This document shows, piece by piece, positions 1 to 64,000 of a DNA stretch of 64,000 nucleotides (position 1 is its first letter; each line of letters starts with the position of its first letter). The stretch lies in NCBI GenBank assembly GCA_021815315.1, contig JAKAHB010000002.1, positions 6,427 to 70,426 of the forward strand. Reading direction: 5' to 3'. The notes under the pieces were generated by a model, which saw only the letters and a list, made by a program, of their open reading frames with translations, was not told where the DNA came from and did no database searches. The translations under genes and the position numbers were made by a program. This DNA is from a bacterium. Its GTDB lineage: Bacteria > Patescibacteriota > Minisyncoccia > Portnoybacterales > JAKAHB01.

Positions 1-1100
1 CAAATTCCTTGCAACATCGGGTTGTCCCAATCAAAATCCTTGGTAATGTTTATCGTCGGAATGGGAAAAGTGAAAACCCGGCCCTTGGCGTCGCCATTTT
101 GCATTACTTCGGCCAAGGCCTTATTCAGCAGTAAAACTTCTTCTTGAAAATCTCCGTAGGTTTCTTTCTGCGGCAAACCACCGATAATCACCGGCTGCTT
201 GGCAAAACTGCCGGAAACCTTAATATCCAGAGTGATGTTGGTGAAAGGAGTTTGAAAACCAACGCGAGTAGGAATATTGATGTTAAACATGAACTCCTGC
301 AGGGCTTGCTTGACGCCTTTATAGTCAAGACCGTCATAGCGAATAAACGGAGCCAGCAGAGTGTCAAAATTGGAAAAAGCCTGGGCGCCGGCGGCTTCAC
401 CTTGCAGCGTATAGAAAAAATTAACTATTTGCCCCAGGGCCGTTCTAAAGTGTTTGGGCGGAACAGATTCAATTTTCCCAAACACTCCGCCAAAACCGCG
501 AGTCAACAAGTCGTATAAATCCCAACCGCAACAATAAGGCGCCAGAATGTCCAAGTCGTGGATGTGGAGATCGCCGTTTTTTACCGCCTCCCTGATTTCT
601 TGCGGATAAATTCTGTTCAACCAATATTTTTTAGTAACCGAAGAAGCAATATAATTATTGAGTCCCTGCAAAGAATAAGCCATGTTACTGTTTTCGTTCA
701 CCTGCCAATCCATCTCTTTCAGATATTTGTCCACCATGCCCACCGTTTCATCAATCGCTTCGCCCACTTCGCGCATCTTGCGGCGTTGTTCGCGGTAGAG
801 GATATAGGCTTTCGCCGTTTTGGCGAAACCCTCCTCAATTAAAACCTCTTCAACAATATCTTGGATTTCTTCCACTTTCGGCTGCTCGTTTTTTTTGAAG
901 CGCAAGTTTAAAAGCTTGATTACTTTTTTAGCCAGGGCTCGGGATTGCGGCCCATCGCCTTGTTGAGTGGCGGTAATCGCTTTATGAACCGCTTCTTCAA
1001 CTTTGGTAAAATCAAAATCAACCACTCGTCCATCTCGTTTTTGGATATGAGCGATGTGGTTGGGGAAAGACTTGTCCAATTTCTTGTTGGCAGGAACCAT
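1..1100 (-). CDS. nrdD: anaerobic (class III) ribonucleoside-triphosphate reductase, N-terminal part; 3' end runs off window
   Basis: Hand translation of the minus strand from the CAT at 1098-1100 gives an N-terminal ATP-cone-like segment (HIQKRDGRVVDFDFTKVEEAVHKA) followed by class III RNR-like sequence. There is no stop before the window edge, so it is missing from the ORF track. Confidence 0.6.
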   Translation of the reverse strand, partial: MVPANKKLDKSFPNHIAHIQKRDGRVVDFDFTKVEEAVHKAITATQQGDGPQSRALAKKVIKLLNLRFKKNEQPKVEEIQDIVEEVLIEEGFAKTAKAYILYREQRRKMREVGEAIDETVGMVDKYLKEMDWQVNENSNMAYSLQGLNNYIASSVTKKYWLNRIYPQEIREAVKNGDLHIHDLDILAPYCCGWDLYDLLTRGFGGVFGKIESVPPKHFRTALGQIVNFFYTLQGEAAGAQAFSNFDTLLAPFIRYDGLDYKGVKQALQEFMFNINIPTRVGFQTPFTNITLDIKVSGSFAKQPVIIGGLPQKETYGDFQEEVLLLNKALAEVMQNGDAKGRVFTFPIPTINITKDFDWDNPMLQGI

Positions 1101-1445
1101 ATTTTTCTAGTGATGATTAATTATCTTGAGAGAGCCAACCCAAAGGGGCGTTGACCAAACAGCCGCTTAATATTCAAAAATTTGCTCCTTTTTATCCAAT
1201 CAACGCTAAACACGGCGCAAATTTCTGAATATTTTGCAACAGAACAAAACCCATTTGACCTTTTAAACAAATGGGGCAGAAAATTAAAACGTTAAAAAAT
1301 AACCCGACGCTTTCAACAAATACATTATAACTCATTTTAAAAAGCCACGCAATTTATCCCCAAAATGGGGATAACTCAGACGCTCCCAGTTTCCGAAAAG
1401 ACCACGCCTGATGAGCCAGCTGACGATTTTAAGGATTGTTCAACT

Positions 1446-1472
1446 AAAAAACCGCCCCGAGGGCGGTTTTTT
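1446..1472 (-). terminator. intrinsic terminator downstream of ftsZ
   Basis: aaaaaaccgccc-cga-gggcggtttttt GC hairpin flanked by A/T runs, readable on both strands. Confidence 0.7.
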
Positions 1473-1486
1473 AGTTGAACTTGGTT

Positions 1487-2707
1487 TCAACGATTTATTT
1501 TTTTTCTGATAAAAGCCGGAATGTCCCATTCGGAGTCTTTGTCGTCCAGCGCGCTTGCCCTGGCTTCAAAATTTTTCTTGATCGGAGCTTTGGTCGCGGC
1601 TTTCTTTCTTTGTTTTTCTTCTTCAATCCTTGTCTCTTCTCTTTCCAGGCGCTCCGCCCGTTCATCTTTTTTTACCGGCGCCGGACGTTCTTCTTCCTCA
1701 TAACTAGTGCGGCTGTAATTTAAATTGGCCAAAGGCGAATCGTCTTCGTCCTCGCCGGCAAAACCGGTGGCGATAACGGTAATTTTTATCTCGCCTTTCT
1801 TGATTTTGTCGTCGGTCACGGCGCCAAAAATAACTTTGGCATCGGGGTCAATTGATTCGGTAATGATTTTGGCCGCCTCATTGATTTCGGCCATGGTCAG
1901 ATCGCTACCGCCGGAGACATTAAACAAAACTCCTTTGGCACCATCAATGGAAATTTCAAGCAACGGAGAATTAATCGCCATCTTAGCCGCTTCGGTCGCT
2001 CGGTCTTCTCCCGTGGCCCGGCCAATGCCCATCAGGGCCGAGCCTGCTTCTTGCATGATGGCTTTTACATCGGCAAAGTCAACATTGACCATGCCTGGCT
2101 TGACAATCAAATCGGAAATGCCCTGCACGCCTTGGCGCAAAACATCATCAACAATTTTAAAACCTTCCAGCAGTGACGTGTTCTTATCAATGATGTGCAG
2201 CAGTTTGTCGTTGGGAATGGTGATTAGAGCGTCTACTTTGTCTTGGAGATAATGCAGTCCTTCTTCGGCTAATCTCCAACGCTGTCTGCCTTCAAAAGAA
2301 AAGGGTCTGGTAACAACGGCGATAGTCAGCGCGCCGGCGTCTTTGGCCGCTTCGGCCACCACTGGACCGGCGCCGGTTCCAACACCGCCACCCAGCCCAT
2401 AGGTGACAAAAACCAAATCCGCTCCTTTAACAATTTCTTGGATTTCATCTCTGTTTTCTTCCGCGGCCTGGCGACCAATATCCGGATTCATGCCAGCACC
2501 TAACCCCTTGGTCAGGTTCTTTCCGATCAGCAATTTATGTGGAGCCTGACAATGATGCAAGTCTTGAGCGTCCGCGTTAACCGCCACAAACTCCACTCCT
2601 TGAATTTTAGAGGCAACCATTCTAGAAAGCGCGTGATTCCCCCCGCCGCCAACACCAATAACTTTGATTTTAGCGAAAGTTTCAATGTCCGGTTTAACTT
2701 GAGCCAT
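1487..2707 (-). CDS. ftsZ: cell division GTPase FtsZ
   Basis: 406 aa with the tubulin/FtsZ glycine-rich signature (GLGGGVGTGAGPVVAE) and N-terminal VGGGGNHAL. Confidence 0.95.
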   Translation of the reverse strand: MAQVKPDIETFAKIKVIGVGGGGNHALSRMVASKIQGVEFVAVNADAQDLHHCQAPHKLLIGKNLTKGLGAGMNPDIGRQAAEENRDEIQEIVKGADLVFVTYGLGGGVGTGAGPVVAEAAKDAGALTIAVVTRPFSFEGRQRWRLAEEGLHYLQDKVDALITIPNDKLLHIIDKNTSLLEGFKIVDDVLRQGVQGISDLIVKPGMVNVDFADVKAIMQEAGSALMGIGRATGEDRATEAAKMAINSPLLEISIDGAKGVLFNVSGGSDLTMAEINEAAKIITESIDPDAKVIFGAVTDDKIKKGEIKITVIATGFAGEDEDDSPLANLNYSRTSYEEEERPAPVKKDERAERLEREETRIEEEKQRKKAATKAPIKKNFEARASALDDKDSEWDIPAFIRKKINR

Positions 2708-2829
2708 AAAAATGTTGAATTAATACTTGACATTTAATCTTAGTGCAGAGCGCCTTGGTTGTCAAGGACGTGGCCAGCCGGGCTGGCGCCACAAATTACT
2801 CGATGTTTACCACCTGCCACTTGCCGCAA

Positions 2830-4068
2830 TTACGGCATAAATTCCTTTAACCACTTCTTCATTTTTCCCACAGTCCCGCCAAAAGAGGGCAGGAGGGGCA
2901 AATTTAAAAGCTTATTTCTCCCCGGTTCCGTTCCTTCAGCCAGCCAAGTTATTAAACCCGCGGCCGTAGCGAAAGAAGGATCGTCAATTTTTTCCACCAC
3001 GCCGTCAAATTCCGAAGGAAAACCGATTTGTATTGGTAGTTTCAACTTATCTTTCATCAAATCGCATAATCCTGGCAATTTAGCTCCGCCTCCCACTAAG
3101 ATCACACCGGCGGGCAAAAGTCCTTCCCGGTCAATTTTTTTGAGTTCTTCGTTGATAAGTTCCGCCAATTCAGCCACTCTCGCCTCAATAATTTCGGCTA
3201 ATTCTTTCTTGGAATGCTTACCCTCGCCGCCCAATTTTTCCAAGTCAACCATGTCTTTGCGATCAATATCCCCGGGTAAACACGTGCCGAATTCAAGTTT
3301 AACTTTTTCAGCCACATCGACAGAAGTTCGTAGCAAAATAGCGATGTCGTTGGTTATGTGCGAACTGCCCACCGGCAAAATTTTTGTTTGCAAGATGTCC
3401 CCTTCTTCAAAGACAACCAGACCAGTAGTCCCGCCTCCAAAATCAACCACCAACGCTCCCAACTCTTTTTGCCTTTTGGTCAAAACAGCGGTGGCCGCCG
3501 CTAACGGACTGACAACTAGGCTAGAAACATCCAGCCCGGCTTCTTCCAAGGCTTTTTTTAGATTTTTGATATAAGGAGTGGAGCTGTCCACCAATAAAAC
3601 ATCCACTTCCAACCTTACCCCGCTCATACCCACCGGGTCTTTAATGGCTGGCTGTCCATCCACCGTAAAACGTTGCGGAATTACATGCACGATTTCTCTG
3701 TTTTGCGGCAAAGAGATGGCCGCAGCCGCTGAAACAGCCCGCTTGGTATCCTCATGAGAGATTTCCCCGTCAGCCCGAGAAACAGCAATCACGCCCTTGC
3801 TTTGGCGTGATTCAATATCGCTCCCCCCAACATTTACAATGACTTCTTCAATAGTGATCCCGCTGGTCCTTTCGGCGCTTTCCACAGCAGCAACAATATT
3901 CTTAACCGCCTCTTCAACGTCAACCACAACTCCACGGCGCAAACCAAAAGAGGGCGAGTGCCCAATGCCCATAATTTGGGGCTTACTTTTTTCGTCTTTT
4001 ATTTGGGCAACAACGCAACGGATATTGGACGTCCCAATATCAAGCCCGACAATATTTTGCTCGCGCAC
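2830..4068 (-). CDS. ftsA: cell division protein FtsA (actin-like ATPase)
   Basis: 412 aa with N-terminal GLDIGTSNIRCVV actin-fold phosphate-1 motif, lying immediately upstream of ftsZ. Confidence 0.9.
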   Translation of the reverse strand: MREQNIVGLDIGTSNIRCVVAQIKDEKSKPQIMGIGHSPSFGLRRGVVVDVEEAVKNIVAAVESAERTSGITIEEVIVNVGGSDIESRQSKGVIAVSRADGEISHEDTKRAVSAAAAISLPQNREIVHVIPQRFTVDGQPAIKDPVGMSGVRLEVDVLLVDSSTPYIKNLKKALEEAGLDVSSLVVSPLAAATAVLTKRQKELGALVVDFGGGTTGLVVFEEGDILQTKILPVGSSHITNDIAILLRTSVDVAEKVKLEFGTCLPGDIDRKDMVDLEKLGGEGKHSKKELAEIIEARVAELAELINEELKKIDREGLLPAGVILVGGGAKLPGLCDLMKDKLKLPIQIGFPSEFDGVVEKIDDPSFATAAGLITWLAEGTEPGRNKLLNLPLLPSFGGTVGKMKKWLKEFMP

Positions 4069-4077
4069 AGTTTTTCC

Positions 4078-4500
4078 TTACTTTAATTTTTTGAGCAATT
4101 GTTCTTGTTTCTCCAACATCAATTCAGCTTCCACCTTGTTTTGCTCGTGATCATATCCTAACAAGTGTAAAATACCATGAACCAATATTCTGGTCAATTC
4201 AACCTGAAAATCTTCCCGAGTCGCTTTGGCTTGACGAGCAATCTGCCGAGGGCAAATAAAGATTTCTCCGGAAACAACACCTTTTGGTTTCTTCTCCGCC
4301 CAAGAAAAAGACAAAACGTCCGTAACTTGGTCTTGTTTCCGCCATTGGTGGTTTATAGAGCGCATTCTTTGCTCTCCCACCAGCACCAGCGACAAGTCTT
4401 TTCCTTGGGCTCGAGTCAATTTGATAATTTTAGCGGCCAAAACCGCCACCTTTTTTTTCAGGCCGATTTGACGAGTAAAATTGACAATCTCAATCGCCAT
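4078..4500 (-). CDS. ybeY: endoribonuclease YbeY (rRNA maturation)
   Basis: 140 aa with the HGILHLLGYDHE metal-binding H3 motif. Confidence 0.85.
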   Translation of the reverse strand: MAIEIVNFTRQIGLKKKVAVLAAKIIKLTRAQGKDLSLVLVGEQRMRSINHQWRKQDQVTDVLSFSWAEKKPKGVVSGEIFICPRQIARQAKATREDFQVELTRILVHGILHLLGYDHEQNKVEAELMLEKQEQLLKKLK

Positions 4501-4979
4501 TAATTCTCCCCGCCGGCTAAGGCATTTTTGACCACCGTGGAAACCAAGTTGCCATCGGCCTGGCCTTTAAGTTCTTTCATCACCGCCGCCATAACTGTCC
4601 CTATGTCTTTGGCGCAAGAGGCTCCGTTTTTTGCCACCACCGACCGAACAACCTTTTTTATTTCTTCCTCGGACAGCTGCTCCGGTAAATAGGGCCAAAT
4701 GACGTCTATTTCTTCTTGCTCTTTGGCCGCCAGTTCCGGACGTCCTCCCTGTTCATATTGCTTGATTGCTTCTTTTCTTTTTTTTACTTCGCTTTGTAGC
4801 AAGGTTAAAATTTCTTCGTTAGTCAGTTGTTGTTCTTCTTCCGTTTTGCCCGCCGCTCTTTTTTCCAATTCCCTGTTTTTGACAGCGCTAAGCAGCAAAC
4901 GCAAAACGCCCACTTTTTTTTCTTCTTGGTTTTTGAAAGCGACTTTGAGCTCTTCGGCTAATTGATCTCTCAGGGACAT
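4500..4979 (-). CDS. GatB/YqeY domain protein
   Basis: 159 aa, helical and Lys/Glu-rich; its position between ybeY and rpsU is the typical yqeY neighbourhood. Confidence 0.65.
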   Translation of the reverse strand: MSLRDQLAEELKVAFKNQEEKKVGVLRLLLSAVKNRELEKRAAGKTEEEQQLTNEEILTLLQSEVKKRKEAIKQYEQGGRPELAAKEQEEIDVIWPYLPEQLSEEEIKKVVRSVVAKNGASCAKDIGTVMAAVMKELKGQADGNLVSTVVKNALAGGEN

Positions 4980-4987
4980 TTTTTTGT

Positions 4988-5263
4988 TTATAATTCTCCT
5001 CTTTGTTGCAGACGACGAATATGCTCTTTGGGCATCAGCTGTCCTTCTTCCAACAGTCCCAGTTTTGTCAATCTTTGTCTTTCTCCTCTTAACACTTCTC
5101 GGCGTTGAGCGCTGGCTCTTAATTGACGGCGATTCTTTTTCTTGCTGAAAAAACGCTTTTTCCTGGCCTCAATCAAAACACCGCTTTGCTGAACGCGTCG
5201 GGAAAAACGCCGCAATAGCGAAATAGTCGTCTCTCTTTCTTTCTTTTTCATTATTATAGGCAT
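4988..5263 (-). CDS. rpsU: 30S ribosomal protein S21
   Basis: Reads MPIIMKKKE...LLRRFSRRVQQSGVLIEARKKRFF. A strong SD (AAGGAGGTG) lies 9 nt upstream of the ATG at 5261-5263; the ORF-track start at 5272 is an upstream GTG. Confidence 0.85.
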   Translation of the reverse strand: MPIIMKKKERETTISLLRRFSRRVQQSGVLIEARKKRFFSKKKNRRQLRASAQRREVLRGERQRLTKLGLLEEGQLMPKEHIRRLQQRGEL

Positions 5264-5401
5264 ATAAAACACCTCCTTTTCAAATTACGGACTTACGGTT
5301 TGTCACAGTTCTACGGCTCATTCTTGACGATTGCCGTTTTATTCTCATCCGTGTCAATCCGTAAGCCCGGATATCTCGTGAATGAATATCCGTAATTATT
5401 T

Positions 5402-5752
5402 TTATTCTTCAAACTTTTTTCCAGCCAACAAATGCAAGTGTAAATGATCAATCATCTGCCCCCCACCACGACCAACATTGAATATCAGCTTATAACCGTC
5501 GGCGGCAATTCCCTTCTGTTCGGCCATCTTTTTGGCAACCAAAAACATTTTGCCCACCAAAGCGGAGTCTTCTTCCGCCAACTCGTTTACCGATTTAATA
5601 TGTTTACAAGGCACAATCAGCCAGTGCGTCGGGGCCTTGGGATGAAGGTCGGGGAAAACAACCAGGTCCCGGTCTTGATACAAGAAATCGGTTGGGACTT
5701 CCCGGCTGCAAATTTTACAGAAGACACAATCACTGGCGTTCATCTGGCGCAT
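5402..5752 (-). CDS. HIT-family (histidine triad) nucleotide hydrolase
   Basis: 116 aa with the HLHLHLL histidine-triad motif and a CxxC near the N-terminus. Confidence 0.85.
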   Translation of the reverse strand: MRQMNASDCVFCKICSREVPTDFLYQDRDLVVFPDLHPKAPTHWLIVPCKHIKSVNELAEEDSALVGKMFLVAKKMAEQKGIAADGYKLIFNVGRGGGQMIDHLHLHLLAGKKFEE

Positions 5753-5778
5753 TTGAATGACCTTAACTTATTTTGCTT

Positions 5779-7056
5779 TTACAATCTCTTTTTTAATTCT
5801 TTGATAACCTTGCTCAAAGGCACAATTTCTTGAACCCCGGAATCCATCTCGCGGATGATAGTGGTATCGTCCAGCGCTTCTTGTTGCCCGAAGATTAAAG
5901 CGATTTTTGCCTGAAGCTTGTCGGCCAATTTCAACTGAGCCTTGATAGAGTCCCGGGAGAAACTTTCCGCCACCGAAATTTTATTGCGCAGCAGCTCTTC
6001 ATAAAGCTTCAGTCCTTTTCTTTTCGCTAGATTGCCCAGCTGTAACAAAAAAACTTCCGGGGCCGCTCTTCCCGACACTTTTACGCCCCTTTTTTTCATC
6101 TCTCCGATAATTCTTTCAACGCCCAAGGCCAATCCAACCGCCGGTGTCTCTTTGCCTCCCAACAATTTTATCAAGCCGTCATATCTGCCGCCGCCGCCCA
6201 GGGCCAGCGATTTTTTGTCTTCTTGCTGGGGCAAAAAGAATTCAAAAACATTGCGGTTATAATAATCAAGCCCGCGGACCAAGTGGCTGTCAAGATAATA
6301 CGAGATTTCCAATTCGTCCAAATAATCCAGGGTTTCCTTAAAGTGTTCCTTGCAACCATCGCAAAGATAGTCAACCATCACCGGCGCTTGAGAGATAACA
6401 TCTTGACATTTTTCGTTTTTGCAATCAAGCACCCTCAAGGGGTTTTTCTTTAAACGAACCTTGCAATCGGGGCAAATCTTTTTAGTGTTGCGGCGATAAT
6501 AATCAAGCAAAGCTTTGCGATACAAACCGCGGCAGTCTTTGCAACCGATACTGTTAATGTGCAAGACAACTTCTTTCAATCCTATTTTTTTCAAAAACCA
6601 AAACGCGACTTGAATTATTTGGGCGTCCAACACCGCATCGGCGGAACCAAAAACTTCAAAATCAATCTGGTGCGACTGACGGTATCTCCCGGCTTGAGGC
6701 TGCTCGTAACGGAAGATCGGTCCGACGCTCCAAAGCTTTAAGGGTTGGGAGAGAGAGAATAAGCCATGTTCAATAAAGGCCCGCGCGACACCAGCCGTAA
6801 GTTCCGGACGCAAGGCAACCTTGTCTCGGCCCTTGGTGGAGAAGGAATACATTTCTTTCTCCACAATGTCCGTTCCCAGCCCGATGCCTCTGGCAAACAA
6901 TTCCTGCTCCTCAATCAGGGGCGTGTCAATTCTCAAAAAACCAAAATCAGCCGCCGTATCTTGCGCCACTTTTCTTATTTTGTCCCAATACGTTTGGTCT
7001 TGGGGCAAAATATCGTAGGTTCCTTTTGAGGCTTGGATAATTTTTTTCTTGGACAT
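5779..7056 (-). CDS. hisS: histidyl-tRNA synthetase
   Basis: 425 aa class II aaRS with HisRS-like motifs and an internal Cys-rich insertion (CPDC...CKNEKC...CDGC). Confidence 0.85.
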   Translation of the reverse strand: MSKKKIIQASKGTYDILPQDQTYWDKIRKVAQDTAADFGFLRIDTPLIEEQELFARGIGLGTDIVEKEMYSFSTKGRDKVALRPELTAGVARAFIEHGLFSLSQPLKLWSVGPIFRYEQPQAGRYRQSHQIDFEVFGSADAVLDAQIIQVAFWFLKKIGLKEVVLHINSIGCKDCRGLYRKALLDYYRRNTKKICPDCKVRLKKNPLRVLDCKNEKCQDVISQAPVMVDYLCDGCKEHFKETLDYLDELEISYYLDSHLVRGLDYYNRNVFEFFLPQQEDKKSLALGGGGRYDGLIKLLGGKETPAVGLALGVERIIGEMKKRGVKVSGRAAPEVFLLQLGNLAKRKGLKLYEELLRNKISVAESFSRDSIKAQLKLADKLQAKIALIFGQQEALDDTTIIREMDSGVQEIVPLSKVIKELKKRL

Positions 7057-7066
7057 AAGATAGTAA

Positions 7067-7618
7067 CTAGTAGCTGGGCGCCTCCATCACTTTGGCCGTA
7101 CCAAATGGCCAAGCGCGCAACCAAACTTTCCCGATAATTAACTCTTTTTTTACCGGCCCCCATTTCCTGGAGTCATAACTGGCCGAACGATTGTCACCCA
7201 TCACAAAATATTCATCAGCCGACAATTTCTGCCTGCCCTCAAACGGAGTAAAAATATCTTTGTTCAGATATTCGCTCTCGTTCAATGCTTGGCCGTCTGG
7301 GTGCTGTTGGCTATAGATAATAACTTTACCACCAGCCACTTCTACTGTTTCTCCCGGCAAACCGATGATTCTCTTAATGTAATATTGGGAAGGATCCAGC
7401 GGATATTTAAAAACAATAACATCTCCACGCTGGGGCGGAGAAAGTCTGTAACTAATCTCGTTTATCACCAAATATTGCCCATCGTCGTAATTAGGCTCCA
7501 TGGAAGCTCCTTTGACAAAAAAAGGCTTGACCAGAAAGTAGCGCACCGAGCCGAAAATAACCAGGGCAACCAAAAAAATCTTGGCTAAATCCAAAACGAA
7601 CAGAAAAAATGATTTCAT
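7067..7618 (-). CDS. lepB: signal peptidase I
   Basis: N-terminal TM segment, the GASMEP catalytic Ser box, and GDNRSASYDSR. Confidence 0.85.
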   Translation of the reverse strand: MKSFFLFVLDLAKIFLVALVIFGSVRYFLVKPFFVKGASMEPNYDDGQYLVINEISYRLSPPQRGDVIVFKYPLDPSQYYIKRIIGLPGETVEVAGGKVIIYSQQHPDGQALNESEYLNKDIFTPFEGRQKLSADEYFVMGDNRSASYDSRKWGPVKKELIIGKVWLRAWPFGTAKVMEAPSY

Positions 7619-7802
7619 ATCTTTTGCATTATACCTTAATTAAATGGACTTTGCAAGGCCTTTTTTTGCCTCAATTTATTCTTTTCTAGGCCGCCAGGCC
7701 TGTGGTCAGCGAGGAATTTTTGTCTTATAATGAACGTAAATGAACAGACAGTGCCAAAGTCTCAACAAAATACTGCGAGAAGATTTACTTTGGGTTAGCA
7801 AC

Positions 7803-8825
7803 ATGAGCCTCAAGAAAAAAGCTTGGGTTTTTGTCTGCTCAACGGTTCTGCTTCTGTCTATGGCTACGCTGGGCGCGTCTCTTTTCTGGCAAAAAATATC
7901 TGGAGTCCTGGCCAAAAGCCAGGCCAATGTGTTCACGGTAGTTAACCGACAAGAAGCCACGTCAACCCTGGCAGGCACGGCTCAAGCCGCTATCACCGAA
8001 ACCAAGAATATCTTGCTGGCAGGTATCCCGGGTGCCGGCAATAGCGCTCCTTTCCTCACCGACACTTTAATGGTTGCCTCAATTAAACCAGATGGGCGCA
8101 TCTATCTTTTTTCCCTCCCCCGCGATTTGCTTGTTTCCCCTCCAGACACGAGCTACTACACAAAAATTAACAGCATCTTCAGCCAATTTCGCGCCGAAGG
8201 AGACCAAGTGGCCGGGGAAAAATTGGCGACCAAGGCTTCCGCAATCTCCGGCTTGGAAATAAAGAACTTCGTCGTCGTTGATCTTAGCTTGCTCAAACAA
8301 GCAGTTGATTTTGTCGGCGGAATAGACGTAACAGTTAAAGAACGGATTACCGATTCTTGTTTCCCCGGCCCTCGTGATACTTGCCTGTCCTATTCCCTGG
8401 AGCCGGGCGACTATCATCTAAACGGCGAAGAAACTTTGAAGCTTGTCCGTTCGCGTCATTCCGGCCAGGGCGATTTTAGTCGTATTTCCAGGCAGCAACA
8501 AGTTTTGGAAGCTCTAAAAAAGAAAGTGGCCGAACAAAATTTTTTCACCAATTTAAACGCTTTCGCCCAAAACATTGGCGGCTTCTTTGAACAAACAAAA
8601 ACAAACCTGTCTCTGGCCGACCTTTGGAGTTTATGGCAAACCATAAAAAACACGGATTCGGAAAAAATTCATGCCTTTACCATCAGCAATCAGCCAGACA
8701 ACGGATTATTGCGCAGTGGCCACTTCACTTTCGGCAACGGGTCGGTCGGCTATGTTTTAACGCCAAAAGCAGGAGCGGAGAACTACGCAGAAATTCATAA
8801 TTTTATCGCGGAAATAATTAAGTGA
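7803..8825 (+). CDS. LytR-CpsA-Psr (LCP) family cell-envelope protein
   Basis: A TM anchor followed by NILLAGIPG...DTLMVASI...LFSLPRD, which is LCP-like. The probable start is the internal ATG at 7803; the ORF track begins at 7740. Confidence 0.7.
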   Translation: MSLKKKAWVFVCSTVLLLSMATLGASLFWQKISGVLAKSQANVFTVVNRQEATSTLAGTAQAAITETKNILLAGIPGAGNSAPFLTDTLMVASIKPDGRIYLFSLPRDLLVSPPDTSYYTKINSIFSQFRAEGDQVAGEKLATKASAISGLEIKNFVVVDLSLLKQAVDFVGGIDVTVKERITDSCFPGPRDTCLSYSLEPGDYHLNGEETLKLVRSRHSGQGDFSRISRQQQVLEALKKKVAEQNFFTNLNAFAQNIGGFFEQTKTNLSLADLWSLWQTIKNTDSEKIHAFTISNQPDNGLLRSGHFTFGNGSVGYVLTPKAGAENYAEIHNFIAEIIK

Positions 8826-8846
8826 AAAGTTTTAACTTGCGGCTTT

Positions 8847-8874
8847 CCGCCCGAGGCGAGTTCGCCTCGGGCGG
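8847..8874 (+). terminator. stem-loop downstream of the LCP gene
   Basis: Perfect inverted repeat ccgcccgaggcg-agtt-cgcctcgggcgg. There is no clear U-tract after it. Confidence 0.4.
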
Positions 8875-8904
8875 AAATTAGAGATTAAAAGTTACAAAAT
8901 TAAT

Positions 8905-9441
8905 ATGCGCGTTATAATTGGCCTGGGTAATCCCGGCAAAAAATATCAGAACAACCGACACAATCTGGGCTTTGTGATTATTGACGCCCTGACCCAAAAA
9001 CTGGGCGGCAGATTTGAATTAAATAAAAAATTCCAAGCCGAAATCGCTGAGACAACCTGGCACGGGGAAAAAATAATTCTAGCCAAACCGCAAACCTTTA
9101 TGAATAATTCCGGCCGGGCGACTCAAGCAATTTTAGATTTCTACAAAGAAACACCGAACAATCTGCTTGTGATCCACGACGACGTGGATATCCCCCTGGG
9201 AGAGATAAAACTGGTCATGGGCCAGGGTTCTGCCGGACACAACGGAGTAAATTCCATCATCCAGCGCTTAGGGACCAAAAACTTCCGACGCTTGCGAGCG
9301 GGCATTCAATCGGATAAACAAACGTCTTTTTGGGGCAATAAAAAACCGACTGATAAATTTGTCTTGCAAAATTTTTCTTCGGGAGAGAAAAAGAAATTGG
9401 CGGAAATCACAGAAAAAGCGGTTAGCCGACTAAACTCCTAA
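8905..9441 (+). CDS. pth: peptidyl-tRNA hydrolase
   Basis: Starts MRVIIGLGNPGKKYQNNRHNLGF. Confidence 0.9.
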   Translation: MRVIIGLGNPGKKYQNNRHNLGFVIIDALTQKLGGRFELNKKFQAEIAETTWHGEKIILAKPQTFMNNSGRATQAILDFYKETPNNLLVIHDDVDIPLGEIKLVMGQGSAGHNGVNSIIQRLGTKNFRRLRAGIQSDKQTSFWGNKKPTDKFVLQNFSSGEKKKLAEITEKAVSRLNS

Positions 9442-9456
9442 CTTTAATTTCAACCT

Positions 9457-9500
9457 AAAGACCCGTCCTTAACTAAAAGAGCGGGTCTTTAGGTTTTTTT
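9457..9500 (+). terminator. intrinsic terminator after pth
   Basis: aaagacccg...cgggtcttt hairpin followed by a T7 run. Confidence 0.75.
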
Positions 9501-9504
9501 ATTT

Positions 9505-9661
9505 TTTGTTTGGCAAGGCACTACCTGCAAGCCTCAGAAGGCGGTCCGACTAGCGGTTCCTTCCAAAATTAACAGCTACTGGCGAGAGAGTTAGGAGGGT
9601 TTTCTCTGCTTTGGCCACTCGCAGGTAGAGCGCTGCCAACAAAACTTTATCTTGTATTTGA
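9505..9661 (-). ncRNA. candidate small RNA, about 150 nt, with a GC-rich structured core
   Basis: Driven by the consensus promoter at 9668-9695. The core (9512-9625) is closed by an 8-bp helix CUACCUGC/GCAGGUAG and has internal hairpins. I see no convincing ORF and could not assign it to a known family. Confidence 0.3.
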
Positions 9662-9667
9662 TACTGT

Positions 9668-9695
9668 ATTATAGCAGAATAAAACATTTTGTCAA
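9668..9695 (-). promoter_or_regulatory. sigma-70-like promoter TTGACA-16-TATAAT
   Basis: Minus-strand reading gives TTGACAaaatgttttattctgcTATAAT. Confidence 0.5.
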
Positions 9696-9733
9696 GCGTA
9701 AGGCACTTCTTTGTCTTCTCTCCGAAAAACTGG

Positions 9734-9762
9734 TAAAAAAACCGCGGGCGTTGCACCCGCGG
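9734..9762 (-). terminator. intrinsic terminator of the GC-rich ORF at 9776-10195
   Basis: ccgcggg-cgttgca-cccgcgg hairpin with a U-run on the minus strand (plus-strand aaaaaaa at 9734-9741). Confidence 0.7.
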
Positions 9763-9775
9763 CACCAATTCAGGT

Positions 9776-10195
9776 TCAGGCATCAAGGCCTGAACGTTTT
9801 TTTTCCGGCTCGGCCGGTTTTGGCACCGCCGGGCAGATGATAACCCCGGCGTAGTGCCCCTCCTTGAAGAACAACTCCGGCTCCTGGAGGGGCGGGAAGT
9901 TGAACCTTTTTTCCAGCGCCTCCATGAGGAGCTGGGACTCGCTCCTCCCTTCTTTTTCTCCCCCCTCCCCCGAGAACGGGATGGCCCACTTCTTGCCCAT
10001 TTCGCCCATTTCGATTTCGTAGACGTTGTAGGCAAGAATCAACGTCTTCTTGCCGTCATTATCAAGGTGGAGCGTGATCCTCAGCTGCCCTATCGGCTCT
10101 TCACCGACCAGCTCCCCGGGGTCGGCCGAAACGAGCCCACCGCAGATCACCAGCAGGGCCAAGACGATCCCCACGACCACCAGAAACTTTTTCAT
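9776..10195 (-). CDS. hypothetical secreted/lipoprotein-like protein in a GC-rich cassette
   Basis: 139 aa with N-terminal signal peptide MKKFLVVVGIVLALLVICGG. SD GGGAGG 4 nt upstream. The segment is roughly 60% GC and uses GCC/CTG/GAC-type codons, unlike its neighbours. An alternative frame (9550-10035) is judged spurious. Confidence 0.5.
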   Translation of the reverse strand: MKKFLVVVGIVLALLVICGGLVSADPGELVGEEPIGQLRITLHLDNDGKKTLILAYNVYEIEMGEMGKKWAIPFSGEGGEKEGRSESQLLMEALEKRFNFPPLQEPELFFKEGHYAGVIICPAVPKPAEPEKKRSGLDA

Positions 10196-10315
10196 GACTC
10201 CCTCCCTTTACCAGTTCCAGCTGCACCGCAGGTCCCGCTCTTGGCGCCCACGATGCCTCCTCGCGATAGTCGCCCGGTTTTCCAGCCAATGTTTTTTCAG
10301 CAAAAGTTTGCTTCT

Positions 10316-10344
10316 ATTAAAAACTTTATCCTTGATTTTGTCAA
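10316..10344 (-). promoter_or_regulatory. sigma-70-like promoter TTGACA-17-TTTAAT for the 9776-10195 ORF
   Basis: Minus-strand reading gives TTGACAaaatcaaggataaagttTTTAAT, followed by a GC-rich leader of about 110 nt. Confidence 0.45.
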
Positions 10345-10384
10345 CGGCTTTGTGCTAGGATAGCTTAGCGTTGATCTTTTTTAA

Positions 10385-12322
10385 GTGAAAAGCAATCCAA
10401 ATAAAAATCTGCTTGTTGCCGCCATTACCCCCCAATTTTTGGAGCGGGACGTTTTGTGGTTTCAAAAAAACGAAAAGGGCCTGCGTCAAGAAATAGCCGC
10501 GAGCACTTTTCTGGGCCGCGGTTTGATCAGCCTGGAAATAAATCAACAGGTTAATCTCTTTGAGCTTCTAAAAAAACTAACCGACTTTGGCTACGAGCGC
10601 GTCCAGACCTTAAGCGGCCCCGGAGAATTTTTACAACAAGGCGGCAGCCTGCAAATTTTCCCCGTTAACCAGGAACAACCCTGGCAAATAGAATTTAAGG
10701 GTAAAGAAATTGAAACCCTCGCGCCTCTTGGGCTTGAACGCCTCAAAGAAACGAAAACCTTCAAGCTCAAGTCAATCAAAACCGAGGGCCTGGCGCGGAT
10801 CCTCAAAGAAAACGACTACGCCGTGCATCTGGATCATGGCATCGGCATTTATAAGGGAGTGATTGAAAGAAACCGGGAAAAATATTTTTTGCTGGCCTAC
10901 GCCAGAAACGACAAATTACTTGTGCCGCTGAAACTGGAAGAAAAAATCTCGCCCTATGTCGGGCTGGAAAAACCGATTGTGCACCGGCTCGGCGGCAGTC
11001 TGTGGCGCAACACCAAGCGCAAAGCCAAAGAAGACACCGTTAAATTCGCCCAGCAGTTGCTCGAACTCTATGCCGCTCGCGAACAAAGCCAAGGACACGC
11101 TTTTCCTAAAGAAACTTGGATGGAGAAAGAACTGGCCGCCGATTTTCCTTATCAAGAGACGCCCGACCAAGAGAAAGCCATCGCCGAAGTTTTTTGCGAT
11201 ATGGAAAAAGAAGCAGCTATGGATCATTTGGTTTGCGGCGATGTCGGCTTTGGCAAGACCGAAGTCGCTTTACGCGCCGCTTTTAAAGCGGTCCTGGCTG
11301 GGAAACAAGCGGCCATTCTGGCTCCAACCACAATTCTGGCCAAACAACATTGGGAAACTTTTAAAGCTCGGCTGGAAAAATTCAGCGTCCGCGCCGCTTT
11401 GCTCTCTCGCCTTACTCCCCAAAAAGAGCAGCCGCGAATTATTGAAGATTTAAACGCGGGCAAAATTGATATAGTCATTGGCACCCATCGCTTAATCCAA
11501 AAAGATGTCTCCTTTAAAGACTTGGGACTGTTGGTTATAGACGAAGAACAGCGATTTGGAGTCAAACAAAAAGAAAAACTTAAAACCCTGAAAGCCAGTG
11601 TTGATGTTTTGAGTCTCTCGGCCACTCCCATTCCCCGGACCCTGCACTTGGCGCTGGCCGGTTTGCGCCGCATTTCGCAAATTACCACTCCGCCGCTGGG
11701 ACGCCGAGCTATCAAAACTTTCGTTCTGCCCTCCAACCAAAAAATCGTCGCTCAAGCAATTAATTTTGAACTGCAGAGAGGGGGTCAGGTTTATTTTTTG
11801 CACAACCGCGTCGCCACCATTGAGGCGCAAGCGCGGCAACTCAAAAAACTTTTTCCTCAAGCGAAAATCGCCCGTATCCACGGGAGGCTCAACGAGCGGG
11901 AAATGACAAGGATTATTGACGATTTCAAAAATAAGAAAATTGATATTTTGGTGGCCACCACCATTATAGAAAACGGTCTTGATTTTCCCGCTGTTAACAC
12001 CTTGCTTGTCGCCGATGCGAGCCGTTTGGGACTAGCCCAGAGCTATCAGCTCCGCGGCCGCGTCGGCCGCTCTGATCTTCAAGCCTTTGCCTATTTTCTC
12101 TATCCGGCCAAACGTTTGACCCAAAAAGCGACCCAGCGCCTGGACGCCCTGCGGGAAGCCCAAAGTTTGGGTTCGGGTTACAATCTGGCGTTGCGCGATT
12201 TGGAAATTCGCGGCGCTGGCAACATCCTGGGCCGCGAACAATCGGGGGCTCTCAATACCGTGGGGCTAAATTTGTATTATCAAATGTTAAGCGAAACGAT
12301 TGAAGAATTGAGGGGGAAATAG
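10385..12322 (+). CDS. mfd: transcription-repair coupling factor Mfd, short form
   Basis: Helicase motif I (LVCGDVGFGKTEVALRAAF) and the TRG motif (QLRGRVGRS) match Mfd. At 645 aa it appears to lack the UvrB-homology N-terminal domains and the C-terminal D7. Confidence 0.8.
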   Translation: MKSNPNKNLLVAAITPQFLERDVLWFQKNEKGLRQEIAASTFLGRGLISLEINQQVNLFELLKKLTDFGYERVQTLSGPGEFLQQGGSLQIFPVNQEQPWQIEFKGKEIETLAPLGLERLKETKTFKLKSIKTEGLARILKENDYAVHLDHGIGIYKGVIERNREKYFLLAYARNDKLLVPLKLEEKISPYVGLEKPIVHRLGGSLWRNTKRKAKEDTVKFAQQLLELYAAREQSQGHAFPKETWMEKELAADFPYQETPDQEKAIAEVFCDMEKEAAMDHLVCGDVGFGKTEVALRAAFKAVLAGKQAAILAPTTILAKQHWETFKARLEKFSVRAALLSRLTPQKEQPRIIEDLNAGKIDIVIGTHRLIQKDVSFKDLGLLVIDEEQRFGVKQKEKLKTLKASVDVLSLSATPIPRTLHLALAGLRRISQITTPPLGRRAIKTFVLPSNQKIVAQAINFELQRGGQVYFLHNRVATIEAQARQLKKLFPQAKIARIHGRLNEREMTRIIDDFKNKKIDILVATTIIENGLDFPAVNTLLVADASRLGLAQSYQLRGRVGRSDLQAFAYFLYPAKRLTQKATQRLDALREAQSLGSGYNLALRDLEIRGAGNILGREQSGALNTVGLNLYYQMLSETIEELRGK

Positions 12323-12345
12323 CATCTCAGCCAATTTCTCTGACG

Positions 12346-13332
12346 TCAAAAAGCCTCGTTTCTTGAGACAAGTCTTAGTTTTGTTCCTTCTATCCGGCCC
12401 GTGTTTAAAAAGGTGTTTAAATGTTCCCTAGAATTAAGCGTGTTGTTTGGCACCAACCCTAAAATTATTGCGATAATTTGGTCTGTTGTTTGAATAAACA
12501 TTTTCATTTCAGGAGTTTTTACAGCGGTACTCATTTTCCCAAAGTGTACCAACCTATTTCGAGCGTTTACCAACAACCGAACATTATTCCTTTGTTTATT
12601 ATTAAGACTGATGCCTAAATATTTATATAAAACATAGGATATTTTAACTTCCGATTTTGTATCTTTAAGATCTTTATCCGAAAGCCACTCTCTATTTTCA
12701 ATAGAGAATAATGACTCCCAAATTGTCCATGCGGTAAGGAAAGATTTTTCTATAATCTGCCATCGGATCATGTCCCTATATAAAATAAGAAAATATCCGT
12801 CATCGTATATATCCCTCCATTTGTTGGTTGAAACATGCTCTATCACCTTTTCAATTGCTGCATCAAATCCGGAAGAAACCCATTCCATGTCCCAAATAGG
12901 AATTCCGTTGGCAGTTTCCGGGTCAATAATTTCACCAGTGGCCTTGACCTTAAATTTTGAATTTAAATTTATAGACAACCTCAACTGACCGCCAAAAGCC
13001 GTATGCGGACGATAATCTTCTATTATTGGTTCCTCTCCGTTCCAGTCCTTAGCAAAAACATTTCTGCCAGTAAAAATAGAAAGAAAAAATAGAATGTCGT
13101 GAAGCTTTGTAAGAGCGGCATTTTCAAAGATCAAGGTTGCTTTTGCCTCTGTATCTGGGATACTCACTGTTGCGGTTATTTGATGGCTGCCTGTTATTTG
13201 GGTGACACTGTAATTAGGCATTAACCCGTACGCTTCGTCATAATTTGAAACTGCGTCAAAGACGTAATTACAAATATTTAACTGACGTACACCAGTAGGA
13301 AATTCTAAATTGTAAATAGATTTGTTCTCCAT
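12346..13332 (-). CDS. hypothetical two-domain protein with a C-terminal HEPN-like motif (Rx4-6H)
   Basis: 328 aa in an AT-rich segment. The C-terminal helical region contains NARNRLVHFG, which fits 'RNxxxH'. No other recognisable motifs. Confidence 0.45.
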   Translation of the reverse strand: MENKSIYNLEFPTGVRQLNICNYVFDAVSNYDEAYGLMPNYSVTQITGSHQITATVSIPDTEAKATLIFENAALTKLHDILFFLSIFTGRNVFAKDWNGEEPIIEDYRPHTAFGGQLRLSINLNSKFKVKATGEIIDPETANGIPIWDMEWVSSGFDAAIEKVIEHVSTNKWRDIYDDGYFLILYRDMIRWQIIEKSFLTAWTIWESLFSIENREWLSDKDLKDTKSEVKISYVLYKYLGISLNNKQRNNVRLLVNARNRLVHFGKMSTAVKTPEMKMFIQTTDQIIAIILGLVPNNTLNSREHLNTFLNTGRIEGTKLRLVSRNEAF

Positions 13333-13446
13333 AATTAATAAATTTTAATTCCATACCTCTCTATGGTGGGCTATTAATCTAGCCATACTTTATAAAACTT
13401 TTTTATCATTCTGCTAATTTCATCTTATCACTTTTATCCAGCAAAC

Positions 13447-13480
13447 AAAAAGTGCGAAAAGCAGCCCAAGCCTTGGGCTC
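13447..13480 (-). terminator. putative terminator after the anti-sigma-like gene
   Basis: gcccaag-cc-ttgggc hairpin followed by a U-rich tract on the minus strand. Confidence 0.45.
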
Positions 13481-13516
13481 GGACTGTTAAAAACACCCCT
13501 TTTTGAACAACTGCTT

Positions 13517-14275
13517 TTAATTGGGCAGGGTCATCACCTCGTGACACGCGCCCTGCGGGCATTCTTCTTCCATCATCATCCGCTGGCAAGCCCGCTGTAA
13601 AATTCTGACTCTTTGCACTATAAACCTGTCGGCCTGCTTGTTCCCTCGAATTTTTAGGCGCAGTCCCGGCCGCAGAGGCGGCAAATCCAAGGACTGGCTG
13701 GCCCGTTGAACTGGCCAGGAAACATTGTCGGAGTCTCGCAAAACAAAAGAGTCGCTATTTTTCATTTCTATAATTTGTCCCAGCAGAAGACCTTTGTTGG
13801 GTTGTTGCCAAAGATGTCTTTCCGGAAAAGTCAGATCGCAATATTGAGGAATACTGCGAGCCAAAATATCGTCCACCTTTTGCCCCAAGCCGGCGTAGAA
13901 AAACACGGCTCCCAAAGCAAAACTGGCTGCGACACTGCCGCTAAAAATAATCCAAGAACGATAACGGTAGCCGCCTTCGGTGTGCCGGAAATTATATGAA
14001 CTCAACAGCCAAAAAAGTCCCAAACAAACCAGCCAGATATAGGGGAGATTAACCAGCAATAAATTCCAAAAGCTTCTGTCCACGTACAAATAGAGATCCC
14101 AATCGTTATCGGCTAACATAAAAACCACCACCGAAAAAGCCAGACTGCCAATCACCACCAAGACCCCAAAGCCCAACCACAACAAAGAGTCTTTAAGCAA
14201 AAATTGCCAGCGCGGTTTTGGCTCCAGATGCTTCTTTTTTATTTCCTTAAAAATTTTCTCGCTGATGTTGTCCAT
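13517..14275 (-). CDS. membrane protein co-transcribed with the ECF sigma factor (candidate anti-sigma factor)
   Basis: 252 aa with about 4 predicted TM helices. It sits 4 nt downstream of the sigma gene on the same strand. Confidence 0.4.
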   Translation of the reverse strand: MDNISEKIFKEIKKKHLEPKPRWQFLLKDSLLWLGFGVLVVIGSLAFSVVVFMLADNDWDLYLYVDRSFWNLLLVNLPYIWLVCLGLFWLLSSYNFRHTEGGYRYRSWIIFSGSVAASFALGAVFFYAGLGQKVDDILARSIPQYCDLTFPERHLWQQPNKGLLLGQIIEMKNSDSFVLRDSDNVSWPVQRASQSLDLPPLRPGLRLKIRGNKQADRFIVQRVRILQRACQRMMMEEECPQGACHEVMTLPN

Positions 14276-14279
14276 AACT

Positions 14280-14867
14280 TTAAAAATCCAAATTTAGTTT
14301 TTGGGCCTCTTCTTTGAATTTCTTTTTGGCCCGGCTTATCAAGGTAGCGACCGTTCCCATCGGTTTTTTCAAAATGTCGGAAATTTCCGTATAGTTTTTA
14401 TCTTCCAAAAATTTCAGCACCAATACTTCGCGATATTTTCCGTCCAAGCGGGATAAAACTCTTTTAATTTCTCCCGTTTTTTCTTTCCAGTGTATTTCTT
14501 TGTTTAAGTCCAAGTCGGAAGCCAATCTGCTTAGCAGCTCGTCGTTGTCGCTCAAATTATCCGCCTGGGGCCGAGCCTTTTGGCGGCGAAAAGCGCTGAT
14601 AACTTCGTTATGGGTAATACGATAGATCCAGGATGAAAATTTCAACGAAGGGTCAAAATTATTAAGATTCAAATAAGCTTTCAAAAAAACATCCTGCAAA
14701 ATATCTTCGGCGTCCTGCTCGTTGGACTGGGAAATTCGGTGGATGTATCTTTTGAGCTTGGCTTCGTATCTTTGCATCAAGCACAGGTAAAAATCCTCTT
14801 CCCGCAAGGAAAGAGTTGCCAGCTCTTCGTCGGTCTTTTGTCGCAAATAATCATTATTGATTCGCAT
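14280..14867 (-). CDS. ECF-type RNA polymerase sigma-70 family factor
   Basis: About 195 aa from the internal ATG at 14865-14867, with region 2 (DILQDVFLKAYLNLNNF) and a region-4 HTH (YTEISDILKKPMGTVATLISRA). The upstream part of the ORF-track ORF is Arg/Gly-rich read-through of the GC-rich cassette. Confidence 0.85.
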   Translation of the reverse strand: MRINNDYLRQKTDEELATLSLREEDFYLCLMQRYEAKLKRYIHRISQSNEQDAEDILQDVFLKAYLNLNNFDPSLKFSSWIYRITHNEVISAFRRQKARPQADNLSDNDELLSRLASDLDLNKEIHWKEKTGEIKRVLSRLDGKYREVLVLKFLEDKNYTEISDILKKPMGTVATLISRAKKKFKEEAQKLNLDF

Positions 14868-15061
14868 GACTATACCTTGTTTTATACGCGTTTCCCCTTC
14901 TTTTCTTTCTTTATTATATAATGCCGGCCTTGCCCGTTGTAAAGACCCGACCTTATGGCGGTTCGGACGGAAGACAATTTCCGCCTTGGTGAACTTTGGC
15001 CCGGTATTTGTTTCTTGCCGCTTGTCTGTCCGTCCCAGCGAACGGCTTGTGGGGAATAAAT

Positions 15062-15093
15062 AAAAAAAGCGGGGGCCGCGTGTGCGACCCCCT
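15062..15093 (-). terminator. intrinsic terminator of the small Cys-containing ORF
   Basis: gggggtcgcacacgcggccccc hairpin followed by a U7 run on the minus strand. Confidence 0.65.
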
Positions 15094-15148
15094 TGGGTTG
15101 TTCCTCCAGAAGCGCGAGGCCTGTGGCGCTCCACCAGGCCAGGGGGGC

Positions 15149-15376
15149 CTAGGTGGTGGCGATGCTGGCCAGGACGTTGGCCAAAAGCTCCTGCTTGATG
15201 CGCACGGCGCCCTCGCCGTGCCCGATCTTGCCTTCCAACTCCGTGGCGGCGCCCACGATGATGAGGTCGCCGGTGGCCTCGTCCTTGAACACGGCCGGGC
15301 AGCAGGAGCTGCCGCCGCACCTCTGATGCAGCGGGGTTAAGTTGGTCAGGCTGACTTTCTTCTTAACGGCGCTCAT
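15149..15376 (-). CDS. small hypothetical Cys-containing protein (75 aa) in a GC-rich cassette
   Basis: Reads MSAVKKKVSLTNLTPLHQRCGGSSCCPAVFKDEATGDLIIVGAATELEGKIGHGEGAVRIKQ.... A strong SD (GAGGAGG) sits immediately upstream, with a 7-bp hairpin abutting it. The segment is about 65% GC. Confidence 0.45.
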   Translation of the reverse strand: MSAVKKKVSLTNLTPLHQRCGGSSCCPAVFKDEATGDLIIVGAATELEGKIGHGEGAVRIKQELLANVLASIATT

Positions 15377-15428
15377 AGAAACCTCCTCGCGGACCCTGCA
15401 AAGGTCCGCCGTTTTGGGTTGATTTTTT

Positions 15429-15457
15429 CATTATAGGCATTATCCCAAACTTGTCAA
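15429..15457 (-). promoter_or_regulatory. sigma-70-like promoter TTGACA-17-TATAAT for the small Cys ORF
   Basis: Minus-strand reading gives TTGACAagtttgggataatgccTATAAT. Confidence 0.5.
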
Positions 15458-15488
15458 GGGCCCACTCCAAAAAACAGTTCCGCTCTTT

Positions 15489-15527
15489 CATTTGTATCTT
15501 CCACACCTAGGCGTGGAAGATACAAAT
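15489..15527. repeat. near-perfect palindrome, copy 1 of 2
   Basis: catttgtatcttccacacctaggcgtggaagatacaaatg in a divergent promoter region. It is a paralogue of the palindrome at 51666-51702. Confidence 0.6.
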
Positions 15528-15562
15528 GAATAGAAAAATAAATAATGTGTTAAAATATTTTT

Positions 15563-16657
15563 ATGCACCCATCCGCTCAATATTTTCATGCTTTTAATTC
15601 CTTCAATGAAAAAATAGGCCCGGTTAGATTCAAAAAAATAAAAACTTATTTTGGCGACCTGCCCACCGCCTGGAAGGGTTCGGCGGAAGACTTTGTCGCC
15701 GCCGGACTGGAAGAAAGCTTGGCTCAAGAAATCGTCTTGCGCCGCCAGAATTTTGACCCCGAGACGGAACTGCAAAAAGTTTTGGACCAAAACATTGATG
15801 TTTTAACCGTTGAAGACGACGCTTATCCCCTCTTACTAAAAGAAATTCACCAGCCTCCTTTTATCCTCTACAAACAAGGCGGTTTTGAGCTACAAGACGA
15901 ATTTGCTTTGGCCATTGTCGGCTCCAGAAAATTAACAGCCTATGGCCAGCAAGCCGCTACTAAACTGGCCCGAGAATTGGCGCAGGCGGGGCTGACCATT
16001 GTTTCCGGTCTGGCTCAAGGAATTGACACTTTGGCTCATCGCCAAGCGCTTGAGGTTGGCAGCCGGACTCTGGCGGTCATCGGTTCGGGCCTTGACCAGC
16101 CCAGCATTTTCCCGCCCGGTAACCGGCATTTGGCCCAAGAGATAGCGGCCAAAGGCTGTTTGCTTTCCGAATACCCACCTAAAAGTTTGGCCTTGCCGCA
16201 TCATTTTCCGGCGCGCAACCGTATTATAAGCGGACTGGCCCTGGGAACCTTGATCGTTGAAGCCTCAATAAAGTCCGGCGCGCTGATCACCGCCCGCCAC
16301 GCCCTGGAGCAAAACCGCGAAGTCTTTGCCGTCCCCGGGCCCATCACCTCCCCCAATTCCCTTGGCCCCAACAACCTGATTAAACTAGGCGCCAAAGCGG
16401 TTACTTGCGCCCAAGACATTTTGGACGAATTAAACCTGCAATCGCTCAAACAAAACATCCAAGCGCGAGAAATTTTGCCCGACACCAAAGAAGAGGCTCT
16501 AATTCTGGAAGTTCTTATTGACGAACCCGTTCATGTTGACAAAATAATTGAGTTGACTAAACTTGACACAGCCACGATCAACTCCGTTTTGTCAATGATG
16601 GAAATAAAAGGCAAAATTAAAAACTTGGGAGGGATGAATTATATTAAGAATTTTTAA
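15563..16657 (+). CDS. dprA: DNA processing protein DprA (Smf)
   Basis: Rossmann-like DprA core (LAVIGSGLD...PARNRIISGL...ALITAR). Confidence 0.9.
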   Translation: MHPSAQYFHAFNSFNEKIGPVRFKKIKTYFGDLPTAWKGSAEDFVAAGLEESLAQEIVLRRQNFDPETELQKVLDQNIDVLTVEDDAYPLLLKEIHQPPFILYKQGGFELQDEFALAIVGSRKLTAYGQQAATKLARELAQAGLTIVSGLAQGIDTLAHRQALEVGSRTLAVIGSGLDQPSIFPPGNRHLAQEIAAKGCLLSEYPPKSLALPHHFPARNRIISGLALGTLIVEASIKSGALITARHALEQNREVFAVPGPITSPNSLGPNNLIKLGAKAVTCAQDILDELNLQSLKQNIQAREILPDTKEEALILEVLIDEPVHVDKIIELTKLDTATINSVLSMMEIKGKIKNLGGMNYIKNF

Positions 16658-16665
16658 TTAGAGTT

Positions 16666-18834
16666 ATGAAACTTGTTATCGTTGAGTCGCCGACCAAAGC
16701 CAAAACTATCCAAAAATTTCTGTCCAAAGGCTACACCGTTAAGTCCAGTTTTGGTCATGTTCGCGACTTGCCGCAAAAGGTTCTGGGCGTGGATATTGAA
16801 AAAAATTTCCAGCCAAAATACGTAGTCCCGCCCAAAGCCAAAAAGGTTGTCGCCCAGCTAAAAAAAGAAGCCGAAAAAAAAGAAGTCATCCTGGCCACCG
16901 ATGAAGACCGCGAGGGAGAAGCCATCGCTTGGCACCTGGCTGAAGCCTTAAAACTTGATTCCGCCAAAACCCAACGTATTGTTTTTCACGAAATCACCAA
17001 GTCCGCCATAGAAAACGCTCTTTTAAACCCCCGATTTATTGATTTTAACCTGGTGGACGCCCAACAAGCGCGCCGCGTTTTGGACCGGCTTGTTGGTTAT
17101 AAACTGTCCCCGCTGTTGTGGAAAAAAATTAAACGCGGGCTTTCAGCCGGTCGCGTTCAATCGGTCGCTTTGCGCTTGATTGTTGAACGCGAACGAGAAA
17201 TTGAGAAATTCAAGCCGGAAGAATATTGGACCATTGAAGCGGAGCTAAAAAAAGAACAAGCCGAACAAACTTTTTTGGCCAAATTAGTCGCTAAAAACGG
17301 CAAAAAAATTCCCAAACTGGGGCTCAAGCAAGAAAAGGAAGCCAAAAATATCTTGCGCGAACTCAAGGAGCAGCAATACCAAGTAAAAAACATTGAGACA
17401 AAAAAAGTTTTCAGCCAACCTCCCGCTCCGCTCGCCACTAGTTCCCTGCAACAAGAAGCGGCCCGGCGATTTGGCTTTTCCGCCAAACAAACCATGATGC
17501 TGGCCCAACAACTCTACGAGGGCGTGGAAGCCGGTCGAGACAGTTCCGGTTTAATTACTTACATGAGAACCGATTCGCTTAATTTGGCGCCGCAATTTTT
17601 GGATCAAACCCAACACTATCTTAAAGAAAAATTCGGCCCGCGATATTCGTTACCAAAGCCCAGATTTTTCAAAACCAAAAGTAAGGGCGCCCAAGAAGCT
17701 CACGAGGCCATTCGCCCAACCGATATCAGCCGCGACCCCGAAAGCCTGAAAAGTTATCTGGACCCCAGACAATTGAAACTCTACCGCCTCATTTGGCAAA
17801 GAACCCTGGCCTGCCAAATGCCACCAGCCGAATTTGAAAGCCAAAATATCGCCATTGAAGCCGGCCCCTACGGTTTTCAAGCCAGCGGCAGTCGCCTTAC
17901 TTTTGACGGCTTTTTAAAAGTTTACGCGCAAAAACTGGAAGACAAAATTCTGCCGCCCCTAACCGTAAAAGAAATTCTACAACTCGTTGAGCTCTTACCC
18001 AAACAACATTTCACCAAGCCGCCGGCCCGATATTCGGAAGCCATGCTCATCAAAACTTTGGAAGAAAACGGCATTGGCCGACCGTCCACCTATGCCCCCA
18101 CCATCTCCGTTATCCAAGAACGCGACTACGTCGTTAAAAACGAAGACAAAAGATTCCAACCCACGGAAATTGGCCTGCTGGTCAATGATCTCTTGGTGGA
18201 ACATTTTCCCAATATTGTTGATATAAAATTTACCGCCCAAATGGAAGAAAAACTAGACGAAGTTGCCGAGGGCAAAAAAAAGTGGGCGCCGCTAATCAAA
18301 GAGTTTTACGGGCCATTTGAGATAAATTTAAAATTAAAAGACAAGGAGATAAAAAAACACCAAGAGTTAACTGGGCGTTTCTGTCCGGAATGCGGGAAGG
18401 AGCTAGTGATAAAGTTCGGTCGTTTCGGCAAATTTTACGCTTGTTCCGGTTTCCCTGAATGTAAATATACCGAGCAAAACGACGCGGAGAAAAAGTTACA
18501 ACAAGAATTTTCTCACGAAACCTGCGAAGTTTGCGGCGCGCCGATGACGGTCAAAACCAGCCGTTTCGGCTCTTTTCTGGGTTGCTCAAAATATCCAGAA
18601 TGCAAGAACATCAAAAAGATAGAAAAAACTATCGGCGTTGCCTGCCCCCAATGCGACCAGGGGCAACTGGTGCAAAAAACCACCAAACGACGACGAACTT
18701 TCTATGGCTGTAGCCAATACCCCAAGTGCGATTTTGCTCTTTGGGACAAACCGCTGAATGAAAAATGTCCTCACTGCGGCAGCTTGATGGTGGAAAAAAA
18801 CGGCCAAAAAATCTGTTCCAAGAGTTGCCAATAA
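16666..18834 (+). CDS. topA: DNA topoisomerase I with C-terminal zinc ribbons
   Basis: 722 aa with an N-terminal Toprim (MKLVIVESPTKAKTI), the catalytic region, and at least three C4 zinc-ribbon repeats. Confidence 0.95.
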   Translation: MKLVIVESPTKAKTIQKFLSKGYTVKSSFGHVRDLPQKVLGVDIEKNFQPKYVVPPKAKKVVAQLKKEAEKKEVILATDEDREGEAIAWHLAEALKLDSAKTQRIVFHEITKSAIENALLNPRFIDFNLVDAQQARRVLDRLVGYKLSPLLWKKIKRGLSAGRVQSVALRLIVEREREIEKFKPEEYWTIEAELKKEQAEQTFLAKLVAKNGKKIPKLGLKQEKEAKNILRELKEQQYQVKNIETKKVFSQPPAPLATSSLQQEAARRFGFSAKQTMMLAQQLYEGVEAGRDSSGLITYMRTDSLNLAPQFLDQTQHYLKEKFGPRYSLPKPRFFKTKSKGAQEAHEAIRPTDISRDPESLKSYLDPRQLKLYRLIWQRTLACQMPPAEFESQNIAIEAGPYGFQASGSRLTFDGFLKVYAQKLEDKILPPLTVKEILQLVELLPKQHFTKPPARYSEAMLIKTLEENGIGRPSTYAPTISVIQERDYVVKNEDKRFQPTEIGLLVNDLLVEHFPNIVDIKFTAQMEEKLDEVAEGKKKWAPLIKEFYGPFEINLKLKDKEIKKHQELTGRFCPECGKELVIKFGRFGKFYACSGFPECKYTEQNDAEKKLQQEFSHETCEVCGAPMTVKTSRFGSFLGCSKYPECKNIKKIEKTIGVACPQCDQGQLVQKTTKRRRTFYGCSQYPKCDFALWDKPLNEKCPHCGSLMVEKNGQKICSKSCQ

Positions 18835-18849
18835 AAAAATTTAGGTTCT

Positions 18850-20613
18850 ATGTTAAAGGAACTCACCTATTCTCAATTAGAGGATAAAATCAGGCAGGTT
18901 AACCCCAGCGCCAATTTTGAATTACTCAAGAAAGCATACAGCTACGCCGAAGAGGCTCACCGGGGACAAAAAAGAAAATCCGGCGAACCTTACATTCAGC
19001 ATTGTCTTTGGACCGCTTGGTATTTAGCGGAAATGCGACTGGACTCAAGCACTATCGCCACCGGGCTCTTGCATGACGTTATTGACGATACCCCCAGAAC
19101 CAACGAGGACATCAAAAAAGAGTTTGGCAAAGAAATCGCCAAATTGGTTGAAGGCATCACCAAACTGGGAAAAATAAAATACCGGGGCATTGAAAGGCAC
19201 ATTGAAAATTTGCGCAAAATGTTCATGGCCATGGCCGAAGACATCCGAGTAATTTTGGTTAAGCTGGCCGATCGCTTGCATAATATGCAAACCCTGAATA
19301 TTTTGCCTCCGGAAAAAGCCCAACGCATCGCCTTGGAAACCGTTGAAATTTTTACTCCCATCGCCTACCGTCTGGGCATCTGGGAAATGAAGGGACGGCT
19401 GGAAGACCTGGCCTTTCCCTATATCCACCCCAAAGAGTATCAGTGGCTAGTCAGCCAAGTTAAAGATAAATATGAACGCCGGCAAAAATATCTGGAACGA
19501 GTCAAGCCGATTATTTTAAAAGAATTGCGAACCGAAAAAATAGATCCGGTTGAAGTCCTCTATCGCGCCAAGCACTACTACGGCTTATTCAAAAAACTGA
19601 AACGCTATGAAATGAACTTGAACAAAGTTTATGATCTGGTAGCTTTGCGTATTATCGTGAACACGGTTGAAGAATGTTATATGGTGCTGGGGCTTGTTCA
19701 TAAACTTTGGAAGCCTCTGCCCGGGAGAATAAAAGATTATATCGCCCTCCCCAAGCCCAATGGCTATCAATCTTTGCATACTACCGTCTTTTGCGAAGAA
19801 GGAAAAATCACCGAAATCCAGATTCGCACCAAAAAAATGAACGAAGAAGCCGAACGCGGTATCGCCGCTCATTGGTATTATTCTGAACAAAAAGGACTCA
19901 AAGCCTATATCAAAAAAATTGTTACTTTGCCGCCGGAGAAAAAATTTGCCTGGATTCAACAGCTGCGTGACTGGCAGAAAGAACTTGATTCCGCTTCGCC
20001 CAATGAATTTTTGGAATCTCTTAAAATTGATTTTTTCAAGGATCGCATTTTTGTCTTTACCCCCAAGGGTGATGTAATTGATTTGCCGGAAAACGCCACC
20101 CCGATTGATTTTGCTTATCACATTCACACCGACGTTGGCGATCGCACCGTGGCCGCGAAGGTTGATGGCAAAATCATCGCGCTGGACCAAAATTTAAAAA
20201 ACGGCCAAGTGGTGGAAATAATTACCCGCAAAGAAAAAAATGTTAATCGCCGCTGGCTGGACCTGGCTAAAACCAGCCTAGCCAAATCAAAAATCAAGTC
20301 CTCCTTAAGAAGACAGCTTAATCCGGAAGAAGAAAAGAAACCGCCCAGCGCGGGACCGACGCCAGAAAAAACCAAATCTACGATTAGCCCTGGGAAGAAA
20401 AAGGTCAAGATAGTTCTGGGCAAGCCGGAAGTGGTAGGGCAAAAGCAAATCAAACTCAAGCTCGCCAAGTGTTGCCAGCCCAGACTGGGTGATGATATCA
20501 TTGGCCTCGTTACCCGCGCCGAAGGAGTTTCGGTTCACAAAAAAAGTTGCGAAAACTTTCAAAGACTTTCTAAAAAATCGCCGCAAAAAGTAGTGCCGGT
20601 GGAGTGGCGGTAA
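18850..20613 (+). CDS. rel: bifunctional (p)ppGpp synthetase/hydrolase (RelA/SpoT family)
   Basis: HD hydrolase domain (HRGQKRKSGEPYIQH...LLHDVID), a synthetase domain, a TGS domain, and a conserved-Cys C-terminus. At 587 aa it is a short form. Confidence 0.9.
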   Translation: MLKELTYSQLEDKIRQVNPSANFELLKKAYSYAEEAHRGQKRKSGEPYIQHCLWTAWYLAEMRLDSSTIATGLLHDVIDDTPRTNEDIKKEFGKEIAKLVEGITKLGKIKYRGIERHIENLRKMFMAMAEDIRVILVKLADRLHNMQTLNILPPEKAQRIALETVEIFTPIAYRLGIWEMKGRLEDLAFPYIHPKEYQWLVSQVKDKYERRQKYLERVKPIILKELRTEKIDPVEVLYRAKHYYGLFKKLKRYEMNLNKVYDLVALRIIVNTVEECYMVLGLVHKLWKPLPGRIKDYIALPKPNGYQSLHTTVFCEEGKITEIQIRTKKMNEEAERGIAAHWYYSEQKGLKAYIKKIVTLPPEKKFAWIQQLRDWQKELDSASPNEFLESLKIDFFKDRIFVFTPKGDVIDLPENATPIDFAYHIHTDVGDRTVAAKVDGKIIALDQNLKNGQVVEIITRKEKNVNRRWLDLAKTSLAKSKIKSSLRRQLNPEEEKKPPSAGPTPEKTKSTISPGKKKVKIVLGKPEVVGQKQIKLKLAKCCQPRLGDDIIGLVTRAEGVSVHKKSCENFQRLSKKSPQKVVPVEWR

Positions 20614-20626
20614 AATAAAATCATTT

Positions 20627-20661
20627 TAAAACCCGCTCTTGATTAAAAGGGCGGGTTTTTT
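20627..20661. terminator. bidirectional intrinsic terminator between rel and parB
   Basis: aaaacccgctc...gggcgggtttttt. Confidence 0.7.
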
Positions 20662-20681
20662 GCTGGTGGGTCTTTTTGATC

Positions 20682-21674
20682 TTATCTGGTGATTCTTTTG
20701 ATAATCGTGTCTAGCTCTTCTTTGTCTTTAAAAGGAATGACAACATTGCCGCCAATGCCTCTTTTGGAAATCCTTACCGGACGTCCTAAAAATCCGGTCA
20801 GGTTGTCCATGTATTCTTTCACTTCGCTCAAAAAGGCCGATCTCCTGACGTGCTCCTTGACCGTTACCTGCTTGGCGCGTTCTTCCACTTCGCGCACCGT
20901 CATGCTGGAGTTCAGCATCTCTTTAAAGATTCTCATTATTTCCGCCTTGTCTTTGATGCCGGCCAGTCCGCGCGCGTGTCCTTCACTGATCTTGCCTTCA
21001 ATTACGGCTCTTTGCACCTCGCCGGGCAAATTTAACAGACGGATAGTGTTGGTTACCAGCTCGCGACTCTTGCCGATTTTTTTGCCGATAGCTTCGTGAG
21101 TCAGCCCGAACTCTTGATGCAGTTTTGAAAAGGCCCTAGCCTTTTCTATAGCGTTGAGATCGGCGCGTTGAATATTTTCGATCAAGGCCAGCTCCAGTTT
21201 CTGCTGGTCGGTCGTATTGCGCACCACTACCGGCACGTGGGGCAGTCCCGCCATTTTGGCCGCTTCCAACCTGCGATGCCCGGCAATCAAATAATATTCA
21301 ATGTCTTGCCCTCGTTCGTTTTCTTTGATTTTTTTGCTGACCACCAGGGGCTGAATAATGCCGTACTCTTTAATCGAGAGCGCCAATTCCAACAGTTGCC
21401 CTCGGTCTAGTTCAACGCGGGGCTGATAGGGGTTGGGAGAAATTTTATCTACCTCTACTAAAAAAACGCTCGCGTTTCTTGGCAGTTCATCCACGCCAGC
21501 CTCGGCCAAAGCCTTTTTAGATTCGGCTTGTACTTTGATTTTTATCTTCTCGTTAATCGGCCCTGACTGAACAACCGGGACAGATGACTCTTCTTTTGGC
21601 TGTTTAATCGGAATTAACGATTGTAATCCTTTGCCCAAAACTCCCATAGAAATAAACAAAAACTCAAAACTCAA
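20682..21674 (-). CDS. parB: chromosome partitioning protein ParB/Spo0J
   Basis: ParB N-terminal box (GIIQPLVV...YYLIAGHRRLEAAKMAGL) and an HTH. Confidence 0.9.
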   Translation of the reverse strand: MSFEFLFISMGVLGKGLQSLIPIKQPKEESSVPVVQSGPINEKIKIKVQAESKKALAEAGVDELPRNASVFLVEVDKISPNPYQPRVELDRGQLLELALSIKEYGIIQPLVVSKKIKENERGQDIEYYLIAGHRRLEAAKMAGLPHVPVVVRNTTDQQKLELALIENIQRADLNAIEKARAFSKLHQEFGLTHEAIGKKIGKSRELVTNTIRLLNLPGEVQRAVIEGKISEGHARGLAGIKDKAEIMRIFKEMLNSSMTVREVEERAKQVTVKEHVRRSAFLSEVKEYMDNLTGFLGRPVRISKRGIGGNVVIPFKDKEELDTIIKRITR

Positions 21675-21714
21675 AACTGACTAACAAATTCAATCCGGAA
21701 TTTTGAAATTGTTC

Positions 21715-22482
21715 TTATACCAAATCCATTTTAATGATTTCCTCGGCTAAATCTTTGTAGGCTCGGGCCCCTTTTGACCGCGGATGATATTCTGAAATTA
21801 TTTTACCATGACTTGGCGCTTCCGCCAACTTAACGCATCTTGGGATAACCGCTTCAAAAACCGGTGCCGGAAAATGTTGCTGTACTTCCTTGGCTACTTG
21901 ACGCGATAACCGATTGCGTCGGTCATACATTGTCAAAAGCGCCCCTTTTATTTTAAGGTCCGTCGCTAAATTCTCGTTTATTAAAGTGACTGTCTTAAAA
22001 AGCTGACCCAAACCTTCCAGCGCGTAGTATTCCGTTTGCACCGGAATAATCAATTCTTCCGAAGCTAAAAGTCCGTTCAGGGTCAAAATTCCCAAACTGG
22101 GCGGGCAATCAATGAGAATATAATCGTAACTGGTGCGAATGCGGCTCAAGGCTTTTTTTAGCACAAACTCTCTTTCCGGTTCGTTGACCAGCTCCACGGC
22201 CGCTCCGGCAAGATCGGGGGTAGCTGGCAAAAGTTCGTAACCGGAAATTCTCGTTCTTAAAATCGTTTCTTCCGGTTTTTTCAAGCCGGCCATAACCTGA
22301 TAAAGTCCGTGGTTTAATTCATCCTGGTTCACTCCCAGACCGGAAGTGGCATTGCCTTGCGGGTCCAAATCCACCAGCAAAACATGGCGTCCCAGATGCG
22401 CCAAATAACCGGCTAAATTAACCGAAGTGGTGGTTTTGCCGGTGCCTCCTTTTTGATTGACAATGCCTACAATTCTCGCCAT
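21715..22482 (-). CDS. parA: chromosome partitioning ATPase ParA/Soj
   Basis: Deviant Walker A (KGGTGKTTTSVNLA) starting at MARIVGIVNQ. Start taken as the internal ATG at 22480-22482; the ORF-track extension upstream overlaps the tRNA fragment and is considered read-through. Confidence 0.9.
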   Translation of the reverse strand: MARIVGIVNQKGGTGKTTTSVNLAGYLAHLGRHVLLVDLDPQGNATSGLGVNQDELNHGLYQVMAGLKKPEETILRTRISGYELLPATPDLAGAAVELVNEPEREFVLKKALSRIRTSYDYILIDCPPSLGILTLNGLLASEELIIPVQTEYYALEGLGQLFKTVTLINENLATDLKIKGALLTMYDRRNRLSRQVAKEVQQHFPAPVFEAVIPRCVKLAEAPSHGKIISEYHPRSKGARAYKDLAEEIIKMDLV

Positions 22483-22564
22483 ATATCCGTTATTATAGCA
22501 AATTAAACAAATTGACAAAAGGCCCCAATTAAGGCTAAAATGGAGCAATAGTAAGCCGCGGTGG

Positions 22565-22648
22565 CGGCAAAGAATAAAAACGTTATTGCGAAAATGGAGG
22601 GCGAGTGGCGAAACCGGCAGACCTGCCTGCCGGCAGGCAGGCGCGCAC
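22565..22648 (+). pseudogene. partial duplicate of the tRNA-Leu 5' flank plus 5' half, carrying a 20-nt palindromic insertion
   Basis: About 70 nt (ggcaaagaataaaaacgtta...gggcgagtggcgaaaccggcagac) nearly identical to 22912-22969. The palindrome cctgcctgccggcaggcagg (22622-22641) interrupts the D-stem region. Confidence 0.6.
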
Positions 22649-22651
22649 AAA

Positions 22652-22897
22652 ATGAAAATGCATTATTTCACCTATGCGATTAAAAGCCTGGAGAAAAATT
22701 ATATCTATGTTGGGTTAACAAATAATCCTAAAAGAAGATTTTTTCAGCACCAAAACGGCAAAGAAAAAACGACTTCGCCTTATAGACCGTTCCAAATAAT
22801 TTTGTTAGAAAAATTTAGCACCAGGATTGAAGCAAGAAAGAGAGAAAAATATTTAAAATCAGGTTTTGGGAAAGAATTTTTGAAAACCTTGAGTTAA
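22652..22897 (+). CDS. small GIY-YIG nuclease family protein (YhbQ/UPF0213-like)
   Basis: About 81 aa reading MKMHYFTYAIKS...YIYVGLTNNPKRRFFQH...G, i.e. GIY-YIG motifs. Embedded between duplicated tRNA-Leu segments. Confidence 0.75.
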   Translation: MKMHYFTYAIKSLEKNYIYVGLTNNPKRRFFQHQNGKEKTTSPYRPFQIILLEKFSTRIEARKREKYLKSGFGKEFLKTLS

Positions 22898-22944
22898 TTT
22901 GCCACCACCACGGCAAAGAATAAAAACGTTATCGCGAAAATGGT

Positions 22945-23029
22945 GGGCGAGTGGCGAAACCGGCAGACGCGCACGACTCAAAATCGTGTGAGGCAACTCA
23001 TGAGGGTTCAAGTCCCTCCTCGCCCACCA
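22945..23029 (+). tRNA. tRNA-Leu (anticodon CAA), class II with a long variable arm and encoded CCA
   Basis: Hand-folded cloverleaf. Acceptor GGGCGAG/CTCGCCC, D-arm GCG-AAACCGGCAGA-CGC, anticodon stem CACGA/TCGTG with loop CTCAAAA, variable hairpin TGAG-GCAA-CTCA, T-arm GAGGG-TTCAAGT-CCCTC, then A-CCA. The acceptor helix is extended by an additional ~14-bp flanking inverted repeat (ttatcgcgaaaatggt / accattttcgcgata). Confidence 0.85.
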
Positions 23030-23043
23030 TTTTCGCGATAGCA

Positions 23044-23122
23044 CGCGCACGCCTGCCCGCCTTTGGCGGGACTCAAAATCGTGTGAGGCAACTCGTGAGG
23101 GTTCAACTCCCTCCCGCGGCGC
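23044..23122 (+). pseudogene. tRNA-Leu 3' pseudo-fragment with a hairpin insertion
   Basis: actcaaaatcgtgtgaggcaactcgtgagggttcaactccctcc copies the anticodon-loop-to-T-arm segment with 2 mismatches. A 20-nt hairpin (gcctgcccgcctttggcggg) is inserted in the anticodon stem. The acceptor 3' strand is replaced by cgcggcg. Confidence 0.6.
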
Positions 23123-23162
23123 CAAATATAGTCTAGAACCAACGGCCACTCTTGTTTAAACT

Positions 23163-23187
23163 AAAAACCCCGCGAAGCGGGGTTTTT
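23163..23187. terminator. bidirectional intrinsic terminator
   Basis: aaaaaccccgc-gaag-cggggttttt. Confidence 0.75.
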
Positions 23188-23189
23188 AG

Positions 23190-24350
23190 TTAAGTTCCTT
23201 CCGCTACCCGCCTAAATCCTCCCTTCCCATAGGTGGCCTCAAGTAACCGAGCTAGTTCTAAAAGTTTACCCGAAAGAGCGGCCTTGGCAAAGACCCTAAA
23301 GACATCTTCTTTGGTAGAAAACTTGCCAGGAAATCTTTCGTAGACGGACTTGATAATCATTTGCAAAGTTCTCCTGGCCTCTTTATAACTTCTCGGCAAT
23401 TCTTTTTCTACCTCTTCTCCTCGCGAATTTTTCTTCTCAAATATTAAACAAATTTCGTTTATTTTTTCCGGCCATTGACTTGGTTGGTATTTTCCCGCTA
23501 TGTAACGATTTCTTTTTTCCAGTTCCGGTTGCAATTCCGAAACGTCATAAAAACAAAAATCCTCAAATCTTCTGGTTAGCTCTTCGGTAATCGCTTCGTT
23601 TAAGCTGTCTAAAAATCGCTTTCCCCATTTTTTGGAATGAATGCCCAAGCCAACTCTTCTGATTTCCGCCGGCTCATTTCGCCTTGTTTCCACTGCTTGA
23701 AAAGCATGAAAATGAATTAGCTCGTGAGTAGTTATGCCCGCCTGGAACAACAGGTTATCTTTGAGTCTCTCCAGAGGCAAATTTTGTTTCAGTCCCACTC
23801 TTTGCAAAGATGGCCTATAAAAACCTTTGCTGCGAAGGGCCGATAGGGCTGAAAAATCCGACGCCTGTGCCCCTTCTTTGCTTAAATCAACAAGATGAAA
23901 GTGCTCCGGCTTTATCTCCCCCACTGGTTGCCCTCCGTAGGCGCGGATAAATTCTGGCATTTTTTTGATTATTGTTTCCAACACTCTTGTCCGCTCCGGA
24001 GTTTTTTCTATCTCAAAGCTTTCCGGAGTCTGATCAACAAATTTCTGCTGATAATGAAGATCGGCAGCTTTTACTTCGGCGGGATCGGGGCCAATAATCC
24101 TAGAAATGCCGTGCTGTCTGAAGCCCTCGTTATTGATTTGATGACGCGCCATATCCGCCAATAGCGCCTTCTTTCTTTCTTGAATCTCGTTTTGTAATTC
24201 TTGATACCTAGGTCTTTCCAGCGGGGTTATTTCCTCTTGACCTGCTCCAAGACCAAAGATAGAATCAAGAATTTCCTGGGCGCTAATTCCGCCCTTGGGT
24301 TTTTTGTCCTTTTCATTAACTGGGGAGATGTCGCCTGGTTCCTTTTCCAT
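23190..24350 (-). CDS. hypothetical protein with an HExxH zinc-metallopeptidase-like motif
   Basis: 386 aa containing ITTHELIHFHAF with acidic residues downstream. No family assigned. Confidence 0.4.
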   Translation of the reverse strand: MEKEPGDISPVNEKDKKPKGGISAQEILDSIFGLGAGQEEITPLERPRYQELQNEIQERKKALLADMARHQINNEGFRQHGISRIIGPDPAEVKAADLHYQQKFVDQTPESFEIEKTPERTRVLETIIKKMPEFIRAYGGQPVGEIKPEHFHLVDLSKEGAQASDFSALSALRSKGFYRPSLQRVGLKQNLPLERLKDNLLFQAGITTHELIHFHAFQAVETRRNEPAEIRRVGLGIHSKKWGKRFLDSLNEAITEELTRRFEDFCFYDVSELQPELEKRNRYIAGKYQPSQWPEKINEICLIFEKKNSRGEEVEKELPRSYKEARRTLQMIIKSVYERFPGKFSTKEDVFRVFAKAALSGKLLELARLLEATYGKGGFRRVAEGT

Positions 24351-24371
24351 AAAGTCATTCTTAAAAAAAAA

Positions 24372-25178
24372 TTATCTTGAAAAATAAACCACCAAGATTA
24401 CCAGCGCTAACAAAATCCGATACCAAACAAAAATTGAGTAACTTCTTTTTTGCACCAATTTTAATAAAAACCAAATAGCGATAAAGCCAGAAACAGCGGC
24501 GCTTATAACTCCCAAAAGAAGCGGAGCGCTAATTCCCTCTTTCAAAAGATGCGGGACTTTCAAAATGCTGGCACCCAAGATAATCGGCGCGGATAAAAGA
24601 AAAGAAAACTTAGCCGCGCTTTCCTTGCGCAGTCCCAAGAAAAGTCCAGCCGCGATGGTAGAACCGGAACGAGAAACGCCAGGAATAACCGCCAAGGCCT
24701 GGGACAGGCCAATCCAGACTGACTGTTTCAGACTCACGTCTTTGGTGTGAACTTTTTCTTTACCATTGCGATCGGCCCACCAAAGAATCAAGCCAAAAAC
24801 AAACATATTCAAAGCGATTAACAACGGATTGCGAAACGCCGCTTCGGCCGGATTCTCCAAAAAATATCCAAAAATAGCGCCCGGAATTGTGGCCACCACC
24901 AAAAATACCAACAGCTTGGCCTCTTTGTTCTCTTTCCAGGCTTTGGTGCCGCTAAGCATTTTAGCAAAACCGACAAACAGCTCCAACCACTGCCGCCAAA
25001 AAAAGACTAAAACGGCGAGCAGAGTTCCGGTGTGCAAAGCGACATCAAAAGACAAGCCGGGATCGGGCCAATGAAAAAACCAAGGGGCCAAGATTAAATG
25101 GGCCGAGGAGGAAATAGGCAAAAACTCGCCCAGCCCTTGGATAATACCCAGAACTATCGATTGGAAAGCAGTAAGCAT
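24372..25178 (-). CDS. uppP: undecaprenyl-diphosphate phosphatase
   Basis: 8-TM protein with a GLGEFLPISSSAHLIL N-terminus, characteristic of BacA/UppP. Confidence 0.9.
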   Translation of the reverse strand: MLTAFQSIVLGIIQGLGEFLPISSSAHLILAPWFFHWPDPGLSFDVALHTGTLLAVLVFFWRQWLELFVGFAKMLSGTKAWKENKEAKLLVFLVVATIPGAIFGYFLENPAEAAFRNPLLIALNMFVFGLILWWADRNGKEKVHTKDVSLKQSVWIGLSQALAVIPGVSRSGSTIAAGLFLGLRKESAAKFSFLLSAPIILGASILKVPHLLKEGISAPLLLGVISAAVSGFIAIWFLLKLVQKRSYSIFVWYRILLALVILVVYFSR

Positions 25179-25202
25179 AGTAATTTATTTTTAATTTTAA
25201 TT

Positions 25203-25847
25203 TTAAATATTTAATATCTCCATCAACTTTTTTTTATTCACTGGTCCGATCCGAACAATTTTTGGTTCCTGACCGGTCAAATCAAGCACGGTTGAAGGCT
25301 GGGTGCATTTAAGTTCTCCGGCATCTAAAATCAAATCTGGTTTTAGATATTCATTTTCAAATTGCCCAATCACTTCCTCAATTTTTCGCGCCGGTTGTAA
25401 GCCGGTGATATTGGCCGAAGTGGCCGTTATCGGGCGGCCCAGAAGTTCTACCAAATATTGATTCAATTTATAATCGGGAATGCGCACTCCGATTGTCTGC
25501 CGGCCGTCGGTCAAATTGGGAGGCAGACGAAATCTGCTTTTTAAAATCACCGTCAGGGGACCCGGCCAAAGCAAGCCCGCGGCCCGCTCCAACCGCCGAT
25601 CAATCATTGCTATCTTCTTCGCCATTTCCAAGTCGCGCACTATCACCGAAATAGCTTTTTCTTTGGGTCGTTTTTTAAGCTTGAATAAACGATCAACGGT
25701 GATGTCGCGCGTCGCGTCCACCGCTAAACTATAAACCGTATCCGTGGGAATTACCACCGAACCGCCTTGATAGATTGTCTTGGCCGCTTCCAACAAAGCT
25801 GTTTCTGAATCGCGCAAATTTTCCGGATTAATTTTTAAAATCTTCAT
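25203..25847 (-). CDS. tsaC: L-threonylcarbamoyladenylate synthase (YrdC/Sua5 family)
   Basis: YrdC fold motifs (VVIPTDTVYSLAVDA...KKRPKEKAISVIV). Start taken at the internal ATG at 25845-25847. Confidence 0.8.
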   Translation of the reverse strand: MKILKINPENLRDSETALLEAAKTIYQGGSVVIPTDTVYSLAVDATRDITVDRLFKLKKRPKEKAISVIVRDLEMAKKIAMIDRRLERAAGLLWPGPLTVILKSRFRLPPNLTDGRQTIGVRIPDYKLNQYLVELLGRPITATSANITGLQPARKIEEVIGQFENEYLKPDLILDAGELKCTQPSTVLDLTGQEPKIVRIGPVNKKKLMEILNI

Positions 25848-25861
25848 AACTGGTGACAAGA

Positions 25862-28340
25862 CTAAACAAGAATATTCACAGCTCTGCCCTTGATATAGAT
25901 GAATTTTTGGGGTTCTTGGCCGGCCAGCCATTTTTTAACTTTTATTTTGGCCAAAGCAAGTTTTTTTATTTCTTCTTCGGCAATTTCCGGCGCCACTTTC
26001 AGGGTATCGCGCAACTTACCATTAATCATAATCGGTATCTCAAGCTCTTCATCGGCGACCAAGGCTTGGTCATAGCGCGGCCACTCTTCCTCAAAAATGC
26101 TTTCTTGGTGCCCCGGTTTTTCCCAAAGTTCTTCGGCCAAGTGCGGAGCAAAAGGAGCCAAAAGTTTGACCAGGGACTCATATAAATTATTTGAGATTTT
26201 TTCAGCTTGGCCTAACTCGTTAACCAAAATCATCAAAGAGCTCACGGCCGTATTCAGCTTGAAATCAGCAATGTCCTGGCCAACCTTTTTTATCGTTTTT
26301 TGACCCAACGCCAGAAGAGCTCGGCTGTCCCGGTAGTCGCTGGCTACTTTTTCATTTAACCGCCAAAGTTTATCCAGAAATTTTCTGGCTCCAATTAAAC
26401 CATTGGTATTCCAAGCCACCGCCTGTGAAAAAGGCCCCATGAACATTTCGTAAATCCTCAAAGCATCCGCTCCGTACTTATCAATAATTTCGTCGGGATT
26501 GATGACATTACCCCAACGCTTACTCATTTTTCTTCCGTCTTCGGCCAAAATCAAACCCACGTGCTGGAGACGAGTAAACGGTTCTTTGTGATTAACCGCT
26601 CCAAGATCATAAAGAAATTTGTGCCAAAAGCGGGCATAGATCAAGTGCCGAGTCGCATGTTCGGCTCCACCCACGTAAAAATCGACTGGCGACCAATATT
26701 TATCCTTTTCTTCGCCCACTAGAGACTGCTCGTTGTTTGGGTCAATAAAACGCAAATAATACCAACTGGACCCGGCCCATTGGGGCATGGTGTTGGTTTC
26801 CCTTTTGGCCGCCGCGCCGCAAACAGGGCAGGGAACATTAACCCATTCCGCAATGCCAGCCAGCGGCGATTCGCCGGTGCCGGTCGGTTCGTATTTCTCC
26901 ACTTCTGGCAGAAGCACTGGCAAATCTTTTTCGGGCACCGGCACTGTCCCGCATTTTTCACAATGAATAATCGGGATTGGTTCGCCCCAATAGCGCTGGC
27001 GGGAAAAAACCCAATCTTGCAATTTATAATTTATTTTTTTTCCGCCCAATTTTTCTTTATCCAGCCATTCAACTAATTTTTCTTTGGCCTGTTCCGAGGT
27101 TAAATTGTCATATTCTCCGGAGTTAACCAGCCCGCCATAATCCACATAGCAAACCTGTCCGGCTTTTATCTGCTCGTAAATTTTTTTTGCCTGGTCGTCT
27201 TGCTCTCCCAAAAAACCGTCTTTTTGCCAAGGAACGATAACGCATTTTATGGGTAGATTATATTTTTTGGCAAATTCAAAATCGCGTTGATCATGCGCCG
27301 GCACGGCCATCACCGCGCCGGTGCCATAATGCGCCAAGACGTAGTCGGCCACAAAAAGCGGCAGTTCTTCTTGATTAAACGGATTAATAACTTTTACGCC
27401 CTCTAGTTCCACGCCGGTTTTTTCTTTGGCTTCCATCCGGTCCAGGTCGGTTTTTTTCTTTGATTCTTCAACATATCTTTCTACCTCTTCCCGGTTTTTG
27501 CATTCTCTCTCCAAGCTCCAAGAGCAAGGGATGTTCCGGGGCGACAACACAATAAGTACAGCCGTAGATCGTATCAAGCCTAGTGGTGAATACTTCCAAA
27601 TATTTTTGGTCGTTTGGATTTTTTGAATCAGAAATTGGAAATTTTATCGTTGCCCCTTCCGATTTGCCAATCCAGTTTTTTTGCATTTCCTTTATTGATT
27701 CTTCCCAATCTGGCAATTCTTGCAGATCTGCCAACAATCTGTCGGCGTAATCGGTAATCTTCAGTACCCACTGCCGCATCGGCTTGCGTTCAATTTCGCT
27801 ACCACATCTTTCGCACTTGCCGCCCTCCAAATCTTCATTGGCCAAGCCTGTTTTGCAACTCGGACACCAATTTATCGGCTCCTTTGATTGATAAGCCAAA
27901 CCCTGCTTAAAAAGCTGCAGAAAAATCCACTGCGTCCACCGATAAAAACGGGGCTCGGAAGTGTTTATTTCCCGATCCCAGTCATAAGTAAATCCAAACT
28001 TTTCCAGTTGCGACTTGAAAGCGGCTATATTTTGTTCAACCGCAATTCTTGGGTGGATTTTATTTTTGATGGCGTAATTTTCGGCCGGCAAACCAAAAGC
28101 GTCCCAACCCATGGGGTGAAGAACGTTAAAACCCTGCATCATTTTCATCCGGGCAAAAACGTCGGTAGCGATATAACCCTTGGGATGGCCCACGTGCAAA
28201 CCGGCTCCGGAAGGATAAGGAAACATGTCCAAAACATAGTATTTGGGCTTTTCTTGGCTTTCCGTTGCCCGATAGATGTTTGTTTCCGCCCATTTTTTTT
28301 GCCACTTTTTTTCAATTTCTCCGTGATTATATTTTTCCAT
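25862..28340 (-). CDS. leuS: leucyl-tRNA synthetase, reading frame interrupted (apparent +/-1 frameshift near 27500-27515)
   Basis: An N-terminal ORF (27468-28340; HVGHPKGY... ending [15 protein letters not shown]) and a C-terminal ORF (25862-27577; ...[17 protein letters not shown]..., KMSKRWGN) together make a roughly 820-aa LeuRS. The frames switch within a GAGAGAGA run. Confidence 0.85.
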
Positions 28341-28441
28341 AGTGATTTTTGGGCTTTAAAAAGAAAAACCAGCGCTTATCACGTCGACAGACAAGGCAAA
28401 ACGCTATACCTAATCTAGCCTATTTTTGGTTTTTTTTCAAA

Positions 28442-28700
28442 TAAAAAAGGGGCCCCGGGGGGCCCGCCAGTTCAGCGCCTATAGCTCTCGTTGCACCTGT
28501 CCGCCTCTTCGGGCGTCGTTACCCGATAGTGGCCCCGGGGCTGCAAACTGCAGTCCAGATACCACCGACCTCAGGTCATGCCAAAGTGGAGCGTTCCTTT
28601 GCATCCCGCCTCGGGACACGGGTCGCCTTCTTTGGCGGCTTTCCACTGGGGTGAATCCTTGCTCGGCATACACCTTCCTCCGTAAAAGTTAACTTTCCCC
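28442..28700 (-). other. GC-rich structured transcript with a short ORF, immediately upstream of leuS (function unknown)
   Basis: Bounded by a promoter at 28701-28729 and the terminator GGGCCCCCCGGGGCCCC-U6 (28442-28468). It contains SD GGAGGAAGG and then either an ATG 31-aa ORF (MPSKDSPQWKAAKEGDPCPEAGCKGTLHFGMT) or a GTG 64-aa ORF. About 65% GC with many hairpins. I did not find T-box, RNase P or SRP signatures. Confidence 0.3.
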
Positions 28701-28729
28701 AGACTACCATTTTAATTTTGGATGTCAAG
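28701..28729 (-). promoter_or_regulatory. sigma-70-like promoter TTGACA-17-TAGTCT
   Basis: Minus-strand reading gives TTGACAtccaaaattaaaatggtTAGTCT. Confidence 0.45.
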
Positions 28730-28764
28730 CCATTCCTCTTTCATTTTTCCCTGCTTGTGCTAGA

Positions 28765-29602
28765 ATTAGGCTTAATGAAAAAATTGGTTCTTCAATCATT
28801 GTTGGTTTCGGCCGTCGTCTCGGGGCTTTTTTTGTTTCCCGCCAAATTGGTTTTAGCCCAAGCTCAAAAAAATTGTGATACTCCCACCTGCGACAAAATT
28901 ATTGAGTTTCCCGACGCTTGGAAAAATAATTTAACTTTGGTGGGCGTGGCCGGGGGCGCCTTGGTGGACGCCATCAACCCTTGCGCTTTTGCCGTCTTTA
29001 TCCTGCTTTTTGCCAATCTCTTAACGGCCGAGGGGAAAAAGAGGGCTCTTTTTGGCGGCCTGGCTTTCAGTTTAGCGGTTTTTTTGACCTACATCGCCAT
29101 GGGTTTTGGCTTACTGCAAATCTTGGAAAGATTTCATATTTCTCTGGCGGTTCTTCGCTTTGTGGGCATTTTTTCCATTATTTTTGGTTTGCTTAATATT
29201 AAAGATTACATCGGCTATGGCGCTTGGGGCTTTGTGATGGAAGTGCCCCAAAAATGGCGCCCCAAGATGAAGTCGGTCATTCGCGGCGCTACCACCGTTT
29301 GGGGGGCTTTTATCGCCGGGCTGATTGTCAGTTTGTTTTTATTACCCTGCACTTCCGGACCTTACGTGGTTATTTTAAGCTTACTGGCCAAACAAAGCTC
29401 CTACCTAATAAAAACTGGCTATATTCTTTTTTACAATGTCGTTTTTTCTTTACCGTTTGTGCTGATTACTTTCGCTATGTATTTTGGCTTTTCGGCTATC
29501 CGAGCCGAAGATTTGCGTAAAAAGAAAATCCGCCTACTTCATCTTATCGCCGGCATAATTATGGTCCTGCTGGGAATCGCCATCTTGACCGGCTGGCTGT
29601 AA
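28765..29602 (+). CDS. ccdA: cytochrome c-type biogenesis / thiol:disulfide interchange membrane protein (CcdA/DsbD family)
   Basis: Multi-TM protein with the conserved DAINPCAF motif and a second Cys in LLPCTSGP. Start taken at ATG 28765. Confidence 0.75.
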
Positions 29603-29628
29603 TCTCCCCGTTTGACAACAACGAAATG

Positions 29629-29671
29629 AAAATCCCCCGTTCCCGCGTTACGCGGAGACGGGGGATTTTTT
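29629..29671 (+). terminator. intrinsic terminator after ccdA
   Basis: atcccccgt...acgggggat hairpin followed by a T6 run. Confidence 0.75.
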
Positions 29672-29685
29672 ATTGGTTTACTTCT

Positions 29686-30162
29686 TTAAGACTTTTTTAG
29701 CGATTTTTTTAATTTTAACCTCAAGAGCAAACCTAGTCTGTCAATCATCATCTTGCCATCCAGGTGGTCAATCTCGTGTTGAAAAACCCGGGCCGGCAAA
29801 CCGCTAGCCTTAATTTGGCATTTCTTTCCTTGGCGATCTAAAAACTCAATTTCTATTTTATCAGGCCTTTCCAAAAAAATAAAAACGCCGGGCAGACTCA
29901 AACAACCCTCTTCCATTTCCACTTTTTTGCGACTTTTTTTGGTGATTTTGGGATTGAACAGGACGCGCAAGTCGCCGTCAACTTCAGCCACGAAAAATCT
30001 TTTCTTTACGCCAACCTGGGGAGCGGCCAGTCCCGCGCCCTTGTTTGCTCTCATTGTTTTTATCATTTCCTCAACCAACCCATCCAAAGTCAAAAGTTCC
30101 TCTTTGGCAACAGGAACACATTTCTGCTTTAAAATTTTATCACCATATCTCTTGATTATCAT
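29686..30162 (-). CDS. def: peptide deformylase
   Basis: Carries the GLAAPQVG, EGCLSLPG and QHEIDHLDG motifs. Start taken at ATG 30160-30162. Confidence 0.9.
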   Translation of the reverse strand: MIIKRYGDKILKQKCVPVAKEELLTLDGLVEEMIKTMRANKGAGLAAPQVGVKKRFFVAEVDGDLRVLFNPKITKKSRKKVEMEEGCLSLPGVFIFLERPDKIEIEFLDRQGKKCQIKASGLPARVFQHEIDHLDGKMMIDRLGLLLRLKLKKSLKKS

Positions 30163-30239
30163 GCGAAATCTAACTAATGCTAAAAATGCGAAATGCAAAA
30201 AATAAAAATTTTGCGAAATCTAACTAATGCTAAATACAA
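30161..30239. repeat. tandem pair of about 30-bp repeats (left inverted-repeat arm) flanking the GxxExxY gene
   Basis: tgcgaaatctaactaatgctaaa occurs twice (30161-30183 and 30210-30232). It is the inverse complement of the repeats at 30661-30744. Confidence 0.6.
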
Positions 30240-30242
30240 AAC

Positions 30243-30641
30243 CTACTCTTTAGCGGCGGAATTCAAAATTCTCTTTGGCTGTACAAATTTCTGATGAAAA
30301 TTAACAATAATTCCTAACTTTTTGTTAAGACAAACTAAATAACGTTTAATCTGATAATAATCGCTCCTTGCCAAAAATCTTTTTGTTTTTACTTCCAAGA
30401 CAATTTTATCCTCAATTAAAAAATCTACTCTATTTCTATTTTTTTCTCCTTCAAAAGAAGGGGGCAAGATTTTTTCTCTTTCATAGATAACTTTGGCGTT
30501 TTTCAGTTTTTGCTCAATACAATCGCAATATTGCTTTTCGTTCAAATAGTCACCCAGCTCCATTTTAGCCTGAAACAAAATGCCGTTTATTTGATAAGAA
30601 AGTGCTGGATATATAACTTTAGTAAAATTACTACCCTCCAT
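30243..30641 (-). CDS. GxxExxY family protein (PD-(D/E)XK nuclease-like)
   Basis: 132 aa with the NGILFQAKMELGDYLNEKQY...VDFLIEDKIVLEVK...GIIVNF pattern typical of the GxxExxY family. Confidence 0.7.
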   Translation of the reverse strand: MEGSNFTKVIYPALSYQINGILFQAKMELGDYLNEKQYCDCIEQKLKNAKVIYEREKILPPSFEGEKNRNRVDFLIEDKIVLEVKTKRFLARSDYYQIKRYLVCLNKKLGIIVNFHQKFVQPKRILNSAAKE

Positions 30642-30660
30642 AAATTATTCTTTCATTTTA

Positions 30661-30744
30661 TTTTTGCATTTTTAGCATTATCACAAAGGTTTCGCCAAAT
30701 TATTATTTTATTTTCGCATTTTTAGCATTATTACAAAGGTTTCG
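30661..30744. repeat. tandem pair of about 35-bp repeats (right inverted-repeat arm)
   Basis: tttgcatttttagcattatcacaaaggtttcgc and tttcgcatttttagcattattacaaaggtttcgc. Both share aatgctaaaaatgcgaaa with the left arm in inverted orientation. Confidence 0.6.
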
Positions 30745-30746
30745 CT

Positions 30747-31568
30747 TTAGATGTTAAACAATTCTCTCGCGTTCTCAAACGTAGCTTCCGAAATCTTTTC
30801 AACCGGCAAATTTTTTATCTCCGCCAATTTTTCCACCACATATTTTACATACAAAGGCTCGTTTCTTTTACCACGAAATGGTACTGGCGTCAAATAGGGG
30901 CAGTCTGTTTCGGTCAACAGATTACCAAGGTCAACATTGCTTATAACTTTATCATAATCGCGAGCAAAAGTGATAATCCCGTTAAAGCCCAGGTAAAAAC
31001 CCAGCTTCACATACCTCTCGGCTTGAGCCAGCCGACCGGAGAAAGAATGGACCACGCCTCTTAGTCTGTTCCCGTATTCCTTTTGTTTTTCTTCTAAAAT
31101 TTCCAGCACGTCATTATGCGCGTCGCGACAGTGAACAATTATCGGTTTTTGATGTTCCGCCGCGAGGTTTATCTGCTCCAAAAACAATTTTTTCTGTTGT
31201 TCTTTGTTGCTGATGTTGTGATAATAATCCAAGCCAATTTCTCCCACGGCAACCGTTTTGGGATGCGAAATCAACGCCTCATATTTTTCTCGGCTAAATT
31301 CCTCTTCTCTGGTTTCAAATTCAACTTCTTCGTTTTTATCAACGCTCGTTTGGAACTTTTCCGAGCCCAGATGGATCGGGTGCATCCCGATAGCTGCATA
31401 GACTCCCCGTTCGCGTTGTTGGGCGATCTTGACCGCCCGCGCGCTGGTTGAATATTGCGAGCCAACATTAACCAGCCAAACATTATCGGCCAGGGCTCTT
31501 TTTATTACTTCTTCGCCATCATTTTTGAAGGCGTTGAAATTAACATGGGCGTGAGTGTCAATTAGCAT
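30747..31568 (-). CDS. tatD: TatD family metal-dependent DNase/hydrolase
   Basis: Starts MLIDTHAHVNF, with the HPIH and GEIGLDY TatD motifs. Confidence 0.9.
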   Translation of the reverse strand: MLIDTHAHVNFNAFKNDGEEVIKRALADNVWLVNVGSQYSTSARAVKIAQQRERGVYAAIGMHPIHLGSEKFQTSVDKNEEVEFETREEEFSREKYEALISHPKTVAVGEIGLDYYHNISNKEQQKKLFLEQINLAAEHQKPIIVHCRDAHNDVLEILEEKQKEYGNRLRGVVHSFSGRLAQAERYVKLGFYLGFNGIITFARDYDKVISNVDLGNLLTETDCPYLTPVPFRGKRNEPLYVKYVVEKLAEIKNLPVEKISEATFENARELFNI

Positions 31569-31596
31569 GGGCTAAAGTAAAAAGTTGGCGAAAAAT

Positions 31597-33012
31597 CTAT
31601 TTCACTCGCGGAAACAAAATTTCCGCTTTGTTTGTTCTCAAAATTTCGCTGATTTTTTTAGCGGTTTCTGGCATTACCGGCGTCAATAGAGCGGCTGTTT
31701 GGGACAGAAACCAGAGGATTTCTTTTAGAACATCTTTTGCTTTTGTTTTATTTTCTTTGGTCAGTTCCCAAAGCCTTTCTTCTTCAATCTTCTTGTTCGC
31801 CTGCCCTACTTTTTGCCAAATCTCCGCCAAAAAACTATCGGGGCTGTAATTAACCGTCAATTTGTCCAGGCCGCTTTGGCCGGCTTCACTACCCCCGATT
31901 TCCACTTTTAGACTCTCGTTCAGTTTGACAACTCGGCTGACTAAATTCCCCAGCCCGTTGGCCAAGTCGGCATTATATTTTTCAACTAATCTTTCCATCG
32001 TCATATCCACGTCCTCGCCAAAAGTCCCTGCCGACAGCAGCAGATAACGCGTGCCGTCAACTCCGAATTTTTCCAGCAGCTCGTCAACCAAAATAACATT
32101 GCCCAGCGTCTTGCTCATCTTTTTGCCACCGGAAAGAATGTGGCCGTGAACCACCAATTTTTTAGGGAGTTCCATTCCCAAATACATTAGCAATATCGGC
32201 CAAATAGTGGCGTGTACCCGCAAAATGTCTTTGCCAATCAGTTGAACGTCGGCCGGCCACATTTCCAGAACCTGCCCCGAGCCAGTTGAGGCGCCCCAGC
32301 CAAGCGTGGTCAGATAATTCAAGAAGGCGTCCACCCAAACGTAAGTCGTGTGTTTCTCATCAAAAGGCAACGGGATGCCCCAGGCCACATTTTTTCTAGA
32401 GATAGAAACATCTTCCAATTTTTGGCTTCTCAAGAAAGATAGAATTTCTTTTTCGTATCTTTCCGGTAGAATATGGAATTTTCTACTCTCTATTTTTTTA
32501 ATCAATTCCGCCTGCTTATCCGTCATTTTCAACAAATAACTTTCTTCTTCGACAACTTCCGGCTCCAGGCCGTGATCGGGGCACTTGCCCTCAACCAAAT
32601 CTTTTTCGTGCAAAAACTGCTCGCAACCGACGCAATACAGCCCCTTATAGGTTCCTTTGTAAATCGCTCCTTGGTCAAACAAAATTTGTAGCGCGTCTTG
32701 TACCGCCTTAACGTGTCTTGGCGAAGTAGTGCGAACAAACGAATTATATTCTATGCCCAATTTGTCCCAAAGCTCTTTAAATTGGCCGGCTATTTCATCA
32801 GCAAACTCTTGCGGCCCTTTTCCGGCTTCTTGCGCTTTTTGCTGGATTTTTAAACCGTGCTCGTCCGTCCCCACTGACAAAAAAACCTCCTTGCCCCGCA
32901 ACTTATGCGCGCGCGCTAAAACATCCGCCACCACGGTGGTGTAGGCGTGGCCCAAATGCGGACTGCCGTTGACGTAATAGATGGGAGTAGTGATATAAAA
33001 TTTGTTGTCCAT
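31597..33012 (-). CDS. metG: methionyl-tRNA synthetase
   Basis: HIGH-type PHLGHAYTTV, KMSKTLGN, and zinc-knuckle cysteines. Confidence 0.95.
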   Translation of the reverse strand: MDNKFYITTPIYYVNGSPHLGHAYTTVVADVLARAHKLRGKEVFLSVGTDEHGLKIQQKAQEAGKGPQEFADEIAGQFKELWDKLGIEYNSFVRTTSPRHVKAVQDALQILFDQGAIYKGTYKGLYCVGCEQFLHEKDLVEGKCPDHGLEPEVVEEESYLLKMTDKQAELIKKIESRKFHILPERYEKEILSFLRSQKLEDVSISRKNVAWGIPLPFDEKHTTYVWVDAFLNYLTTLGWGASTGSGQVLEMWPADVQLIGKDILRVHATIWPILLMYLGMELPKKLVVHGHILSGGKKMSKTLGNVILVDELLEKFGVDGTRYLLLSAGTFGEDVDMTMERLVEKYNADLANGLGNLVSRVVKLNESLKVEIGGSEAGQSGLDKLTVNYSPDSFLAEIWQKVGQANKKIEEERLWELTKENKTKAKDVLKEILWFLSQTAALLTPVMPETAKKISEILRTNKAEILFPRVK

Positions 33013-33013
33013 A

Positions 33014-33706
33014 TTATTTTTTGATCAAAATCGCAAACTCGCCTTTCAGATTATTGGCGTCTTTTCCCAAAATTTCTTTTACTTCCCCGGAGGTTCCCCG
33101 ATAAATCGTTTCAAACATTTTTGTCAGTTCTCTGCCAACCACCAAGTTCGCTTCGGGCGCCAGTTCCGCTAAAGATTCCAGAGCTTTTAAAATTCGGTGC
33201 GAAGATTCATAAATTATCACCGGATATTTTGTTTGCGTTATTTCCTCAAAAAATTTATTGCGCCGCTTTTTGTGGGGTGGAAAACCCAAGAACAAGAACT
33301 TGCCGCCATATTCCCCCGCCACGCAAAGCAATGTCGCCAAGGCGCTCGGACCAGGAATGGGAGAAATCTTCACACCTTCTTTAACCGCCGCTTCCACCAA
33401 TTGCGAACCCGGGTCGGAAATCCCCGGCGTGCCGGCGTCCGTCACCAAAGCGCAAGTTTCTCCTCGCAAAATCCTGCCAATAATATAGTCTACTTTTTGC
33501 AGTTGACTGTGCTGGTGGAAGCTGACCATTTCCTTGGGAATTTTGAAAGCAAACAATATTTTTTTTGTAACTCGCGTATCTTCGCAAGCGATAAAATCGG
33601 CCTCGCCCAACGCGCTCAAGACTCGAGTTGAAACGTCATCCAAATTGCCGATAGGCGTGGCGACCACCAAAAGATTGCCCGAAATTTTGTTTTCCAGTGA
33701 CTTCAT
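33014..33706 (-). CDS. rsmI: 16S rRNA (cytidine1402-2'-O)-methyltransferase
   Basis: Tetrapyrrole-methylase fold (LLVVATPIGNLDDVSTRVL...FIACEDTRV). Confidence 0.9.
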   Translation of the reverse strand: MKSLENKISGNLLVVATPIGNLDDVSTRVLSALGEADFIACEDTRVTKKILFAFKIPKEMVSFHQHSQLQKVDYIIGRILRGETCALVTDAGTPGISDPGSQLVEAAVKEGVKISPIPGPSALATLLCVAGEYGGKFLFLGFPPHKKRRNKFFEEITQTKYPVIIYESSHRILKALESLAELAPEANLVVGRELTKMFETIYRGTSGEVKEILGKDANNLKGEFAILIKK

Positions 33707-33776
33707 TCTATAATAAGAAAAGCTCTTAATTTAATACTTTCAGCATAATACATTTAACCCAGTCAAGGCAAGAAAG

Positions 33777-34232
33777 ATGATTTTAACTCCTCATTTGCTT
33801 ATCGGCGCCGCTATCGGCTCCAGACTCCCAAGCTACGGAGGCGTTTTTGCTTTAAGCATTATTTTGCACTATCTTCTGGACGCCCTACCGCACCGCGAAT
33901 ATCAAATTGAAAATCTAAAAAACGGGCTGAACAAAAAATTCGTCATTGACGGCTTAAAAGTGGCTGTTGACTTTTTCTTCGGCTTGGGCCTGGTTATTTG
34001 GCTGACCCACAACCGGCCTGATTTTTCTTTTGTGATGACAGGGGCTTTGTCCGCCGCTTTGCCCGATTTTTTGATTTTTCTTTTTTGGCGCTTTGACGGA
34101 AAACTTCTCCGCGCGCTTGATAGATTCCATCATCAGGTCCATCGCCCTAAAAACAAAAAAACTCCCCTGTGGTTGGGAATTTTGACTCAAATAACCGCCG
34201 GGTTAATCGCTCTTTTTATTCTTTATCTCTAA
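33777..34232 (+). CDS. membrane-bound metal-dependent hydrolase-like protein (DUF457-like)
   Basis: 151 aa with 4 TM helices and conserved His/Asp (HYLLDALPH). Confidence 0.45.
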   Translation: MILTPHLLIGAAIGSRLPSYGGVFALSIILHYLLDALPHREYQIENLKNGLNKKFVIDGLKVAVDFFFGLGLVIWLTHNRPDFSFVMTGALSAALPDFLIFLFWRFDGKLLRALDRFHHQVHRPKNKKTPLWLGILTQITAGLIALFILYL

Positions 34233-35217
34233 ACAGGTCGCCAAAAAACACTCCCAGCGTGGCCGCGACCGGAACCGCGACTAGCATTCCTAAAACACCA
34301 TCCAGCTTGGCGCCAATCAGCAAGGCGACGATAACCACAATCGGATTAAGTCCGAGCGCTTTTTTCATTATCTGCGGAACCAAGATATAGTTTTCCAGTT
34401 GGTGAATGGCATAGTAAAGGATTGTCACAAACAAAGCCAACAGCGGCGCTTGCAAGAAAGCCAAGGCAATCGCCGGCACGGCCGAGATAATCGGACCAAT
34501 GAAAGGAACAACCTCCAGCAGCCCCGCCAATAACGCCAAAATCAAAGCGTATTTTACTTTAAGCAGGACCAAGCCGATGAAGGTAAAGGCCGCGATTGAA
34601 AACATTAAAAGCAACTCGCCTCGCAACCAGGCCCCAAGCTTGGTTTCAATTCGGCTGACCAGACTGTCAACATATTCGCGATGAGCGGCCGGAGTCACCG
34701 AAAACAAAAATTTCCTTGTTCCTTTTTCCTGCGCCGCCAAGTAAAGAGAAATGACCAAAACCATGATGGCGGAAAAAAGGCCGCCAAAAAAAGTAAACGT
34801 GGTCTGAAAAATATTTGAAGCCGCTCCGCTTAACTTGCTATTCAGGCCGTCAACAAAATTTGAAAAATAAACGCTATGATACTGCTGCAATGAACCTTGG
34901 CTAAAGCCAAATTTGTTTAAAATCTCGGGTAAACCCAACGCCAGAGTTTTAATCTGGACAGCCAGAGGCGGAATAATCAGATAAACAACCCCGACAAAAA
35001 CCGACAAAATGGCCACGTAAACAAACGCGACCGCCAAGACCCTGTTCACGCCTCTTTTTTGGATCCAGCTGATCGGCCCATTGACTCCGGCCGCGATAAT
35101 GACCGAGAAAAAAAGCAAAATCAAAACATCGCTGACCAGATATAAAAATATCAACCCCAAAACAATAATAACGAAACGAAACAAGGTGGAAGTGGAGATG
35201 TCAATTTTTCGCGTCAT
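34216..35217 (-). CDS. AI-2E family transporter (PerM/UPF0118)
   Basis: 333 aa with about 8 TM helices, of AI-2E-like overall topology. Confidence 0.7.
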   Translation of the reverse strand: MTRKIDISTSTLFRFVIIVLGLIFLYLVSDVLILLFFSVIIAAGVNGPISWIQKRGVNRVLAVAFVYVAILSVFVGVVYLIIPPLAVQIKTLALGLPEILNKFGFSQGSLQQYHSVYFSNFVDGLNSKLSGAASNIFQTTFTFFGGLFSAIMVLVISLYLAAQEKGTRKFLFSVTPAAHREYVDSLVSRIETKLGAWLRGELLLMFSIAAFTFIGLVLLKVKYALILALLAGLLEVVPFIGPIISAVPAIALAFLQAPLLALFVTILYYAIHQLENYILVPQIMKKALGLNPIVVIVALLIGAKLDGVLGMLVAVPVAATLGVFFGDLFRDKE

Positions 35218-35220
35218 AAA

Positions 35221-36501
35221 TTAGATTTTTAAAATTTTTTCAAACGCTTTTTTGTCTTGATGCGGACCAATCAAGGCCAAGTTCAGCCCCCTGTTCACAA
35301 AATACTTTTTGGCTACCCGCTTGATGTCATTGACGCCCACTGCCTTTATTTTGTCAAACATTTGTTCCGGTGTCAAAATTTTATTCTCCAAAAGTTCCTG
35401 TTTACCCAAAAAACTGGCGGTAGCGCTTGAGCCTTCCAACGCGAGCGCCGAGCTTCCGATGAAATTGCTTTTTGCGGTCTCAACCTCTTTTTTTGAAAAT
35501 TTGCCGTCTTTTATTTTTTTAAACTCGTTTAAGATTATCTTCACCACTTCGGGTGTCTTATCGTTCATGATTCCGGCTTGAGCCCCGATTGAGCCGCAGT
35601 CGGTGTCAAAATCAACAAAAGAGTGGATGTAATAAGCCCAACCTCTTTTTTCTCTGATTTCCTGAAAAAAGCGTGAACTCATATACCCGCCCAAAAGTCC
35701 GCCCAGAACAGCCAGGGCGAATCTGTCTTTTTCTTCTTCGGGCCTTAGGCCAACCCCGCGAAAACCGACCAACAAGTGGGTCTGGTCCGTTTCTTTAAAA
35801 CCCAAGAGAAGCTCCGGCTTTTGCTGCCCGTTTTTCACTGGCAATTTATTTTTGGCTTGCCCGCTTCCCAGCTGGCCGAATAATTTTTCCAGCTCCGCCA
35901 TGATGTTTTTTGCTTGCGAAAAGTTTCCCGCCACGACAACCAAACTACTTTTTGCCTTATACTGGGAATTTCTATAGTCCAAAATTTCTTTTCTGGAAAT
36001 ACTTTTTATCACCTTTTTCTCTCCTAAAATAGTTCGGCCGGCCGGCTGATCCCCGTGCACAATTTCATTCCAAAGATTAGTGACTTTTTCCATGGGCAAA
36101 TCTTCATACATGTTTATCTCTTCCAAAATTACGCCTCTTTCTTTTTCAATTTCTTTTTCCGGCAACAAAGAATGAATAGCAATGTCGGAAACAACGTCCA
36201 GGGCCAGCAATAAATTTTGATAGTTGCTTTTGACATAATAGCCGGTGTATTCCTCGCCGGTAAAAGCGTTTATCTGGCCGCCAATGGCATCAATTTCCGC
36301 CGTGATGTCTTTGGGATTGGGCCTTTTCTTTGTTCCCTTAAAGGCCAGGTGCTCCAGAAAATGCGACACCCCATTTATTTTCTTTGTCTCATACTTTGAA
36401 CCAGTGCCAATCAAAAAAAGCACCGTGACCGTCTCGATGTTTTCCACGGGCGCCAAAATGACCCGCAAACCGTTTTTTAAAACGTGTTTTTCAAATTTCA
36501 T
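35221..36501 (-). CDS. M16 family zinc peptidase (insulinase-like)
   Basis: Inverted zinc motif HFLEHLAFKGT (HxxEH). Confidence 0.85.
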   Translation of the reverse strand: MKFEKHVLKNGLRVILAPVENIETVTVLFLIGTGSKYETKKINGVSHFLEHLAFKGTKKRPNPKDITAEIDAIGGQINAFTGEEYTGYYVKSNYQNLLLALDVVSDIAIHSLLPEKEIEKERGVILEEINMYEDLPMEKVTNLWNEIVHGDQPAGRTILGEKKVIKSISRKEILDYRNSQYKAKSSLVVVAGNFSQAKNIMAELEKLFGQLGSGQAKNKLPVKNGQQKPELLLGFKETDQTHLLVGFRGVGLRPEEEKDRFALAVLGGLLGGYMSSRFFQEIREKRGWAYYIHSFVDFDTDCGSIGAQAGIMNDKTPEVVKIILNEFKKIKDGKFSKKEVETAKSNFIGSSALALEGSSATASFLGKQELLENKILTPEQMFDKIKAVGVNDIKRVAKKYFVNRGLNLALIGPHQDKKAFEKILKI

Positions 36502-36561
36502 AAAATGCTAAAATAAATGTAGACACTATGCCAAACGCACAAAAGGCGAAAGAGTTTCGCC

Positions 36562-36768
36562 TTATTTTTCCTCCCAGCGATAAGCGATTTTGGCGTCAAC
36601 ACGAAATTCATTAATCTGACCGTCTTTAACATCAACTGTCTGATTGACAACGTGTGCCCCGCTAACTTTTTTTCCGGCTCTTATTTCTCTCTCAATGATT
36701 TGACGCAAGGCGTCTTCAAAAGAAGTTTCTGACGTTCCAACTACTTCGCGAATTTTTATGATCGCCAT
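36562..36768 (-). CDS. dodecin family flavin-binding protein
   Basis: 68 aa reading IIKIREVVGTSETSFEDAL...VKDGQINEFRVDAKIAYRWE, which is dodecin-like. Confidence 0.65.
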   Translation of the reverse strand: MAIIKIREVVGTSETSFEDALRQIIEREIRAGKKVSGAHVVNQTVDVKDGQINEFRVDAKIAYRWEEK

Positions 36769-36871
36769 AGGGCAAAATTTTTAATTTCCAATTTTTAATT
36801 TCCGAACAACGGCCAAGCAACGCCGTGTTTCAAGCCTTAAAAATTAAGAAATCGTTTGAAAAAATTAAAAA

Positions 36872-38191
36872 TTATCGCAATTTTTCTTCCAAATATTTCT
36901 TTAATTCTCCAACCTTCACTCGCTCTTGTTTCATCGTGTCTCTGTCTCGCACCGTCACGTCGTTGTCCTCCAGACTTTCAAAATCAACCGTCACGCAAAA
37001 CGGCGTGCCGATCTCATCCTGCCGACGATAACGTTTGCCGACGTTGCCATTGTCGTCAAATTCGGTCGCATAGTTTTCCTTCAGCAGGGTAAAAATCTCT
37101 TTGGCCTTGGCTACCAGTTCCGGCTTATTTTTTAGCAAAGGGAACACCGCCACTTTGTAAGGAGCGATGTTCGGCTGAAATTTTAAAACGACTCTCGTCT
37201 CTCCGTTTTCCAGTTTCTCTTCGTTATACGCGGTGGCCAGAATCGCCAAAACAGTTCGGTCCACGCCAAAAGTCGGTTCAATCACGTGGGGAATAAATCG
37301 GCGATTGGCGCTGTCGTCAAAATATTCTAGATTTTCTCCCGACATTTCTTGGTGGCGCGACAAATCGTAATCGGTGCGATAGGCAATAGCCCAAAGCTCA
37401 TCCAGCCCCCAGGGAAATTGATATTCAATGTCAATGGTTCGCTTGGAATAGAAAGCGCGATCTTGGTCATCGATTTCGTGATTATAAAAGTTTTCTTTGG
37501 GCAAACCGATTTTTTCGGCAAAGCCATAAATATAATCCACCCACCCGTTAAATATTTTATTCCAGTCGCTATCCGGGTTGATAAAATATTCAATCTCCAT
37601 TTGTTCAAATTCCAACATCCTGAAAATAAACTGGCCGGCGGTGATTTCATTACGAAAGGCCTTACCCATTTGTCCGATGCCAAAGGGAATTTTTTTATTG
37701 GTTGAATTTAAAACGTTTTTATAGTTTATAAAAATCGCTCCCGCGGTTTCGGGCCGCAAATAAGCTTCCAGCGCGTCTTTTTCCACCGGGCCGATAGCGG
37801 TTTTAAACATTCCCGAAAACATTTTTTGCTCGGTAAACTCACCGCCGCAATCGGGGCACTTGGACGGGTCTTTCAGCTTGTCGGGCCGAAACCTTTGGTG
37901 GCATTCCTTGCACTCCACCAAAGCGTCTTTAAAATTGCTGACATGGCCGGAAGCCTCCCAAACTTTGGGATTTAAGATAATATTGCCGTCAATGCCGGTC
38001 ATATCTTCGCGATCGCGCACAAAATATTTCCACCAAAGTTGTTTGATGTTGTTTTTCAGCTCCGCGCCCAAGGGACCGTAGTCGTAGGAATTGGCCAATC
38101 CGCCATAGATTTCCGAACCCGGAAAAACAAAACCGCGACGCTTGGCCAAAGAAACAATTTTTTCCATTTGATTTTGGTTTTTTTCACTCAT
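36872..38191 (-). CDS. glyQS: glycyl-tRNA synthetase (dimeric class II form)
   Basis: 439 aa GlyRS. A T-box leader lies upstream. Confidence 0.95.
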   Translation of the reverse strand: MSEKNQNQMEKIVSLAKRRGFVFPGSEIYGGLANSYDYGPLGAELKNNIKQLWWKYFVRDREDMTGIDGNIILNPKVWEASGHVSNFKDALVECKECHQRFRPDKLKDPSKCPDCGGEFTEQKMFSGMFKTAIGPVEKDALEAYLRPETAGAIFINYKNVLNSTNKKIPFGIGQMGKAFRNEITAGQFIFRMLEFEQMEIEYFINPDSDWNKIFNGWVDYIYGFAEKIGLPKENFYNHEIDDQDRAFYSKRTIDIEYQFPWGLDELWAIAYRTDYDLSRHQEMSGENLEYFDDSANRRFIPHVIEPTFGVDRTVLAILATAYNEEKLENGETRVVLKFQPNIAPYKVAVFPLLKNKPELVAKAKEIFTLLKENYATEFDDNGNVGKRYRRQDEIGTPFCVTVDFESLEDNDVTVRDRDTMKQERVKVGELKKYLEEKLR

Positions 38192-38194
38192 ATC

Positions 38195-38360
38195 TTCTAA
38201 TTTTTGGGACTAAAAAGCTCGTCCCAAACACACAATCAAAAATTATCTGTTCGGGACGAGCTTTCCAACCCGCGGTTCCACCCGAATTCCCTGCCTTATA
38301 AAAGACAGGGCTCTCTTAAAATTTTTCCCGAAGGAGCCAATCCCTTCAGACATCCACCGC
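38195..38360 (-). ncRNA. T-box riboswitch leader of glyQS
   Basis: Minus-strand sequence AAUUCGGGUGGAACCGCGGG matches the T-box consensus AAUUAGGGUGGUACCGCGG (plus-strand coordinates 38269-38288). It is followed by the terminator hairpin aaagctcgtccc...gggacgagcttttt (38204-38263). The UGGA bulge would pair with a U73 discriminator, as in tRNA-Gly. Confidence 0.8.
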
Positions 38361-38363
38361 CTT

Positions 38364-38393
38364 TATTTTAGGCCAAAAGGAATCTTGAGTCAA
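38364..38393 (-). promoter_or_regulatory. sigma-70 promoter TTGACT-17-TAAAAT for the glyQS T-box leader
   Basis: Minus-strand reading gives TTGACTcaagattccttttggccTAAAAT. Confidence 0.55.
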
Positions 38394-38481
38394 CTTTTGT
38401 TTGATAAAGACTAAAAAAGAACGAGTTCTATAAAGGCCCGTCCTTGGGCTAGTCTTAGTCTTTTTTTTCTCCAGCCTTACT

Positions 38482-39678
38482 TCAGGGCTCCAAAGCCTTC
38501 ATCAAATCCAAATAAAACTTAAGGTTATGGAGTGTTCCCAGGCGCAAAGCCAGGGGTTCTTTAACCGCAAAAAGATGCCGAAGATAAGCCCGGGAATAAT
38601 TCCGACAAAGCGGGCAATCGCACAGCGGATCAACCGGCAAAAAATCTTCCCTATATTTTTCATTATTAATATTTATCGTAGAATAAAAAAGATCTTTGTT
38701 ATTGGAAATTTCAGCCAAAGACTGATCCGCCTGGGGCGGAGTTTGGAAATTTGAAATTAGAAATTCGAAATTGTTCTTCCGCAGGAAAAGCCGCCCGTGC
38801 CTTCCTTCGCGCGTCGGAATGACGCAGTCAAACATATCCACGCCCAGCTTGACCGCTTTGACAATTTCTTCCGGCCGACCCAGCCCCATCAAGTATCGCG
38901 GTTTATCTTCGGGTAAAAGCGGCAACACCCATTTTAGAACTTCCCAAAAATGTTTTCGCGGTTCGCCCACCGCCACTCCACCGATGGCGTAACCATCCAA
39001 ATCAATATTCAAAATCTGCCGAGCCGACTCTTCCCGCAAGTCTTTATAAATTGACCCCTGAATAATGCCGAATAGAAGAGGTCTTTTTTCTTTTGGCAAT
39101 TTTTTTGTTTTTTGGTCAAAGTATTTTTTGCAACGCTCCGCCCACCTGGTCGTCAGTTCCAGTGACTTTTTGGCATAATCATGGCTGCAAGGATAGCCCG
39201 GACATTCGTCCAAACACATGATAATGTCGGACCCCAAATCCAGTTGAACTTGGATTGACTTTTCCGGCGTTAAAAAATGTTTGCTCCCGTCAATCGGATC
39301 GGAGAACTCAACCCCTTCTTCGCTCAATTTAACTTTGCTCCTCTTATTGCCTTCTTTGATATTTTTTCTTTGTCGGTCACCCAGCGAAAAAACCTGGAAA
39401 CCGCCGGAGTCGGTTAGAATCGGTCCGGGCCAATTCATAAATTTGTGCAAACCGCCCGCTTTTTTTATCAAGTCGTTCCCCGGCCGCAACCACAGGTGGT
39501 AGGTGTTGCCCAACACTATTTGCGCTCCCAAATTTCGCAATTCCTCCGGGTTCAAACTTTTTACCGCTCCTTTGGTGGCGATGGGCATAAAAAACGGGGC
39601 TTTAATTTCCCCGTGTGGTGTCTGCAATATTTTAGATTTTTTCTGCTTCTTTTTGCCGGCAGTCATAAAACTATTCAC
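38482..39678 (-). CDS. tgt: queuine tRNA-ribosyltransferase
   Basis: TGT motifs (LDGYAIGGVAVGE) and C-terminal zinc cysteines (CDCPLC). Confidence 0.9.
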   Translation of the reverse strand: MNSFMTAGKKKQKKSKILQTPHGEIKAPFFMPIATKGAVKSLNPEELRNLGAQIVLGNTYHLWLRPGNDLIKKAGGLHKFMNWPGPILTDSGGFQVFSLGDRQRKNIKEGNKRSKVKLSEEGVEFSDPIDGSKHFLTPEKSIQVQLDLGSDIIMCLDECPGYPCSHDYAKKSLELTTRWAERCKKYFDQKTKKLPKEKRPLLFGIIQGSIYKDLREESARQILNIDLDGYAIGGVAVGEPRKHFWEVLKWVLPLLPEDKPRYLMGLGRPEEIVKAVKLGVDMFDCVIPTREGRHGRLFLRKNNFEFLISNFQTPPQADQSLAEISNNKDLFYSTININNEKYREDFLPVDPLCDCPLCRNYSRAYLRHLFAVKEPLALRLGTLHNLKFYLDLMKALEP

Positions 39679-41566
39679 TTATATTATAAGCGCTTCTGTC
39701 CATTTTGGTATCATTAAAAAGCTCCGTCGTCAAGGCATCGTTTTGGCTACTCAAAGAGGCTCCGGTAAAAGTATCTTTGGCAGAGAAGCTTGATTTTTGC
39801 AGCAATTCAGCCGGCCGACCCGCCTGGATGATGGATGGGGTTAAAGCCACCTGAAAAATTGCTTGCCTGGCCGGCGTCAGAAAACCGGTGCCGGCATTAA
39901 GGCCGCCCACCTGCCAAGTGATTTTTCTGGTAGAAGAATCAAAAGATATTTTTTCGCTACCGGGAGAGGTTGCGCTCTGCCAAGCGACATTGCCCGGCAA
40001 AAATGCTTCCACCTTGGTGTCAGACAAATTATTGGAAGCGTTGGTTAGGCTCCAGTAAATCGTGTAGGTGGTCGTCTGCCCGACTTTGGGCGGCAAAGGG
40101 CCGGAGTTGGCGAAAGTCTGATCATAAAAATATCCTCTGGTTTTTAACTCATAAAAAGAATTCAATCTCACTTCTAAAATATTTTCACTGCCCAGTTGCG
40201 TCCCCAATAAAGAAAGAGGGACGTTGGGAGAAGTGATTTTTGCGTCCGTTTTAATCGTCAATTTACTGTCTTTGGAGCTATTTATAACCGGTTTGTTCTT
40301 GACCAACACTCTGAAAGTAACGGTCCCCTCCTGTTCTTTGTCCAAAGAACCCAGGGCGTTTACCCCTTCGTTGGTCCAGGTGACCGTATTGGTATTGCTG
40401 TTAAAAGATCCTTTATCAACGTTAAGCGATTTTAAATCCAAAACCGCGGAATCAAGCTGAACGCTCACGGTTACCCCGTTAATCAACTCCTTGCTGGTAT
40501 TTTTGAAAGTCAGATCATATTTTAGTTGCTCTCCCCAGTTGGCCGTATAGCTTGATGACTCATTAACTTTTTGCGTGATAGAGAGCGGTGCTTGGGCGAT
40601 TTGGCTTGACTTTAAAGTCCTGGTCAATTCCGTGAATTGCCCGTTTCTTTCCACTCCCAAGATTGCTTCAAAAGACTTGACTTCTCCGCCATCGCCGTTT
40701 AAAACACCGGAAATTTTTATCTCCCCGCTTTCTCCGGCTGAAATTTGGTCAAATTTCCAAATAATTTTTTCCTCGCTGGGATCGGGCAGCGCCTCTTGAA
40801 AGGTAAAGCCGTTGGGATATTTAACAATCAATTTCAAGTCTTTGAAAGCGATGGATGAATCGTTTAGATAGTTCAAGCTCAAATTAACTTTTTGGCCGCT
40901 CACAATGTTCTCCGGCAAGTTAAGACTCAAAATCAACGGCACGGCCACAATAGCCGTTTCCGCGCTGGCTTCCGCTTCGTAAAGAGAGTTGATGTTTTGA
41001 GGGCGGAAAGAAAGTCGGGCCTTGATTTCTTTGGTGTCCCCCTTCAAGCCCGTTAACTGAACTTTGAATTCTTCCTGCTTTTCTTCGCCCACTTTGATTG
41101 TTCCGAGGGTTTTTTCCACAAAAAGATTTTTTTGTTCTTGTTCCCCTTCAACGATTGACCCTTGTGGAAAGTAGAAGGTCAATTTCACGTCCTGTAAGTC
41201 AACTTTATTTTTGTTACGATAGCGCACCACGTAATTAACCGTTTCGCCGCTGACAATCTTTTCGGGTCCATACACGTTTAATTCCAGATTTTTTTTGGCA
41301 AAAGAAAAATAGCCATAGAAAAAAACCGCGGCCGCGGCCAAAAGCAAAACTCCCGCCGTCAGCAAACCGTAGAGACGGAATTTTTTATTGCCAAGCAGAG
41401 CGAGCAACTTGTTGCTTTTGGGGGTGGCAATGCTTTCTTCCCGCCATTGCTCGGCACTGATTTTTTCGCTGATCTTGCCGGGCTGGTATTCACCGGGAGC
41501 TTGCGGTCTTTCTTCAAAGGTGGCTCCTTCTTTATAAAGCCGCTTGCGCAGTTCTTCTAGGTCCAT
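39671..41566 (-). CDS. membrane-anchored surface protein with repeated beta-sandwich (DUF11/CARDB-like) domains
   Basis: 631 aa with a cytoplasmic N-terminus, a single TM helix, then repetitive Ig-like segments. It overlaps the tgt start by 8 nt. Confidence 0.45.
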   Translation of the reverse strand: MDLEELRKRLYKEGATFEERPQAPGEYQPGKISEKISAEQWREESIATPKSNKLLALLGNKKFRLYGLLTAGVLLLAAAAVFFYGYFSFAKKNLELNVYGPEKIVSGETVNYVVRYRNKNKVDLQDVKLTFYFPQGSIVEGEQEQKNLFVEKTLGTIKVGEEKQEEFKVQLTGLKGDTKEIKARLSFRPQNINSLYEAEASAETAIVAVPLILSLNLPENIVSGQKVNLSLNYLNDSSIAFKDLKLIVKYPNGFTFQEALPDPSEEKIIWKFDQISAGESGEIKISGVLNGDGGEVKSFEAILGVERNGQFTELTRTLKSSQIAQAPLSITQKVNESSSYTANWGEQLKYDLTFKNTSKELINGVTVSVQLDSAVLDLKSLNVDKGSFNSNTNTVTWTNEGVNALGSLDKEQEGTVTFRVLVKNKPVINSSKDSKLTIKTDAKITSPNVPLSLLGTQLGSENILEVRLNSFYELKTRGYFYDQTFANSGPLPPKVGQTTTYTIYWSLTNASNNLSDTKVEAFLPGNVAWQSATSPGSEKISFDSSTRKITWQVGGLNAGTGFLTPARQAIFQVALTPSIIQAGRPAELLQKSSFSAKDTFTGASLSSQNDALTTELFNDTKMDRSAYNISE

Positions 41567-41770
41567 AAAATATCAAGACTAGTGAGTTATTTCTTATATT
41601 TTATAATACTTTGGCCTAATAGTCCACTTCAAGCCAGGCTTGATCTTTAATTCAGGATTTCAAATGTTTGAAAATTAAAAATTAGAAACAGAGGAATTTC
41701 CGCCGATTATTGCCAAGGGCGCCCTTTTTCCTCTATACTAACTAAAAATACCCTTAATGATCCTTGTCTT

Positions 41771-43012
41771 ATGCGTCAATCCCAACTTTTCACCAAAACT
41801 CAAAAACAGGCTCCCAAAGACGAAGTTTCCCTAAACGCCCAGCTGCTCATTCGGGGCGGTTTTGTGGATAAAGAAATGGCCGGGGTCTATTCTTTTTTGC
41901 CGCTGGGTTGGCGGGTTCTCAATAAAATTATCGCCATCATCCGCCAAGAGATGAACGCTATCGGCGGGCAAGAGCTTTTTTTAACCGCCTTGCAGAATCC
42001 GGAGCTTTGGAAAAAAACCAAGCGCTGGGACGATGAAGTGGTGGACGACTGGTTTAAAACCAAACTTAAAAACGACAACGAGCTGGGGCTTTCTTTCACT
42101 CACGAAGAACCGCTGACCAACCTGGCGGTCAAACACGTTGGCTCATACAAAGACCTGCCCAAATACGTCTATCAATTCCAAACCAAATTCCGCAACGAAT
42201 TGCGCGCCAAATCCGGCATTTTGCGCGGCCGCGAATTCATTATGAAAGACCTCTATTCTTTCAACGCCGACCAAGCGGGATTGGACGCCTTTTACGAACA
42301 AGCCAAAGCGGCCTATAAAAAAATCTTTGACCGTTGCGGCATCGGCGAAAAAACTTTTTTGACCTTCGCTTCGGGCGGGTCATTTTCCAAATACAGCCAC
42401 GAATTTCAAGCCGTCTGCGAGGCCGGAGAAGATTTAATCTACATCAGCCAGAAAAAAAATATCGCCATCAACAAAGAAGTCCACAACGACGAGGTTTTGG
42501 CGGACTTGGGGCTGGAAAAAGAAGCCTTGACCGAAGCCAAAGCCATTGAAGTCGGCAACATCTTCAAACTGGGCACTAAATTTTCCCAAGCCTTGGGACT
42601 CAAGTATAAAGACGAAGAAGGCCAAGAGCAAAACGTGGTAATGGGTAGTTACGGCATCGGCCCGGGTCGCTTAATGGGCACGGTGGTTGAATTAAACAAT
42701 GACGAACGCGGCATTGTTTGGCCCGAAGCGGTCGCCCCTTTCCGAGTCCACCTGCTTCAGCTCGGCGACACGCAAAAAGAAGCCGAGAAAATTTATCATG
42801 ATCTCCAAGCGCAAAACATTGAGGCCCTTTTTGATGACCGCGATACCACCCCCGGCCAAAAATTCGCCGATGCCGATTTGATCGGTATTCCTTATCGCCT
42901 GGTTGTTTCCTCAAAGACCTTAGAAAAAAATTCCGTTGAACTCAAAAAGCGGAGCGAAGAAAAAACAGAGCTGGTTAAAATTCCAGATGTTGTTAAATAT
43001 TTTGAGTGCTAG
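41771..43012 (+). CDS. proS: prolyl-tRNA synthetase (short form without editing domain)
   Basis: Class II motifs with a ProRS-like core; 413 aa. Confidence 0.9.
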   Translation: MRQSQLFTKTQKQAPKDEVSLNAQLLIRGGFVDKEMAGVYSFLPLGWRVLNKIIAIIRQEMNAIGGQELFLTALQNPELWKKTKRWDDEVVDDWFKTKLKNDNELGLSFTHEEPLTNLAVKHVGSYKDLPKYVYQFQTKFRNELRAKSGILRGREFIMKDLYSFNADQAGLDAFYEQAKAAYKKIFDRCGIGEKTFLTFASGGSFSKYSHEFQAVCEAGEDLIYISQKKNIAINKEVHNDEVLADLGLEKEALTEAKAIEVGNIFKLGTKFSQALGLKYKDEEGQEQNVVMGSYGIGPGRLMGTVVELNNDERGIVWPEAVAPFRVHLLQLGDTQKEAEKIYHDLQAQNIEALFDDRDTTPGQKFADADLIGIPYRLVVSSKTLEKNSVELKKRSEEKTELVKIPDVVKYFEC

Positions 43013-43098
43013 AGCTTTTGCCTAATACGCGGGGTTGGGTAAACAATACGAAAGTACTTCGCGTATAAACAAGTTAGGTAGAAATTCAAAAATTCCCC

Positions 43099-43608
43099 AT
43101 GAACATTGAACAAGACTGGGTAAATCCCAAAGTTGGGGTAAAAGACAGCCCAATCAGCGGAAAGGGTATTTTTGCTGATGCCAATATTAAACGAGGTGAA
43201 AAAATCATCGTCTGGGGTGGTGGATACACTAATTCAATTGGCGCAGAAGAAGCAAGAAAAAAAGGCAAACTAGTAATGCAATGGGACGATGATCTTTACA
43301 GCATTGAAGACTCAGGAAACGACAACGGATATTTCGTTAATCATTCCTGCGACCCAAATGTGTGGCTGCTAGACGCATATACTCTAAGCACAAAAAGAGA
43401 TGTTGAGGCGGGCGAAGAGCTTACAGCTGATTATGCAACGTGGGAAGCGAACGAAAATTATTTATCAAAATGGAATTGCAAATGCCACTCGCCCTTATGC
43501 CGGGCCAAAGTCACCGGAAAGGACTGGAGAGACCCAATACTGCAAGAACGCTATAAAGAACATTTTTCACCTCTCTTGAATAAACGTATTCAAAGATCGA
43601 AAAAATAG
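43099..43608 (+). CDS. SET-domain protein (putative protein lysine methyltransferase)
   Basis: 169 aa with GYFVNHSCDPN and ELTADY SET signatures, plus a Cys-rich post-SET (CKCHSPLC). Confidence 0.8.
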   Translation: MNIEQDWVNPKVGVKDSPISGKGIFADANIKRGEKIIVWGGGYTNSIGAEEARKKGKLVMQWDDDLYSIEDSGNDNGYFVNHSCDPNVWLLDAYTLSTKRDVEAGEELTADYATWEANENYLSKWNCKCHSPLCRAKVTGKDWRDPILQERYKEHFSPLLNKRIQRSKK

Positions 43609-43920
43609 TAAATATGCCGCGGTGGGAATTTTTTGAACATCGCACAACACGGCATATCTGGTTCGCAAGCTAAATAAAAAAACGTCGCCTTGCTTTAGAA
43701 GCTTGACGACGACGAGGTCGAAACATCAGGGCCGCTATAGATACGGCCGCCGGGTGGACCCGCAGCGCCACCGGGCATACGGACTTCGTCCGTATAGAAC
43801 TGCATCGACCTTCGTATTACTTATACTAGCGGAGAAAAATAGCATCTGTCAATGCGAATCCCGGGAGTTTCGCGCAAAGCTTGGCCTTTTGTGAAATCAT
43901 GCAACGTTAGTTAAACTATA

Positions 43921-43941
43921 AAACCGCCCAGAGGCGGTTTT
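43921..43941. terminator. bidirectional terminator hairpin
   Basis: aaaccgccc-aga-ggcggtttt. Confidence 0.6.
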
Positions 43942-43977
43942 ATAGTTTAACCCAAAGCTCGCGTCTTTTGTTTAACC

Positions 43978-44865
43978 CTACCAGCCTCCGCTTGAACCTC
44001 CGCCGCCCGAGCCGCCTCCGCCAAAACCGCCAAAGCCCCCGCCCGAGCCGCCTCCAAACCCGCCGCCGCCAATCCACCAGGGATAACTGCGACCGGACGC
44101 TTTGGCCTTTGAATAACTGCGCGAAACGATAAAGTCAAACAAGAACCCAAAAGGAATTAAAATAGCGATGGAAATAAGCCCGAAGAAAACAAAGCCCTTA
44201 ATCAGCCCGATAATCACCCCCGCGATTCCACCGATAACTCCTCCGGCCCACCAAGTTTTGCTCCGCCCTAAAAGACTGCCCAGCCAAACAAAACCGAAAA
44301 CGACCAGCCAAATTACCCACTCAATCGTTTTTAGGCTCGTCTTGCCGGGACTAGTTGTTTTTTCTTCGGGGACATATTCGCCTTTAGTGGCGGCAATAAT
44401 TTTGTCCGCCGCGCCGTTAACGCCGGCATAATAGTCGCCTTGTTGGAAAGCCGGCTTCATTTCGTTGTTAATAATCCAAGAACTTTGGGCATCCGTCAAT
44501 GCACCCTCCAAGCCATAGCCGACTTCAATCCGCATTTTTTTATCCTCCAGCGCCACCAGCACCAAAATGCCGTTATCTTTTCCTTTTTTGCCAATGCCCC
44601 ACTGCTTAAAAAGCTCTACCGCAAAATTATCAATGGTATCGCCGTTGAGGCTCTTAATCGTCACAACGGAAATTTCGTTGCTGGAGTCCTTCTCAAAAGC
44701 AGCCAGCTTTTGTTCTAGTTTATTTTTCTGATCGGCGCTAAAAACTCCGGCGAAATCATTGACAAAACCGCTCGGAGAACCGGGGCTATAATAAGCCAAG
44801 GCTAAAGAAGCGGGCGCTAGCAAGATAAATGCCGCCAGAATTATTTTTTTGAGAAAATTAAACAC
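43978..44865 (-). CDS. TPM-domain protein (YgcG-like) with a Gly-rich C-terminus
   Basis: Signal peptide, TPM phosphatase-like core (ISVVTIKSL...GILVLVALEDKKMRIEVGYGLEG), a TM helix and a GGGFGGGSGGG tail. Confidence 0.75.
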   Translation of the reverse strand: MFNFLKKIILAAFILLAPASLALAYYSPGSPSGFVNDFAGVFSADQKNKLEQKLAAFEKDSSNEISVVTIKSLNGDTIDNFAVELFKQWGIGKKGKDNGILVLVALEDKKMRIEVGYGLEGALTDAQSSWIINNEMKPAFQQGDYYAGVNGAADKIIAATKGEYVPEEKTTSPGKTSLKTIEWVIWLVVFGFVWLGSLLGRSKTWWAGGVIGGIAGVIIGLIKGFVFFGLISIAILIPFGFLFDFIVSRSYSKAKASGRSYPWWIGGGGFGGGSGGGFGGFGGGGSGGGGSSGGW

Positions 44866-44982
44866 AGAGCCCAGTTTTTAATTTTAAATCAATTTTAAAT
44901 GACTTAATTTCCAACAATGCCGTTTCGGACCTGACTAATCGTTTTTCATTTAAAATTTAAAATTGGAAATTTAAAATTTTTG

Positions 44983-45537
44983 TTAGAATTTCACACTCGG
45001 CGCATTCTCCGCTCCTCCAGCCGCTTGAAAATATTTTTTCTCCGAGAAACCGAACATGGAAGCCAACCACTTGGCCGGCACTCTTTTAATCATCACATTA
45101 AAGTCTTTAGCCGTGTCGTTGAACCTTTTTCTCTCAACCGAAATCCTGTTTTCAGTTCCTTCCAGTTGCGCCATCAAAGTTTGCACGTTTTCAGCCGACT
45201 TTAACTGCGGGTAGTTTTCCATCACCACCAAGAGCCGGGAAAGGGCGGTTTCAACTTGCGTGGCCGCTTGCGCTTTGTCGTTCACGGTGGCGGCACCGGC
45301 GTATCTGGTTCTGGCTTCCGCCAAATTGTTAAAAATTGTTTGCTCCTGTTTCATTACCCCCTTAACCGATTCCACCAGATTAGGGATTAGATCCAAGCGC
45401 CTTTGGTATTGCGTTTGCACCTGCGCCCAGGCGTTATCCACGGTTTCGCTTCCCGTCACCATGCGGTTATAGGTCATCCAGGTGTATCCTCCCAGCACCA
45501 CGACGACGATTAAAACGGCTAACAAAATTTTGTTCAT
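44983..45537 (-). CDS. LemA family protein
   Basis: N-terminal TM helix and a LemA-like core (AWAQVQTQYQRRLDLIPNLVESVKG). LemA is commonly paired with a TPM protein. Confidence 0.85.
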   Translation of the reverse strand: MNKILLAVLIVVVVLGGYTWMTYNRMVTGSETVDNAWAQVQTQYQRRLDLIPNLVESVKGVMKQEQTIFNNLAEARTRYAGAATVNDKAQAATQVETALSRLLVVMENYPQLKSAENVQTLMAQLEGTENRISVERKRFNDTAKDFNVMIKRVPAKWLASMFGFSEKKYFQAAGGAENAPSVKF

Positions 45538-45623
45538 ACTTTTGTTTTTTCGCCCGAAGGCGATTTTAATTAATTATTAGTGTTAATTATTAACGATATT
45601 TAATTTTAGCACAAGGCGGTTTG

Positions 45624-46172
45624 TCAAGTAAGCACCTCTTGCAAAAATTTATGGCTTTTGATTTCTTCCCCAGCTAATTCATTGATTTGTCTTAACAAAT
45701 TCTTGCCGGATGAATCATAACCCAAAACTTCCAAAATTCTTTTTTCAAAAGCAACCTTGATTTTCTCCGGCGCGTAATTTTTGTTGTTAAGCGTTTGAAA
45801 AACTTTGACGATAAATTGCCACGCCTCTTCGTCTCTTTCGGGAGCAACGATTGTTTTATCCAGCGTCTCGGCGATAAAAAAGGCCAGAGCCAGCCGGCGC
45901 ACATCCTCAAAAACGGTCGCGAAATACTCAATGGTTTCCGCTCCGGCCAGAACATCGGCCCAGGTTCTGCTCCGCACCAGCAAAAAACTGTTATGCGAAA
46001 AAGGCTCCAAAAACCCTTTCAGCTTTGATTCTTTTTTGCGTACCCCTTTGGCCTTGACATAGATTTTGCCACGGTTGCGCGTATAGACGGTCAAAATGGC
46101 GTCAACGTCGTTTGACTGCTCTTTATTCAAAACAATGCCTTCGGTTTTATAGAGAAGTTCTTTGCTAAACAT
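45624..46172 (-). CDS. recO: DNA repair protein RecO
   Basis: 182 aa with an N-terminal OB fold (TEGIVLNKEQSNDVDAILTVYTRNRGKIYVKAKG). Confidence 0.65.
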   Translation of the reverse strand: MFSKELLYKTEGIVLNKEQSNDVDAILTVYTRNRGKIYVKAKGVRKKESKLKGFLEPFSHNSFLLVRSRTWADVLAGAETIEYFATVFEDVRRLALAFFIAETLDKTIVAPERDEEAWQFIVKVFQTLNNKNYAPEKIKVAFEKRILEVLGYDSSGKNLLRQINELAGEEIKSHKFLQEVLT

Positions 46173-46229
46173 AGACCAACTTAGGCGGAAAAACTGAAAA
46201 ATAAAAGCTAAAAAGTAACAGGAGAAAGA

Positions 46230-49200
46230 CTACTTTTTAATCCCGACTTTAATCACGCCGCTGTTAACCTTAACCTCGCTCACGACATCATATTGGCCTG
46301 TCTCTTCAAACGCACCCGTTTGTTTAGCTCGCCAAACGGAACTTTGTTCATCGGCAAAAATAGATTTGTCGCTCAAGGCCAAAATGCTCACCGTGTCTTC
46401 GGGCTTAAGCCCCAGCTCTTTTCTCATTTGGGCGTAGTGGCGCTCCACTTCTCTTTTTGTCCCCTCCTTTTTTAACTCGTCGGTTATCTCCAAGTCCAAA
46501 TCAAAATTCTCGCCTGTTTTAACTTCTTTGACATTAATCTCGTCAGCAACCAGGGCCAGCAATTTTTCACTTAATTTTACTTCAACGGTCAAACCGGCCA
46601 AGGGCTGACGAATTTTAATGCCAGCTTCGGCGCGTTTGGCCAAGGCCCTAGCCACGACTTCTCGCGCCAGAATCATTTCTTTTTCCAAGTCTTCGTCAAT
46701 TAAGTTTCTATCGGCCACGGGGTAATCAGCCAAATGCACCGACTCTTGGTCTTTTTTCGCTCTCAAATTTTGATATATTTCCTCGGTGATAAACGGAGCA
46801 AACGGCGCCAGCAGTTTGACTAACCCCAGCAAAATAAAATGCAGAGTTTGGGTCGCTTCTTCTTTTTCTTTTGCGTCTTTGGGCCTTTGAAAACGTTCTC
46901 GCGAACGGCGAATATACCAATTGGAAAGCTCGTCAATAAAGTCTTCAATCAAGCGCGCCGCGCTGACAACGTCGTATCTCTCCAGGTGATCCGTTACAGT
47001 CGCCGTCAAAGAATTAAACCTGGAAACAATCCAACGATCAAGCAAATTCTTGGATTTTGTTTCGCTCGATTTGAAGTTTTTATTTTGGTAGGTTCGCAAA
47101 AACATAAAAGAGTTCAGCAGCGTTCCAAAAATTCTCCTGTTTTTGTCCAACACGTCTTTGGTATCAAACCGCTTGGAACCGCCTGCCTGATTAACCGTGT
47201 ATAAATACCAACGCAACGTGTCGGCGCCGAATTTTTCGCACATCTCCCACGGGTCAACCACGTTGCCTTTGGACTTGGACATTTTTTTGCCTTGAGCGTC
47301 CAACACGTGCCCCAAACAAATTACGTTCCGATAAGGCGCGCCGTCTTCCACCACCCCGCAATGTTCCATCAAGGTAGCAACGGCCAGCAGGGTATAAAAC
47401 CAACCGCGGGTTTGGTCTATGGCTTCACAAATATAGTCGGCCGGATAGTGATTTTTAAACTTGACCGCGCTGTCTTCTTTTTGCGGATAACCCCATTGCG
47501 AAAAAGGCATGGAACCCGAATCAAACCAAACATCCAAAACGTCTTTTTCTCTTTGCATCTGCCCGCCGCACTTGCAAGCAAGCTTTAAATCGTCAAGATA
47601 GGGGCGGTGCAAGTCCAGTTCATAATTTTGATTATGCGGCAGGGGCGCAAAGTCAATCTCTTTAAACTCGGCGTTTTCCAAAAAGTTTTCTTCGCCGTTT
47701 TCCAGGTGGACTAAGGCAACAGCCTCTTTGGGGTTAAAGCCTTGCGACCCAGATTCCATCAGCCAAAGAGGAAAGTTGTGGCTGACCACCAGAATATTCC
47801 GGTTTTTATATTTTTGCTCCAGCTCATAGATAAATTCGGTCACCCGATTCTTGACCCGGTTTAACGTCTCTCCGTTTTCCGGCGCCAAATTGAATCTTTC
47901 TTCCAGACTGGTAAAATTTCTGTATTCCTCGTCACTTTGGCCGTCCAATACTCCGGTAAAAATTTCTCTTAGTCTTTCGTCAAAAACAATTTTATTTTTA
48001 TCCATCCCCAACGCTTCAGCCGCCATTTCGGCTGTTTGTTTGGTCCGCAAGAAATCTGAGGCGAAAATTAAATCTATTTTTTCTTTAGTCAGTTTGGCCA
48101 CGGCTTGTTTCACTTGTTCTTGCCCCGTCTCGGTTAAAGCCAGATGATTGGTCTTAATGTTGCCGTTTAGAACATTTTTAATGTTGTTTTCAGCTTGTCC
48201 GTGACGCATCAAAAAATATTTGTTACCCGAAGACACGACTTGTTTTTTCAGTTCTTCCGGAGAACCGATCATTTCCTGCCAGCCACATTGTTCGCATTGC
48301 CAAACCGGCAAAGGAGTTCCCCAATATCGTTCCCGCGACAAGGCCCAGTCCTTGGCTTCTTTGATAAACTCGCCGAAGCGCCCATCTTTGATGTGGGCCG
48401 GTTCCCAATTAATTTTTTGGTTGTTGGCTACTAGCTCCTTTCGTAATTGAGACATCCTGATAAACCAAGATTCTTTGGCGTAATAGAGCAGGGGACTGTC
48501 GCAACGCCAGCAAAAAGGATAGTCGTGCTCATATGGCTCTTCTTCCAAAAGCAAATTTCTTTTTTTCAGATCTTCAATAATGTCCTCATCTGCTTCTTTA
48601 ACAAATTTGCCCTCGCCCGGGATGCCAAAGCCCGACATAATAATGCCTTCCTTATCAACCGTATGAATGACCGATAATCCCTCTTTCACGCCCACCGCCA
48701 TATCGTCTTCGCCGTAAGCAGGAGCCAAATGCACAATGCCGGTGCCATCTTGCGTGGAAACAAAATCCCCGGCCACAACCTCCAGATCGGTTTCTTTTTG
48801 GTCGGGGTTTTTGAAAAGAGGTTCGTATTTTAAATTAAGGAGTCCTTCGCCTTTCAGCTCTTTGATTATTTCGCCTTCAGGGCTTATCGCCTCAAGCCTG
48901 TCTTTGGCTAAAATAAAAAATTCCCCTGACTTCTTATCTTTGACTTGGCAGTAAACTACTTTTGAGTTCACCGCTAACCCCACGTTCGCCGGTAAAGTCC
49001 AGGGCGTGGTCGTCCAAACCAGAAAATAGGTATTTGGTTCCCCCACTACCGGGAATTTCACGTAAATGGAGTTTTCCTTGACTTTCTTATAACCCTGCGC
49101 CACCTCGTGGCTGGAAAGGCTGGTGCCGCAACGCGGACAGTGCGGCACAATTTTAAATCCCTTATAAATTAATTCTTTGTCCCAAACTTTTTTCAGAATT

Positions 49201-49658
49201 TGCCAAATGCTGGTTATAAAATAGTTTTCGTAAGTGACATAGGGATCTTCCAAGTCCACCCAGTAAGCGATTCTTTGCGTCAACTTTTCCCATTCATCCT
49301 TATAACGCCAGACGCTTTCTTTGCACTTTTGATTAAATTTCTCAATGCCGTATTTTTCAATGTCTTTTTTGTTTTTCAGTCCCAACTCTTTTTCCACTTG
49401 CAATTCCACCGGCAAACCGTGAGTGTCCCAACCGGCTTTGCGGTCAACAAAAAAGCCCTGCATTGTTTTAAAACGTGGGATAATGTCCTTGAACGCCCGA
49501 GCTTCCACGTGATGAATCCCCGGCCGACCGTTGGCTGTCGGCGGCCCCTCAAAAAAAACAAAGTTCTTCGCCCCCCTGTTTTTTTCCAGACTCTTTCGGA
49601 AAATATTTTTCTCTTGCCAGAATTTTAAGATTTTTTCTTCAATTTGAGCGAAATTCAT
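46230..49658 (-). CDS. ileS: isoleucyl-tRNA synthetase (type 2) with an inserted histidine-phosphatase domain
   Basis: 1142 aa. HIGH-like PTANGRPGIHH, CWRC and CEQC zinc knuckles, and KMSKSKGN. Residues 476 to 675 (DNA about 47634-49233) form a complete PGAM-like histidine-phosphatase module (LMRHGQAEN...RTKQTAE...VVSHNFP) not normally present in IleRS. Confidence 0.9.
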   Translation of the reverse strand: MNFAQIEEKILKFWQEKNIFRKSLEKNRGAKNFVFFEGPPTANGRPGIHHVEARAFKDIIPRFKTMQGFFVDRKAGWDTHGLPVELQVEKELGLKNKKDIEKYGIEKFNQKCKESVWRYKDEWEKLTQRIAYWVDLEDPYVTYENYFITSIWQILKKVWDKELIYKGFKIVPHCPRCGTSLSSHEVAQGYKKVKENSIYVKFPVVGEPNTYFLVWTTTPWTLPANVGLAVNSKVVYCQVKDKKSGEFFILAKDRLEAISPEGEIIKELKGEGLLNLKYEPLFKNPDQKETDLEVVAGDFVSTQDGTGIVHLAPAYGEDDMAVGVKEGLSVIHTVDKEGIIMSGFGIPGEGKFVKEADEDIIEDLKKRNLLLEEEPYEHDYPFCWRCDSPLLYYAKESWFIRMSQLRKELVANNQKINWEPAHIKDGRFGEFIKEAKDWALSRERYWGTPLPVWQCEQCGWQEMIGSPEELKKQVVSSGNKYFLMRHGQAENNIKNVLNGNIKTNHLALTETGQEQVKQAVAKLTKEKIDLIFASDFLRTKQTAEMAAEALGMDKNKIVFDERLREIFTGVLDGQSDEEYRNFTSLEERFNLAPENGETLNRVKNRVTEFIYELEQKYKNRNILVVSHNFPLWLMESGSQGFNPKEAVALVHLENGEENFLENAEFKEIDFAPLPHNQNYELDLHRPYLDDLKLACKCGGQMQREKDVLDVWFDSGSMPFSQWGYPQKEDSAVKFKNHYPADYICEAIDQTRGWFYTLLAVATLMEHCGVVEDGAPYRNVICLGHVLDAQGKKMSKSKGNVVDPWEMCEKFGADTLRWYLYTVNQAGGSKRFDTKDVLDKNRRIFGTLLNSFMFLRTYQNKNFKSSETKSKNLLDRWIVSRFNSLTATVTDHLERYDVVSAARLIEDFIDELSNWYIRRSRERFQRPKDAKEKEEATQTLHFILLGLVKLLAPFAPFITEEIYQNLRAKKDQESVHLADYPVADRNLIDEDLEKEMILAREVVARALAKRAEAGIKIRQPLAGLTVEVKLSEKLLALVADEINVKEVKTGENFDLDLEITDELKKEGTKREVERHYAQMRKELGLKPEDTVSILALSDKSIFADEQSSVWRAKQTGAFEETGQYDVVSEVKVNSGVIKVGIKK

Positions 49659-49784
49659 TAATTTGCGGTTTGGTTAGATTGCTTATTTCACCCTCAAATA
49701 ATAGCTTAAAACAGGGCCTAAAGTCAAAGAGCGGCTATCGGTTTGGACCGCCAAAAAATAATATCGTCATGGTATAATCATAAT

Positions 49785-50816
49785 ATGAAAGAATCAATTC
49801 TCTATAAAAAATTGCCTCGTCAAAATACGCAGTGCCAAACCTGCGCCCATTATTGTATTTTAAAACCCGGCCAGCGCGGTCTCTGTGGCGCGCGAGAAAA
49901 CATCGGCGGCCGACTCTATTTCCTGCCGTACGAAACGGTCGTGGCCCATGCGGTTGACCCGATGCGCAAAAAGCCATTCTATCATTTCATGCCCGGGACC
50001 GTCACTTATTCTTTCGCCACTGTAGGCTGTAATTTTCACTGCCAAAACTGCCAGAACTTCACAATTTCCCAGGCTCCCAAAAATTCGGGACTGCGCCGCG
50101 AGCAAATAGCGGATTTTGGAGAAAAAATGACGCCCCAAGACATTGTCCGCGAAGCCAAGGCTTTTGGCTGCCCCAGTATTTCCTACACCTATACCGAACC
50201 GGCCGTCTTTTTAGAGTTGGCCCTAGACACCATGAAGCTGGCGCGCCAAGAAGGACTGAAAAATGTTTGGATTTCCAACGGGTTTTTAAGTTCGGAGACA
50301 AGGAAGAAAATAAGAAAATACGTTGATGCGGTTAATATTGACATCAAGTCCTTCAACGACAAGTTCTATAAAGAAAGTTGCGGCGGCCGACTCGCGCCCG
50401 TGCTTGAAACTTGCCGCGAATTTAAAGAATGGAATATCTGGACGGAAATCACCACCTTGATAATCCCCGGGCTTAACGACAGCAAAGACGAGCTGAAACA
50501 AATTGCTCATTTTGTCGCCGATAAACTCGGAGCGGAAACTCCTTGGCACATTTCTCGTTTCTCGCCGGAAATTTCCTGGCAATTAAAAGAGCTCAAAGCA
50601 ACGCCGATTAAAAAATTGAAAGAGGCCTATGAAATCGGCAAGGGCGCCGGTTTAATGTATGTCTATGTCGGCAACGTTCCGGGCACGAAATTTCAAGATA
50701 CTTTTTGTCCCAAATGCAAAACCAAAAACATTGATCGCAGCGGTTTTCGCGCCCATCGTTTGGACAAAAAAGGCCAGTGCCACAACTGCGGTTTTGATTT
50801 GAATATTCATGAATAA
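49785..50816 (+). CDS. AmmeMemoRadiSam system radical SAM enzyme (AmrS-like)
   Basis: CNFHCQNCQN radical-SAM cluster motif preceded by LYKKL...CQTCAHYC...GLCGAREN, which is AmrS-like. Start taken at ATG 49785. Confidence 0.8.
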   Translation: MKESILYKKLPRQNTQCQTCAHYCILKPGQRGLCGARENIGGRLYFLPYETVVAHAVDPMRKKPFYHFMPGTVTYSFATVGCNFHCQNCQNFTISQAPKNSGLRREQIADFGEKMTPQDIVREAKAFGCPSISYTYTEPAVFLELALDTMKLARQEGLKNVWISNGFLSSETRKKIRKYVDAVNIDIKSFNDKFYKESCGGRLAPVLETCREFKEWNIWTEITTLIIPGLNDSKDELKQIAHFVADKLGAETPWHISRFSPEISWQLKELKATPIKKLKEAYEIGKGAGLMYVYVGNVPGTKFQDTFCPKCKTKNIDRSGFRAHRLDKKGQCHNCGFDLNIHE

Positions 50817-51606
50817 TTTTGCCGCTATCACTCCCCATCCGCCAATCGCGGTTTCGGGAATAGGCCGGGGAGAAATTAAAAAAATTCCAAAGACCATCCA
50901 GGCTTTCCGAGCGCTGGGAGAGAAGTTTGCCGTCTCTCAAATTGAAACGACTGTTATTATCTCTCCCCACGGCCAATCAAGCTTTGATGCCTTCAACTTG
51001 GGCGGCTCCTTGGCCATGTCCGGCGATTTTGAAAATTTCGGCCACGGGGAAATTAGTTTCAGCTTTTCCGGCGATCCGAAACTAGCCCGACAAATCGCGG
51101 GAAAAGCCGCCCAAGAAAAAATCCCCTGCCGGCTTATTGATTACCCCTCTTTGGATCACGGCCTGCTGGTGCCACTTTATTTTTTGACCAGCCAACAAGA
51201 AGCGACTACCAAGCTTTTGCCGGTATTTTTTTCCGGGTTATCGTTGCAACAACATTTTTCTTTCGGCCAAGCGTTGGGCCAAGTCATAAAAGCCAGCGAT
51301 CAAAAAATCGCCCTGGTGGCTTCGGGCGATTTGTCGCATTGTTTGTCCCCCAACGCCCCCGGCGGATTTTCATCGCAAGGCAAAATTTTTGACGAGACGT
51401 TGATTAACCTGATTCAAGAAAAAAGATGGGCGGAGATTGTAAATCTGGACTCGGAACTTATTGCGGGGGCAGGTGAGTGCGGTTTACGTTCAATTATCAT
51501 TTTGCTTGGCGCCTTAGCCGAGATTAACAAAAATTTCTCGCTGGACATCCGCTCCTACGAAGCACCTTTTGGCGTGGGCTATTTAACCGCCGAAGCGAAA
51601 TTTTGA
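50809..51606 (+). CDS. LigB/Memo-superfamily protein (probable AmmeMemoRadiSam system protein B)
   Basis: 265 aa. ITPHPP...VIISPHGQS resembles class III extradiol dioxygenase/Memo folds. It overlaps the AmrS stop by 8 nt. Confidence 0.55.
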   Translation: MNNFAAITPHPPIAVSGIGRGEIKKIPKTIQAFRALGEKFAVSQIETTVIISPHGQSSFDAFNLGGSLAMSGDFENFGHGEISFSFSGDPKLARQIAGKAAQEKIPCRLIDYPSLDHGLLVPLYFLTSQQEATTKLLPVFFSGLSLQQHFSFGQALGQVIKASDQKIALVASGDLSHCLSPNAPGGFSSQGKIFDETLINLIQEKRWAEIVNLDSELIAGAGECGLRSIIILLGALAEINKNFSLDIRSYEAPFGVGYLTAEAKF

Positions 51607-51665
51607 GTTAAAGTAAAAAGACGATAAACACTAAAATTATTAGAGGAGGAGAATATTTCGCCCCG

Positions 51666-51702
51666 TTTGTATTTTCCACGCATATGCGTGGAAAATACAA
51701 AT
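51666..51702. repeat. near-perfect palindrome, copy 2 of 2
   Basis: tttgtattttccacgcatatgcgtggaaaatacaaa between two convergent genes. It shares the arms TTTGTATnTTCCAC / GTGGAAnATACAAA with the 15489-15527 site, with a compensatory change. Confidence 0.6.
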
Positions 51703-51775
51703 AAGCTGTTTAACGAAGAAATAAAACCTTTAACCCCCGCCCAGACCCAACCTTACTCGCTTCTTTGGCTTCGCC

Positions 51776-53368
51776 CTACATTTTCTCTGGCGCAGAAATG
51801 CCTAGGATTCCCTCCAGTGAATCTTGCAAAACAATTTTAGTTGCCTTCACCAGTTGCAATCTGGCGTTTTGCAGGTTTTTATCTTCACCCAATACCCGGC
51901 AATTTTCATAAAACTTATGAAACGCCGTCACCAGGCCCAAAACATACTGTGGAACACGCTGAACTTGATAATCCACCGCCGTATCCGCGATAATTTCGGG
52001 GTATTTTACAAGCTGCCGAATCAAGTTTAATTCTTCCTTGGCCTCAAGCAGTTTCAAATTTTCCGTTTCTTCTTTTTTGTTCTCGTCTTTTGTTTTAGTC
52101 AAAATACTTTCTATTCTGGCGTGCCCGTACTGCGCGTAATAAACCGGGTTTTTTTGCGATTGTTCTTTGGCCAGCGCCAAATCAAAATCCATATGCGTGT
52201 TGGCTGAATACATGGCCATAAAAAATCGGAAAGCGTCGCGCCCCACTTCTGCCAGCACTTCATCCACCGTCACATAAACTCCTTTTCTCTTGGACATCCT
52301 GACTTCCCGGCCCTCTTGCACTAAGCGCACAAACTGCATCAATAAAATTTCAAAAGAGGTTTTATCAAGTCCCAAAGAGGCCACAAATCCCTTCACGCGC
52401 GCCACATCGCCGTGATGATCGGCTCCCCAAACATTGATTACCCTATTAAATTTTCTTTCAATAAATTTATTGTAATGATAGGCGCAATCAACGCCAAAGT
52501 AAGTCGGCTCGCCATCGCTTTTTTTAAGCGGCCGGTCTTTTTCATCGCCGAATTTCTCGGCCATAAACCACAAAGCGCCGTCTTTTTCGTAAGCTAAATT
52601 TTGTTTTCTTAAGAGGTTAAAAACGTCTTCAACTTTTCCGGAATCGCGCAGTTCTTTTTGTTCGGAGAACCAAACGTCCAGCTTGATGCCCATGGCCGCC
52701 ACCGTCTTTTTAATCTGTTCTGCAATAATGGCCTGCGCTTTTTGGCCGACGATTTTTGGGTCGGTGCTCTCTATTTGCGAGGCCAGTTCGTCAATATAGC
52801 CCCCTTTGTATTCGGCTTCTTCATCTTTCAAAATTGAATGGCCCAGTTTTTCAATTTGTCCACCCGCATCGTTGACGTAGTATTCTTTGGTAACGTCGTA
52901 GCCCGATTTTTTCAAAATATTTCCCAACACGTCGCCATAAACCCCGCCCCGACCATTGCCCAGCGTTAAGGGGCCAGTGGGGTTGGCAGAAATAAATTCC
53001 ACTTGAGCCTTTTTGTTTTGGCCTGAATTATTTTCCCCGTATTCCTCCCCTTGGGCCAAAATTTTCCCGACTTGATTTTGCAAAAATTCATCGGACAAAT
53101 AAAAATTAACAAAGCCGGGACTGACCGCTTCAATTTTGGAAAAAAATTGTTCTTTGTTTTGGTTCACGATGCTTTCGGCCATCTGCTGGGCAATTTCAAG
53201 CGGCGATTTTTTTGTTGTCTTGGCCAAAACAAAAGCCATGGAGCTAGAAAAGTCTCCTAAAGCGGAATTTTTAGGGCGTTCGGTTAAAATTTCTGATTCT
53301 TCAATTTTTGTCCCAAAAAGATTTCCGATCTCCCGAGCCAATATTTTTTGGATCTCTTCGCGCATCAT
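51776..53368 (-). CDS. argS: arginyl-tRNA synthetase
   Basis: 530 aa with the class I HIGH region (ANPTGPLTLGNGRG) and a DALR anticodon-binding C-terminus. Confidence 0.9.
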   Translation of the reverse strand: MMREEIQKILAREIGNLFGTKIEESEILTERPKNSALGDFSSSMAFVLAKTTKKSPLEIAQQMAESIVNQNKEQFFSKIEAVSPGFVNFYLSDEFLQNQVGKILAQGEEYGENNSGQNKKAQVEFISANPTGPLTLGNGRGGVYGDVLGNILKKSGYDVTKEYYVNDAGGQIEKLGHSILKDEEAEYKGGYIDELASQIESTDPKIVGQKAQAIIAEQIKKTVAAMGIKLDVWFSEQKELRDSGKVEDVFNLLRKQNLAYEKDGALWFMAEKFGDEKDRPLKKSDGEPTYFGVDCAYHYNKFIERKFNRVINVWGADHHGDVARVKGFVASLGLDKTSFEILLMQFVRLVQEGREVRMSKRKGVYVTVDEVLAEVGRDAFRFFMAMYSANTHMDFDLALAKEQSQKNPVYYAQYGHARIESILTKTKDENKKEETENLKLLEAKEELNLIRQLVKYPEIIADTAVDYQVQRVPQYVLGLVTAFHKFYENCRVLGEDKNLQNARLQLVKATKIVLQDSLEGILGISAPEKM

Positions 53369-53414
53369 AATACTTTGATTTTAGCCCAAATAAACAAATT
53401 TTAGCAAGCCGTTT

Positions 53415-53465
53415 TGTAAAGGCCGGGTCTTTACAAGTTATCCAGTAAAGACCCGGCCTTTACAA
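53415..53465. repeat. 20-bp perfect inverted repeat in the argS/smpB divergent region
   Basis: ttgtaaaggccgggtctttacaa ... gtaaagacccggcctttacaa. Each arm is itself hairpin-capable. Confidence 0.55.
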
Positions 53466-53544
53466 AACAAAAAACCGCTCTTGTCAATAGCGAGCTTCTA
53501 TGTTATGCTTTGCTATAAATAAACAGTCGGATCCGCGAGACAGT

Positions 53545-53994
53545 ATGAAAACGATTTCTGAAAATAAAAAAGCCCGTTTTGATTTTGAATTCCTGGAAAA
53601 TTTTGAGGCCGGTTTGGCGTTGTTTGGATTTGAGGTTAAAGCGATAAAAACAGGGCATATAAACCTGACCGGCTCCCACATTATTATTCGCGACGAAGAA
53701 GCGCTTTTGGTGGGCGTTAGCATCCCCCCCTATCAACCTAAAAACACTCCAGCGGGATATGATCTCCAACGCACTCGCAAGCTTTTATTGCGCAAACAAG
53801 AGATAAAAAGACTGGTTGGCCGCACTCAAGAAAAAGGCTTGACTTTGGTGCCAATTCGTGTGTATACTAAACAAAGTAAAATCAAGTTAGAGTTTGCTCT
53901 GGCTCGCGGTCGCGGTAAAGCCGACAAGAGGCAAAAAATCGCCAAACGTGACGCCCGGCGCAAGATTGAACTTGCCTTAAGGGGCAAATTTTGA
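53545..53994 (+). CDS. smpB: SsrA-binding protein
   Basis: Starts MKTISENKKARFDFEFLE...GLALFGFEVKAIK, which is SmpB-like. Start at the internal ATG 53545. tmRNA follows. Confidence 0.9.
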   Translation: MKTISENKKARFDFEFLENFEAGLALFGFEVKAIKTGHINLTGSHIIIRDEEALLVGVSIPPYQPKNTPAGYDLQRTRKLLLRKQEIKRLVGRTQEKGLTLVPIRVYTKQSKIKLEFALARGRGKADKRQKIAKRDARRKIELALRGKF

Positions 53995-54054
53995 TTTTTA
54001 CCGTAGTGTTTCCAGTTCTGCCATGTCGCTGGTTAGCCGCCAAATGCCAGACCC

Positions 54055-54435
54055 GGGGACGCTAGGCTTCGACAGTCTGTCTAGCTTAGTATTCAAGCCG
54101 AGTACGCAGGAATCTCGCAAAACTTCTTGCAGTCTCACAAATGCCAACTTTATGGCTAGAGTGAAGAGCGCTTTCAGCGTCCCTTCATTCGCTACCGCTT
54201 TAGCTTAAAAACCTAGAGCCATCCGACTTACGGATACTCAATAAGTAAGATCCGGGTGTCATTTCATTGAGTTAGGCTAGGTCACGCTGTGGGATTTAGC
54301 CAAAACCAAAACAGCTACGGTTAAAAGATTTTGGTCCGCTTATATCTTCTAACCCGAACAAATTAAGCGGAATAAGCTTGTAAAATTACTAAGTAATGCC
54401 TGACTGGACAGGGGTTCAATTCCCCTCGTCTCCAC
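54055..54435 (+). ncRNA. ssrA: tmRNA (transfer-messenger RNA)
   Basis: 5' GGGGACGCUAGGCUUCGACAG resembles the tmRNA 5' end. 3' GGACAGGGGUUCAAUUCCCCUCGUCUCCACC gives a tRNA-Ala-like T-arm and acceptor with a G3-U70 pair. An internal tag ORF reads ...ARVKSAFSVPSFATALA-stop (about 54150-54208). Sits directly after smpB. Confidence 0.85.
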
Positions 54436-54517
54436 CGCGTTCGGGTTTAATGTTCTGCTTGAACGCGAATTAAAGACCAAGAACCCCCATTAAAGTCCAC
54501 CATTAAATTAACCATTC

Positions 54518-55087
54518 TTGTTCAGAAGACCACACCGACGAAATTTCAGCCGAAATTTCAACAAATTTAATAGTTTCAATAAAGATAGAAAAAGAATCAA
54601 CGAATGGATTCGAGTTCCCGAAGTGCGCGTAATCGGCGCTGACGGTTCACAAGCCGGCATAATGCCCACCGCCCAAGCTTTGGCCATGGCCAAAGAGCAG
54701 GGCCTGGACTTGATTGAAGTTTCCGCCCAAGCTAAACCGCCAGTTTGCCGGATTATGAATTACGGCAAGTTTCAATATCAGCAAGAAAAAAAGTCCAAGG
54801 AAACCAAAGGAAAACTCACCAAGATTGAAGTCAAAGGCATCCGGTTAAAAATGAAAACCGCCCTTAACGATCTGAAAGTTAAGTCCAAACAAGCTGAAAA
54901 ATTTCTAAGCAAGGGGCACAAGGTTAAAGTGGAAATTATACTGCGCGGCCGAGAAAAAGCTTTCTTCGGCCTAGCCAAGCAGAAGATGCTCGATTTTATG
55001 CAAACGCTGGAGACCGAGACCATGATTGAACAACCGATAAAGCAAAGTCCGCGAGGCTTTAATATGATAATCTCTAAAAAGAAATAG
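54518..55087 (+). CDS. infC: translation initiation factor IF-3
   Basis: INEWIRVPEVRVIGADGSQ...EQGLDLIEVSAQAKPPVCRIMNYGKF is IF-3-like. The true start may be a non-ATG codon downstream of 54518. Confidence 0.85.
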   Translation: MFRRPHRRNFSRNFNKFNSFNKDRKRINEWIRVPEVRVIGADGSQAGIMPTAQALAMAKEQGLDLIEVSAQAKPPVCRIMNYGKFQYQQEKKSKETKGKLTKIEVKGIRLKMKTALNDLKVKSKQAEKFLSKGHKVKVEIILRGREKAFFGLAKQKMLDFMQTLETETMIEQPIKQSPRGFNMIISKKK

Positions 55088-55088
55088 T

Positions 55089-55286
55089 ATGCCAAAATTA
55101 AAAACCAGAAAAGCGGTTTTAAAAAGATTAAAAGTAACTGGCACCAAAAAATTACTGCGTCGCAAATGCGGGCAAAACCATTTCAACGCCAAAGAATCAA
55201 GCCAAGTAACCAAGAGCAAAAAGGCGACGGTTGAGCTTGGAAAAAGCCAGCAAAAAATCTTCAGAAAAGAACTGCCGTATATTTAA
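55089..55286 (+). CDS. rpmI: 50S ribosomal protein L35
   Basis: Reads MPKLKTRKAVLKRLKVTGTKKLLRRK. Confidence 0.9.
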   Translation: MPKLKTRKAVLKRLKVTGTKKLLRRKCGQNHFNAKESSQVTKSKKATVELGKSQQKIFRKELPYI

Positions 55287-55362
55287 TTTTACAGATTTAC
55301 TGATAACTACGGATTTACAGATAAATTCGCAAGTCCGCCTAGATTATTAAATTAGTAATTTC

Positions 55363-55818
55363 ATGCCCAGAGTAAAAAGATCTGCCAGCGCCAATAAAAA
55401 AAGAAAAAGCACCCTCAAGCAAACCAAGGGTTTTATGTGGGGTCGCAAAAATAAATATAAAGCGGCTAAAGATGCTTTGCGCCACGCTCTGTCTTACGCC
55501 TATCGCGATCGCAAAAACAAAAAAAGGACTAACCGCGGCCTTTGGCAAATCAAGATTAACGCCGCCACGCGCCAACAAGGCTTAACCTACAGCAAATTTA
55601 TTGCCGGCCTGAAAGCGACGCAAATTGAACTGGACCGGAAAATCTTGGCCGACTTGGCCGAAAACAATCCCACCGTCTTTGCCCAAATTGTAGAGTTGGT
55701 TAAAGCGGGAAATGATGCCCCAAAAGCAAAAGAAAAGACCGCCCCCAAGGCTTCCTCCAAAACAACAAAAAAACCGGCGGCCAAAGCGACTAAAAAAGAA
55801 GCCACCTCAAAAAAATAA
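55363..55818 (+). CDS. rplT: 50S ribosomal protein L20 with a Lys/Ala-rich C-terminal extension
   Basis: Starts MPRVKRSASANKKRKS...; conserved L20 core through residue about 118, then a KAKEKTAPKASSK tail. Confidence 0.9.
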   Translation: MPRVKRSASANKKRKSTLKQTKGFMWGRKNKYKAAKDALRHALSYAYRDRKNKKRTNRGLWQIKINAATRQQGLTYSKFIAGLKATQIELDRKILADLAENNPTVFAQIVELVKAGNDAPKAKEKTAPKASSKTTKKPAAKATKKEATSKK

Positions 55819-55844
55819 CCGAAAAGTTATTCCAAATGTCAAAA

Positions 55845-55880
55845 AGCCCGCTCCTCAAAAAGGGGCGGGCTTTGTTTTTG
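55845..55880. terminator. bidirectional intrinsic terminator
   Basis: aaagcccgctcc...gggcgggcttt followed by a T5 run. Confidence 0.75.
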
Positions 55881-55896
55881 ACGGATTAAGATTGTT

Positions 55897-56268
55897 TTAT
55901 TTGAAAAATCTTACTTTTAACCAATAAACAGCCGCCAAAATCCCCACCAAGTCAATTCCCACGTCTCTTGGGTTCCCATTTCTTTGCCGCACGAAAGTTT
56001 GGTGCCACTCGTCAGAAAGCGCGAAGACAAAGGCTAGAACCAGAGTCCAAACCAAGGCTTGTTTCTTTCCTGCGCTCAAACTCAAGGCCCGGTAGAGCAA
56101 CCAAGCTAAGATAAAATATTCGGTCAGGTGCGCCAGTTTACGCAAGATGAAGTCAACGATCGGCTCAAAAGAAGATTTTAAGCCCGGCTGGTTGGAAAGA
56201 AAAAACATAAAGGCCATCCAGGCCAGGACGAAAAACCAACGCGTAACTTTGTCTTTTGCCGAAACCAT
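55897..56268 (-). CDS. VanZ-like family membrane protein
   Basis: 123 aa with 4 TM helices and a VanZ-like pattern (HLTEYFILAWL...DEWHQ). Confidence 0.65.
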   Translation of the reverse strand: MVSAKDKVTRWFFVLAWMAFMFFLSNQPGLKSSFEPIVDFILRKLAHLTEYFILAWLLYRALSLSAGKKQALVWTLVLAFVFALSDEWHQTFVRQRNGNPRDVGIDLVGILAAVYWLKVRFFK

Positions 56269-56326
56269 AGCTTATTATTTTTGCTTATAGATCAAAACCC
56301 GCCCTCGAACGAGTTTGGCGACCACT

Positions 56327-56779
56327 TTATAAACTTTTTGCGAGAAATTCATCAGCCTTTTTTAAAACCTCTCGATTATTTCCTTTCAATTTCCGCCACG
56401 CCTGCTCAAAGGGCAGCCAAGCGAAGTCTTCGTGTTCAAAAGATAACTTAATCTTCTTGTTTTTTGCCTCGGCTAAAAAATAGGTAACAAATTTTATCAC
56501 CGTTTCCCCTATTTTCAAACCACGCTCCAGCTGATAATCAAATTTCGCCTTCATAAAAAATCTAATTGTTTCCTTAAATCCGCTCAACAAAAAAATATTC
56601 CCCAGTCCCGCTTCTTCTTCGGCTTCCCGCCGAGCCGTTTCTTCCAATTTTTCTCCAACCTCAATCAGGCCTTTGGGAAAAGACCAAAAATCAGCTCTGG
56701 TATGTTTGAGTAACAAATATTCAACTTGTTCGCCAGCGCGATAAAAAACTATCACTCCGGCTGATTTTTCAACGGGCAT
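56327..56779 (-). CDS. NUDIX hydrolase
   Basis: Nudix box GLIEVGEKLEETARREAEEEAGL. Start at the internal ATG 56777-56779, which leaves room for the divergent promoter at 56848-56875. Confidence 0.8.
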   Translation of the reverse strand: MPVEKSAGVIVFYRAGEQVEYLLLKHTRADFWSFPKGLIEVGEKLEETARREAEEEAGLGNIFLLSGFKETIRFFMKAKFDYQLERGLKIGETVIKFVTYFLAEAKNKKIKLSFEHEDFAWLPFEQAWRKLKGNNREVLKKADEFLAKSL

Positions 56780-56847
56780 CTTGGAACAGCGTGTCAAGTA
56801 GCGGATAGCCATTGGTATGGCCAATCGCCAGCCACGGGCTTTGCCTC

Positions 56848-56875
56848 TTGACAAAAACATTCTTTATGATATAAT
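56848..56875 (+). promoter_or_regulatory. consensus sigma-70 promoter TTGACA-16-TATAAT
   Basis: ttgacaaaaacattctttatgatataat; perfect hexamers. Confidence 0.55.
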
Positions 56876-56902
56876 ATAAGCAACTTTAACAGGAGGAAAG
56901 CC

Positions 56903-57094
56903 ATGGCCCCGAGAGCCTGTGTCGTCCTTCTGGAGCGGGGATGGACGCTGGAGGCGCCCTCTCCGGTCGTTCTTGGACCGAACGGCCGGCCCGCTACGCC
57001 CACTACCGGAACCTTGGTCCCGGTGACAACGGCAGAGAAGACTGCCGGAAAGGAGATCAACGTTGTTGTCCTCCCCGTTCTCCCCCACCGCTAA
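56903..57094 (+). CDS. small hypothetical protein (63 aa) in a GC-rich cassette
   Basis: SD AGGAGG 6 nt upstream of ATG. About 63% GC. Followed by the terminator at 57106-57131. Confidence 0.4.
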   Translation: MAPRACVVLLERGWTLEAPSPVVLGPNGRPATPTTGTLVPVTTAEKTAGKEINVVVLPVLPHR

Positions 57095-57105
57095 ACTCCC
57101 TCCCT

Positions 57106-57131
57106 CGGAGCCCCCACGGGCTCCTTTTTGA
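57106..57131 (+). terminator. intrinsic terminator of the 56903-57094 ORF
   Basis: ggagccc-ccac-gggctcc followed by a T5 run. Confidence 0.7.
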
Positions 57132-57176
57132 TTCTCCAGAAAGTTTTATAAACCAAAACAAGCGCGACCAAATTTA

Positions 57177-57872
57177 TTATTTTGAAAAGTTCGCCAATTT
57201 TTTTCCCAGTTTGCTTCCCTTAAAATAAAATCTGAAAAAAACTCCGGTAAACAAATAGAACGCCCAATGAACGATATAGCTGTAAACAACACCGGCATTA
57301 AAATAATAAATCAGGGCGGGAAAAATCAGGCCCGCCAAAATGGAAGCGCCGATAAAATATTCGCCGAAAGCGAAACCAAAGAAAATTAAAATAGGCACAT
57401 GCACAAAGGCAAAAATCAAGGCGAAAGAAGCGATCAAGCGACCATCACCCAGTCCTTGGCGAACCAACCAGGAAACCAGCAACAAGACCATCACCTGCTG
57501 AAAAAATATCTCAACAGACCTTGAAAAAATCTGGCGATAATCCATTTTCAAAAAAGTAAGACTATGGTTGTCGCTCGTTAATTTTTCCACGACCCGGGGC
57601 ATCTGTTTGGACCGGTTAGCTAGCCAGTGAATTATAATGTTAACCACAAAAAATCCTCCCAAAACAACCAGGGAAACGACGTTAATTTGTCGGACAAAGT
57701 CAAAAAAATAATTTTTAAAAACATAGATGACACCCAGCGAAGCCGCCAGAAAATAAATTGAAGTAACCAAGAAATTATTAATATAATCTATTCCTCGCTT
57801 GACAAAAAAGATGTAGAAAATACCCAAGACCAGAAACCAAATAAAAATCCACGTGAATAAGTTTAGGGCCAT
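57177..57872 (-). CDS. hypothetical polytopic membrane protein
   Basis: 231 aa with about 7 TM helices and FxxxH / HxxxN-like motifs, but not in canonical CPBP order. Confidence 0.35.
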   Translation of the reverse strand: MALNLFTWIFIWFLVLGIFYIFFVKRGIDYINNFLVTSIYFLAASLGVIYVFKNYFFDFVRQINVVSLVVLGGFFVVNIIIHWLANRSKQMPRVVEKLTSDNHSLTFLKMDYRQIFSRSVEIFFQQVMVLLLVSWLVRQGLGDGRLIASFALIFAFVHVPILIFFGFAFGEYFIGASILAGLIFPALIYYFNAGVVYSYIVHWAFYLFTGVFFRFYFKGSKLGKKLANFSK

Positions 57873-57876
57873 AGTT

Positions 57877-59619
57877 TTATTTTTTGAAATGTTTTAATAA
57901 GTCTTTCCAACCAAGTGTGTTTAAGACATCGCTTTTTTTGGCCCAGCCGCGACGGGCAACGGCCACGCCCAATTCCAAAAATTCTAAGTGCTGGGCAGAA
58001 TGGGCATCCGTGCCGATGGTCAATTTGACGCCCAAGCTCACCGCCTTTTTGACGTTCTGCCAAGACAAATCCAGCCTTTCCGGATAGGCGTTGATTTCAA
58101 TGGCCGTGCCAGTGGCCACCGCCTTTTTAAAAACCTGGTCCCAATTGACCTCGTAACCCTCGCGGCGCAACAACAATCTTCCGCTCGGATGCGCCCAGAC
58201 GTCCAGGTGCGGGTTTTCCATCGCCCGGCAAACGCGTTCCGTCATCGCCTCTTTGCTCATTTTGAAATTATCATGAATAGAGCCTAGGCAAATATCCAGC
58301 TTGGCCAAGACCTCGTCTTTGATATGCAACTGCCCATCTTTGTCGATGTCCACTTCCGCGCCTTTTAAAATTTTGATGCCCGCCATCTTTCTATCAACCG
58401 CGCCAATTTCCTCCATTTGTTTTAACAATTCTTTTTCTTTCATGCTGCCGGCGATCGCCAGTCTCCCCGCGTGATCGGTTATGGCGATGTATTCATGCCC
58501 CAGCTTTTTGGCGGCTTTGGCCATCTCTTCAATGGAATAGGCGCCATCGCTCCAAGTTGAATGCATCTGCAAGTCGCCCAAAACGTCTTGGCGCTCAACC
58601 AGTTTGGGAAATTTTCCTTTTTTAGCCAGCTCTATCTCTCCGGTATTTTCCCTGGCCTCGGGGGGGATTGCTTGCAGGCCCAAAAATTTATAGATGCCTT
58701 CTTCTTGCTCGCCGGCAACCAAGTTTTTTTCGTTTTTTGTTTTTGGTTTTTGGTTTAATTTAAAGATCCCATATTCATTTAATTTATATCCTTGGTCAGT
58801 CGCTATTTTTCGCAATTCCACGTTGTGCTCTTTATTGCCGGTAAAATATTGCCAGGCTGCGCCAAAACTTTCCCCGGGGATAACCCGCAAGTCCGCGTCA
58901 ATCCCCCAGTCCAGTCGTACTTTAGCCTTGGTATCCCCTTGCCCATAGATTTTAACCACGCTCGGCAAAGAAACAAAAAATTCAATGACTCTTTGGGGGC
59001 TACTAGATACGGCCAGAATATCTATATCGCCGATTGTTTCCTTCAGGCGCCGCAACGAACCGGCAATCTCAATTTTTTCAACTTCCTTCAGTTTGGCCAG
59101 TTTGTTTTTCAACTCTCGCACCGGTGGTAAGATATAACCCAATAAAAAACGGCCTTGGTCTTGTTTGGCAAAATCAATGGCCGATAAAATATTTTCTTCG
59201 GATTTAATCCCGAAATGTTCCAACTGGCTAATTTTGCCGGCCTTGGCCGCCTTTTCCAGGTCGGCCAAGTTTCTTATCTTCAGCTGCTGATAGAAAGTTT
59301 TAATCGTTTTGGGCCCCACGCCTTCTAATCGCGAAAGCCCCTCAAGGTCAACAGGTATTTTTTTCTTTAAGGCTTCCAACTCTTTTATCTTTCCGGCTTT
59401 AATAAACTCTTCAATTTTGTCGGCAATCCCTTCGCCAATGCCGGAAATTTTTTTTAAGCCTTGTCTGCCGCCAAGCCGATAGATCTCCCCCAAGTCTTCT
59501 TCCATCGCCTCAATCTCTTGGGCCACGCGTTCATAGGCCCGGGGCTTAAATTGCACCTCGTCCATTTCCAAGTAAATGGCTAACTGATAAAAGAGATGGG
59601 CCAGTTTTTGGTTAATCAT
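57877..59619 (-). CDS. polX: DNA polymerase X family protein with a C-terminal PHP phosphoesterase domain
   Basis: N-terminal Pol-beta-like HhH/palm, and a C-terminal PHP (LQMHSTWSDGAYSIEEM...ITDHAGRL). Confidence 0.85.
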   Translation of the reverse strand: MINQKLAHLFYQLAIYLEMDEVQFKPRAYERVAQEIEAMEEDLGEIYRLGGRQGLKKISGIGEGIADKIEEFIKAGKIKELEALKKKIPVDLEGLSRLEGVGPKTIKTFYQQLKIRNLADLEKAAKAGKISQLEHFGIKSEENILSAIDFAKQDQGRFLLGYILPPVRELKNKLAKLKEVEKIEIAGSLRRLKETIGDIDILAVSSSPQRVIEFFVSLPSVVKIYGQGDTKAKVRLDWGIDADLRVIPGESFGAAWQYFTGNKEHNVELRKIATDQGYKLNEYGIFKLNQKPKTKNEKNLVAGEQEEGIYKFLGLQAIPPEARENTGEIELAKKGKFPKLVERQDVLGDLQMHSTWSDGAYSIEEMAKAAKKLGHEYIAITDHAGRLAIAGSMKEKELLKQMEEIGAVDRKMAGIKILKGAEVDIDKDGQLHIKDEVLAKLDICLGSIHDNFKMSKEAMTERVCRAMENPHLDVWAHPSGRLLLRREGYEVNWDQVFKKAVATGTAIEINAYPERLDLSWQNVKKAVSLGVKLTIGTDAHSAQHLEFLELGVAVARRGWAKKSDVLNTLGWKDLLKHFKK

Positions 59620-59634
59620 AAATAGAATTAAAAA

Positions 59635-60576
59635 TTAGCCAGAGAGCCATTCAACCTTCACCTCTCTGTCTCGCGCCTTACTATTATATTTTACCAAATA
59701 TTCCTTGATTTGGCTCTCTATCCCCATCCTGTCCGGCTTTTTCCCTCGGTAGCTTCTGACCAAAACAGTCGGCCCGGGCACATTCTTGGCCCGAGCCAAA
59801 AGATCTCCTGCTCGCGCTAATTTTTCCAGAGTCAGATTTTCTTGGTGGTCGCGACCAACAACAAATTTAATGTCGCCTTGCCAAAGCTGCCGTCCCTGCT
59901 TAAGCAACAAAGCATCATCGCTGGTGGCTTGCGGGTATTTGTCCAGAAGCTCTTTCAGTTTTTGAGAAAATTCAGCCACCGTCAAAAGGCAGCCACCCGA
60001 AGGCGTCGGGTAGTTTTTTATCCCATATTTTTTGGCTAGTTCCATTTGCGGCGTTCTTTGCCGCCCAGAAATCGCCAAGAGTCTATTTCTGTCAACTAGG
60101 CCTTCTTGCTCCGAGATGGTCGGCGCCAACAATTTGGCGGAAAGCGGCCGCAATAAATAACCCGCCAATCCTGATTCTTTTTCTATCAATCCCAGAGATT
60201 GTTTGTTCTGGCTCATCGGCCGCTCGCCCAAAACTTCGCCGGTCGCCACTAGGTCAAACTTTTCTTGGCGCATAATTTCTCCGGCTAGCCGGAACATCAA
60301 GGCGTGGCAATCAATGCACGGGTTCATATTTTTGCCATAACCATGCGGCGGGTTTTTGACCAGTTCCAGGTGCTTTTTTGAAAAGTCCTCAATGAGCAAA
60401 TCAACGCCCAGGGTTTTAGCCGCCTCTTGCGCCTGTCGCGCGTCAAAAAAACAGCTGGAAAAAACCAGGCCGGTTACTCCAATCCCCTGCTCTTGCAAAA
60501 CCTTGACCGCCAGCATGGAATCCAGTCCGCCGGAGAGAAGCGCTAGGGCTTTTATTTTTCTCTTTGTGTTTTCCAT
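59635..60576 (-). CDS. PP-loop ATPase, ThiI-like (tRNA sulfurtransferase family) lacking a THUMP domain
   Basis: SGGLDS PP-loop, NPCIDCH and GEVLGERPMSQNK, resembling ThiI GESLGQVASQT. The ORF continues upstream to 60789, but the start is taken at the internal ATG (MENTKRK). Confidence 0.55.
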   Translation of the reverse strand: MENTKRKIKALALLSGGLDSMLAVKVLQEQGIGVTGLVFSSCFFDARQAQEAAKTLGVDLLIEDFSKKHLELVKNPPHGYGKNMNPCIDCHALMFRLAGEIMRQEKFDLVATGEVLGERPMSQNKQSLGLIEKESGLAGYLLRPLSAKLLAPTISEQEGLVDRNRLLAISGRQRTPQMELAKKYGIKNYPTPSGGCLLTVAEFSQKLKELLDKYPQATSDDALLLKQGRQLWQGDIKFVVGRDHQENLTLEKLARAGDLLARAKNVPGPTVLVRSYRGKKPDRMGIESQIKEYLVKYNSKARDREVKVEWLSG

Positions 60577-60993
60577 CTTCAAATTATGGCTGGCCACCGA
60601 AAATAAAAGGGCCCTCGGTTTTTCACCCGAGAGCCGTTTTCCAGTCGGGAGGTCATTTTGCTCCTCGTCTCCGCCGGAGGCCAAGTTTTTCAATTGCCTG
60701 GAGCGCCGCCCCAAGGCGCGGAGAAGGGTTTCAATCATAAGGCTCAAGCCGTCCGCCCAAGCCTTCACAAAGTCCCAAATTCTGTTCATGGCACCTTCCT
60801 CCCTTTTTGTTGCTTTTACTTAACCACGAACAGCTGTTCCGCGCAAGTCTACATCCTTTCTCTTTTTCTCGCCAGGCCATGTCCATTGCCGTGTTTTAGT
60901 TGGTCCAGGCATGATAGCGAGAAATCGTAATCGCTCGCATATCCACCTATGTTATAGATTCCTGTCAAATCATAATCCCAAACAACCCCAAAC

Positions 60994-61018
60994 CAAAAAC
61001 CCCCTCGCGGGGGCCTTT
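60994..61018 (-). terminator. intrinsic terminator after the zinc-ribbon gene
   Basis: ccccctcgcggggg hairpin with a U-run on the minus strand. Confidence 0.65.
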
Positions 61019-61039
61019 GACTTTGGTTGCAAAAATTTA

Positions 61040-61372
61040 TTAGGCAGCTCTTCTTTGTGAATAGCAATCTCTGCAATAAACATCGCTACCGTCTTTTGGC
61101 TCAAACGGAAGCTCGTGGATGCTTGTTCCACAACCGGCGCATTTCCAGTTTCCAGAAACCATCCGACGAGGACCGCCGAAGTTGCCGCGAGGACCGCCGA
61201 AGCGGTTGCTCGGACGAGATTCTCTTTGAGAACGATGACATTCTTTGCAAAGAATGTCTTTGCCTTCTGTCGGCTCAAATGGTAATTCGGTTATTTCCGC
61301 TCCGCACTTAGAGCAAGTCCAATTGCCCTGAAACATTTGACGGGGTTGGAAATTGTCGTTGTTATAGGCCAT
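61040..61372 (-). CDS. tandem zinc-ribbon protein (two CxxC-x17-CxxC repeats)
   Basis: Repeats are NWTCSKCGAEITELPFEPTEGKDILCKEC and NWKCAGCGTSIHELPFEPKDGSDVYCRDC. SD AGAGGTGA upstream. Confidence 0.55.
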   Translation of the reverse strand: MAYNNDNFQPRQMFQGNWTCSKCGAEITELPFEPTEGKDILCKECHRSQRESRPSNRFGGPRGNFGGPRRMVSGNWKCAGCGTSIHELPFEPKDGSDVYCRDCYSQRRAA

Positions 61373-61535
61373 GGTTAATCACCTCTTTTCTGAACTCTAG
61401 TTAACTTATAACCTTGGCCTTTGATTACGACTAACGAATCTCTGACTACGGTTGACAATTAACTAACTAAACAAGTTATGTGCGAATTATAGCTTGTTGG
61501 CTTTTGTCTGTCAAGCAGCGCTTTCAAGCAGAAGT

Positions 61536-62228
61536 CTATATTTTTGTCGCCACGCAATGAAGGTTGTATTCCTTTTCTCCTCTTTTCAAAAATCCGCCTT
61601 TTTCAATCTTAAAGCCGGCTTGCCGAATTTCCTTCTCCAGCTCTTGCTGTTTGAAAAAATGAATAAATCTTGGAATTTGCTCATCCCCCCAAGGCAATAA
61701 AACATCGTTAAAATCCATTCGGGAAAAACCAAAAATCTTTTTCAGATTTTGCCGCCATAAAAAATTTTTGGCGCGCGGATAATTTTTTGCCGACCAAACT
61801 GTCAGGATTAATCGGGCTCCCGGACGCAAAACCCGATAAGCTTGTCTTAAAAAATCTTTTCTTGTTTTTTTGCCGGGGATATGGTGCAATACAGCCAGAC
61901 AAAAAACCTGATCAAACTCGCCGTCTTTGAGGGGAATAGTTTTCCCATCAAAATAAATAAACTTTTTTTTGGGGTTGATTTTTCGCGCAATGTCTAGCAG
62001 GGCTTGGGAATTATCAAGACCCAAATAATCAACTTTCTCCCCCAGCATCCCAGCCAAGCGCCCGTTGCCACAACCCAAGTCCAGCACCCGGTCGCCCGGC
62101 TCAACCTCCTTGACTAGCCCTTCAATTTCCGGCCAGTTATAATTTCTGGTAGCGGAAAAATCGGCGGCAATTTGGTCATAGGTCTGCCGGACTTGGTTTA
62201 ATATTTGATTAGCTGTTTTTTGATTCAT
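61536..62228 (-). CDS. class I SAM-dependent methyltransferase
   Basis: Motif I VLDLGCGNGRL and a post-I acidic residue. Start at the internal ATG 62226-62228. Confidence 0.8.
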   Translation of the reverse strand: MNQKTANQILNQVRQTYDQIAADFSATRNYNWPEIEGLVKEVEPGDRVLDLGCGNGRLAGMLGEKVDYLGLDNSQALLDIARKINPKKKFIYFDGKTIPLKDGEFDQVFCLAVLHHIPGKKTRKDFLRQAYRVLRPGARLILTVWSAKNYPRAKNFLWRQNLKKIFGFSRMDFNDVLLPWGDEQIPRFIHFFKQQELEKEIRQAGFKIEKGGFLKRGEKEYNLHCVATKI

Positions 62229-63873
62229 GAGAATGCTGGAACAAATTATCAAAAATTTAATAAAAGAAAAAAGTCTTTCCGAGAAAAAGCTGTCCAAGCT
62301 TAAACGACAGCTGGCCTCAAAAAACAAAGAGTTGGCCATGGCCAAAACCAGCGCCTTGCTTGAAGAGTATCACAAGCTGGTTGCGCTTGGCAAAATTAAG
62401 CCTTCTTCCAAATTGGAAGCTTTTTTGCGCACTCGCCGGGTACGCACACTGTCGGGTGTGGCCGTGGTTACCGTTTTAACCAAGCCTTTTAAATGCCCGG
62501 GTCGGTGCCTTTATTGTCCCGACGAGAAAGGAATGCCCAAAAGCTATTTAAAAAACGAACCGGCGGCAGCCCGAGCTTTTATGCTAAAATTTGACCCTTA
62601 CAATCAGGTGCAAACTCGCCTGCGCGCGTTGCGCTTTACCGGCCATAAAACCGACAAGATAGAATTGATTGTCTTGGGCGGCACTTGGAGCAGTTACCCG
62701 ATAAAATATAAATACTGGTTTATTAGGGAATGTTTTCGGGGGGTAAACGATTTTTTAAAAAATTTAGAGTTAAAAACTAAAAACGAAAAACCGCAACTAA
62801 AAATTCGTAATTTTGGACAACTACGAGACTCTTTAAAACAAGAACAAAAAAAGAACGAGAGAGCCAAAAATCGAGTTGTCGGTTTAACCCTGGAAACCCG
62901 GCCGGATTTTGTGGATAAGAAAGAAATTTTGCAAATGCGCGATCTGGGTTGCACCAGAATTGAGCTGGGAGTACAGACGCTTGACGATAAAATTTTGAAA
63001 CTCAATCGCCGCGGACACAATGTCAAACAAACAATCAAAGCTACTCTACTTTTAAAAAACACCGGGTTCAAAGTTAACTATCACCTGATGGTAAACTTGC
63101 CGGGTTCAACTCCGGTCAAAGATTTGGCGCAATTTAGGAAGCTTTTTTCCGATCAAAATTTCCAGCCCGACCTTCTTAAAATCTATCCCTGCTCCGTGCT
63201 GGAAACCGCGCCGCTTTATGGGTGGTGGAAACAAAAAAAATATAAGCCCTATTCCCAAAAACAATTGCAGGAATTACTGATAAAGATCAAACAGGTTCTT
63301 CCGCCTTACGTGCGCGCGCAAAGAGTAATCAGGGACATTCCCAAAGAATCAATCGCGGCTGGTTCAAAAATCTCCAACCTGCGCCAATTACTGCAGCAAG
63401 AAATGGCAAAAAGGAGTTTGAGGTGCCAATGCATTCGTTGTCGCGAGATTAAAGATGCCGCGCCGGACGAAAAAATTGAACTGGTTCGCCGGGAATATCG
63501 GGCATCCGACGGAAAAGAGATATTTTTATCATTTGAAGACAAAAGCAGGGAGAGGCTTTACGCCTTACTGCGCTTGCGCCTGCCCGGTCAAAAAGAAACT
63601 CCTGTTTTGCCGATTTTAAAAGATAGCGCCTTTATCCGTGAACTTCACACTTACGGCGCGCTCGTCCCTCTTGCCGGCCATAAGTCGTCGCTGGCAATCC
63701 AACACCGGGGCCTAGGGAAAAAATTGATGAGCGAGGCCGAAAAAATCGTCCGCAGGGAAACTTCTTTTAAAAAAATCGCCGTGATTTCCGGCGTAGGCGT
63801 GCGCGATTATTATCGCCGACTTGGTTATCGCTTGCAAGACGAGTATCTGGTGAAAAAATTAAGGGCCCATTGA
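62227..63873 (+). CDS. elp3: Elp3-family radical SAM + GNAT protein (tRNA wobble-uridine modification)
   Basis: CPGRCLYCP (Cx3Cx2C) radical-SAM motif and a C-terminal GNAT fold (GLGKKLMSEAEKI...GVGVRDYYRRLGYR). Confidence 0.8.
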   Translation: MRMLEQIIKNLIKEKSLSEKKLSKLKRQLASKNKELAMAKTSALLEEYHKLVALGKIKPSSKLEAFLRTRRVRTLSGVAVVTVLTKPFKCPGRCLYCPDEKGMPKSYLKNEPAAARAFMLKFDPYNQVQTRLRALRFTGHKTDKIELIVLGGTWSSYPIKYKYWFIRECFRGVNDFLKNLELKTKNEKPQLKIRNFGQLRDSLKQEQKKNERAKNRVVGLTLETRPDFVDKKEILQMRDLGCTRIELGVQTLDDKILKLNRRGHNVKQTIKATLLLKNTGFKVNYHLMVNLPGSTPVKDLAQFRKLFSDQNFQPDLLKIYPCSVLETAPLYGWWKQKKYKPYSQKQLQELLIKIKQVLPPYVRAQRVIRDIPKESIAAGSKISNLRQLLQQEMAKRSLRCQCIRCREIKDAAPDEKIELVRREYRASDGKEIFLSFEDKSRERLYALLRLRLPGQKETPVLPILKDSAFIRELHTYGALVPLAGHKSSLAIQHRGLGKKLMSEAEKIVRRETSFKKIAVISGVGVRDYYRRLGYRLQDEYLVKKLRAH

Positions 63874-64000
63874 AGCGCAAGATCCGTCTTTGATGTCATT
63901 AAAAGACGGCCCTGCCGAGCCCTTCCTAAGTTAAAAAATCAACCGCCCCGTCCAAGTATTGCTCCGTCATATCCGGCCGTTGCAAATCGTGGTCGCCACC

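What the first reader, a model, noticed from the sequence alone, without database searches (positions are those of the whole stretch)
30160..30745. GxxExxY (PD-(D/E)XK-like) gene bracketed by tandemly duplicated ~32-bp inverted repeats: possible miniature mobile cassette
Two copies of tgcgaaatctaactaatgctaaa lie just upstream of the gene's 3' side (30161-30239). Two copies of its inverse complement (…tttcgcatttttagcatta…) lie at 30661-30744 on the other side. The 399-bp GxxExxY ORF is therefore enclosed by terminal inverted repeats, each present twice. GxxExxY family proteins are nuclease-fold proteins of unknown role that tend to appear as isolated, patchily distributed genes. The inverted-repeat-bounded architecture suggests mobility, or a dedicated regulatory palindrome pair.
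Basis: seen in the sequence. Interest (0 to 1): 0.5.

Follow-up and report, generated by a model that had tools for sequence, protein, structure and literature searches.

The report
Nuclease gene cassette bracketed by inverted repeat arrays
A small nuclease gene sits exactly between two housekeeping genes, bracketed by mirrored arrays of a short DNA motif; the same design recurs in many bacteria, and related genomes have the site empty, so it looks like a poorly known kind of selfish insertable gene cassette.

Summary
A 132-aa GxxExxY gene (PF13366, intact D-ExK nuclease motif) fills the tatD-def gap. It is bracketed by inverted arms, and each arm is a tandem pair of ~50-nt units.

The arms are a degenerate form of a family-wide design. 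In 82 Patescibacteria (candidate phyla radiation, CPR) copies, the flanks carry 3-5 copies per side of the octamer motif YRCNAAT. It is in sense orientation upstream and antisense downstream, about 30 times denser than background.

The copies lie between co-oriented host genes, and the arrays fill the whole spacer. Truncated copies and gene-less back-to-back arm pairs also exist.

Among 10 relatives of this locus:
- three carry the cassette at the same junction, one of them with 1+2 units instead of 2+2;
- four have tatD and def overlapping or 1 nt apart, and a fifth has only an unrelated palindrome in the spacer;
- two have only an array or a palindrome.

The protein is under strong purifying selection (dN/dS 0.08).

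GxxExxY genes in other phyla, and the unrelated 23S-rRNA-IVS four-helix-bundle genes, are bracketed by short tandem arrays in the same way.

Best reading: a selfish, evolutionarily mobile intergenic cassette with MITE-like derivatives. The movement mechanism is unknown, and I found no target-site duplication in the window or L180.

The parts
30747..31568 (-). tatD (upstream host gene). Its stop codon TAA (30747-30749) directly abuts the outer end of the upstream arm.
   Evidence: PF01026, E=8.5e-81; sequence
30697..30746 (-). Upstream arm, outer 50-nt unit (R1): AGCGAAACCTTTGTAATAATGCTAAAAATGCGAAAATAAAATAATAATTTG
   Evidence: Direct repeat family D1, 95% identity, 50-nt spacing; unit alignment. 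This duplicate is absent in L180.
30642..30696 (-). Upstream arm, inner unit (R2), ending at the ORF's ATG. It contains a weak -35/-10-like site at 30684-30655.
30243..30641 (-). GxxExxY gene, 132 aa: a minimal PD-(D/E)XK nuclease of the Cas4/RecB-like branch. D73, E83 and K85 are invariant in the family alignment.
30212..30242 (+). Downstream arm, inner unit (L2). It reads 5'->3' on the + strand and is truncated at the gene's stop codon.
   Evidence: Perfect 23-nt repeat D3
30162..30211 (+). Downstream arm, outer 50-nt unit (L1): TGCGAAATCTAACTAATGCTAAAAATGCGAAATGCAAAAAATAAAAATTT. Base 30162 is also the A of def's start codon.
   Evidence: inverted repeats I1 and I3 with the upstream arm. In the RNA fold L1 pairs with R1 and L2 with R2.
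29686..30162 (-). def (downstream host gene). Its ATG lies immediately outside, and 1 nt inside, the downstream arm.
   Evidence: PF01327, E=1.3e-49; MIIKRYGDKILK start conserved in relatives

Best explanation
The 584-nt segment 30163-30746 is one member of a widespread class of selfish intergenic cassettes. The cassette is a small PD-(D/E)XK (GxxExxY) nuclease gene flanked on both sides by arrays of a short motif in mirrored orientation. It is inserted exactly between the stop codon of one host gene (tatD) and the start codon of the next (def), on the same strand, so it rides on the host operon's transcript.

Shown:
- the architecture, and its recurrence in other genomes;
- the presence/absence pattern at this very junction;
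- decay series running from full to truncated to gene-less copies;
- strong purifying selection on the protein;
- motif flavour specific to each element.

Inferred, in three steps:
1. The encoded nuclease recognises its own motif arrays. Different elements in one genome carry different motifs, and gene-less arm pairs match the resident element.
2. Gain happens by nuclease-stimulated break repair or copying into intergenic stop/start junctions, or into pre-existing arm pairs. This would be homing-like and would leave no target-site duplication. Loss happens by internal deletion, which leaves MITE-like arm pairs.
3. On the operon mRNA the two arms can pair. That loops out the cassette and places tatD's stop codon next to def's AUG, which would keep the insertion harmless, as in 23S rRNA intervening sequences.

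The doubling of each arm in this window is a lineage-specific tandem duplication of the arms. It is not a defining feature of the class.
For: Architecture across the family:
- In 82 CPR copies, the best inverted alignment between upstream and downstream flanks scores a median of 37. Mismatched loci score 22 and the direct orientation scores 17.5.
- YRCNAAT density is 38/kb upstream in sense and 40/kb downstream in antisense. Background is 1.3/kb and the wrong orientation ~3/kb.
- Neighbouring genes are co-oriented in 64/72 and 67/72 cases, with spacers of ~48-52 nt, which is just the arrays.

Mobility on evolutionary time:
- The tatD|def junction is occupied in the window, L180, L009 and L018. 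It is empty in L183, L185, L199 and L098; L099 has only an unrelated GC-rich palindrome in the spacer. It holds only an array or palindrome in L200 and L181.
- Occupied pairs fall in both major clades of the tatD+def tree (bootstrap 93-100%), with empty genomes as their nearer relatives.
- Other slots of the same operon are used in L072 and L066.
- Three cassettes with three different motifs lie in one T4SS-like operon.

Decay series:
- A truncated copy still sits between arrays in L029.
- About 14 gene-less back-to-back arm pairs were found.
- One of these (L028b) is at the site where the related L050 has a full cassette.
- For the 7 pairs scored, their arms rank 1-2 of 78 against the resident genome's cassette in six cases and 6th in the seventh.

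Protein function:
- D73/E83/K85 are invariant.
- omega is 0.08. dS is 0.57, against 0.79-1.89 for the flanking genes.
- The protein is 71-73% identical between genomes whose tatD+def are only 53% identical.
- The fold is nuclease-like.

RNA pairing is feasible. In the minimum-free-energy fold the arms pair R1:L1 and R2:L2 (z = -4.8), with the base of the stem 1 nt after the tatD stop and directly before the def AUG.

Generality: Bacteroides, Bernardetia, Sphingomonas, Gemmatirosa and Treponema copies also have flanking arrays or inverted motifs.
Against: - No transposition or homing event has been observed, and no enzyme activity tested.
- There is no target-site duplication in the window or L180. 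The one candidate, ATGA in L009, is a single case.
- Only one cassette was found in the 64-kb window, plus one possibly related array at 55290-55322. That is not a high-copy element.
- Nucleotide identity to L009 and L018 is similar in the cassette and its flanks. Long vertical residence with several losses therefore explains part of the pattern.
- PF05635 four-helix-bundle genes are bracketed by short tandem arrays in the same way, and some non-CPR cases have direct rather than inverted arrays. This weakens the idea that the nuclease itself reads the arrays, and the idea that a stem is always required.
- A PD-(D/E)XK hydrolase alone cannot perform strand transfer (established knowledge).
- The tree rests on two proteins at 50-77% identity.
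Confidence: 0.55

Rival explanations
1. An IVS-like RNA element. The arms matter mainly as RNA: they form a long stem that a double-strand-specific RNase (RNase III) cuts, or that simply insulates the insert. The ORF is a passenger, and movement depends on some factor not encoded in the cassette.
For: - The arms pair end to end in the predicted fold (z = -4.8), with the stem base flush with the tatD stop and the def start.
- 23S rRNA IVSs are selfish stem-bounded inserts that can carry a PF05635 ORF and are cut by RNase III (PMC4990558).
- PF05635 genes in CPR and cyanobacteria are bracketed by short tandem arrays, as GxxExxY genes are.
- Mismatches between arms lean towards G.U on the sense strand: 133 against 82 A.C.
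Against: - Variable motif positions match between the arms no better in register than one motif out of register (0.49 against 0.45; shuffled 0.33). The arms therefore share a motif flavour, not base-pair covariation.
- Orthologous arms change independently on the two sides.
- The motif is conserved across proteins only 55-70% identical, which a mere stem would not require.
- Some family members have direct, not inverted, arrays.
- Strong purifying selection on the ORF argues that it is not a dispensable passenger.
- No Rfam family matches the arrays.
Confidence: 0.2
2. A resident, domesticated host gene with its own operator arrays. The GxxExxY protein, or another regulator, binds the arrays on both sides to control its own expression and def's. 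The locus is not mobile, and the presence/absence pattern comes from ordinary gene loss.
For: - omega is 0.08, and the gene has long co-resided with its flanks in the window/L180 and L009/L018 lineages.
- A weak promoter-like site lies in the inner upstream unit.
- There is only one copy in 64 kb.
Against: - Empty sites are exact stop/start overlaps (ATGA) in at least three lineages. Random deletions would rarely recreate these.
- Cassettes occupy unrelated slots between unrelated housekeeping genes in many phyla.
- Gene-less arm pairs persist without any gene to regulate.
- Several cassettes with different motifs coexist in one operon.
Confidence: 0.13
3. The arrays are by-products, not functional parts. 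Repeated nicking or breakage next to the nuclease gene, followed by slipped repair, generates short tandem repeats on both sides.
For: - The arms in this lineage duplicate in tandem: 2+2 units here against 1+2 in L180. The downstream duplicate in L180 even includes the first bases of def.
- Unexplained intergenic heptamer arrays, often as convergent pairs, are known in Xanthomonas, cyanobacteria and Beggiatoa (PMC4692102, PMC4679880).
Against: - The motif, its orientation and its copy number (3-5 per side) are conserved across hundreds of diverged copies.
- Four-helix-bundle genes, which are not nucleases, have arrays too.
- Gene-less pairs retain intact motifs.
Confidence: 0.07

Closest known systems
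23S rRNA intervening sequences (IVS) carrying an S23p / four-helix-bundle ORF (PF05635), e.g. Coxiella burnetii and Leptospira
   Same: [quoted passage not shown]
- Distribution is sporadic, and ORF-less short versions exist (PMC4990558).
- PF05635 genes in my loci are bracketed by short tandem arrays, as GxxExxY genes are.
   Different: - This insert lies between protein-coding genes, not in an rRNA helix.
- The ORF is a PD-(D/E)XK nuclease, not a four-helix bundle.
- The arms are arrays of a conserved octamer rather than an arbitrary stem.
- RNase III excision is untested.
REPtrons: RAYT (TnpA-REP, HUH/Y1 transposase) genes flanked by inverted REP sequences (from my own knowledge, not checked here)
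   Same: A single gene is bracketed by inverted copies of the short repeats that it is thought to act on. Gene-less palindromic repeat pairs lie in intergenic regions of the same genomes.
   Different: - The enzyme family is unrelated (PD-(D/E)XK, not HUH).
- The repeats are tandem octamer arrays, not single hairpins.
- Copy number is low (one cassette in 64 kb), not hundreds per genome.
MITEs and their autonomous TIR transposons; Correia/ERIC-type intergenic palindromes (own knowledge)
   Same: - Terminal inverted repeats.
- Presence/absence polymorphism.
- Internally deleted gene-less derivatives whose arms match the resident full copy.
- Location within operons.
   Different: - No DDE or serine/tyrosine recombinase.
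- No target-site duplication in the window or L180.
- The ends are subterminal motif arrays that reach right up to the ORF.
Free-standing homing endonuclease genes inserted between conserved genes (phage type; own knowledge)
   Same: - A small nuclease gene lies alone between conserved, co-oriented genes.
- The same junction is occupied in some lineages and cleanly empty in others.
- The gene's dS is lower than that of its flanks.
   Different: - Homing endonuclease genes do not carry inverted repeat arms.
- GxxExxY is not a recognised homing endonuclease family.
- Target cleavage is untested.
Cas4 / RecB-family nucleases (nearest structures)
   Different: - About 130 aa only.
- No conserved cysteines for an Fe-S cluster.
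- No cas genes nearby.

Membership tests
GxxExxY protein family (Pfam PF13366 PDDEXK_3; NCBIfam TIGR04256) | Profile HMM score above the curated cut-off | tested here: met
   PF13366 scores 74.1 bits against a cut-off of 22. TIGR04256 scores 73.1 bits against a cut-off of 35.
GxxExxY protein family (Pfam PF13366 PDDEXK_3; NCBIfam TIGR04256) | PD-(D/E)XK catalytic motif and alpha-beta nuclease core | tested here: met
   D73, E83 and K85 are invariant in 25 relatives. The AF2 model (pLDDT 90) has the core fold, and its best matches are Cas4, Dna2 and restriction enzymes.
TIR transposon / MITE | Terminal inverted repeats | tested here: met
   Arms are 87-95% complementary over 19-31 nt in the window and are present in most of the 82 family copies.
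TIR transposon / MITE | Target-site duplication flanking the ends | tested here: not met
   The window junctions read ...ATCTAA|AGCGAAA ... TTTCGC|ATGATA and those of L180 read ...ATATAA|TGCGGAA ... TTTCGC|ATGATA, with no duplicated bases. The only possible case is ATGA in L009.
TIR transposon / MITE | Encoded transposase (DDE, serine or tyrosine, HUH) | tested here: not met
   The only ORF is a 132-aa PD-(D/E)XK hydrolase.
TIR transposon / MITE | Presence/absence polymorphism with clean empty sites, and internally deleted derivatives | tested here: met
   Empty junctions in L183, L185, L199 and L098; truncated and gene-less copies.
TIR transposon / MITE | Multiple dispersed copies in one genome | tested here: inconclusive
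   There is one cassette and one possibly related array in 64 kb. Other genomes hold 2-3 cassettes and 1-2 gene-less pairs within 6-10 kb. The whole genome was not available.
23S rRNA intervening sequence | Inserted in a 23S rRNA helix | tested here: not met
   It lies between tatD and def.
23S rRNA intervening sequence | Terminal complementary sequences forming a stem around the insert | tested here: met
   Predicted fold, z = -4.8, with the arms pairing end to end. This is a prediction only.
23S rRNA intervening sequence | Excision from the transcript by RNase III | not testable with these tools
   Needs RNA end mapping or an in vitro assay.
REPtron (RAYT + REP) | HUH/Y1 transposase gene | tested here: not met
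   The ORF matches PF13366 plus a sub-threshold hit to PF13588 (HSDR_N_2, 19.7 bits against a cut-off of 25), both PD-(D/E)XK-type; no HUH/Y1 family.
Free-standing homing endonuclease gene | Cleavage of the cassette-free allele near the insertion point | not testable with these tools
   Needs biochemistry on the ATGA junction of relatives such as L183.
Free-standing homing endonuclease gene | Same junction occupied or empty across relatives, with the element younger than its flanks | tested here: inconclusive
   The occupied/empty pattern holds. Against L180, dS is 0.57 for the cassette and 0.79-1.89 for the flanks. Against L009 and L018, however, nucleotide identity is about equal in cassette and flanks.
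Cas4 | Four conserved cysteines (Fe-S cluster) and a cas gene neighbourhood | tested here: not met
   No invariant Cys in alignment A1; the neighbours are housekeeping genes.

The most novel reading that the evidence does not exclude
GxxExxY nuclease genes and the '23S rRNA IVS' four-helix-bundle genes are the gene-carrying forms of a single class of elements found in many phyla. These elements are bracketed by arrays and insert, without target duplication, at stop/start junctions inside operons and into rRNA helices. Their gene-less derivatives would account for orphan intergenic 7-9-nt tandem arrays and convergent array pairs: cyanobacterial STRR, Xanthomonas GGGAATC, TAACTGA repeats. In this reading the encoded protein reads its own array and drives copying by a mechanism unlike any known transposase.
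Probability: 0.2. Interest if true: 0.85.

Novelty: new variant of a known kind. Interest (0 to 1): 0.62.

Why it matters
GxxExxY proteins form a large family. A full-library profile search found 5,377 clusters at 50% identity. No function is known for them, and the searchable literature barely mentions them: three papers, all in passing.

If the family is defined by a conserved genomic design, with inverted motif arrays, operon-interstitial insertion and gene-less derivatives, three things follow.
- It gains a testable role as the protein of a selfish cassette.
- It becomes linked to the long-unexplained origin of rRNA intervening sequences and of intergenic short tandem arrays.
- It points to a mobile element type in the otherwise element-poor, streamlined CPR genomes.

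There is also a practical consequence. These cassettes split conserved operons, and they produce spurious fused or N-terminally extended gene calls: many family representatives are 270-900 aa read-through products (L052, L075 and L086).

Tried and rejected
- Genome-wide promoter or binding motif: rejected. The repeat and looser motif versions cluster only at this locus in the window, apart from one array at 55290-55322.
- Known structured RNA: no Rfam family matches the arrays in the window or in 9 loci, even at permissive E-values.
- Intrinsic terminator: none predicted in the arms. Promoter-like hits are weak, 9/12 matches.
- Missing Shine-Dalgarno sequence as a special feature: rejected. 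Only 6 of 48 genes in this window have one.
- Defence system: PADLOC gives only weak Cas4-like hits. PHROGs gives one family of unknown function (phrog_5928, E=2.4e-09) and a marginal second hit, which is uninformative.
- PDB sequence relatives: none.
- Recent horizontal transfer between the window and L009/L018: not supported, because nucleotide identity is about equal in cassette and flanks.
- Clock-like co-divergence: also not supported. Cassette protein identities plateau near 70%.
- Base-pair covariation between the arms: not found. The G.U bias is equivocal because a strand-specific mutation bias would produce the same result.
- A consistent target-site duplication: none in the window or L180 junctions, and none in the few other element junctions I checked by eye. 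I ran no systematic test.
- Inserted genes in the metG-tatD gaps of relatives: these turned out to be ordinary genes, not cassettes.
- The L181 spacer as a decayed remnant: only weak support. The palindrome has z of about 4, but its similarity to the window arms has z of about 2.
Full report
**1. What is in the window**

All genes around the finding are on the minus strand: rsmI, metG, tatD (30747-31568), a 132-aa ORF (30243-30641) and def (29686-30162). The 132-aa ORF matches PF13366/PDDEXK_3 (E=1.5e-20) and TIGR04256 'GxxExxY protein'.

The two spacers around it, 105 nt and 80 nt, consist almost entirely of a ~50-nt unit present twice on each side.
- Upstream of the ORF: 30746-30697 and 30696-30642, 95% identical over 41 nt.
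- Downstream: 30162-30211 and 30212-30242, with a perfect 23-mer. The inner copy is cut short by the stop codon.

The downstream units are the reverse complement of the upstream ones: 87% over 31 nt and 95% over 19 nt. The layout is therefore -> -> [gene] <- <-.

The 23-mer has no other match in 64 kb even with three mismatches (expected 0.00). The pair is the strongest long-range inverted repeat in the window. Seven independent assemblies of the same organism, a Parcubacteria/Portnoybacteria-like MAG (GCA_027347425.1), are identical over the 701 nt from 30100 to 30800.

**2. The arms are a degenerate version of a family-wide design**

A scan of one genome per species found 382 relatives of this protein, and I kept 80 loci. 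Nearly all that carry a taxonomic label are Patescibacteria (CPR) groups; some MAG titles carry other automatic labels. For 82 gene copies I measured the following.
- The best inverted alignment between 160 nt upstream and 160 nt downstream scores a median of 37. Upstream/downstream pairs taken from different loci score 22, and the direct orientation scores 17.5.
- The flanks are built from a short motif: ATGCGAAT, CTACGAAT, ATGCTAAT, ATGCCAAT or CTACAAAT, summarised as YRCNAAT. There are usually 3-5 copies per side at 8-11-nt spacing.
- Motif density is 38/kb upstream in sense and 40/kb downstream in antisense. Density is about 3/kb in the wrong orientation and 1.3/kb in 480 kb of background.
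- A typical arm reads ATG ATGCNAAT CTACNAAT nn ATGCNAAT CTRCNAAT TGCNAAT|ATG.

The window's arm, ATGCGAAAT CTAACTAAT GCTAAAAAT GCGAAAT GCAAAAAAT, is an A-rich variant. It shares this variant with its nearest relatives L009, L018 and L180.

**3. Where the cassettes sit**

The gene is on the same strand as its upstream neighbour in 64 of 72 cases and as its downstream neighbour in 67 of 72. Median gaps are 48 and 52 nt, so the arrays fill the whole spacer from the previous stop codon to the next start codon.

In one Parcubacteria genome, three GxxExxY genes are interleaved between successive genes of a type IV secretion (T4SS)-like operon. Each has its own arm motif: TACGGAT, TACGAAA and ATGCGGA/ATGCGAAA.

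Outside CPR the same placement is seen.
- radA|FAD-protein in Bacteroides finegoldii, with inverted CACAGAGGA x3.
- ade|mannose-1-phosphate guanylyltransferase in Bernardetia, with inverted CACAGAGA arrays.
- fabD|fabG in Sphingomonas, with an inverted TTCACGCGAAG.
- Gemmatirosa (CGCAGAGGA arrays) and Treponema (inverted ACACGGATTCG).
- A Fusobacteria copy has a 22-nt direct repeat instead, and a Persicobacter copy has nothing obvious.

**4. Evidence for gain and loss at this very junction**

Relatives found through tatD homologues give ten comparison genomes.
- Occupied, three genomes: L180 (tatD 82% identical, cassette protein 89-90% identical), L009 and L018.
- Cleanly empty, four genomes: L183, L199 and L098 have the tatD stop overlapping the def start as ATGA. 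L185 has TAAAATG.
- L099 has only an unrelated GC-rich palindrome in the spacer.
- L200 has a solo array of five NNAGAAT/CACGAAT heptamers next to the tatD stop.
- L181 has a 119-nt imperfect palindrome. Its inverted-repeat score has z of about 4, but its similarity to the window's arms is weak, z of about 2.

On a tatD+def tree the two occupied pairs fall in different clades. (window, L180) has 100% bootstrap support and (L009, L018) has 93%. The empty or array-only genomes L183, L181 and L185 sit on one side and L099 and L098 on the other, as the nearer relatives. This needs either about three gains at one junction or at least four losses that exactly restore a stop/start overlap.

In the same operon, L072 carries a cassette between metG and tatD, and L066 carries one upstream of metG.

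Copy number of the arm units also varies. L180 has one upstream unit and two downstream units, and its downstream duplicate includes the first bases of def.

**5. Decay products**

Of 159 motif arrays in the CPR loci, 121 flank a GxxExxY gene. Of the rest, about 12 in these loci, plus two more in the tatD-selected loci (L107 and L115), are back-to-back inverted arm pairs 70-130 nt long. They have only 5-25 nt between the arms and lie in intergenic spacers.
- One of these, L028 4081-4155, is at the site where the related genome L050 has a full cassette. The ORF therefore sits at the centre of the palindrome.
- Another, L031 2396-2466, is absent from the related L045.
- L029 holds an 82-aa truncated gene still between its arrays.
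- For the seven pairs tested, the arms match the cassette of the same genome at rank 1-2 of 78 in six cases and rank 6 in the seventh. In that last case only close relatives rank higher.

This is the relationship seen between MITEs and their autonomous partners.

**6. The protein**

- D73, E83 and K85 are invariant in alignment A1, and no cysteine is conserved.
- The AF2 model is confident (pLDDT 90).
- There is no PDB sequence relative.
- Against L180, dN/dS is 0.08 and dS is 0.57. For rsmI, def, tatD and metG, dS is 0.79, 1.32, 1.49 and 1.89.
- Across the deeper split, the protein is 71-73% identical where tatD+def are 53% identical.
- Nucleotide identity is about the same in cassette and flanks. 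Cassette identities plateau near 70% whatever the host distance.

The gene is clearly functional. The data allow both long residence under strong constraint and occasional replacement.

**7. What the arms do**

Folded as the operon RNA, the arms pair completely, with outer unit to outer unit and inner to inner (MFE -134 kcal/mol, z = -4.8). The base of the stem lies 1 nt after the tatD stop and directly before the def AUG. This is the geometry of a 23S rRNA intervening sequence, a stem-bounded selfish insert cut by RNase III that sometimes carries an S23p ORF (PMC4990558).

I found no base-pair covariation.
- The variable motif positions match between the arms in 49% of cases in register, 45% one motif out of register, and 33% between shuffled elements.
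- Orthologous arms change independently.
- The excess of G.U over A.C, 133 against 82, could equally come from a strand mutation bias.

Three things point to recognition of the motif by the element's own protein rather than to a bare stem or a host factor.
- The motif is conserved across a diverged protein family.
- Cassettes in one genome have different motifs.
- Gene-less pairs match the resident cassette.

Against a simple cognate model, PF05635 four-helix-bundle genes have the same bracketing by 7-9-nt arrays. I confirmed two of these by Pfam. They carry other motifs: GTTTCATT, TAGGCACT, AGGAGATA, GGGAAAA and CAGAGGAC. They sit, for example, between cas6 and cas4 and between cmr2 and cmr3. 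In some cyanobacterial and Gemmatirosa cases the arrays are direct, not inverted.

**8. Comparison with what is known**

'GxxExxY', PF13366 and TIGR04256 appear in only a handful of papers in the searchable library, and never with this architecture. Rfam has no matching family. Unexplained intergenic heptamer arrays, often as convergent pairs, have been described in Xanthomonas, Nostoc, Beggiatoa and cyanobacteria, without any link to these genes (PMC4692102, PMC4679880).

How the cassette compares with known kinds:
- It works like a MITE/TIR element with an autonomous partner, and like an IVS.
- It is not a member of either, because there is no transposase, no target duplication and no rRNA context.
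- It resembles a REPtron in layout but has an unrelated enzyme.
- It resembles a free-standing homing endonuclease gene in placement, but such genes carry no arms.

I therefore rate it a new variant of a known kind.

**9. Verdict**

The mechanism of movement remains inferred.

Main caveats:
- one copy per 64 kb;
- no target duplication in the window or L180;
- a two-protein tree;
- MAG data only;
- the four-helix-bundle parallel, which shows that the array architecture is not tied to the nuclease alone.

Noticed in passing
window 55290-55322 (+), in the 76-nt rpmI-rplT spacer (rplT 55363-55818): Four octamers of the same motif class lie directly after the rpmI stop: TACAGAT TTACTGAT AACTACGGAT TTACAGAT. 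The right half of the spacer is only weakly complementary (hairpin -13.8 kcal/mol). This is one of only two such clusters in the window (0.42 expected) and may be a decayed gene-less relative of the cassette.
   Followed up: partly
L052 5090-5467, L080 1099-1440, L074 ~6070; plasmid loci L193-L198: Genes for '23S rRNA intervening sequence'/four-helix-bundle proteins are bracketed by 7-9-nt tandem arrays in the same way. L052 and L080 were confirmed as PF05635 by Pfam. These genes sit inside operons, e.g. cas6|cas4 in Pseudanabaena and cmr2|cmr3 in Picosynechococcus. Most arrays are inverted; some are direct.
   Followed up: partly
L200 1947-2026 and L181 3826-3944 (tatD-def spacers of relatives): L200 has a solo array, GAGAAT CTAGAAT TCAGAAT TAAGAAT CACGAAT, next to the tatD stop. 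L181 has a 119-nt imperfect palindrome with AGCTAAAAAYTAAAA arms. Both may be remnants of former occupants of the same junction.
   Followed up: partly
L099 3805-3900: The tatD-def spacer holds a different, GC-rich palindromic repeat (…TCATCCCGGGCTTGACCCGGGATCCAGGATCCTGGATTCCCGCTTTCGCGGGAATGA…). It looks like a dispersed repeat of groundwater CPR genomes.
   Followed up: no
window ~27501 (leuS, ORFs 27468-28340 and 25862-27577): leuS is split into two overlapping ORFs by one extra G relative to the otherwise identical L001 (GAATGCAAAAACC against GAATCAAAAACC), where it is a single 825-aa gene. This is probably a sequence or assembly variant.
   Followed up: partly
window 22584-23040: Three copies of the 22-mer TATCGCGAAAATGGTGGGCGAG, two direct and one inverted, lie in the ~700-nt gap between ORFs 21715-22482 and 23190-24350.
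   Followed up: no
window 44871-44979: Inverted short arrays (AATTTTAAATC x2 and ATTTAAA x4.6) lie in the 447-nt gap between ORFs 43978-44535 and 44983-45537.
   Followed up: no
window, genome-wide: Only 6 of 48 long ORFs have a Shine-Dalgarno-like motif. Several have a TATAAT-like box 7-12 nt upstream of the ATG, which suggests short-leader or leaderless mRNAs.
   Followed up: no
protein library; L052 4103-5041, L075 186-1064, L086 2989-3849: Many GxxExxY family representatives are 270-900 aa because the ORF runs on through the downstream array into the neighbouring gene, or is merged with it by gene callers. Some N-terminal 'extensions' (e.g. NDANFNANDTNYAN in P0091) are translated arrays.
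   Followed up: partly

What the first reader, a model, noticed from the sequence alone, without database searches (positions are those of the whole stretch)
47634..49233. Histidine-phosphatase (PGAM-like) domain inserted inside isoleucyl-tRNA synthetase
The 1142-aa IleRS is about 100-200 aa longer than usual. Between the second zinc knuckle (WQCEQCGW) and the conserved DVWFDSG segment, a continuous in-frame block of about 200 aa carries the branch-1 histidine-phosphatase hallmarks. These are the 'LMRHGQAENN' RHG catalytic His, downstream Arg and Glu residues, and 'LVVSHNFP' for the second His. IleRS sequence resumes normally on both sides, so this is a domain insertion rather than a gene fusion at a terminus. 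I am not aware of a phosphatase module in this position of an aaRS. It could edit phosphorylated intermediates, act on tRNA 2',3'-cyclic or 3' phosphates, or moonlight in signalling.
Basis: partly seen in the sequence, partly recalled or inferred. Interest (0 to 1): 0.6.

Follow-up and report, generated by a model that had tools for sequence, protein, structure and literature searches.

The report
Phosphatase domain built into isoleucyl-tRNA synthetase
The enzyme that loads isoleucine onto its tRNA here carries a complete, apparently working phosphatase enzyme spliced into a surface loop of its catalytic core. The same pairing recurs across hundreds of ultra-small bacteria, either fused or as neighbouring genes, so it looks like a selected and apparently undescribed partnership whose substrate is unknown.

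Summary

It is not an assembly artefact. 88 of the 120 best IleRS relatives, all candidate-phyla-radiation bacteria, have the insertion at exactly this site. R485, H486, R538, E565 and H627 are invariant or nearly so. dN/dS is 0.08, against 0.07 for the IleRS body.

New findings:
- The same phosphatase family exists as a free ~190-aa gene. In 44 of 52 metagenomic loci it lies within 150 nt upstream of an insertion-free ileS.
- Some nested lineages have lost it cleanly.
- Other IleRSs carry copies at three further sites.
- One ValRS fragment carries four tandem copies.

I conclude it is a catalytically competent phosphomonoesterase whose physical or genetic linkage to IleRS is selected. It most likely acts as a tethered autonomous module on a diffusible phospho-substrate. 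That substrate is unidentified. I found no literature on it. Interest 0.68.

The parts
46230..49658 (-). ileS ORF, 1142 aa: type-2 isoleucyl-tRNA synthetase carrying the insertion
   Evidence: ORF. NCBIfam ileS equivalog scores 942.6 bits against a cutoff of 621.4. Best structural matches are P. megaterium IleRS2 (8c8w) and T. thermophilus IleRS (1ile). AF2 mean pLDDT 90.2, pTM 0.82.
47616..48236 (-). Inserted histidine phosphatase (branch 1) domain, aa 475-681, including short linkers
48198..48206 (-). RHG motif (R485, H486, G487). H486 is the predicted phospho-accepting nucleophile.
   Evidence: Coordinates verified. 88/88 carriers invariant. R and H are present in every embedded or free domain that is not truncated at this position. 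Aligns to the RH of PspA 4ij5.
48045..48047 (-). R538, second phosphate-binding arginine
   Evidence: 88/88 carriers invariant. 103/104 embedded and 85/85 free domains.
47964..47966 (-). E565, predicted general acid (E or D in all carriers)
   Evidence: E 54 and D 34 of 88 carriers. Aligns to the Glu of the 'IEIDHG' segment in PspA.
47868..47873 (-). G596-E597, the 'GE(S/T/N)' motif typical of PhoE/CobC-like phosphatases
   Evidence: Both residues are invariant in 88/88 carriers. In the wider set E597 is kept in 103/104 embedded and 85/85 free domains, G596 in 90/104 and 67/85.
47778..47780 (-). H627, second catalytic histidine (in 'SHNFP')
   Evidence: 88/88 carriers. 104/104 embedded domains.
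48285..48296 (-). First Cys pair of the CP3 zinc knuckle (C455-E-Q-C458), immediately upstream of the insertion
   Evidence: Invariant C455 and C458 in A1. [quoted passage not shown]
47568..47576 (-). Second Cys pair of the CP3 zinc knuckle (C695-K-C697), downstream of the insertion
   Evidence: Invariant C695 and C697. Coordinates verified.
47514..47534 (-). DVWFDSG motif, where the second half of the Rossmann fold resumes
47271..47285 (-). KMSKS signature motif
49509..49520 (-). Signature motif in its non-canonical form, G47-I-H-H50 (GXHH instead of HXGH)
   Evidence: 83 of 88 carriers and 32 of 32 non-carriers have GxHH. The motif is linked to mupirocin hyper-resistance in IleRS2 (PMC10485003).
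48990..49016 (-). CP1 editing-domain Thr-rich motif WTTTPWTLP. The editing domain is intact.
   Evidence: W215, T216-T218, P219, W220, T221 and L222 are invariant and P223 is kept in at least 90% of sequences in A1. Coordinates verified.
51776..53368 (-). ArgRS gene, the upstream member of the conserved block ArgRS-(phosphatase)-IleRS-RecO
   Evidence: Pfam. The same order appears in split-form loci and in a loss-form locus.
45624..46172 (-). RecO gene, the downstream member of the conserved block
   Evidence: Pfam. Synteny.

Best explanation
The gene encodes the organism's type-2 isoleucyl-tRNA synthetase. A complete histidine phosphatase of the PhoE/CobC/PspA kind (superfamily branch 1) is spliced into the zinc-knuckle loop of the CP3 subdomain, between the two halves of the catalytic Rossmann fold.

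Shown:
- The insertion is in frame and sharply delimited.
- It folds as a discrete, confident domain.
- It is shared by many Patescibacteria.
- It keeps every catalytic residue under purifying selection.

Inferred from the family's established chemistry: it hydrolyses phosphomonoesters through a covalent phospho-His486 intermediate. R485, R538 and H627 would hold the phosphate and E565 would act as the general acid.

Shown by comparative genomics: the phosphatase-IleRS pairing itself is conserved.
- The same phosphatase family occurs as a separate gene directly upstream of an insertion-free ileS.
- It occurs at four different positions in IleRS.
- It occurs in one to four copies.
- It occurs once in ValRS.
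- It has been cleanly lost in some nested lineages.

Inferred from that pattern: proximity or co-expression with the synthetase is selected, not an exact geometry. I therefore think the module works as an autonomous, tethered phosphomonoesterase on a diffusible phospho-compound connected with the Ile/Val charging reaction, such as a nucleotide by-product or a phosphorylated inhibitor or metabolite. I think it is less likely to be a precisely aimed tRNA-end phosphatase. It is an accessory, not part of aminoacylation chemistry. The substrate is not identified.
For: Domain identity:
- Pfam His_Phos_1 E=5e-32.
- PDB sequence hits to PspA, TIGAR, PhoE and CobC.
- The domain is confidently folded, with pLDDT 91-97.

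Site:
- Carriers have 228-249 aa between the Cys pairs and non-carriers 30-38 aa, with identical borders.
- CP3 is structurally variable among IleRSs (PMC7191050).

Not an artefact:
- 88 of the 120 top IleRS relatives carry the insertion.
- The identical protein occurs on 4 contigs, the longest 303 kb.

Selection:
- R485, H486, G487, R538, G569, G596, E597 and H627 are invariant in 88 carriers, and E565 is always E or D.
- The same holds in 104 embedded and 85 free domains from clusters at 50% identity.
- dN/dS is 0.08 for the insert and 0.068 for the flanks.

Coupling to IleRS:
- 5 of 6 free homologues examined lie between ArgRS and an insertion-free IleRS.
- In a metagenome scan, 44 of 52 free copies have ileS starting within 150 nt downstream, and 50 of 52 have it within the 4 kb available.
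- Embedded and ileS-adjacent free copies form one clade apart from other His_Phos_1 proteins.
- 98 of 102 extended hits are IleRS.
- Additional insertion sites exist after the second Cys pair, after WFDSG and after the stem-contact helix.
- A ValRS fragment carries 4 tandem copies.

Accessory nature:
- Nested insertion-free IleRSs have no adjacent phosphatase gene.

Small-molecule leaning:
- All nearest characterised relatives are metabolite phosphatases.
- The domain is acidic: pI 5.2 here, median 6.1 for embedded copies.
Against: - No substrate is identified. The domain scores below every NCBIfam equivalog cutoff, so specificity cannot be read from sequence.
- I could not obtain model coordinates, so the distance and orientation of H486 relative to the synthetic site, the editing site or the tRNA path are unknown.
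- The ArgRS-IleRS-RecO region is syntenic in these genomes anyway, so some of the adjacency signal may be inherited gene order rather than selection.
- The direction of change (fusion or fission) is unresolved. The NJ trees are interleaved and partly discordant: phosphatase identity is 70% where the host IleRS bodies are 41-50% identical.
- Net charge is a weak argument against RNA binding.
- The ValRS case rests on one truncated protein seen on 2 short contigs.
Confidence: 0.55

Rival explanations
1. Passenger enzyme. The domain is an ordinary housekeeping metabolite phosphatase or mutase with no functional link to aminoacylation. It happened to sit next to ileS and became fused by local rearrangement. 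The fusion persists because it is harmless and guarantees expression in a tiny genome.
For: The nearest relatives are all metabolic phosphatases. The ArgRS-IleRS-RecO block is syntenic even where the phosphatase is absent. The domain has been lost cleanly in nested lineages. CP3 is a permissive, variable site.
Against: The family is embedded at four distinct IleRS sites and in tandem copies, and once in ValRS. 98 of 102 extended hits are IleRS. Free copies stay within 150 nt of ileS in 44 of 52 loci across diverse lineages, and fused and split states occur among close relatives. Repeated, independent linkage to one enzyme type is hard to explain by neutral adjacency.
Confidence: 0.22
2. tRNA end-healing. 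The domain removes a 3'- or 2'-phosphate or pyrophosphate from the acceptor end of tRNA(Ile), for example after nuclease or toxin damage, so that IleRS can charge it. This is one of the reader's suggestions.
For: The domain lies within the connective-peptide region of the catalytic core, which surrounds the acceptor-end entry. This is general class Ia architecture, not measured here. The linkage to a tRNA-handling enzyme is conserved.
Against: No branch-1 histidine phosphatase among the structural neighbours acts on RNA ends. The domain is acidic. It also occurs as a free protein and at sites far apart in the sequence, including after the stem-contact fold, and in 2-4 copies. That fits poorly with a single aimed active site. 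Damage to tRNA 3' ends would not be specific to tRNA(Ile).
Confidence: 0.12
3. Protein phosphatase. The domain dephosphorylates IleRS itself or a partner protein, in the manner of SixA, PGAM5 or Sts-1. It might, for example, reverse inactivation by HipA-like kinase toxins, which are known to phosphorylate other class I synthetases.
Confidence: 0.08
4. Not a functional enzyme domain: an assembly chimera, an intein-like mobile insertion, or a degenerate structural filler.
For: None beyond the unusual architecture.
Against: There are 88 or more independent carriers, and the identical protein occurs on 4 contigs. Composition is smooth. There are no flanking repeats and no Hint/intein domain in Pfam. 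Catalytic residues are invariant. dN/dS is 0.08.
Confidence: 0.02

Closest known systems
Compact branch-1 histidine phosphatases: PspA phosphoserine phosphatase (4ij5), PhoE (1h2e), CobC alpha-ribazole phosphatase (6e4b), GpgP (6s2q)
   Different: All of these are free-standing metabolic enzymes. This one is embedded in an aminoacyl-tRNA synthetase or encoded directly beside it. It scores below every equivalog cutoff, so none of their substrates can be transferred to it.
Type-2 IleRS (IleRS2), e.g. P. megaterium IleRS2 (8c8u/8c8w) and T. thermophilus IleRS (1ile)
   Same: The body of the protein matches at 34-38% identity, TM 0.79-0.89 on the target. It has the zinc-binding CP3 of the Thermus type, the GXHH signature variant described for IleRS2 and a type-2 C-terminal region (DUF5915).
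   Different: Known IleRS2 structures have about 30-40 residues in the CP3 loop where this protein has a 207-aa enzyme domain. Neither of two recent IleRS evolution and structure papers that I searched by term mentions a phosphatase.
Other enzyme-domain fusions of histidine phosphatases or synthetases: the M. tuberculosis RNase H/acid phosphatase bifunctional protein (NCBIfam PRK07238), MutT1 Nudix+histidine phosphatase (3fjy), and IleRS with a GNAT domain (NCBIfam NF040702)
   Different: Judging from the NCBIfam alignment and the PDB descriptions, those proteins look like end-to-end domain fusions. Here the phosphatase is nested inside the catalytic core. The window protein scores far below the cutoffs of both models (80 against 326, and 331 against 1999).
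   Same: Same superfamily and the same catalytic His/Arg/Glu/His core. The archaeal short dPGM model is the top NCBIfam hit (86.6 bits).

Membership tests
Histidine phosphatase superfamily, branch 1 (Pfam PF00300) | Profile match above the curated gathering score | tested here: met
   111.5 bits against a cutoff of 21.7, E=5.3e-32, aa 482-648, covering profile positions 2-168 of 194.
Histidine phosphatase superfamily, branch 1 (Pfam PF00300) | Catalytic core: RHG with a nucleophilic His, a second Arg, an acidic general acid and a second His | tested here: met
   R485, H486, G487, R538, E565 and H627 are present. They are invariant, or E/D at 565, in 88 carriers and near-invariant in 189 further domains. 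They align to the same residues in PspA 4ij5.
Histidine phosphatase superfamily, branch 1 (Pfam PF00300) | Alpha/beta fold of the PGM/PhoE type | tested here: met
Histidine phosphatase superfamily, branch 1 (Pfam PF00300) | Phosphatase or mutase activity through a phospho-histidine intermediate | not testable with these tools
   Requires enzymology with wild type and H486A.
Cofactor-dependent phosphoglycerate mutase (dPGM) | Score above the NCBIfam equivalog or subfamily cutoff | tested here: not met
   dPGM_arch 86.6 against 225. GpmB 59 against 261. TIGR01258 30 against 81.7. All bacterial dPGM models score 47 bits or less against cutoffs above 300.
CobC, PspA and SixA (specific phosphatase equivalogs; PhoE has no model among the hits) | Score above the equivalog cutoff, so that substrate specificity can be transferred | tested here: not met
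   CobC 77.9 against 162.9. PspA 67.5 against 350. SixA 34.3 against 74.5. RNase H/acid phosphatase 84 against 326.
Isoleucyl-tRNA synthetase (TIGR00392 equivalog) | Score above the equivalog cutoff and presence of the class I signature motifs | tested here: met
   942.6 bits against a cutoff of 621.4. KMSKS 792-796, WFDSG 709-715, the signature motif as GIHH 47-50, and the editing motif WTTTPWTLP 215-223.
Type-2 IleRS (IleRS2) | Closer to IleRS2 than to IleRS1 in structure, with a type-2 C-terminal organisation and tolerance of the G/AXHH motif | tested here: met
   Foldseek E=6e-89 to PmIleRS2 against 1e-56 to PmIleRS1. MupA and MupB are the next-best NCBIfam hits. DUF5915 lies at the C terminus. 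The GIHH motif is present, and PMC10485003 reports G/AXHH only in IleRS2.
Intein or mobile in-frame element | Hint/intein domain or homing endonuclease, splice-junction residues, flanking repeats | tested here: not met
   No such Pfam domain. The borders read ...KKQV|VSSGN... and ...NYEL|DLHRP..., without Cys/Ser/Thr splice junctions. No flanking direct or inverted repeats.

The most novel reading that the evidence does not exclude
The phosphatase is a true functional partner of the branched-chain synthetases. This would be a previously unknown aaRS-coupled activity that acts on something made or bound by IleRS/ValRS. Candidates are removal of a phosphate or pyrophosphate block from tRNA(Ile), reversal of synthetase phosphorylation, or destruction of a phosphorylated inhibitor or nucleotide by-product at the enzyme. 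On this reading, the fused, split, multi-site and multi-copy forms are alternative solutions to keeping that activity at the synthetase in ultra-small symbiotic bacteria.
Probability: 0.3. Interest if true: 0.85.

Novelty: new variant of a known kind. Interest (0 to 1): 0.68.

Why it matters
Aminoacyl-tRNA synthetases are among the best-studied enzymes. Extra domains are well known in eukaryotes, but to my knowledge bacterial synthetases rarely carry a second catalytic domain. I found no report of a phosphatase nested in a class I catalytic core.

Here the combination is not a one-off:
- It is the majority state among the closest IleRS relatives of this protein, all from candidate-phyla-radiation lineages.
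- It recurs at several insertion sites.
- It has a split-gene counterpart.

This is the classic signature of a functional partnership. If the substrate is connected with charging, it would add a new accessory chemistry to translation in organisms with minimal genomes. It would also give a ready experimental system, because natural fused, split and deleted variants already exist. Even if it is only a passenger, it is a clean natural example of domain insertion, fission and loss at a permissive loop (CP3) of an essential enzyme.

In practice, NCBI records name many of these proteins (12 of the 13 NCBI-named carriers) only 'class I tRNA ligase family protein', so annotation could be improved.

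Tried and rejected
- Assembly chimera. Rejected because of many independent carriers, smooth GC content and the identical protein on 4 contigs.
- Intein or mobile element. Rejected because there is no Hint domain, no splice-junction residues and no flanking repeats.
- Editing-domain-less IleRS variants. The 915-980-aa hits with the phosphatase at about aa 260-300 turned out to be N-terminally truncated fragments that start inside CP1.
- A second phosphatase copy in the window. None found by a profile search of the six-frame translation.
- Reading substrate specificity from curated families. Every NCBIfam equivalog is below its cutoff.
- Measuring where the phosphatase pocket points. Model coordinates are not exposed and the afdb50 library was unavailable, so no geometry could be measured.
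- Genome-collection survey with a domain alignment. It failed for lack of conserved stretches. The single-protein scan used query-specific peptides and returned only 17 loci, 4 of them full-length carriers. The metagenome scan with a narrower alignment worked.
- Deciding fusion versus fission. A midpoint-rooted NJ tree places the split forms basal. Some of those IleRSs are a divergent subtype on long branches. The phosphatase tree interleaves free and embedded copies, and one pair is strongly discordant. Direction is left unresolved.
- Literature. Seven full-text searches aimed at the insertion and term searches in two IleRS papers found no description of it.


Full report
**1. What is in the sequence**

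The region lies inside one uninterrupted 1142-codon ORF on the minus strand, window 46230-49658.
- Pfam splits the protein into tRNA-synt_1 (aa 9-476, resuming at 703-849), His_Phos_1 (aa 482-648, E=5.3e-32, 111.5 bits against a gathering score of 21.7) and Anticodon_1 (aa 874-1020).
- NCBIfam's ileS equivalog is passed, 942.6 bits against a cutoff of 621.4.
- The predicted structure has mean pLDDT 90.2 and pTM 0.82. It matches type-2 IleRS best: P. megaterium IleRS2 8c8w at E=6e-89 and T. thermophilus 1ile.
- The finding's start coordinate is right. Its end (49233, aa 142) overshoots by 1 kb.

**2. Delimiting the insertion**

I aligned the 120 best relatives from a search of 5.8 billion proteins. 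The residues between the two Cys pairs C455/C458 and C695/C697 number either 30-38 (32 proteins) or 228-249 (88 proteins), with nothing in between.
- The borders are the same in all carriers. The host sequence runs '...IGSxEELxK', then the insert, then 'DLHRPYID...'.
- In this protein the insert is aa 475-681, which is window 47616-48236.
- The two Cys pairs are the zinc knuckle of the CP3 subdomain. [quoted passage not shown] It is therefore a structurally permissive site.
- GC content is smooth across the borders. No direct or inverted repeats flank the insert. There is no intein-type domain.

**3. The insert is a complete phosphatase under selection**

- Sequence search of the PDB gives the same neighbours. 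The residue-level alignment pairs R485/H486, R538, E565 and H627 with the catalytic residues of PspA.
- In the 88 carriers, R485, H486, G487, R538, G569, G596, E597 and H627 are invariant and position 565 is always E or D. Overall the domain is more divergent than its host, with median identity to the query of 39% against 57%.
- The pattern holds in 104 embedded and 85 free-standing domains drawn from a 1.84-billion-protein library clustered at 50% identity.
- Against the 85%-identical orthologue (locus L110), Nei-Gojobori dN/dS is 0.08 for the insert and 0.068 for the flanks. dS is high (1.1-1.8), so the ratios are approximate.
- The domain does not reach any NCBIfam equivalog cutoff: dPGM_arch 86.6 against 225, CobC 77.9 against 162.9, PspA 67.5 against 350, SixA 34.3 against 74.5. 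It is a member of the superfamily, but no known substrate can be assigned to it.

**4. Not an artefact, and taxonomically wide**

- Source names among the carriers include Nealsonbacteria, Wildermuthbacteria, Paceibacterota, Pacebacteria and Parcubacteria. One record dates from the first candidate-phyla-radiation genome sets (KKW19263.1).
- The exact window protein occurs on four contigs from three sources, the longest 303 kb.
- 12 of the 13 NCBI-named carriers are labelled only 'class I tRNA ligase family protein'.

**5. The pairing exists in three genetic states**

A search with the insert alone returned free-standing ~190-aa His_Phos_1 proteins at 35-45% identity.

Split state:
- Five of the six free homologues whose contigs I examined lie between the ArgRS gene and an insertion-free ileS of 941-966 aa.
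- The gap to ileS is 3 to 31 bp in four cases. In the fifth, three small genes intervene.
- The sixth sits on an archaeal-looking contig, belongs to an outgroup subfamily and is not near ileS.
- A metagenome scan with an alignment of the free proteins gave 80 loci. 52 were free copies with at least 900 nt of downstream sequence. Of these, 44 have ileS starting within 150 nt on the same strand, 5 within 2.5 kb, 1 farther away and 2 not within the 4 kb held.
- ArgRS ends within 200 nt upstream in 34 of 49 loci.
- Eleven of the 80 loci were embedded forms.

Fused state: the window has the same block with the phosphatase inside ileS. The order is IF3, tmRNA, SmpB, ArgRS, then two opposite-strand genes, then IleRS, then RecO.

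Absent state:
- Insertion-free IleRSs that nest among carriers in a tree of the flanking regions (P0076, P0012, P0008) have no phosphatase gene beside ileS.
- P0008's locus, like the window, has a radical-SAM gene upstream of ileS.

Relationships among the states:
- In a phosphatase tree, embedded and ileS-adjacent free copies form one clade with the two forms interleaved, apart from other His_Phos_1 proteins.
- Split-form IleRSs can be close to carriers. L051 and L055 are about 71% identical to P0095 over the flanks.
- Their CP3 loops are short, with no remnant of the domain.
- One pair is discordant. Free P0131 is 70% identical to the embedded domain of L036, while the two IleRS bodies are only 41-50% identical. 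Part of this reflects a divergent IleRS subtype in those genomes, with 'DVGNPWLDAGI' in place of 'DVWFDSG'.
- The identical borders in all CP3 carriers favour a single insertion followed by fissions and losses. The NJ trees cannot settle the direction.

**6. More sites, more copies, another host**

- Among the 150 best representatives, 98 of 102 proteins that extend beyond the domain have IleRS flanks.
- Some IleRSs of the 'PPFATG-PHYGH' type carry additional copies elsewhere. In query numbering these lie after the second Cys pair (about 699/700), between WFDSG and DQTRGWF (about 725-738), and after the stem-contact helix before the anticodon-binding domain (about 857-861).
- P0243 carries two copies at two sites. 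It represents six sequences on contigs of up to 1.06 Mb, and its gene neighbours (POR, PurA, DAHP synthase, an SLH protein) do not look like those of a typical candidate-phyla-radiation genome.
- P0247 is a ValRS fragment followed by four tandem phosphatase domains. It scores valS 411 bits against ileS 199. It is truncated and seen on only two short contigs, so it needs confirmation.

**7. How it most likely works**

Shown: a discrete, well-folded domain with the full catalytic set, under purifying selection, and persistently linked to IleRS.

Inferred from the chemistry of the superfamily (established knowledge of dPGM, PhoE and PspA): phosphoryl transfer to H486, with R485, R538 and H627 binding the phosphate and E565 as the proton donor, followed by hydrolysis.

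Inferred from the comparative pattern: the domain works equally as a free neighbour gene, at four positions and in multiple copies. Selection therefore appears to act on co-localisation or co-expression with the synthetase, not on one fixed geometry. That pattern, the acidic character of the domain (pI 5.2 here, median 6.1 for embedded copies) and the fact that all close structural relatives act on metabolites lead me to prefer a tethered autonomous phosphomonoesterase acting on a diffusible phospho-compound linked to Ile/Val charging.

Clean losses show that it is accessory.

I rate the existence and catalytic competence of the inserted domain at 0.9 or higher, selected coupling to IleRS at about 0.6, and the small-molecule reading at about 0.45. 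The substrate is unknown. The rivals are a neutral passenger, a tRNA end phosphatase and a protein phosphatase. They are set out in their own section with the results that would decide between them.

**8. Comparison with what is known, and novelty**

- The host is an ordinary member of IleRS2, and the guest is an ordinary member of histidine phosphatase branch 1. The combination is what is new.
- Partial precedents are the end-to-end fusions of CobC-like domains with RNase H (NCBIfam PRK07238) and with Nudix (MutT1, 3fjy), and an NCBIfam model for IleRS with a GNAT domain.
- Seven full-text searches aimed at the insertion, and term searches in two recent IleRS evolution and structure papers, found no mention of a phosphatase in IleRS. 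The library lacks most subscription journals, so absence there is not proof.
- I class it as a new variant of a known kind and score interest at 0.68.

**9. Limits**

- Trees are neighbour-joining on identity-based distances.
- Whole genomes could not be inspected, so I could not ask which other phosphatases or mutases these organisms have.

Noticed in passing
window 49509-49520 (-), aa 47-50: The class I signature motif is the non-canonical G-I-H-H (GXHH) instead of HXGH. 83 of 88 carriers and all 32 non-carriers share GxHH. In IleRS2 this swap raises the mupirocin Ki up to about 1000-fold (PMC10485003), so this whole clade is predicted to be hyper-resistant to mupirocin.
   Followed up: partly
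protein P0247 (ENA, 2 contigs, longest 3947 nt): A ValRS fragment, not IleRS (NCBIfam valS 411 bits against ileS 199), followed by four tandem histidine phosphatase domains of the same family. The protein runs off the contig, so the full architecture is unknown.
   Followed up: partly
proteins P0243, P0291, P0294; locus L029 8001-12260: IleRSs of the PPFATG-PHYGH type carry 2-3 phosphatase copies at other sites: after the second CP3 Cys pair, after WFDSG, and between the stem-contact helix and the anticodon-binding domain. P0243 is on contigs of up to 1.06 Mb, next to POR, PurA, DAHP synthase and an SLH protein, so probably not in a typical candidate-phyla-radiation genome.
   Followed up: partly
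loci L001, L030, L041, L093 (ileS downstream of the free phosphatase gene): These split-form IleRSs have 'DVGNPWLDAGI' where other IleRSs have 'DVWFDSG', and 'LPIFECxCG' in CP3. They are a divergent IleRS subtype on a long branch. Their phosphatase is nevertheless 70% identical to a domain embedded in a very different IleRS (L036).
   Followed up: partly
window 49743-50816 (+) and 50809-51606 (+): A radical-SAM protein and a LigB/Memo-like protein overlap by 8 nt (an AmmeMemoRadiSam-like pair). They lie on the opposite strand between ArgRS and IleRS, interrupting the otherwise conserved block. A radical-SAM gene also sits upstream of ileS in the closest relatives (L028, L110). No AMMECR1 partner was looked for.
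   Followed up: no
window 54055-54436 (+) and 53500-53994 (+): A tmRNA gene with tag peptide ANFMARVKSAFSVPSFATALA lies directly downstream of smpB and upstream of infC. The only tRNA gene in 64 kb is tRNA-Leu(CAA) at 22945-23029.
   Followed up: no
window 43978-44865 (-) and 44983-45537 (-): A LemA protein is followed by a TPM-domain protein (Pfam family name TPM_phosphatase). The latter ends in a transmembrane stretch and a long Gly/Ser-rich tail, GGGGFGGGSGGGFGGFGGGGSGGGGSSGGW. This is a second, unrelated phosphatase-annotated family, 1.4 kb downstream of ileS.
   Followed up: no
window 46839-47204 (+) and 49200-49628 (+): ORFs of 121 and 142 aa lie on the strand opposite to ileS, entirely inside it. 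They are most likely spurious antisense ORFs. They were not examined further.
   Followed up: no
NCBIfam NF040702 (listed): NCBI curates a model for 'isoleucine--tRNA ligase, N-acetyltransferase domain-containing'. IleRS therefore hosts at least one other enzymatic domain in some lineages. No comparable model was among the NCBIfam matches for the phosphatase-containing form, which NCBI records mostly name 'class I tRNA ligase family protein'.
   Followed up: no

What the first reader, a model, noticed from the sequence alone, without database searches (positions are those of the whole stretch)
56848..57131. Third GC-rich cassette: perfect TTGACA-16-TATAAT promoter, AGGAGG SD, 63-aa ORF, terminator
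It lies in the divergent region upstream of the NUDIX gene. Perfect -35 and -10 hexamers and a textbook SD drive a 63-aa ORF (MAPRACVVLLERGWTLEAPSPVVLGPNGRPATPTTGTLVPVTTAEKTAGKEINVVVLPVLPHR) at about 63% GC. It ends in the hairpin ggagccc-ccac-gggctcc plus T5. Signals this strong on so short an ORF suggest an abundantly expressed small protein or a dual-function sRNA. Together with the cassettes at 9.8, 15.2 and 28.5 kb, it suggests a dispersed family of compositionally atypical small-gene units.
Basis: seen in the sequence. Interest (0 to 1): 0.5.

Follow-up and report, generated by a model that had tools for sequence, protein, structure and literature searches.

The report
Orphan GC-rich small protein gene
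This is a real, self-contained small gene with its own promoter, ribosome-binding site and terminator; it most likely makes a 63-residue protein of unknown function that occurs only in a narrow group of uncultured Patescibacteria-like bacteria, so it is an unusual orphan gene and not a known RNA or a major discovery.

Summary
These are a 12/12 TTGACA-16-TATAAT promoter with a TG extension, AGGAGG 6 nt before the ATG, a 63-codon ORF, and a 7-bp GC hairpin followed by T5.

No Rfam family matches. The transcript folds only marginally better than shuffled sequence, and no RNA structure apart from the terminator is conserved.

Two homologous cassettes were found, in L006 and L027, at the same syntenic site: polX and a membrane-protein gene, then the cassette on the opposite strand, then NUDIX and vanZ. 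Both keep the promoter, SD-to-start spacing, reading frame and terminator. The two indels that can be aligned are in frame. The annotated frame is the best conserved of the six frames. The motif PSPxxLxxxGRPxTPTT is kept while its synonymous sites vary. I conclude that this is a translated orphan small protein gene (about 0.7).

Constraint is weak (dN/dS about 0.5-0.6). GC3 stays at 0.70-0.79 against 0.42-0.54 in host genes. Two otherwise 98-99% identical strains differ completely across the 5' half.

The "dispersed family" idea holds for architecture and composition only. The cassettes share no sequence similarity and are variably present. The protein's function is unknown.

The parts
56848..56853 (+). 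-35 hexamer TTGACA. The surrounding CCTCTTGACAAAAA is identical in all three lineages.
56867..56875 (+). Extended -10 element TGaTATAAT. The transcription start is inferred at about 56882-56883.
   Evidence: 12/12 match, TG present; conserved in L006 and L027. The start site is an inference, not mapped.
56891..56896 (+). Shine-Dalgarno sequence AGGAGG, 6 nt upstream of the start codon.
   Evidence: GGAGG and the spacing to ATG/GTG are retained in L006 and L027, even inside the hypervariable patch.
56903..57094 (+). 63-codon ORF plus TAA stop: MAPRACVVLLERGWTLEAPSPVVLGPNGRPATPTTGTLVPVTTAEKTAGKEINVVVLPVLPHR. GC1/2/3 are 0.69/0.55/0.70.
   Evidence: It is the best-conserved of the six frames in every pairwise comparison.
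56954..57013 (+). Most conserved protein segment, residues 18-37: [AM]PSP[VL][VI]L[GD][PS][NDQ]GRP[AT]TPTT[GA]T. Many third-position synonymous changes separate the alleles.
56877..57010 (+). Window equivalent of the roughly 135-nt hypervariable patch, running from the transcription start and 5'UTR to about codon 36. In this patch the otherwise 98-99% identical relatives L006 and L027 are only about 50% identical.
57107..57129 (+). Intrinsic terminator: a 7-bp stem (6 GC pairs), a 4-nt loop and T5. It is unidirectional, with no T-run on the minus strand.
   Evidence: The stem is identical in L006 and L027; only the loop differs (A to G).
56327..56779 (-). Flanking NUDIX hydrolase gene. Its probable true start is 56779, giving 150 aa.
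57177..57872 (-). Flanking 231-aa multi-pass membrane protein gene with no Pfam match. It is the last gene of the polX unit and converges on the cassette.

Best explanation
This is a standalone monocistronic small-protein gene.

Mechanism, with shown and inferred steps marked:
- A consensus sigma-70 extended -10 promoter starts a transcript of about 245 nt near 56882. The motifs are shown; the start site and transcript length are inferred.
- A canonical AGGAGG with 6-nt spacing drives translation of a 63-residue protein. The protein is rich in Pro, Thr, Val and Gly, has no signal peptide or transmembrane segment, and is probably beta-rich or partly disordered.
- A GC hairpin followed by T5 ends the transcript 48 nt before the convergent membrane-protein gene.

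The unit lies on the opposite strand inside an otherwise co-oriented array: polX, membrane protein, NUDIX, vanZ. It is restricted to a narrow clade of Patescibacteria-like bacteria.

The protein is an orphan under weak purifying selection, with a conserved central motif PSPxxLxxxGRPxTPTT.

Its 5' half exists as deeply diverged alleles that are exchanged between near-identical strains. From this I infer, at low confidence, that it is an abundant small binding or modulator protein whose N-terminal half determines specificity in some recognition or conflict interaction.

The high GC at all codon positions is kept across alleles. This points to selection on the transcript, for example for mRNA stability, or to origin and continued exchange in a GC-rich gene pool.
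For: The expression signals are present and conserved.
- All signals are at the stated coordinates.
- Perfect promoters are enriched: 3 found against 0.22 expected.
- Homologous cassettes lie at the identical syntenic position in L006 and L027. They share the same promoter, SD, start position (ATG or GTG), an ORF of 60-62 codons, and the terminator.

Several lines support protein coding.
- The two indels that can be aligned inside the ORF are 3 and 6 nt, both in frame.
- In the core segment, 10 of 20 codons differ only synonymously between the window and L006. Over codons 17-55, differences by codon position are 12:5:23 (my count).
- The annotated frame gives the highest protein-level similarity of all six frames for every pair. 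The scores are 126 vs 55/39, 143 vs 103/69, and 90 vs 41/40 in the hypervariable half.
- It is the only frame open in both the window and L006.
- GC3 > GC1 > GC2 periodicity holds in two of the three alleles; in L027 GC1 equals GC2.

The RNA alternative finds no support.
- No Rfam family matches at gathering threshold or at E<=10.
- No conserved RNA structure is found.
- Folding z is only -1.9, against -6.0 for a true ORF-less RNA driven by the same kind of promoter in this window.
Against: - Only three alleles exist among 5.8 billion proteins at 90% clustering and 1.84 billion cluster representatives, so statistical power is low.
- Overall dN/dS is 0.5-0.6. In the C-terminal half, pN is about equal to pS (0.35 vs 0.35-0.41), which looks nearly neutral.
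- Codon-position asymmetry over the whole ORF is modest: 24:11:24 and 24:18:30.
- AlphaFold gives no confident fold, with pLDDT 52.7 and 49.4.
- Nothing matches in Pfam or NCBIfam (E<=1), in PHROGs or PADLOC below E=0.5, or in PDB below E=4.9.
- GC-rich sequence stays open in several frames by chance.
- GC3 maintenance and slightly reduced synonymous divergence (pS 0.46-0.51 against 0.54-0.66 in flanking genes) hint at an RNA-level constraint.
- No transcript or peptide data were available.
Confidence: 0.7

Rival explanations
1. The cassette encodes a structured or base-pairing small RNA, possibly dual-function. The ORF is incidental or secondary. The GC-richness and the strong promoter and terminator reflect an RNA gene.
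For: - The GC island in a 45% GC genome is bounded sharply by the promoter and the terminator. This is the classic signature of structured RNAs in AT-rich genomes, although such searches also recover short peptide ORFs (PMC6429828).
- GC3 is kept at 0.70-0.79 in all three alleles despite about 50% synonymous divergence.
- The promoter and terminator are better conserved than the ORF.
- dN/dS is near 1 in the 3' half.
- The L027 transcript folds with z = -3.9.
- The same perfect promoter type drives an ORF-less structured RNA at 9.45-9.70 kb.
Against: - No Rfam hit.
- The consensus fold has an unfavourable covariation term (+4.67), and many predicted pairs are broken in one of the three sequences.
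- MFE structures differ between homologues, and two of the three z-scores are unremarkable.
- The SD, the spacing, the start codon and a protein motif with synonymous variation are conserved even within the hypervariable patch.
- The alignable indels are in frame.
Confidence: 0.12
2. The ORF is an expressed remnant of horizontally acquired DNA from a GC-rich donor, for example a single blade of a YVTN-type beta-propeller repeat protein. It persists with little or no protein-level function.
For: - GC is raised at all three codon positions, and the amino-acid bias is of the Gly/Ala/Arg/Pro type.
- The exhaustive HMMER search hit P0007, a 444-aa YVTN repeat protein (TIGR02276, E 3e-25), at 42-44% identity to single blades.
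- hhalign against its repeat profile gives 66% probability.
- Selective constraint is weak.
- Such cassettes are variably present between lineages.
Against: - The E-value of 7e-12 is the sum of 8 near-identical repeats. A single-blade BLASTP match (32 bits, E 3e-7 for one comparison) would not be significant across 2.4e11 residues (my calculation).
- The ORF itself does not hit TIGR02276 or any Pfam propeller model at E<=1.
- The expression signals are perfect and conserved, and the promoter is AT-rich like the host genome.
- GC3 has not drifted towards host values although flanking synonymous sites are saturated. This argues against a decaying remnant.
Confidence: 0.1
3. The main role is in cis. 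A very strong promoter faces the polX and membrane-gene unit and sits immediately upstream of NUDIX and vanZ. It acts by transcriptional interference or antisense pairing to control read-through into NUDIX-vanZ. The peptide is a by-product.
For: - The cassette is antiparallel to four co-oriented genes.
- No minus-strand terminator follows the membrane-protein gene, and the cassette's terminator is unidirectional.
- In L006 and L027 only about 24 nt separate the NUDIX start codon from the cassette's -35, which leaves no room for a dedicated NUDIX promoter.
- In a distant lineage (L008-L011), a membrane-protein homologue and a NUDIX gene are adjacent with a 2-nt gap.
Against: - This does not explain the conserved SD, start codon, frame and protein motif.
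- The NUDIX gene in L008 is only weakly similar (24% identity, E 0.001), so the 'split operon' inference is tentative.
- There are no transcript data.
- This rival is compatible with the best explanation and need not replace it.
Confidence: 0.05
4. The ORF is a precursor of a secreted or modified peptide, such as a RiPP, bacteriocin or pheromone. Its variable half would define strain-specific 'pherotypes'.
For: - Half of the small ORF is hypervariable between near-identical strains while the other half is conserved.
- The sequence is rich in Cys and Thr.
- Expression signals are strong.
Against: - There is no signal or leader motif.
- No modifying enzyme, transporter or sensor gene lies within about 3 kb on either side.
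- The neighbouring membrane protein matches no Pfam family, including CPBP/Abi.
- The variable half is N-terminal and extends into the 5'UTR. That fits recombination better than selection on a core peptide.
Confidence: 0.03

Closest known systems
Lineage-specific (orphan) bacterial small proteins of under 100 aa, encoded by independent sORF transcription units
   Same: It has its own promoter, SD and intrinsic terminator. It is about 60 aa long and has a narrow phylogenetic range. It has no recognisable domain. It evolves fast under weak purifying selection.
   Different: GC at all codon positions is far above host genes (GC3 0.70-0.79 vs 0.42-0.54) and is kept across diverged alleles. Its 5' half shows allelic replacement between near-identical strains.
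GC-rich intergenic islands in AT-rich genomes, as used to find structured ncRNAs (GC-IGR approach, PMC6429828)
   Same: It is a sharp GC island between genes in an AT-richer genome. That approach also reports peptide-encoding short ORFs among such islands.
   Different: No conserved RNA structure or Rfam family was found here. The conservation pattern fits a reading frame.
YVTN-family beta-propeller repeat (TIGR02276), as a single blade
   Same: There is local similarity of residues 21-54 to the blades of one repeat protein: xxPDGKxxxxxxxGTVxPITTATNTAGKPIxV against LGPNGRPATPTTGTLVPVTTAEKTAGKEINV.
   Different: The ORF does not match the family model. The similarity is not significant once the summing of repeats is discounted. 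The strand motif 'AYV' is missing. It is a single 63-aa chain and not a multi-blade protein.
Dual-function sRNAs such as SgrS/SgrT or RNAIII/delta-haemolysin (from general knowledge)
   Same: It is a short, strongly expressed transcript carrying a small ORF, with a possible constraint on synonymous sites.
   Different: No base-pairing target or conserved non-coding stem-loops were identified. The ORF fills nearly the whole transcript, leaving a 5'UTR of about 20 nt and a 3'UTR of about 35 nt.

Membership tests
Any Rfam 15 RNA family | Covariance-model score at or above the family's gathering threshold | tested here: not met
   There is no hit in 56800-57200 at gathering threshold. At E<=10 only chance-level hits appear, the best at 19 bits against a 37-bit gathering threshold.
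Structured ncRNA (generic) | Conserved secondary structure with compensatory changes, and folding energy well below shuffled sequence | tested here: inconclusive
   The covariation term is +4.67 and many pairs are broken. z-scores are -1.9, -3.9 and -1.1. With only three sequences the test has little power.
Protein-coding gene | Reading frame, start signal and amino-acid similarity conserved among homologues, with in-frame indels | tested here: met
   The frame is open in all three alleles. The SD spacing is kept. The alignable indels are 3 and 6 nt. The annotated frame scores highest of the six.
Protein-coding gene | Purifying selection (dN/dS well below 1) | tested here: inconclusive
   dN/dS is 0.51-0.60 overall. 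It is about 0.5 in the N-terminal half for window vs L027 and about 1 in the C-terminal half. Flanking genes give 0.06-0.12.
YVTN beta-propeller repeat (TIGR02276 / Pfam Lactonase) | Match to the repeat model | tested here: not met
   P0001, P0008 and P0011 give no NCBIfam or Pfam hit at E<=1. hhalign to the P0007 repeats gives only 66% probability.
Type I toxin (small toxic peptide with antisense RNA) | Hydrophobic transmembrane helix in a peptide of under 60 aa | tested here: not met
   The sequence has no hydrophobic stretch longer than about 6 residues.
Leader peptide / attenuator | A regulated gene downstream on the same strand | tested here: not met
   The terminator is followed by a convergent minus-strand gene.
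RiPP or bacteriocin precursor | Adjacent modification, export or immunity genes and a recognisable leader | tested here: not met
   The neighbours are NUDIX, VanZ, an uncharacterised membrane protein, PolX and ThiI. The membrane protein has no Pfam match.
MITE, IS fragment or integron cassette | Terminal inverted repeats or target duplication, or attC; multiple genomic copies | tested here: not met
   No other copy exists in the 64-kb window. The only flanking repeat is a 9-nt direct repeat, about 0.4 expected by chance, and it is absent from L006 and L027.
Diversity-generating retroelement target (variable repeat) | Variation confined to adenine-templated sites with no indels; a template repeat and reverse transcriptase nearby | tested here: not met
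   The L006/L027 patch differs at about half of all positions, contains indels and extends into the 5'UTR. No repeat of the region exists in the window. A reverse transcriptase gene was not searched for specifically.
CsrA-like small RNA-binding protein | Sequence or profile similarity to CsrA | tested here: not met
   hhalign gives a probability of 0.4%.

The most novel reading that the evidence does not exclude
The cassette may be one example of an unrecognised class in Patescibacteria-like genomes. Members would be promoter-to-terminator units that encode unrelated orphan small proteins. Their GC content would be held far above the host's by selection on the transcript, or by circulation in a GC-rich mobile gene pool. 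They would be gained and lost between close lineages, and their 5' halves swapped between strains by recombination. That would make them fast-turnover effector genes for symbiont-host or phage conflict, or former ncRNA genes turning into mRNAs (dual-function RNAs).
Probability: 0.12. Interest if true: 0.6.

Novelty: new member of a known kind. Interest (0 to 1): 0.33.

Why it matters
If the protein is real and abundant, it adds a lineage-specific small protein to organisms with tiny genomes, where every retained, strongly expressed gene is likely to matter.

Three features make it a useful test case: GC3 persistently above the host level, variable presence of similar cassettes, and replacement of one half between near-identical strains. 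They bear on how orphan small genes arise and are maintained, and on whether mRNA-level selection shapes their composition.

The practical lesson is that GC islands with perfect promoters in this genome are a mixture. Some are small orphan ORFs. At least one, at 9.45-9.70 kb, is an unannotated structured RNA. Composition alone cannot tell them apart.

Tried and rejected
**Known RNA family.** Rfam gave nothing at gathering threshold over the whole window or at E<=10 over the locus.

**Conserved RNA structure.** RNAalifold on two and then three homologues found only the terminator conserved.

**Protein homologues.**
- The word-based search with the ORF returned only the ORF itself.
- Exhaustive phmmer against 1.84e9 representatives found one true homologue plus repeat proteins.
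- A profile search added one more homologue.
- The JGI metagenome scan returned only a spurious eukaryotic intron hit, L013.
- The viral contig, phage and plasmid collections returned nothing.

**Synteny.** The genome-contig scan with the membrane-protein family found only relatives at 38% identity or less. None carries the ORF.

**Domain libraries.** Pfam and NCBIfam gave nothing at E<=1. PHROGs gave only one chance-level hit (E 0.54) and PADLOC none. The PDB search returned only chance matches at E about 5.

**Structure prediction.** Two AlphaFold runs gave pLDDT of about 50, so no fold search was made.

**CsrA.** I noticed a resemblance by eye; hhalign rejected it.

**CPBP/Abi identity of the neighbouring membrane protein.** This would have suggested a bacteriocin and immunity pair. 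Pfam does not support it.

**Mobile element.** There are no further copies and no meaningful terminal repeats.

**Sequence relationship among the four window cassettes.** None was found.

**Antisense gene.** The -1 frame scores second best, as expected for the codon-complement frame. It lacks a promoter, an SD and a conserved start.

Full report
**1.

- -35 TTGACA lies at 56848-56853, followed by a 16-nt spacer.
- The extended -10 TGaTATAAT lies at 56867-56875 and scores 12/12 with the TG.
- AGGAGG lies at 56891-56896, six bases before the ATG at 56903.
- The 63-codon ORF ends with TAA at 57092-57094.
- The hairpin GGAGCCC-CCAC-GGGCTCC lies at 57107-57124 and is followed by T5.

The ORF is 65% GC in a window that averages 45.2%. 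The GC island is bounded sharply by the promoter and the terminator.

At one mismatch or fewer, TTGACA-N16-TATAAT occurs three times in the window, all three perfect, against 0.22 expected.

**2. Genomic setting**

The window matches a metagenome-assembled genome, GCA_027424105.1. Fifteen contigs carry the identical ORF, and the five loci retrieved, from several samples, match the window exactly over their whole length. This is a clonal population and adds no comparative information.

The relatives of the neighbouring membrane protein are Patescibacteria and DPANN MAGs.

The cassette lies on the plus strand between minus-strand genes. Upstream in their direction of transcription are polX (57877..59619) and a 231-aa membrane-protein gene (57177..57872). 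Downstream are NUDIX and vanZ.

NUDIX most likely starts at 56779, giving 150 aa as in L027, and not at 56860.

**3. It is not a known RNA**

Rfam finds only the tmRNA and a tRNA in the window. Nothing matches at this locus, even at E<=10.

The predicted transcript folds with z = -1.9. For comparison, an ORF-less transcript driven by another perfect promoter at 9695->9668 on the minus strand folds into one long hairpin with z = -6.0.

**4. Homologues**

The ORF has no relatives by word-based search. Two homologues were found by other routes.
- The neighbouring membrane protein led to L006, which is 74% identical in that protein. L006 carries a homologous cassette at the same place on the opposite strand.
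- A profile search then found P0011 in L027, a 29-kb contig with full synteny: SmpB, IF3, L35, L20, then VanZ and NUDIX, then the ORF, then the membrane protein, PolX and ThiI.
- An exhaustive HMMER scan of 1.84 billion representatives found no other true homologue.
- JGI metagenomes, viral contigs, phages and plasmids gave nothing real.

In a distant lineage (L008-L011), a homologue of the membrane protein is followed directly by a NUDIX gene with a 2-nt gap. This suggests the cassette is an insertion. That NUDIX is only weakly similar to the window's, so the inference is tentative.

**5. Coding or non-coding**

Evidence for coding:
- All three alleles keep the -35 context, the extended -10, GGAGG, the spacing to ATG or GTG, an open frame of 60-63 codons, and the terminator stem.
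- The alignable indels are 3 and 6 nt.
- In the core segment, 10 of 20 codons differ only synonymously between the window and L006. Over codons 17-55, the differences by codon position are 12:5:23.
- The annotated frame has the highest protein-level similarity of the six frames for every pair. This includes the half where L006 and L027 share only 54% nucleotide identity.

Evidence against coding:
- dN/dS is only 0.5-0.6, against 0.06-0.12 in the flanking genes.
- The C-terminal half looks nearly neutral, with pN about equal to pS.
- AlphaFold is not confident.

RNAalifold finds no conserved structure except the terminator, and the covariation term is unfavourable. The three MFE structures differ from one another.

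On balance I put the probability of a translated small protein gene at about 0.7.

**6. Unusual features**

*Composition.* GC1/2/3 of the ORF is 0.69/0.55/0.70 in the window, 0.61/0.49/0.79 in L006 and 0.56/0.56/0.75 in L027. Host genes show GC3 of 0.42-0.54, and the L006 and L027 membrane genes show 0.44. Flanking synonymous sites are saturated (dS 1.0-1.6), so the high GC is being maintained and is not a fading trace of transfer.

*Hypervariable patch.* L006 and L027 are 98-99% identical over 1.4 kb. The exception is a patch of about 135 nt that runs from the -10/start-site region to about codon 36, where identity falls to about 50%. All three 5' halves are deeply diverged from one another, while the 3' half of L006 and L027 is identical. 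This indicates allele replacement by recombination, or an assembly chimera built from real alleles. It is not a DGR pattern, because the patch has indels, differs at about half of its positions, and extends into the UTR.

**7. Function**

No domain, defence-system, phage-family or PDB match was found.

The only lead is similarity of residues 21-54 to the blades of P0007, a YVTN beta-propeller repeat protein. hhalign gives 66% probability. The database E-value is inflated because it sums eight near-identical repeats, and the ORF does not match the family model itself. I treat this as unproven.

A CsrA resemblance seen by eye was rejected. A CPBP/Abi identity for the neighbouring membrane protein was also rejected.

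My functional proposal is inference only: an abundant small binding protein whose N-terminal half sets specificity in a recognition or conflict interaction.

A cis effect on read-through from the polX unit into NUDIX-vanZ is plausible. No minus-strand terminator follows the membrane-protein gene. In L006 and L027 only about 24 nt separate the NUDIX start from the cassette's -35.

**8. The 'dispersed family' claim**

The four window cassettes share no sequence similarity and have no Pfam matches.

All four have GC3 of 0.69-0.92, against 0.498 +/- 0.046 (maximum 0.61) for 51 long ORFs. The 15.2-kb unit also has a perfect promoter.

L027 carries an additional GC-rich 76-aa cassette in the ArgRS-SmpB spacer. 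That spacer is 734 nt in L027 and 176 nt in the window, and the cassette has no homologue in the window.

A class defined by architecture and composition therefore exists and turns over between lineages. It is not a sequence family.

GC-island searches in AT-rich genomes are known to recover both structured RNAs and short peptide ORFs (PMC6429828).

**9. Verdict**

This is a real feature and an orphan small-protein gene of a known general kind. Its compositional and allelic behaviour is moderately interesting. No function can be assigned.

Noticed in passing
window 9448-9695 (minus strand): A perfect TTGACA-N16-TATAAT promoter (9695->9668) drives an ORF-less transcript of about 215 nt. The transcript folds into one long imperfect hairpin and ends in a 19-bp terminator (MFE -81.4, z = -6.0). 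No Rfam family matches at E<=1 apart from terminator-like chance hits. It is a candidate unannotated ncRNA, either 6S-like or a divergent SRP-like RNA (it contains UGGAAGGAACCGC).
   Followed up: partly
window 15149-15457 (minus strand): A second GC-rich cassette has a perfect consensus promoter (15457->15430), SD GAGGAGG and a 75-aa orphan ORF (MSAVKKKVSLTNLTPLHQRCGGSSCCPAVF...). Its GC3 is 0.92, the most extreme in the window. It has no Pfam match.
   Followed up: partly
window 9776-10251 (minus strand): A GC-rich 139-aa ORF (GC3 0.78) has an N-terminal signal-peptide-like segment (MKKFLVVVGIVLALLVICGG). It is preceded by a 19-codon upstream ORF (GTG at 10251) whose TGA stop overlaps the main ATG (ATGA), which suggests translational coupling. 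It has no Pfam match.
   Followed up: no
window 28446-28727 (minus strand): The 28.5-kb cassette has TTGACA-16-TAGTCT, SD GGAGG and a 32-aa ORF (MPSKDSPQWKAAKEGDPCPEAGCKGTLHFGMT) that ends at TGA. The frame then continues for about 31 more codons, with further Cys and His residues, up to the terminator GGGCCCCCCGGGGCCCC-T6. This could be stop-codon read-through, or the stop could be genuine with a long 3'UTR.
   Followed up: no
L027 1985-2380 (minus strand): The relative carries an extra GC-rich 76-aa orphan ORF cassette (GC3 0.78, SD GGGAGG, a -35 TTGACA and a GC hairpin followed by T6). It sits in the ArgRS-SmpB spacer. The syntenic spacer in the window (53369-53544) is only 176 nt, and no homologue exists anywhere in the window.
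   Followed up: partly
window 56780-56860: The mechanical 177-aa NUDIX ORF starting at 56860 overlaps the cassette's -35. Comparison with L006 and L027 indicates that the true start is the ATG at 56779 (150 aa). In L006 and L027 only about 24 nt separate the NUDIX start from the cassette's -35, so NUDIX has no obvious promoter of its own.
   Followed up: partly
window 54055-54437: A tmRNA gene (Rfam 143.7 bits; ARAGORN tag peptide ANFMARVKSAFSVPSFATALA) lies directly downstream of smpB.
   Followed up: no
samples SRR13240876 (L004 and L007): The window's organism and the lineage that is 74% identical to it in the membrane protein (the L006/L007 type) co-occur in the same sequencing run. That gives an opportunity for the inter-lineage recombination suggested by the mosaic 5' half of the small ORF.
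   Followed up: no
P0010 (281 aa): This odd database protein consists of four repeats of about 57 aa (…AAPAVFRPIGRSITNDTGTLLPVFFWSG…). It weakly resembles residues 9-41 of the ORF (E 2.6e-4, summed over the repeats). It may be a spurious translation of a tandem DNA repeat.
   Followed up: no
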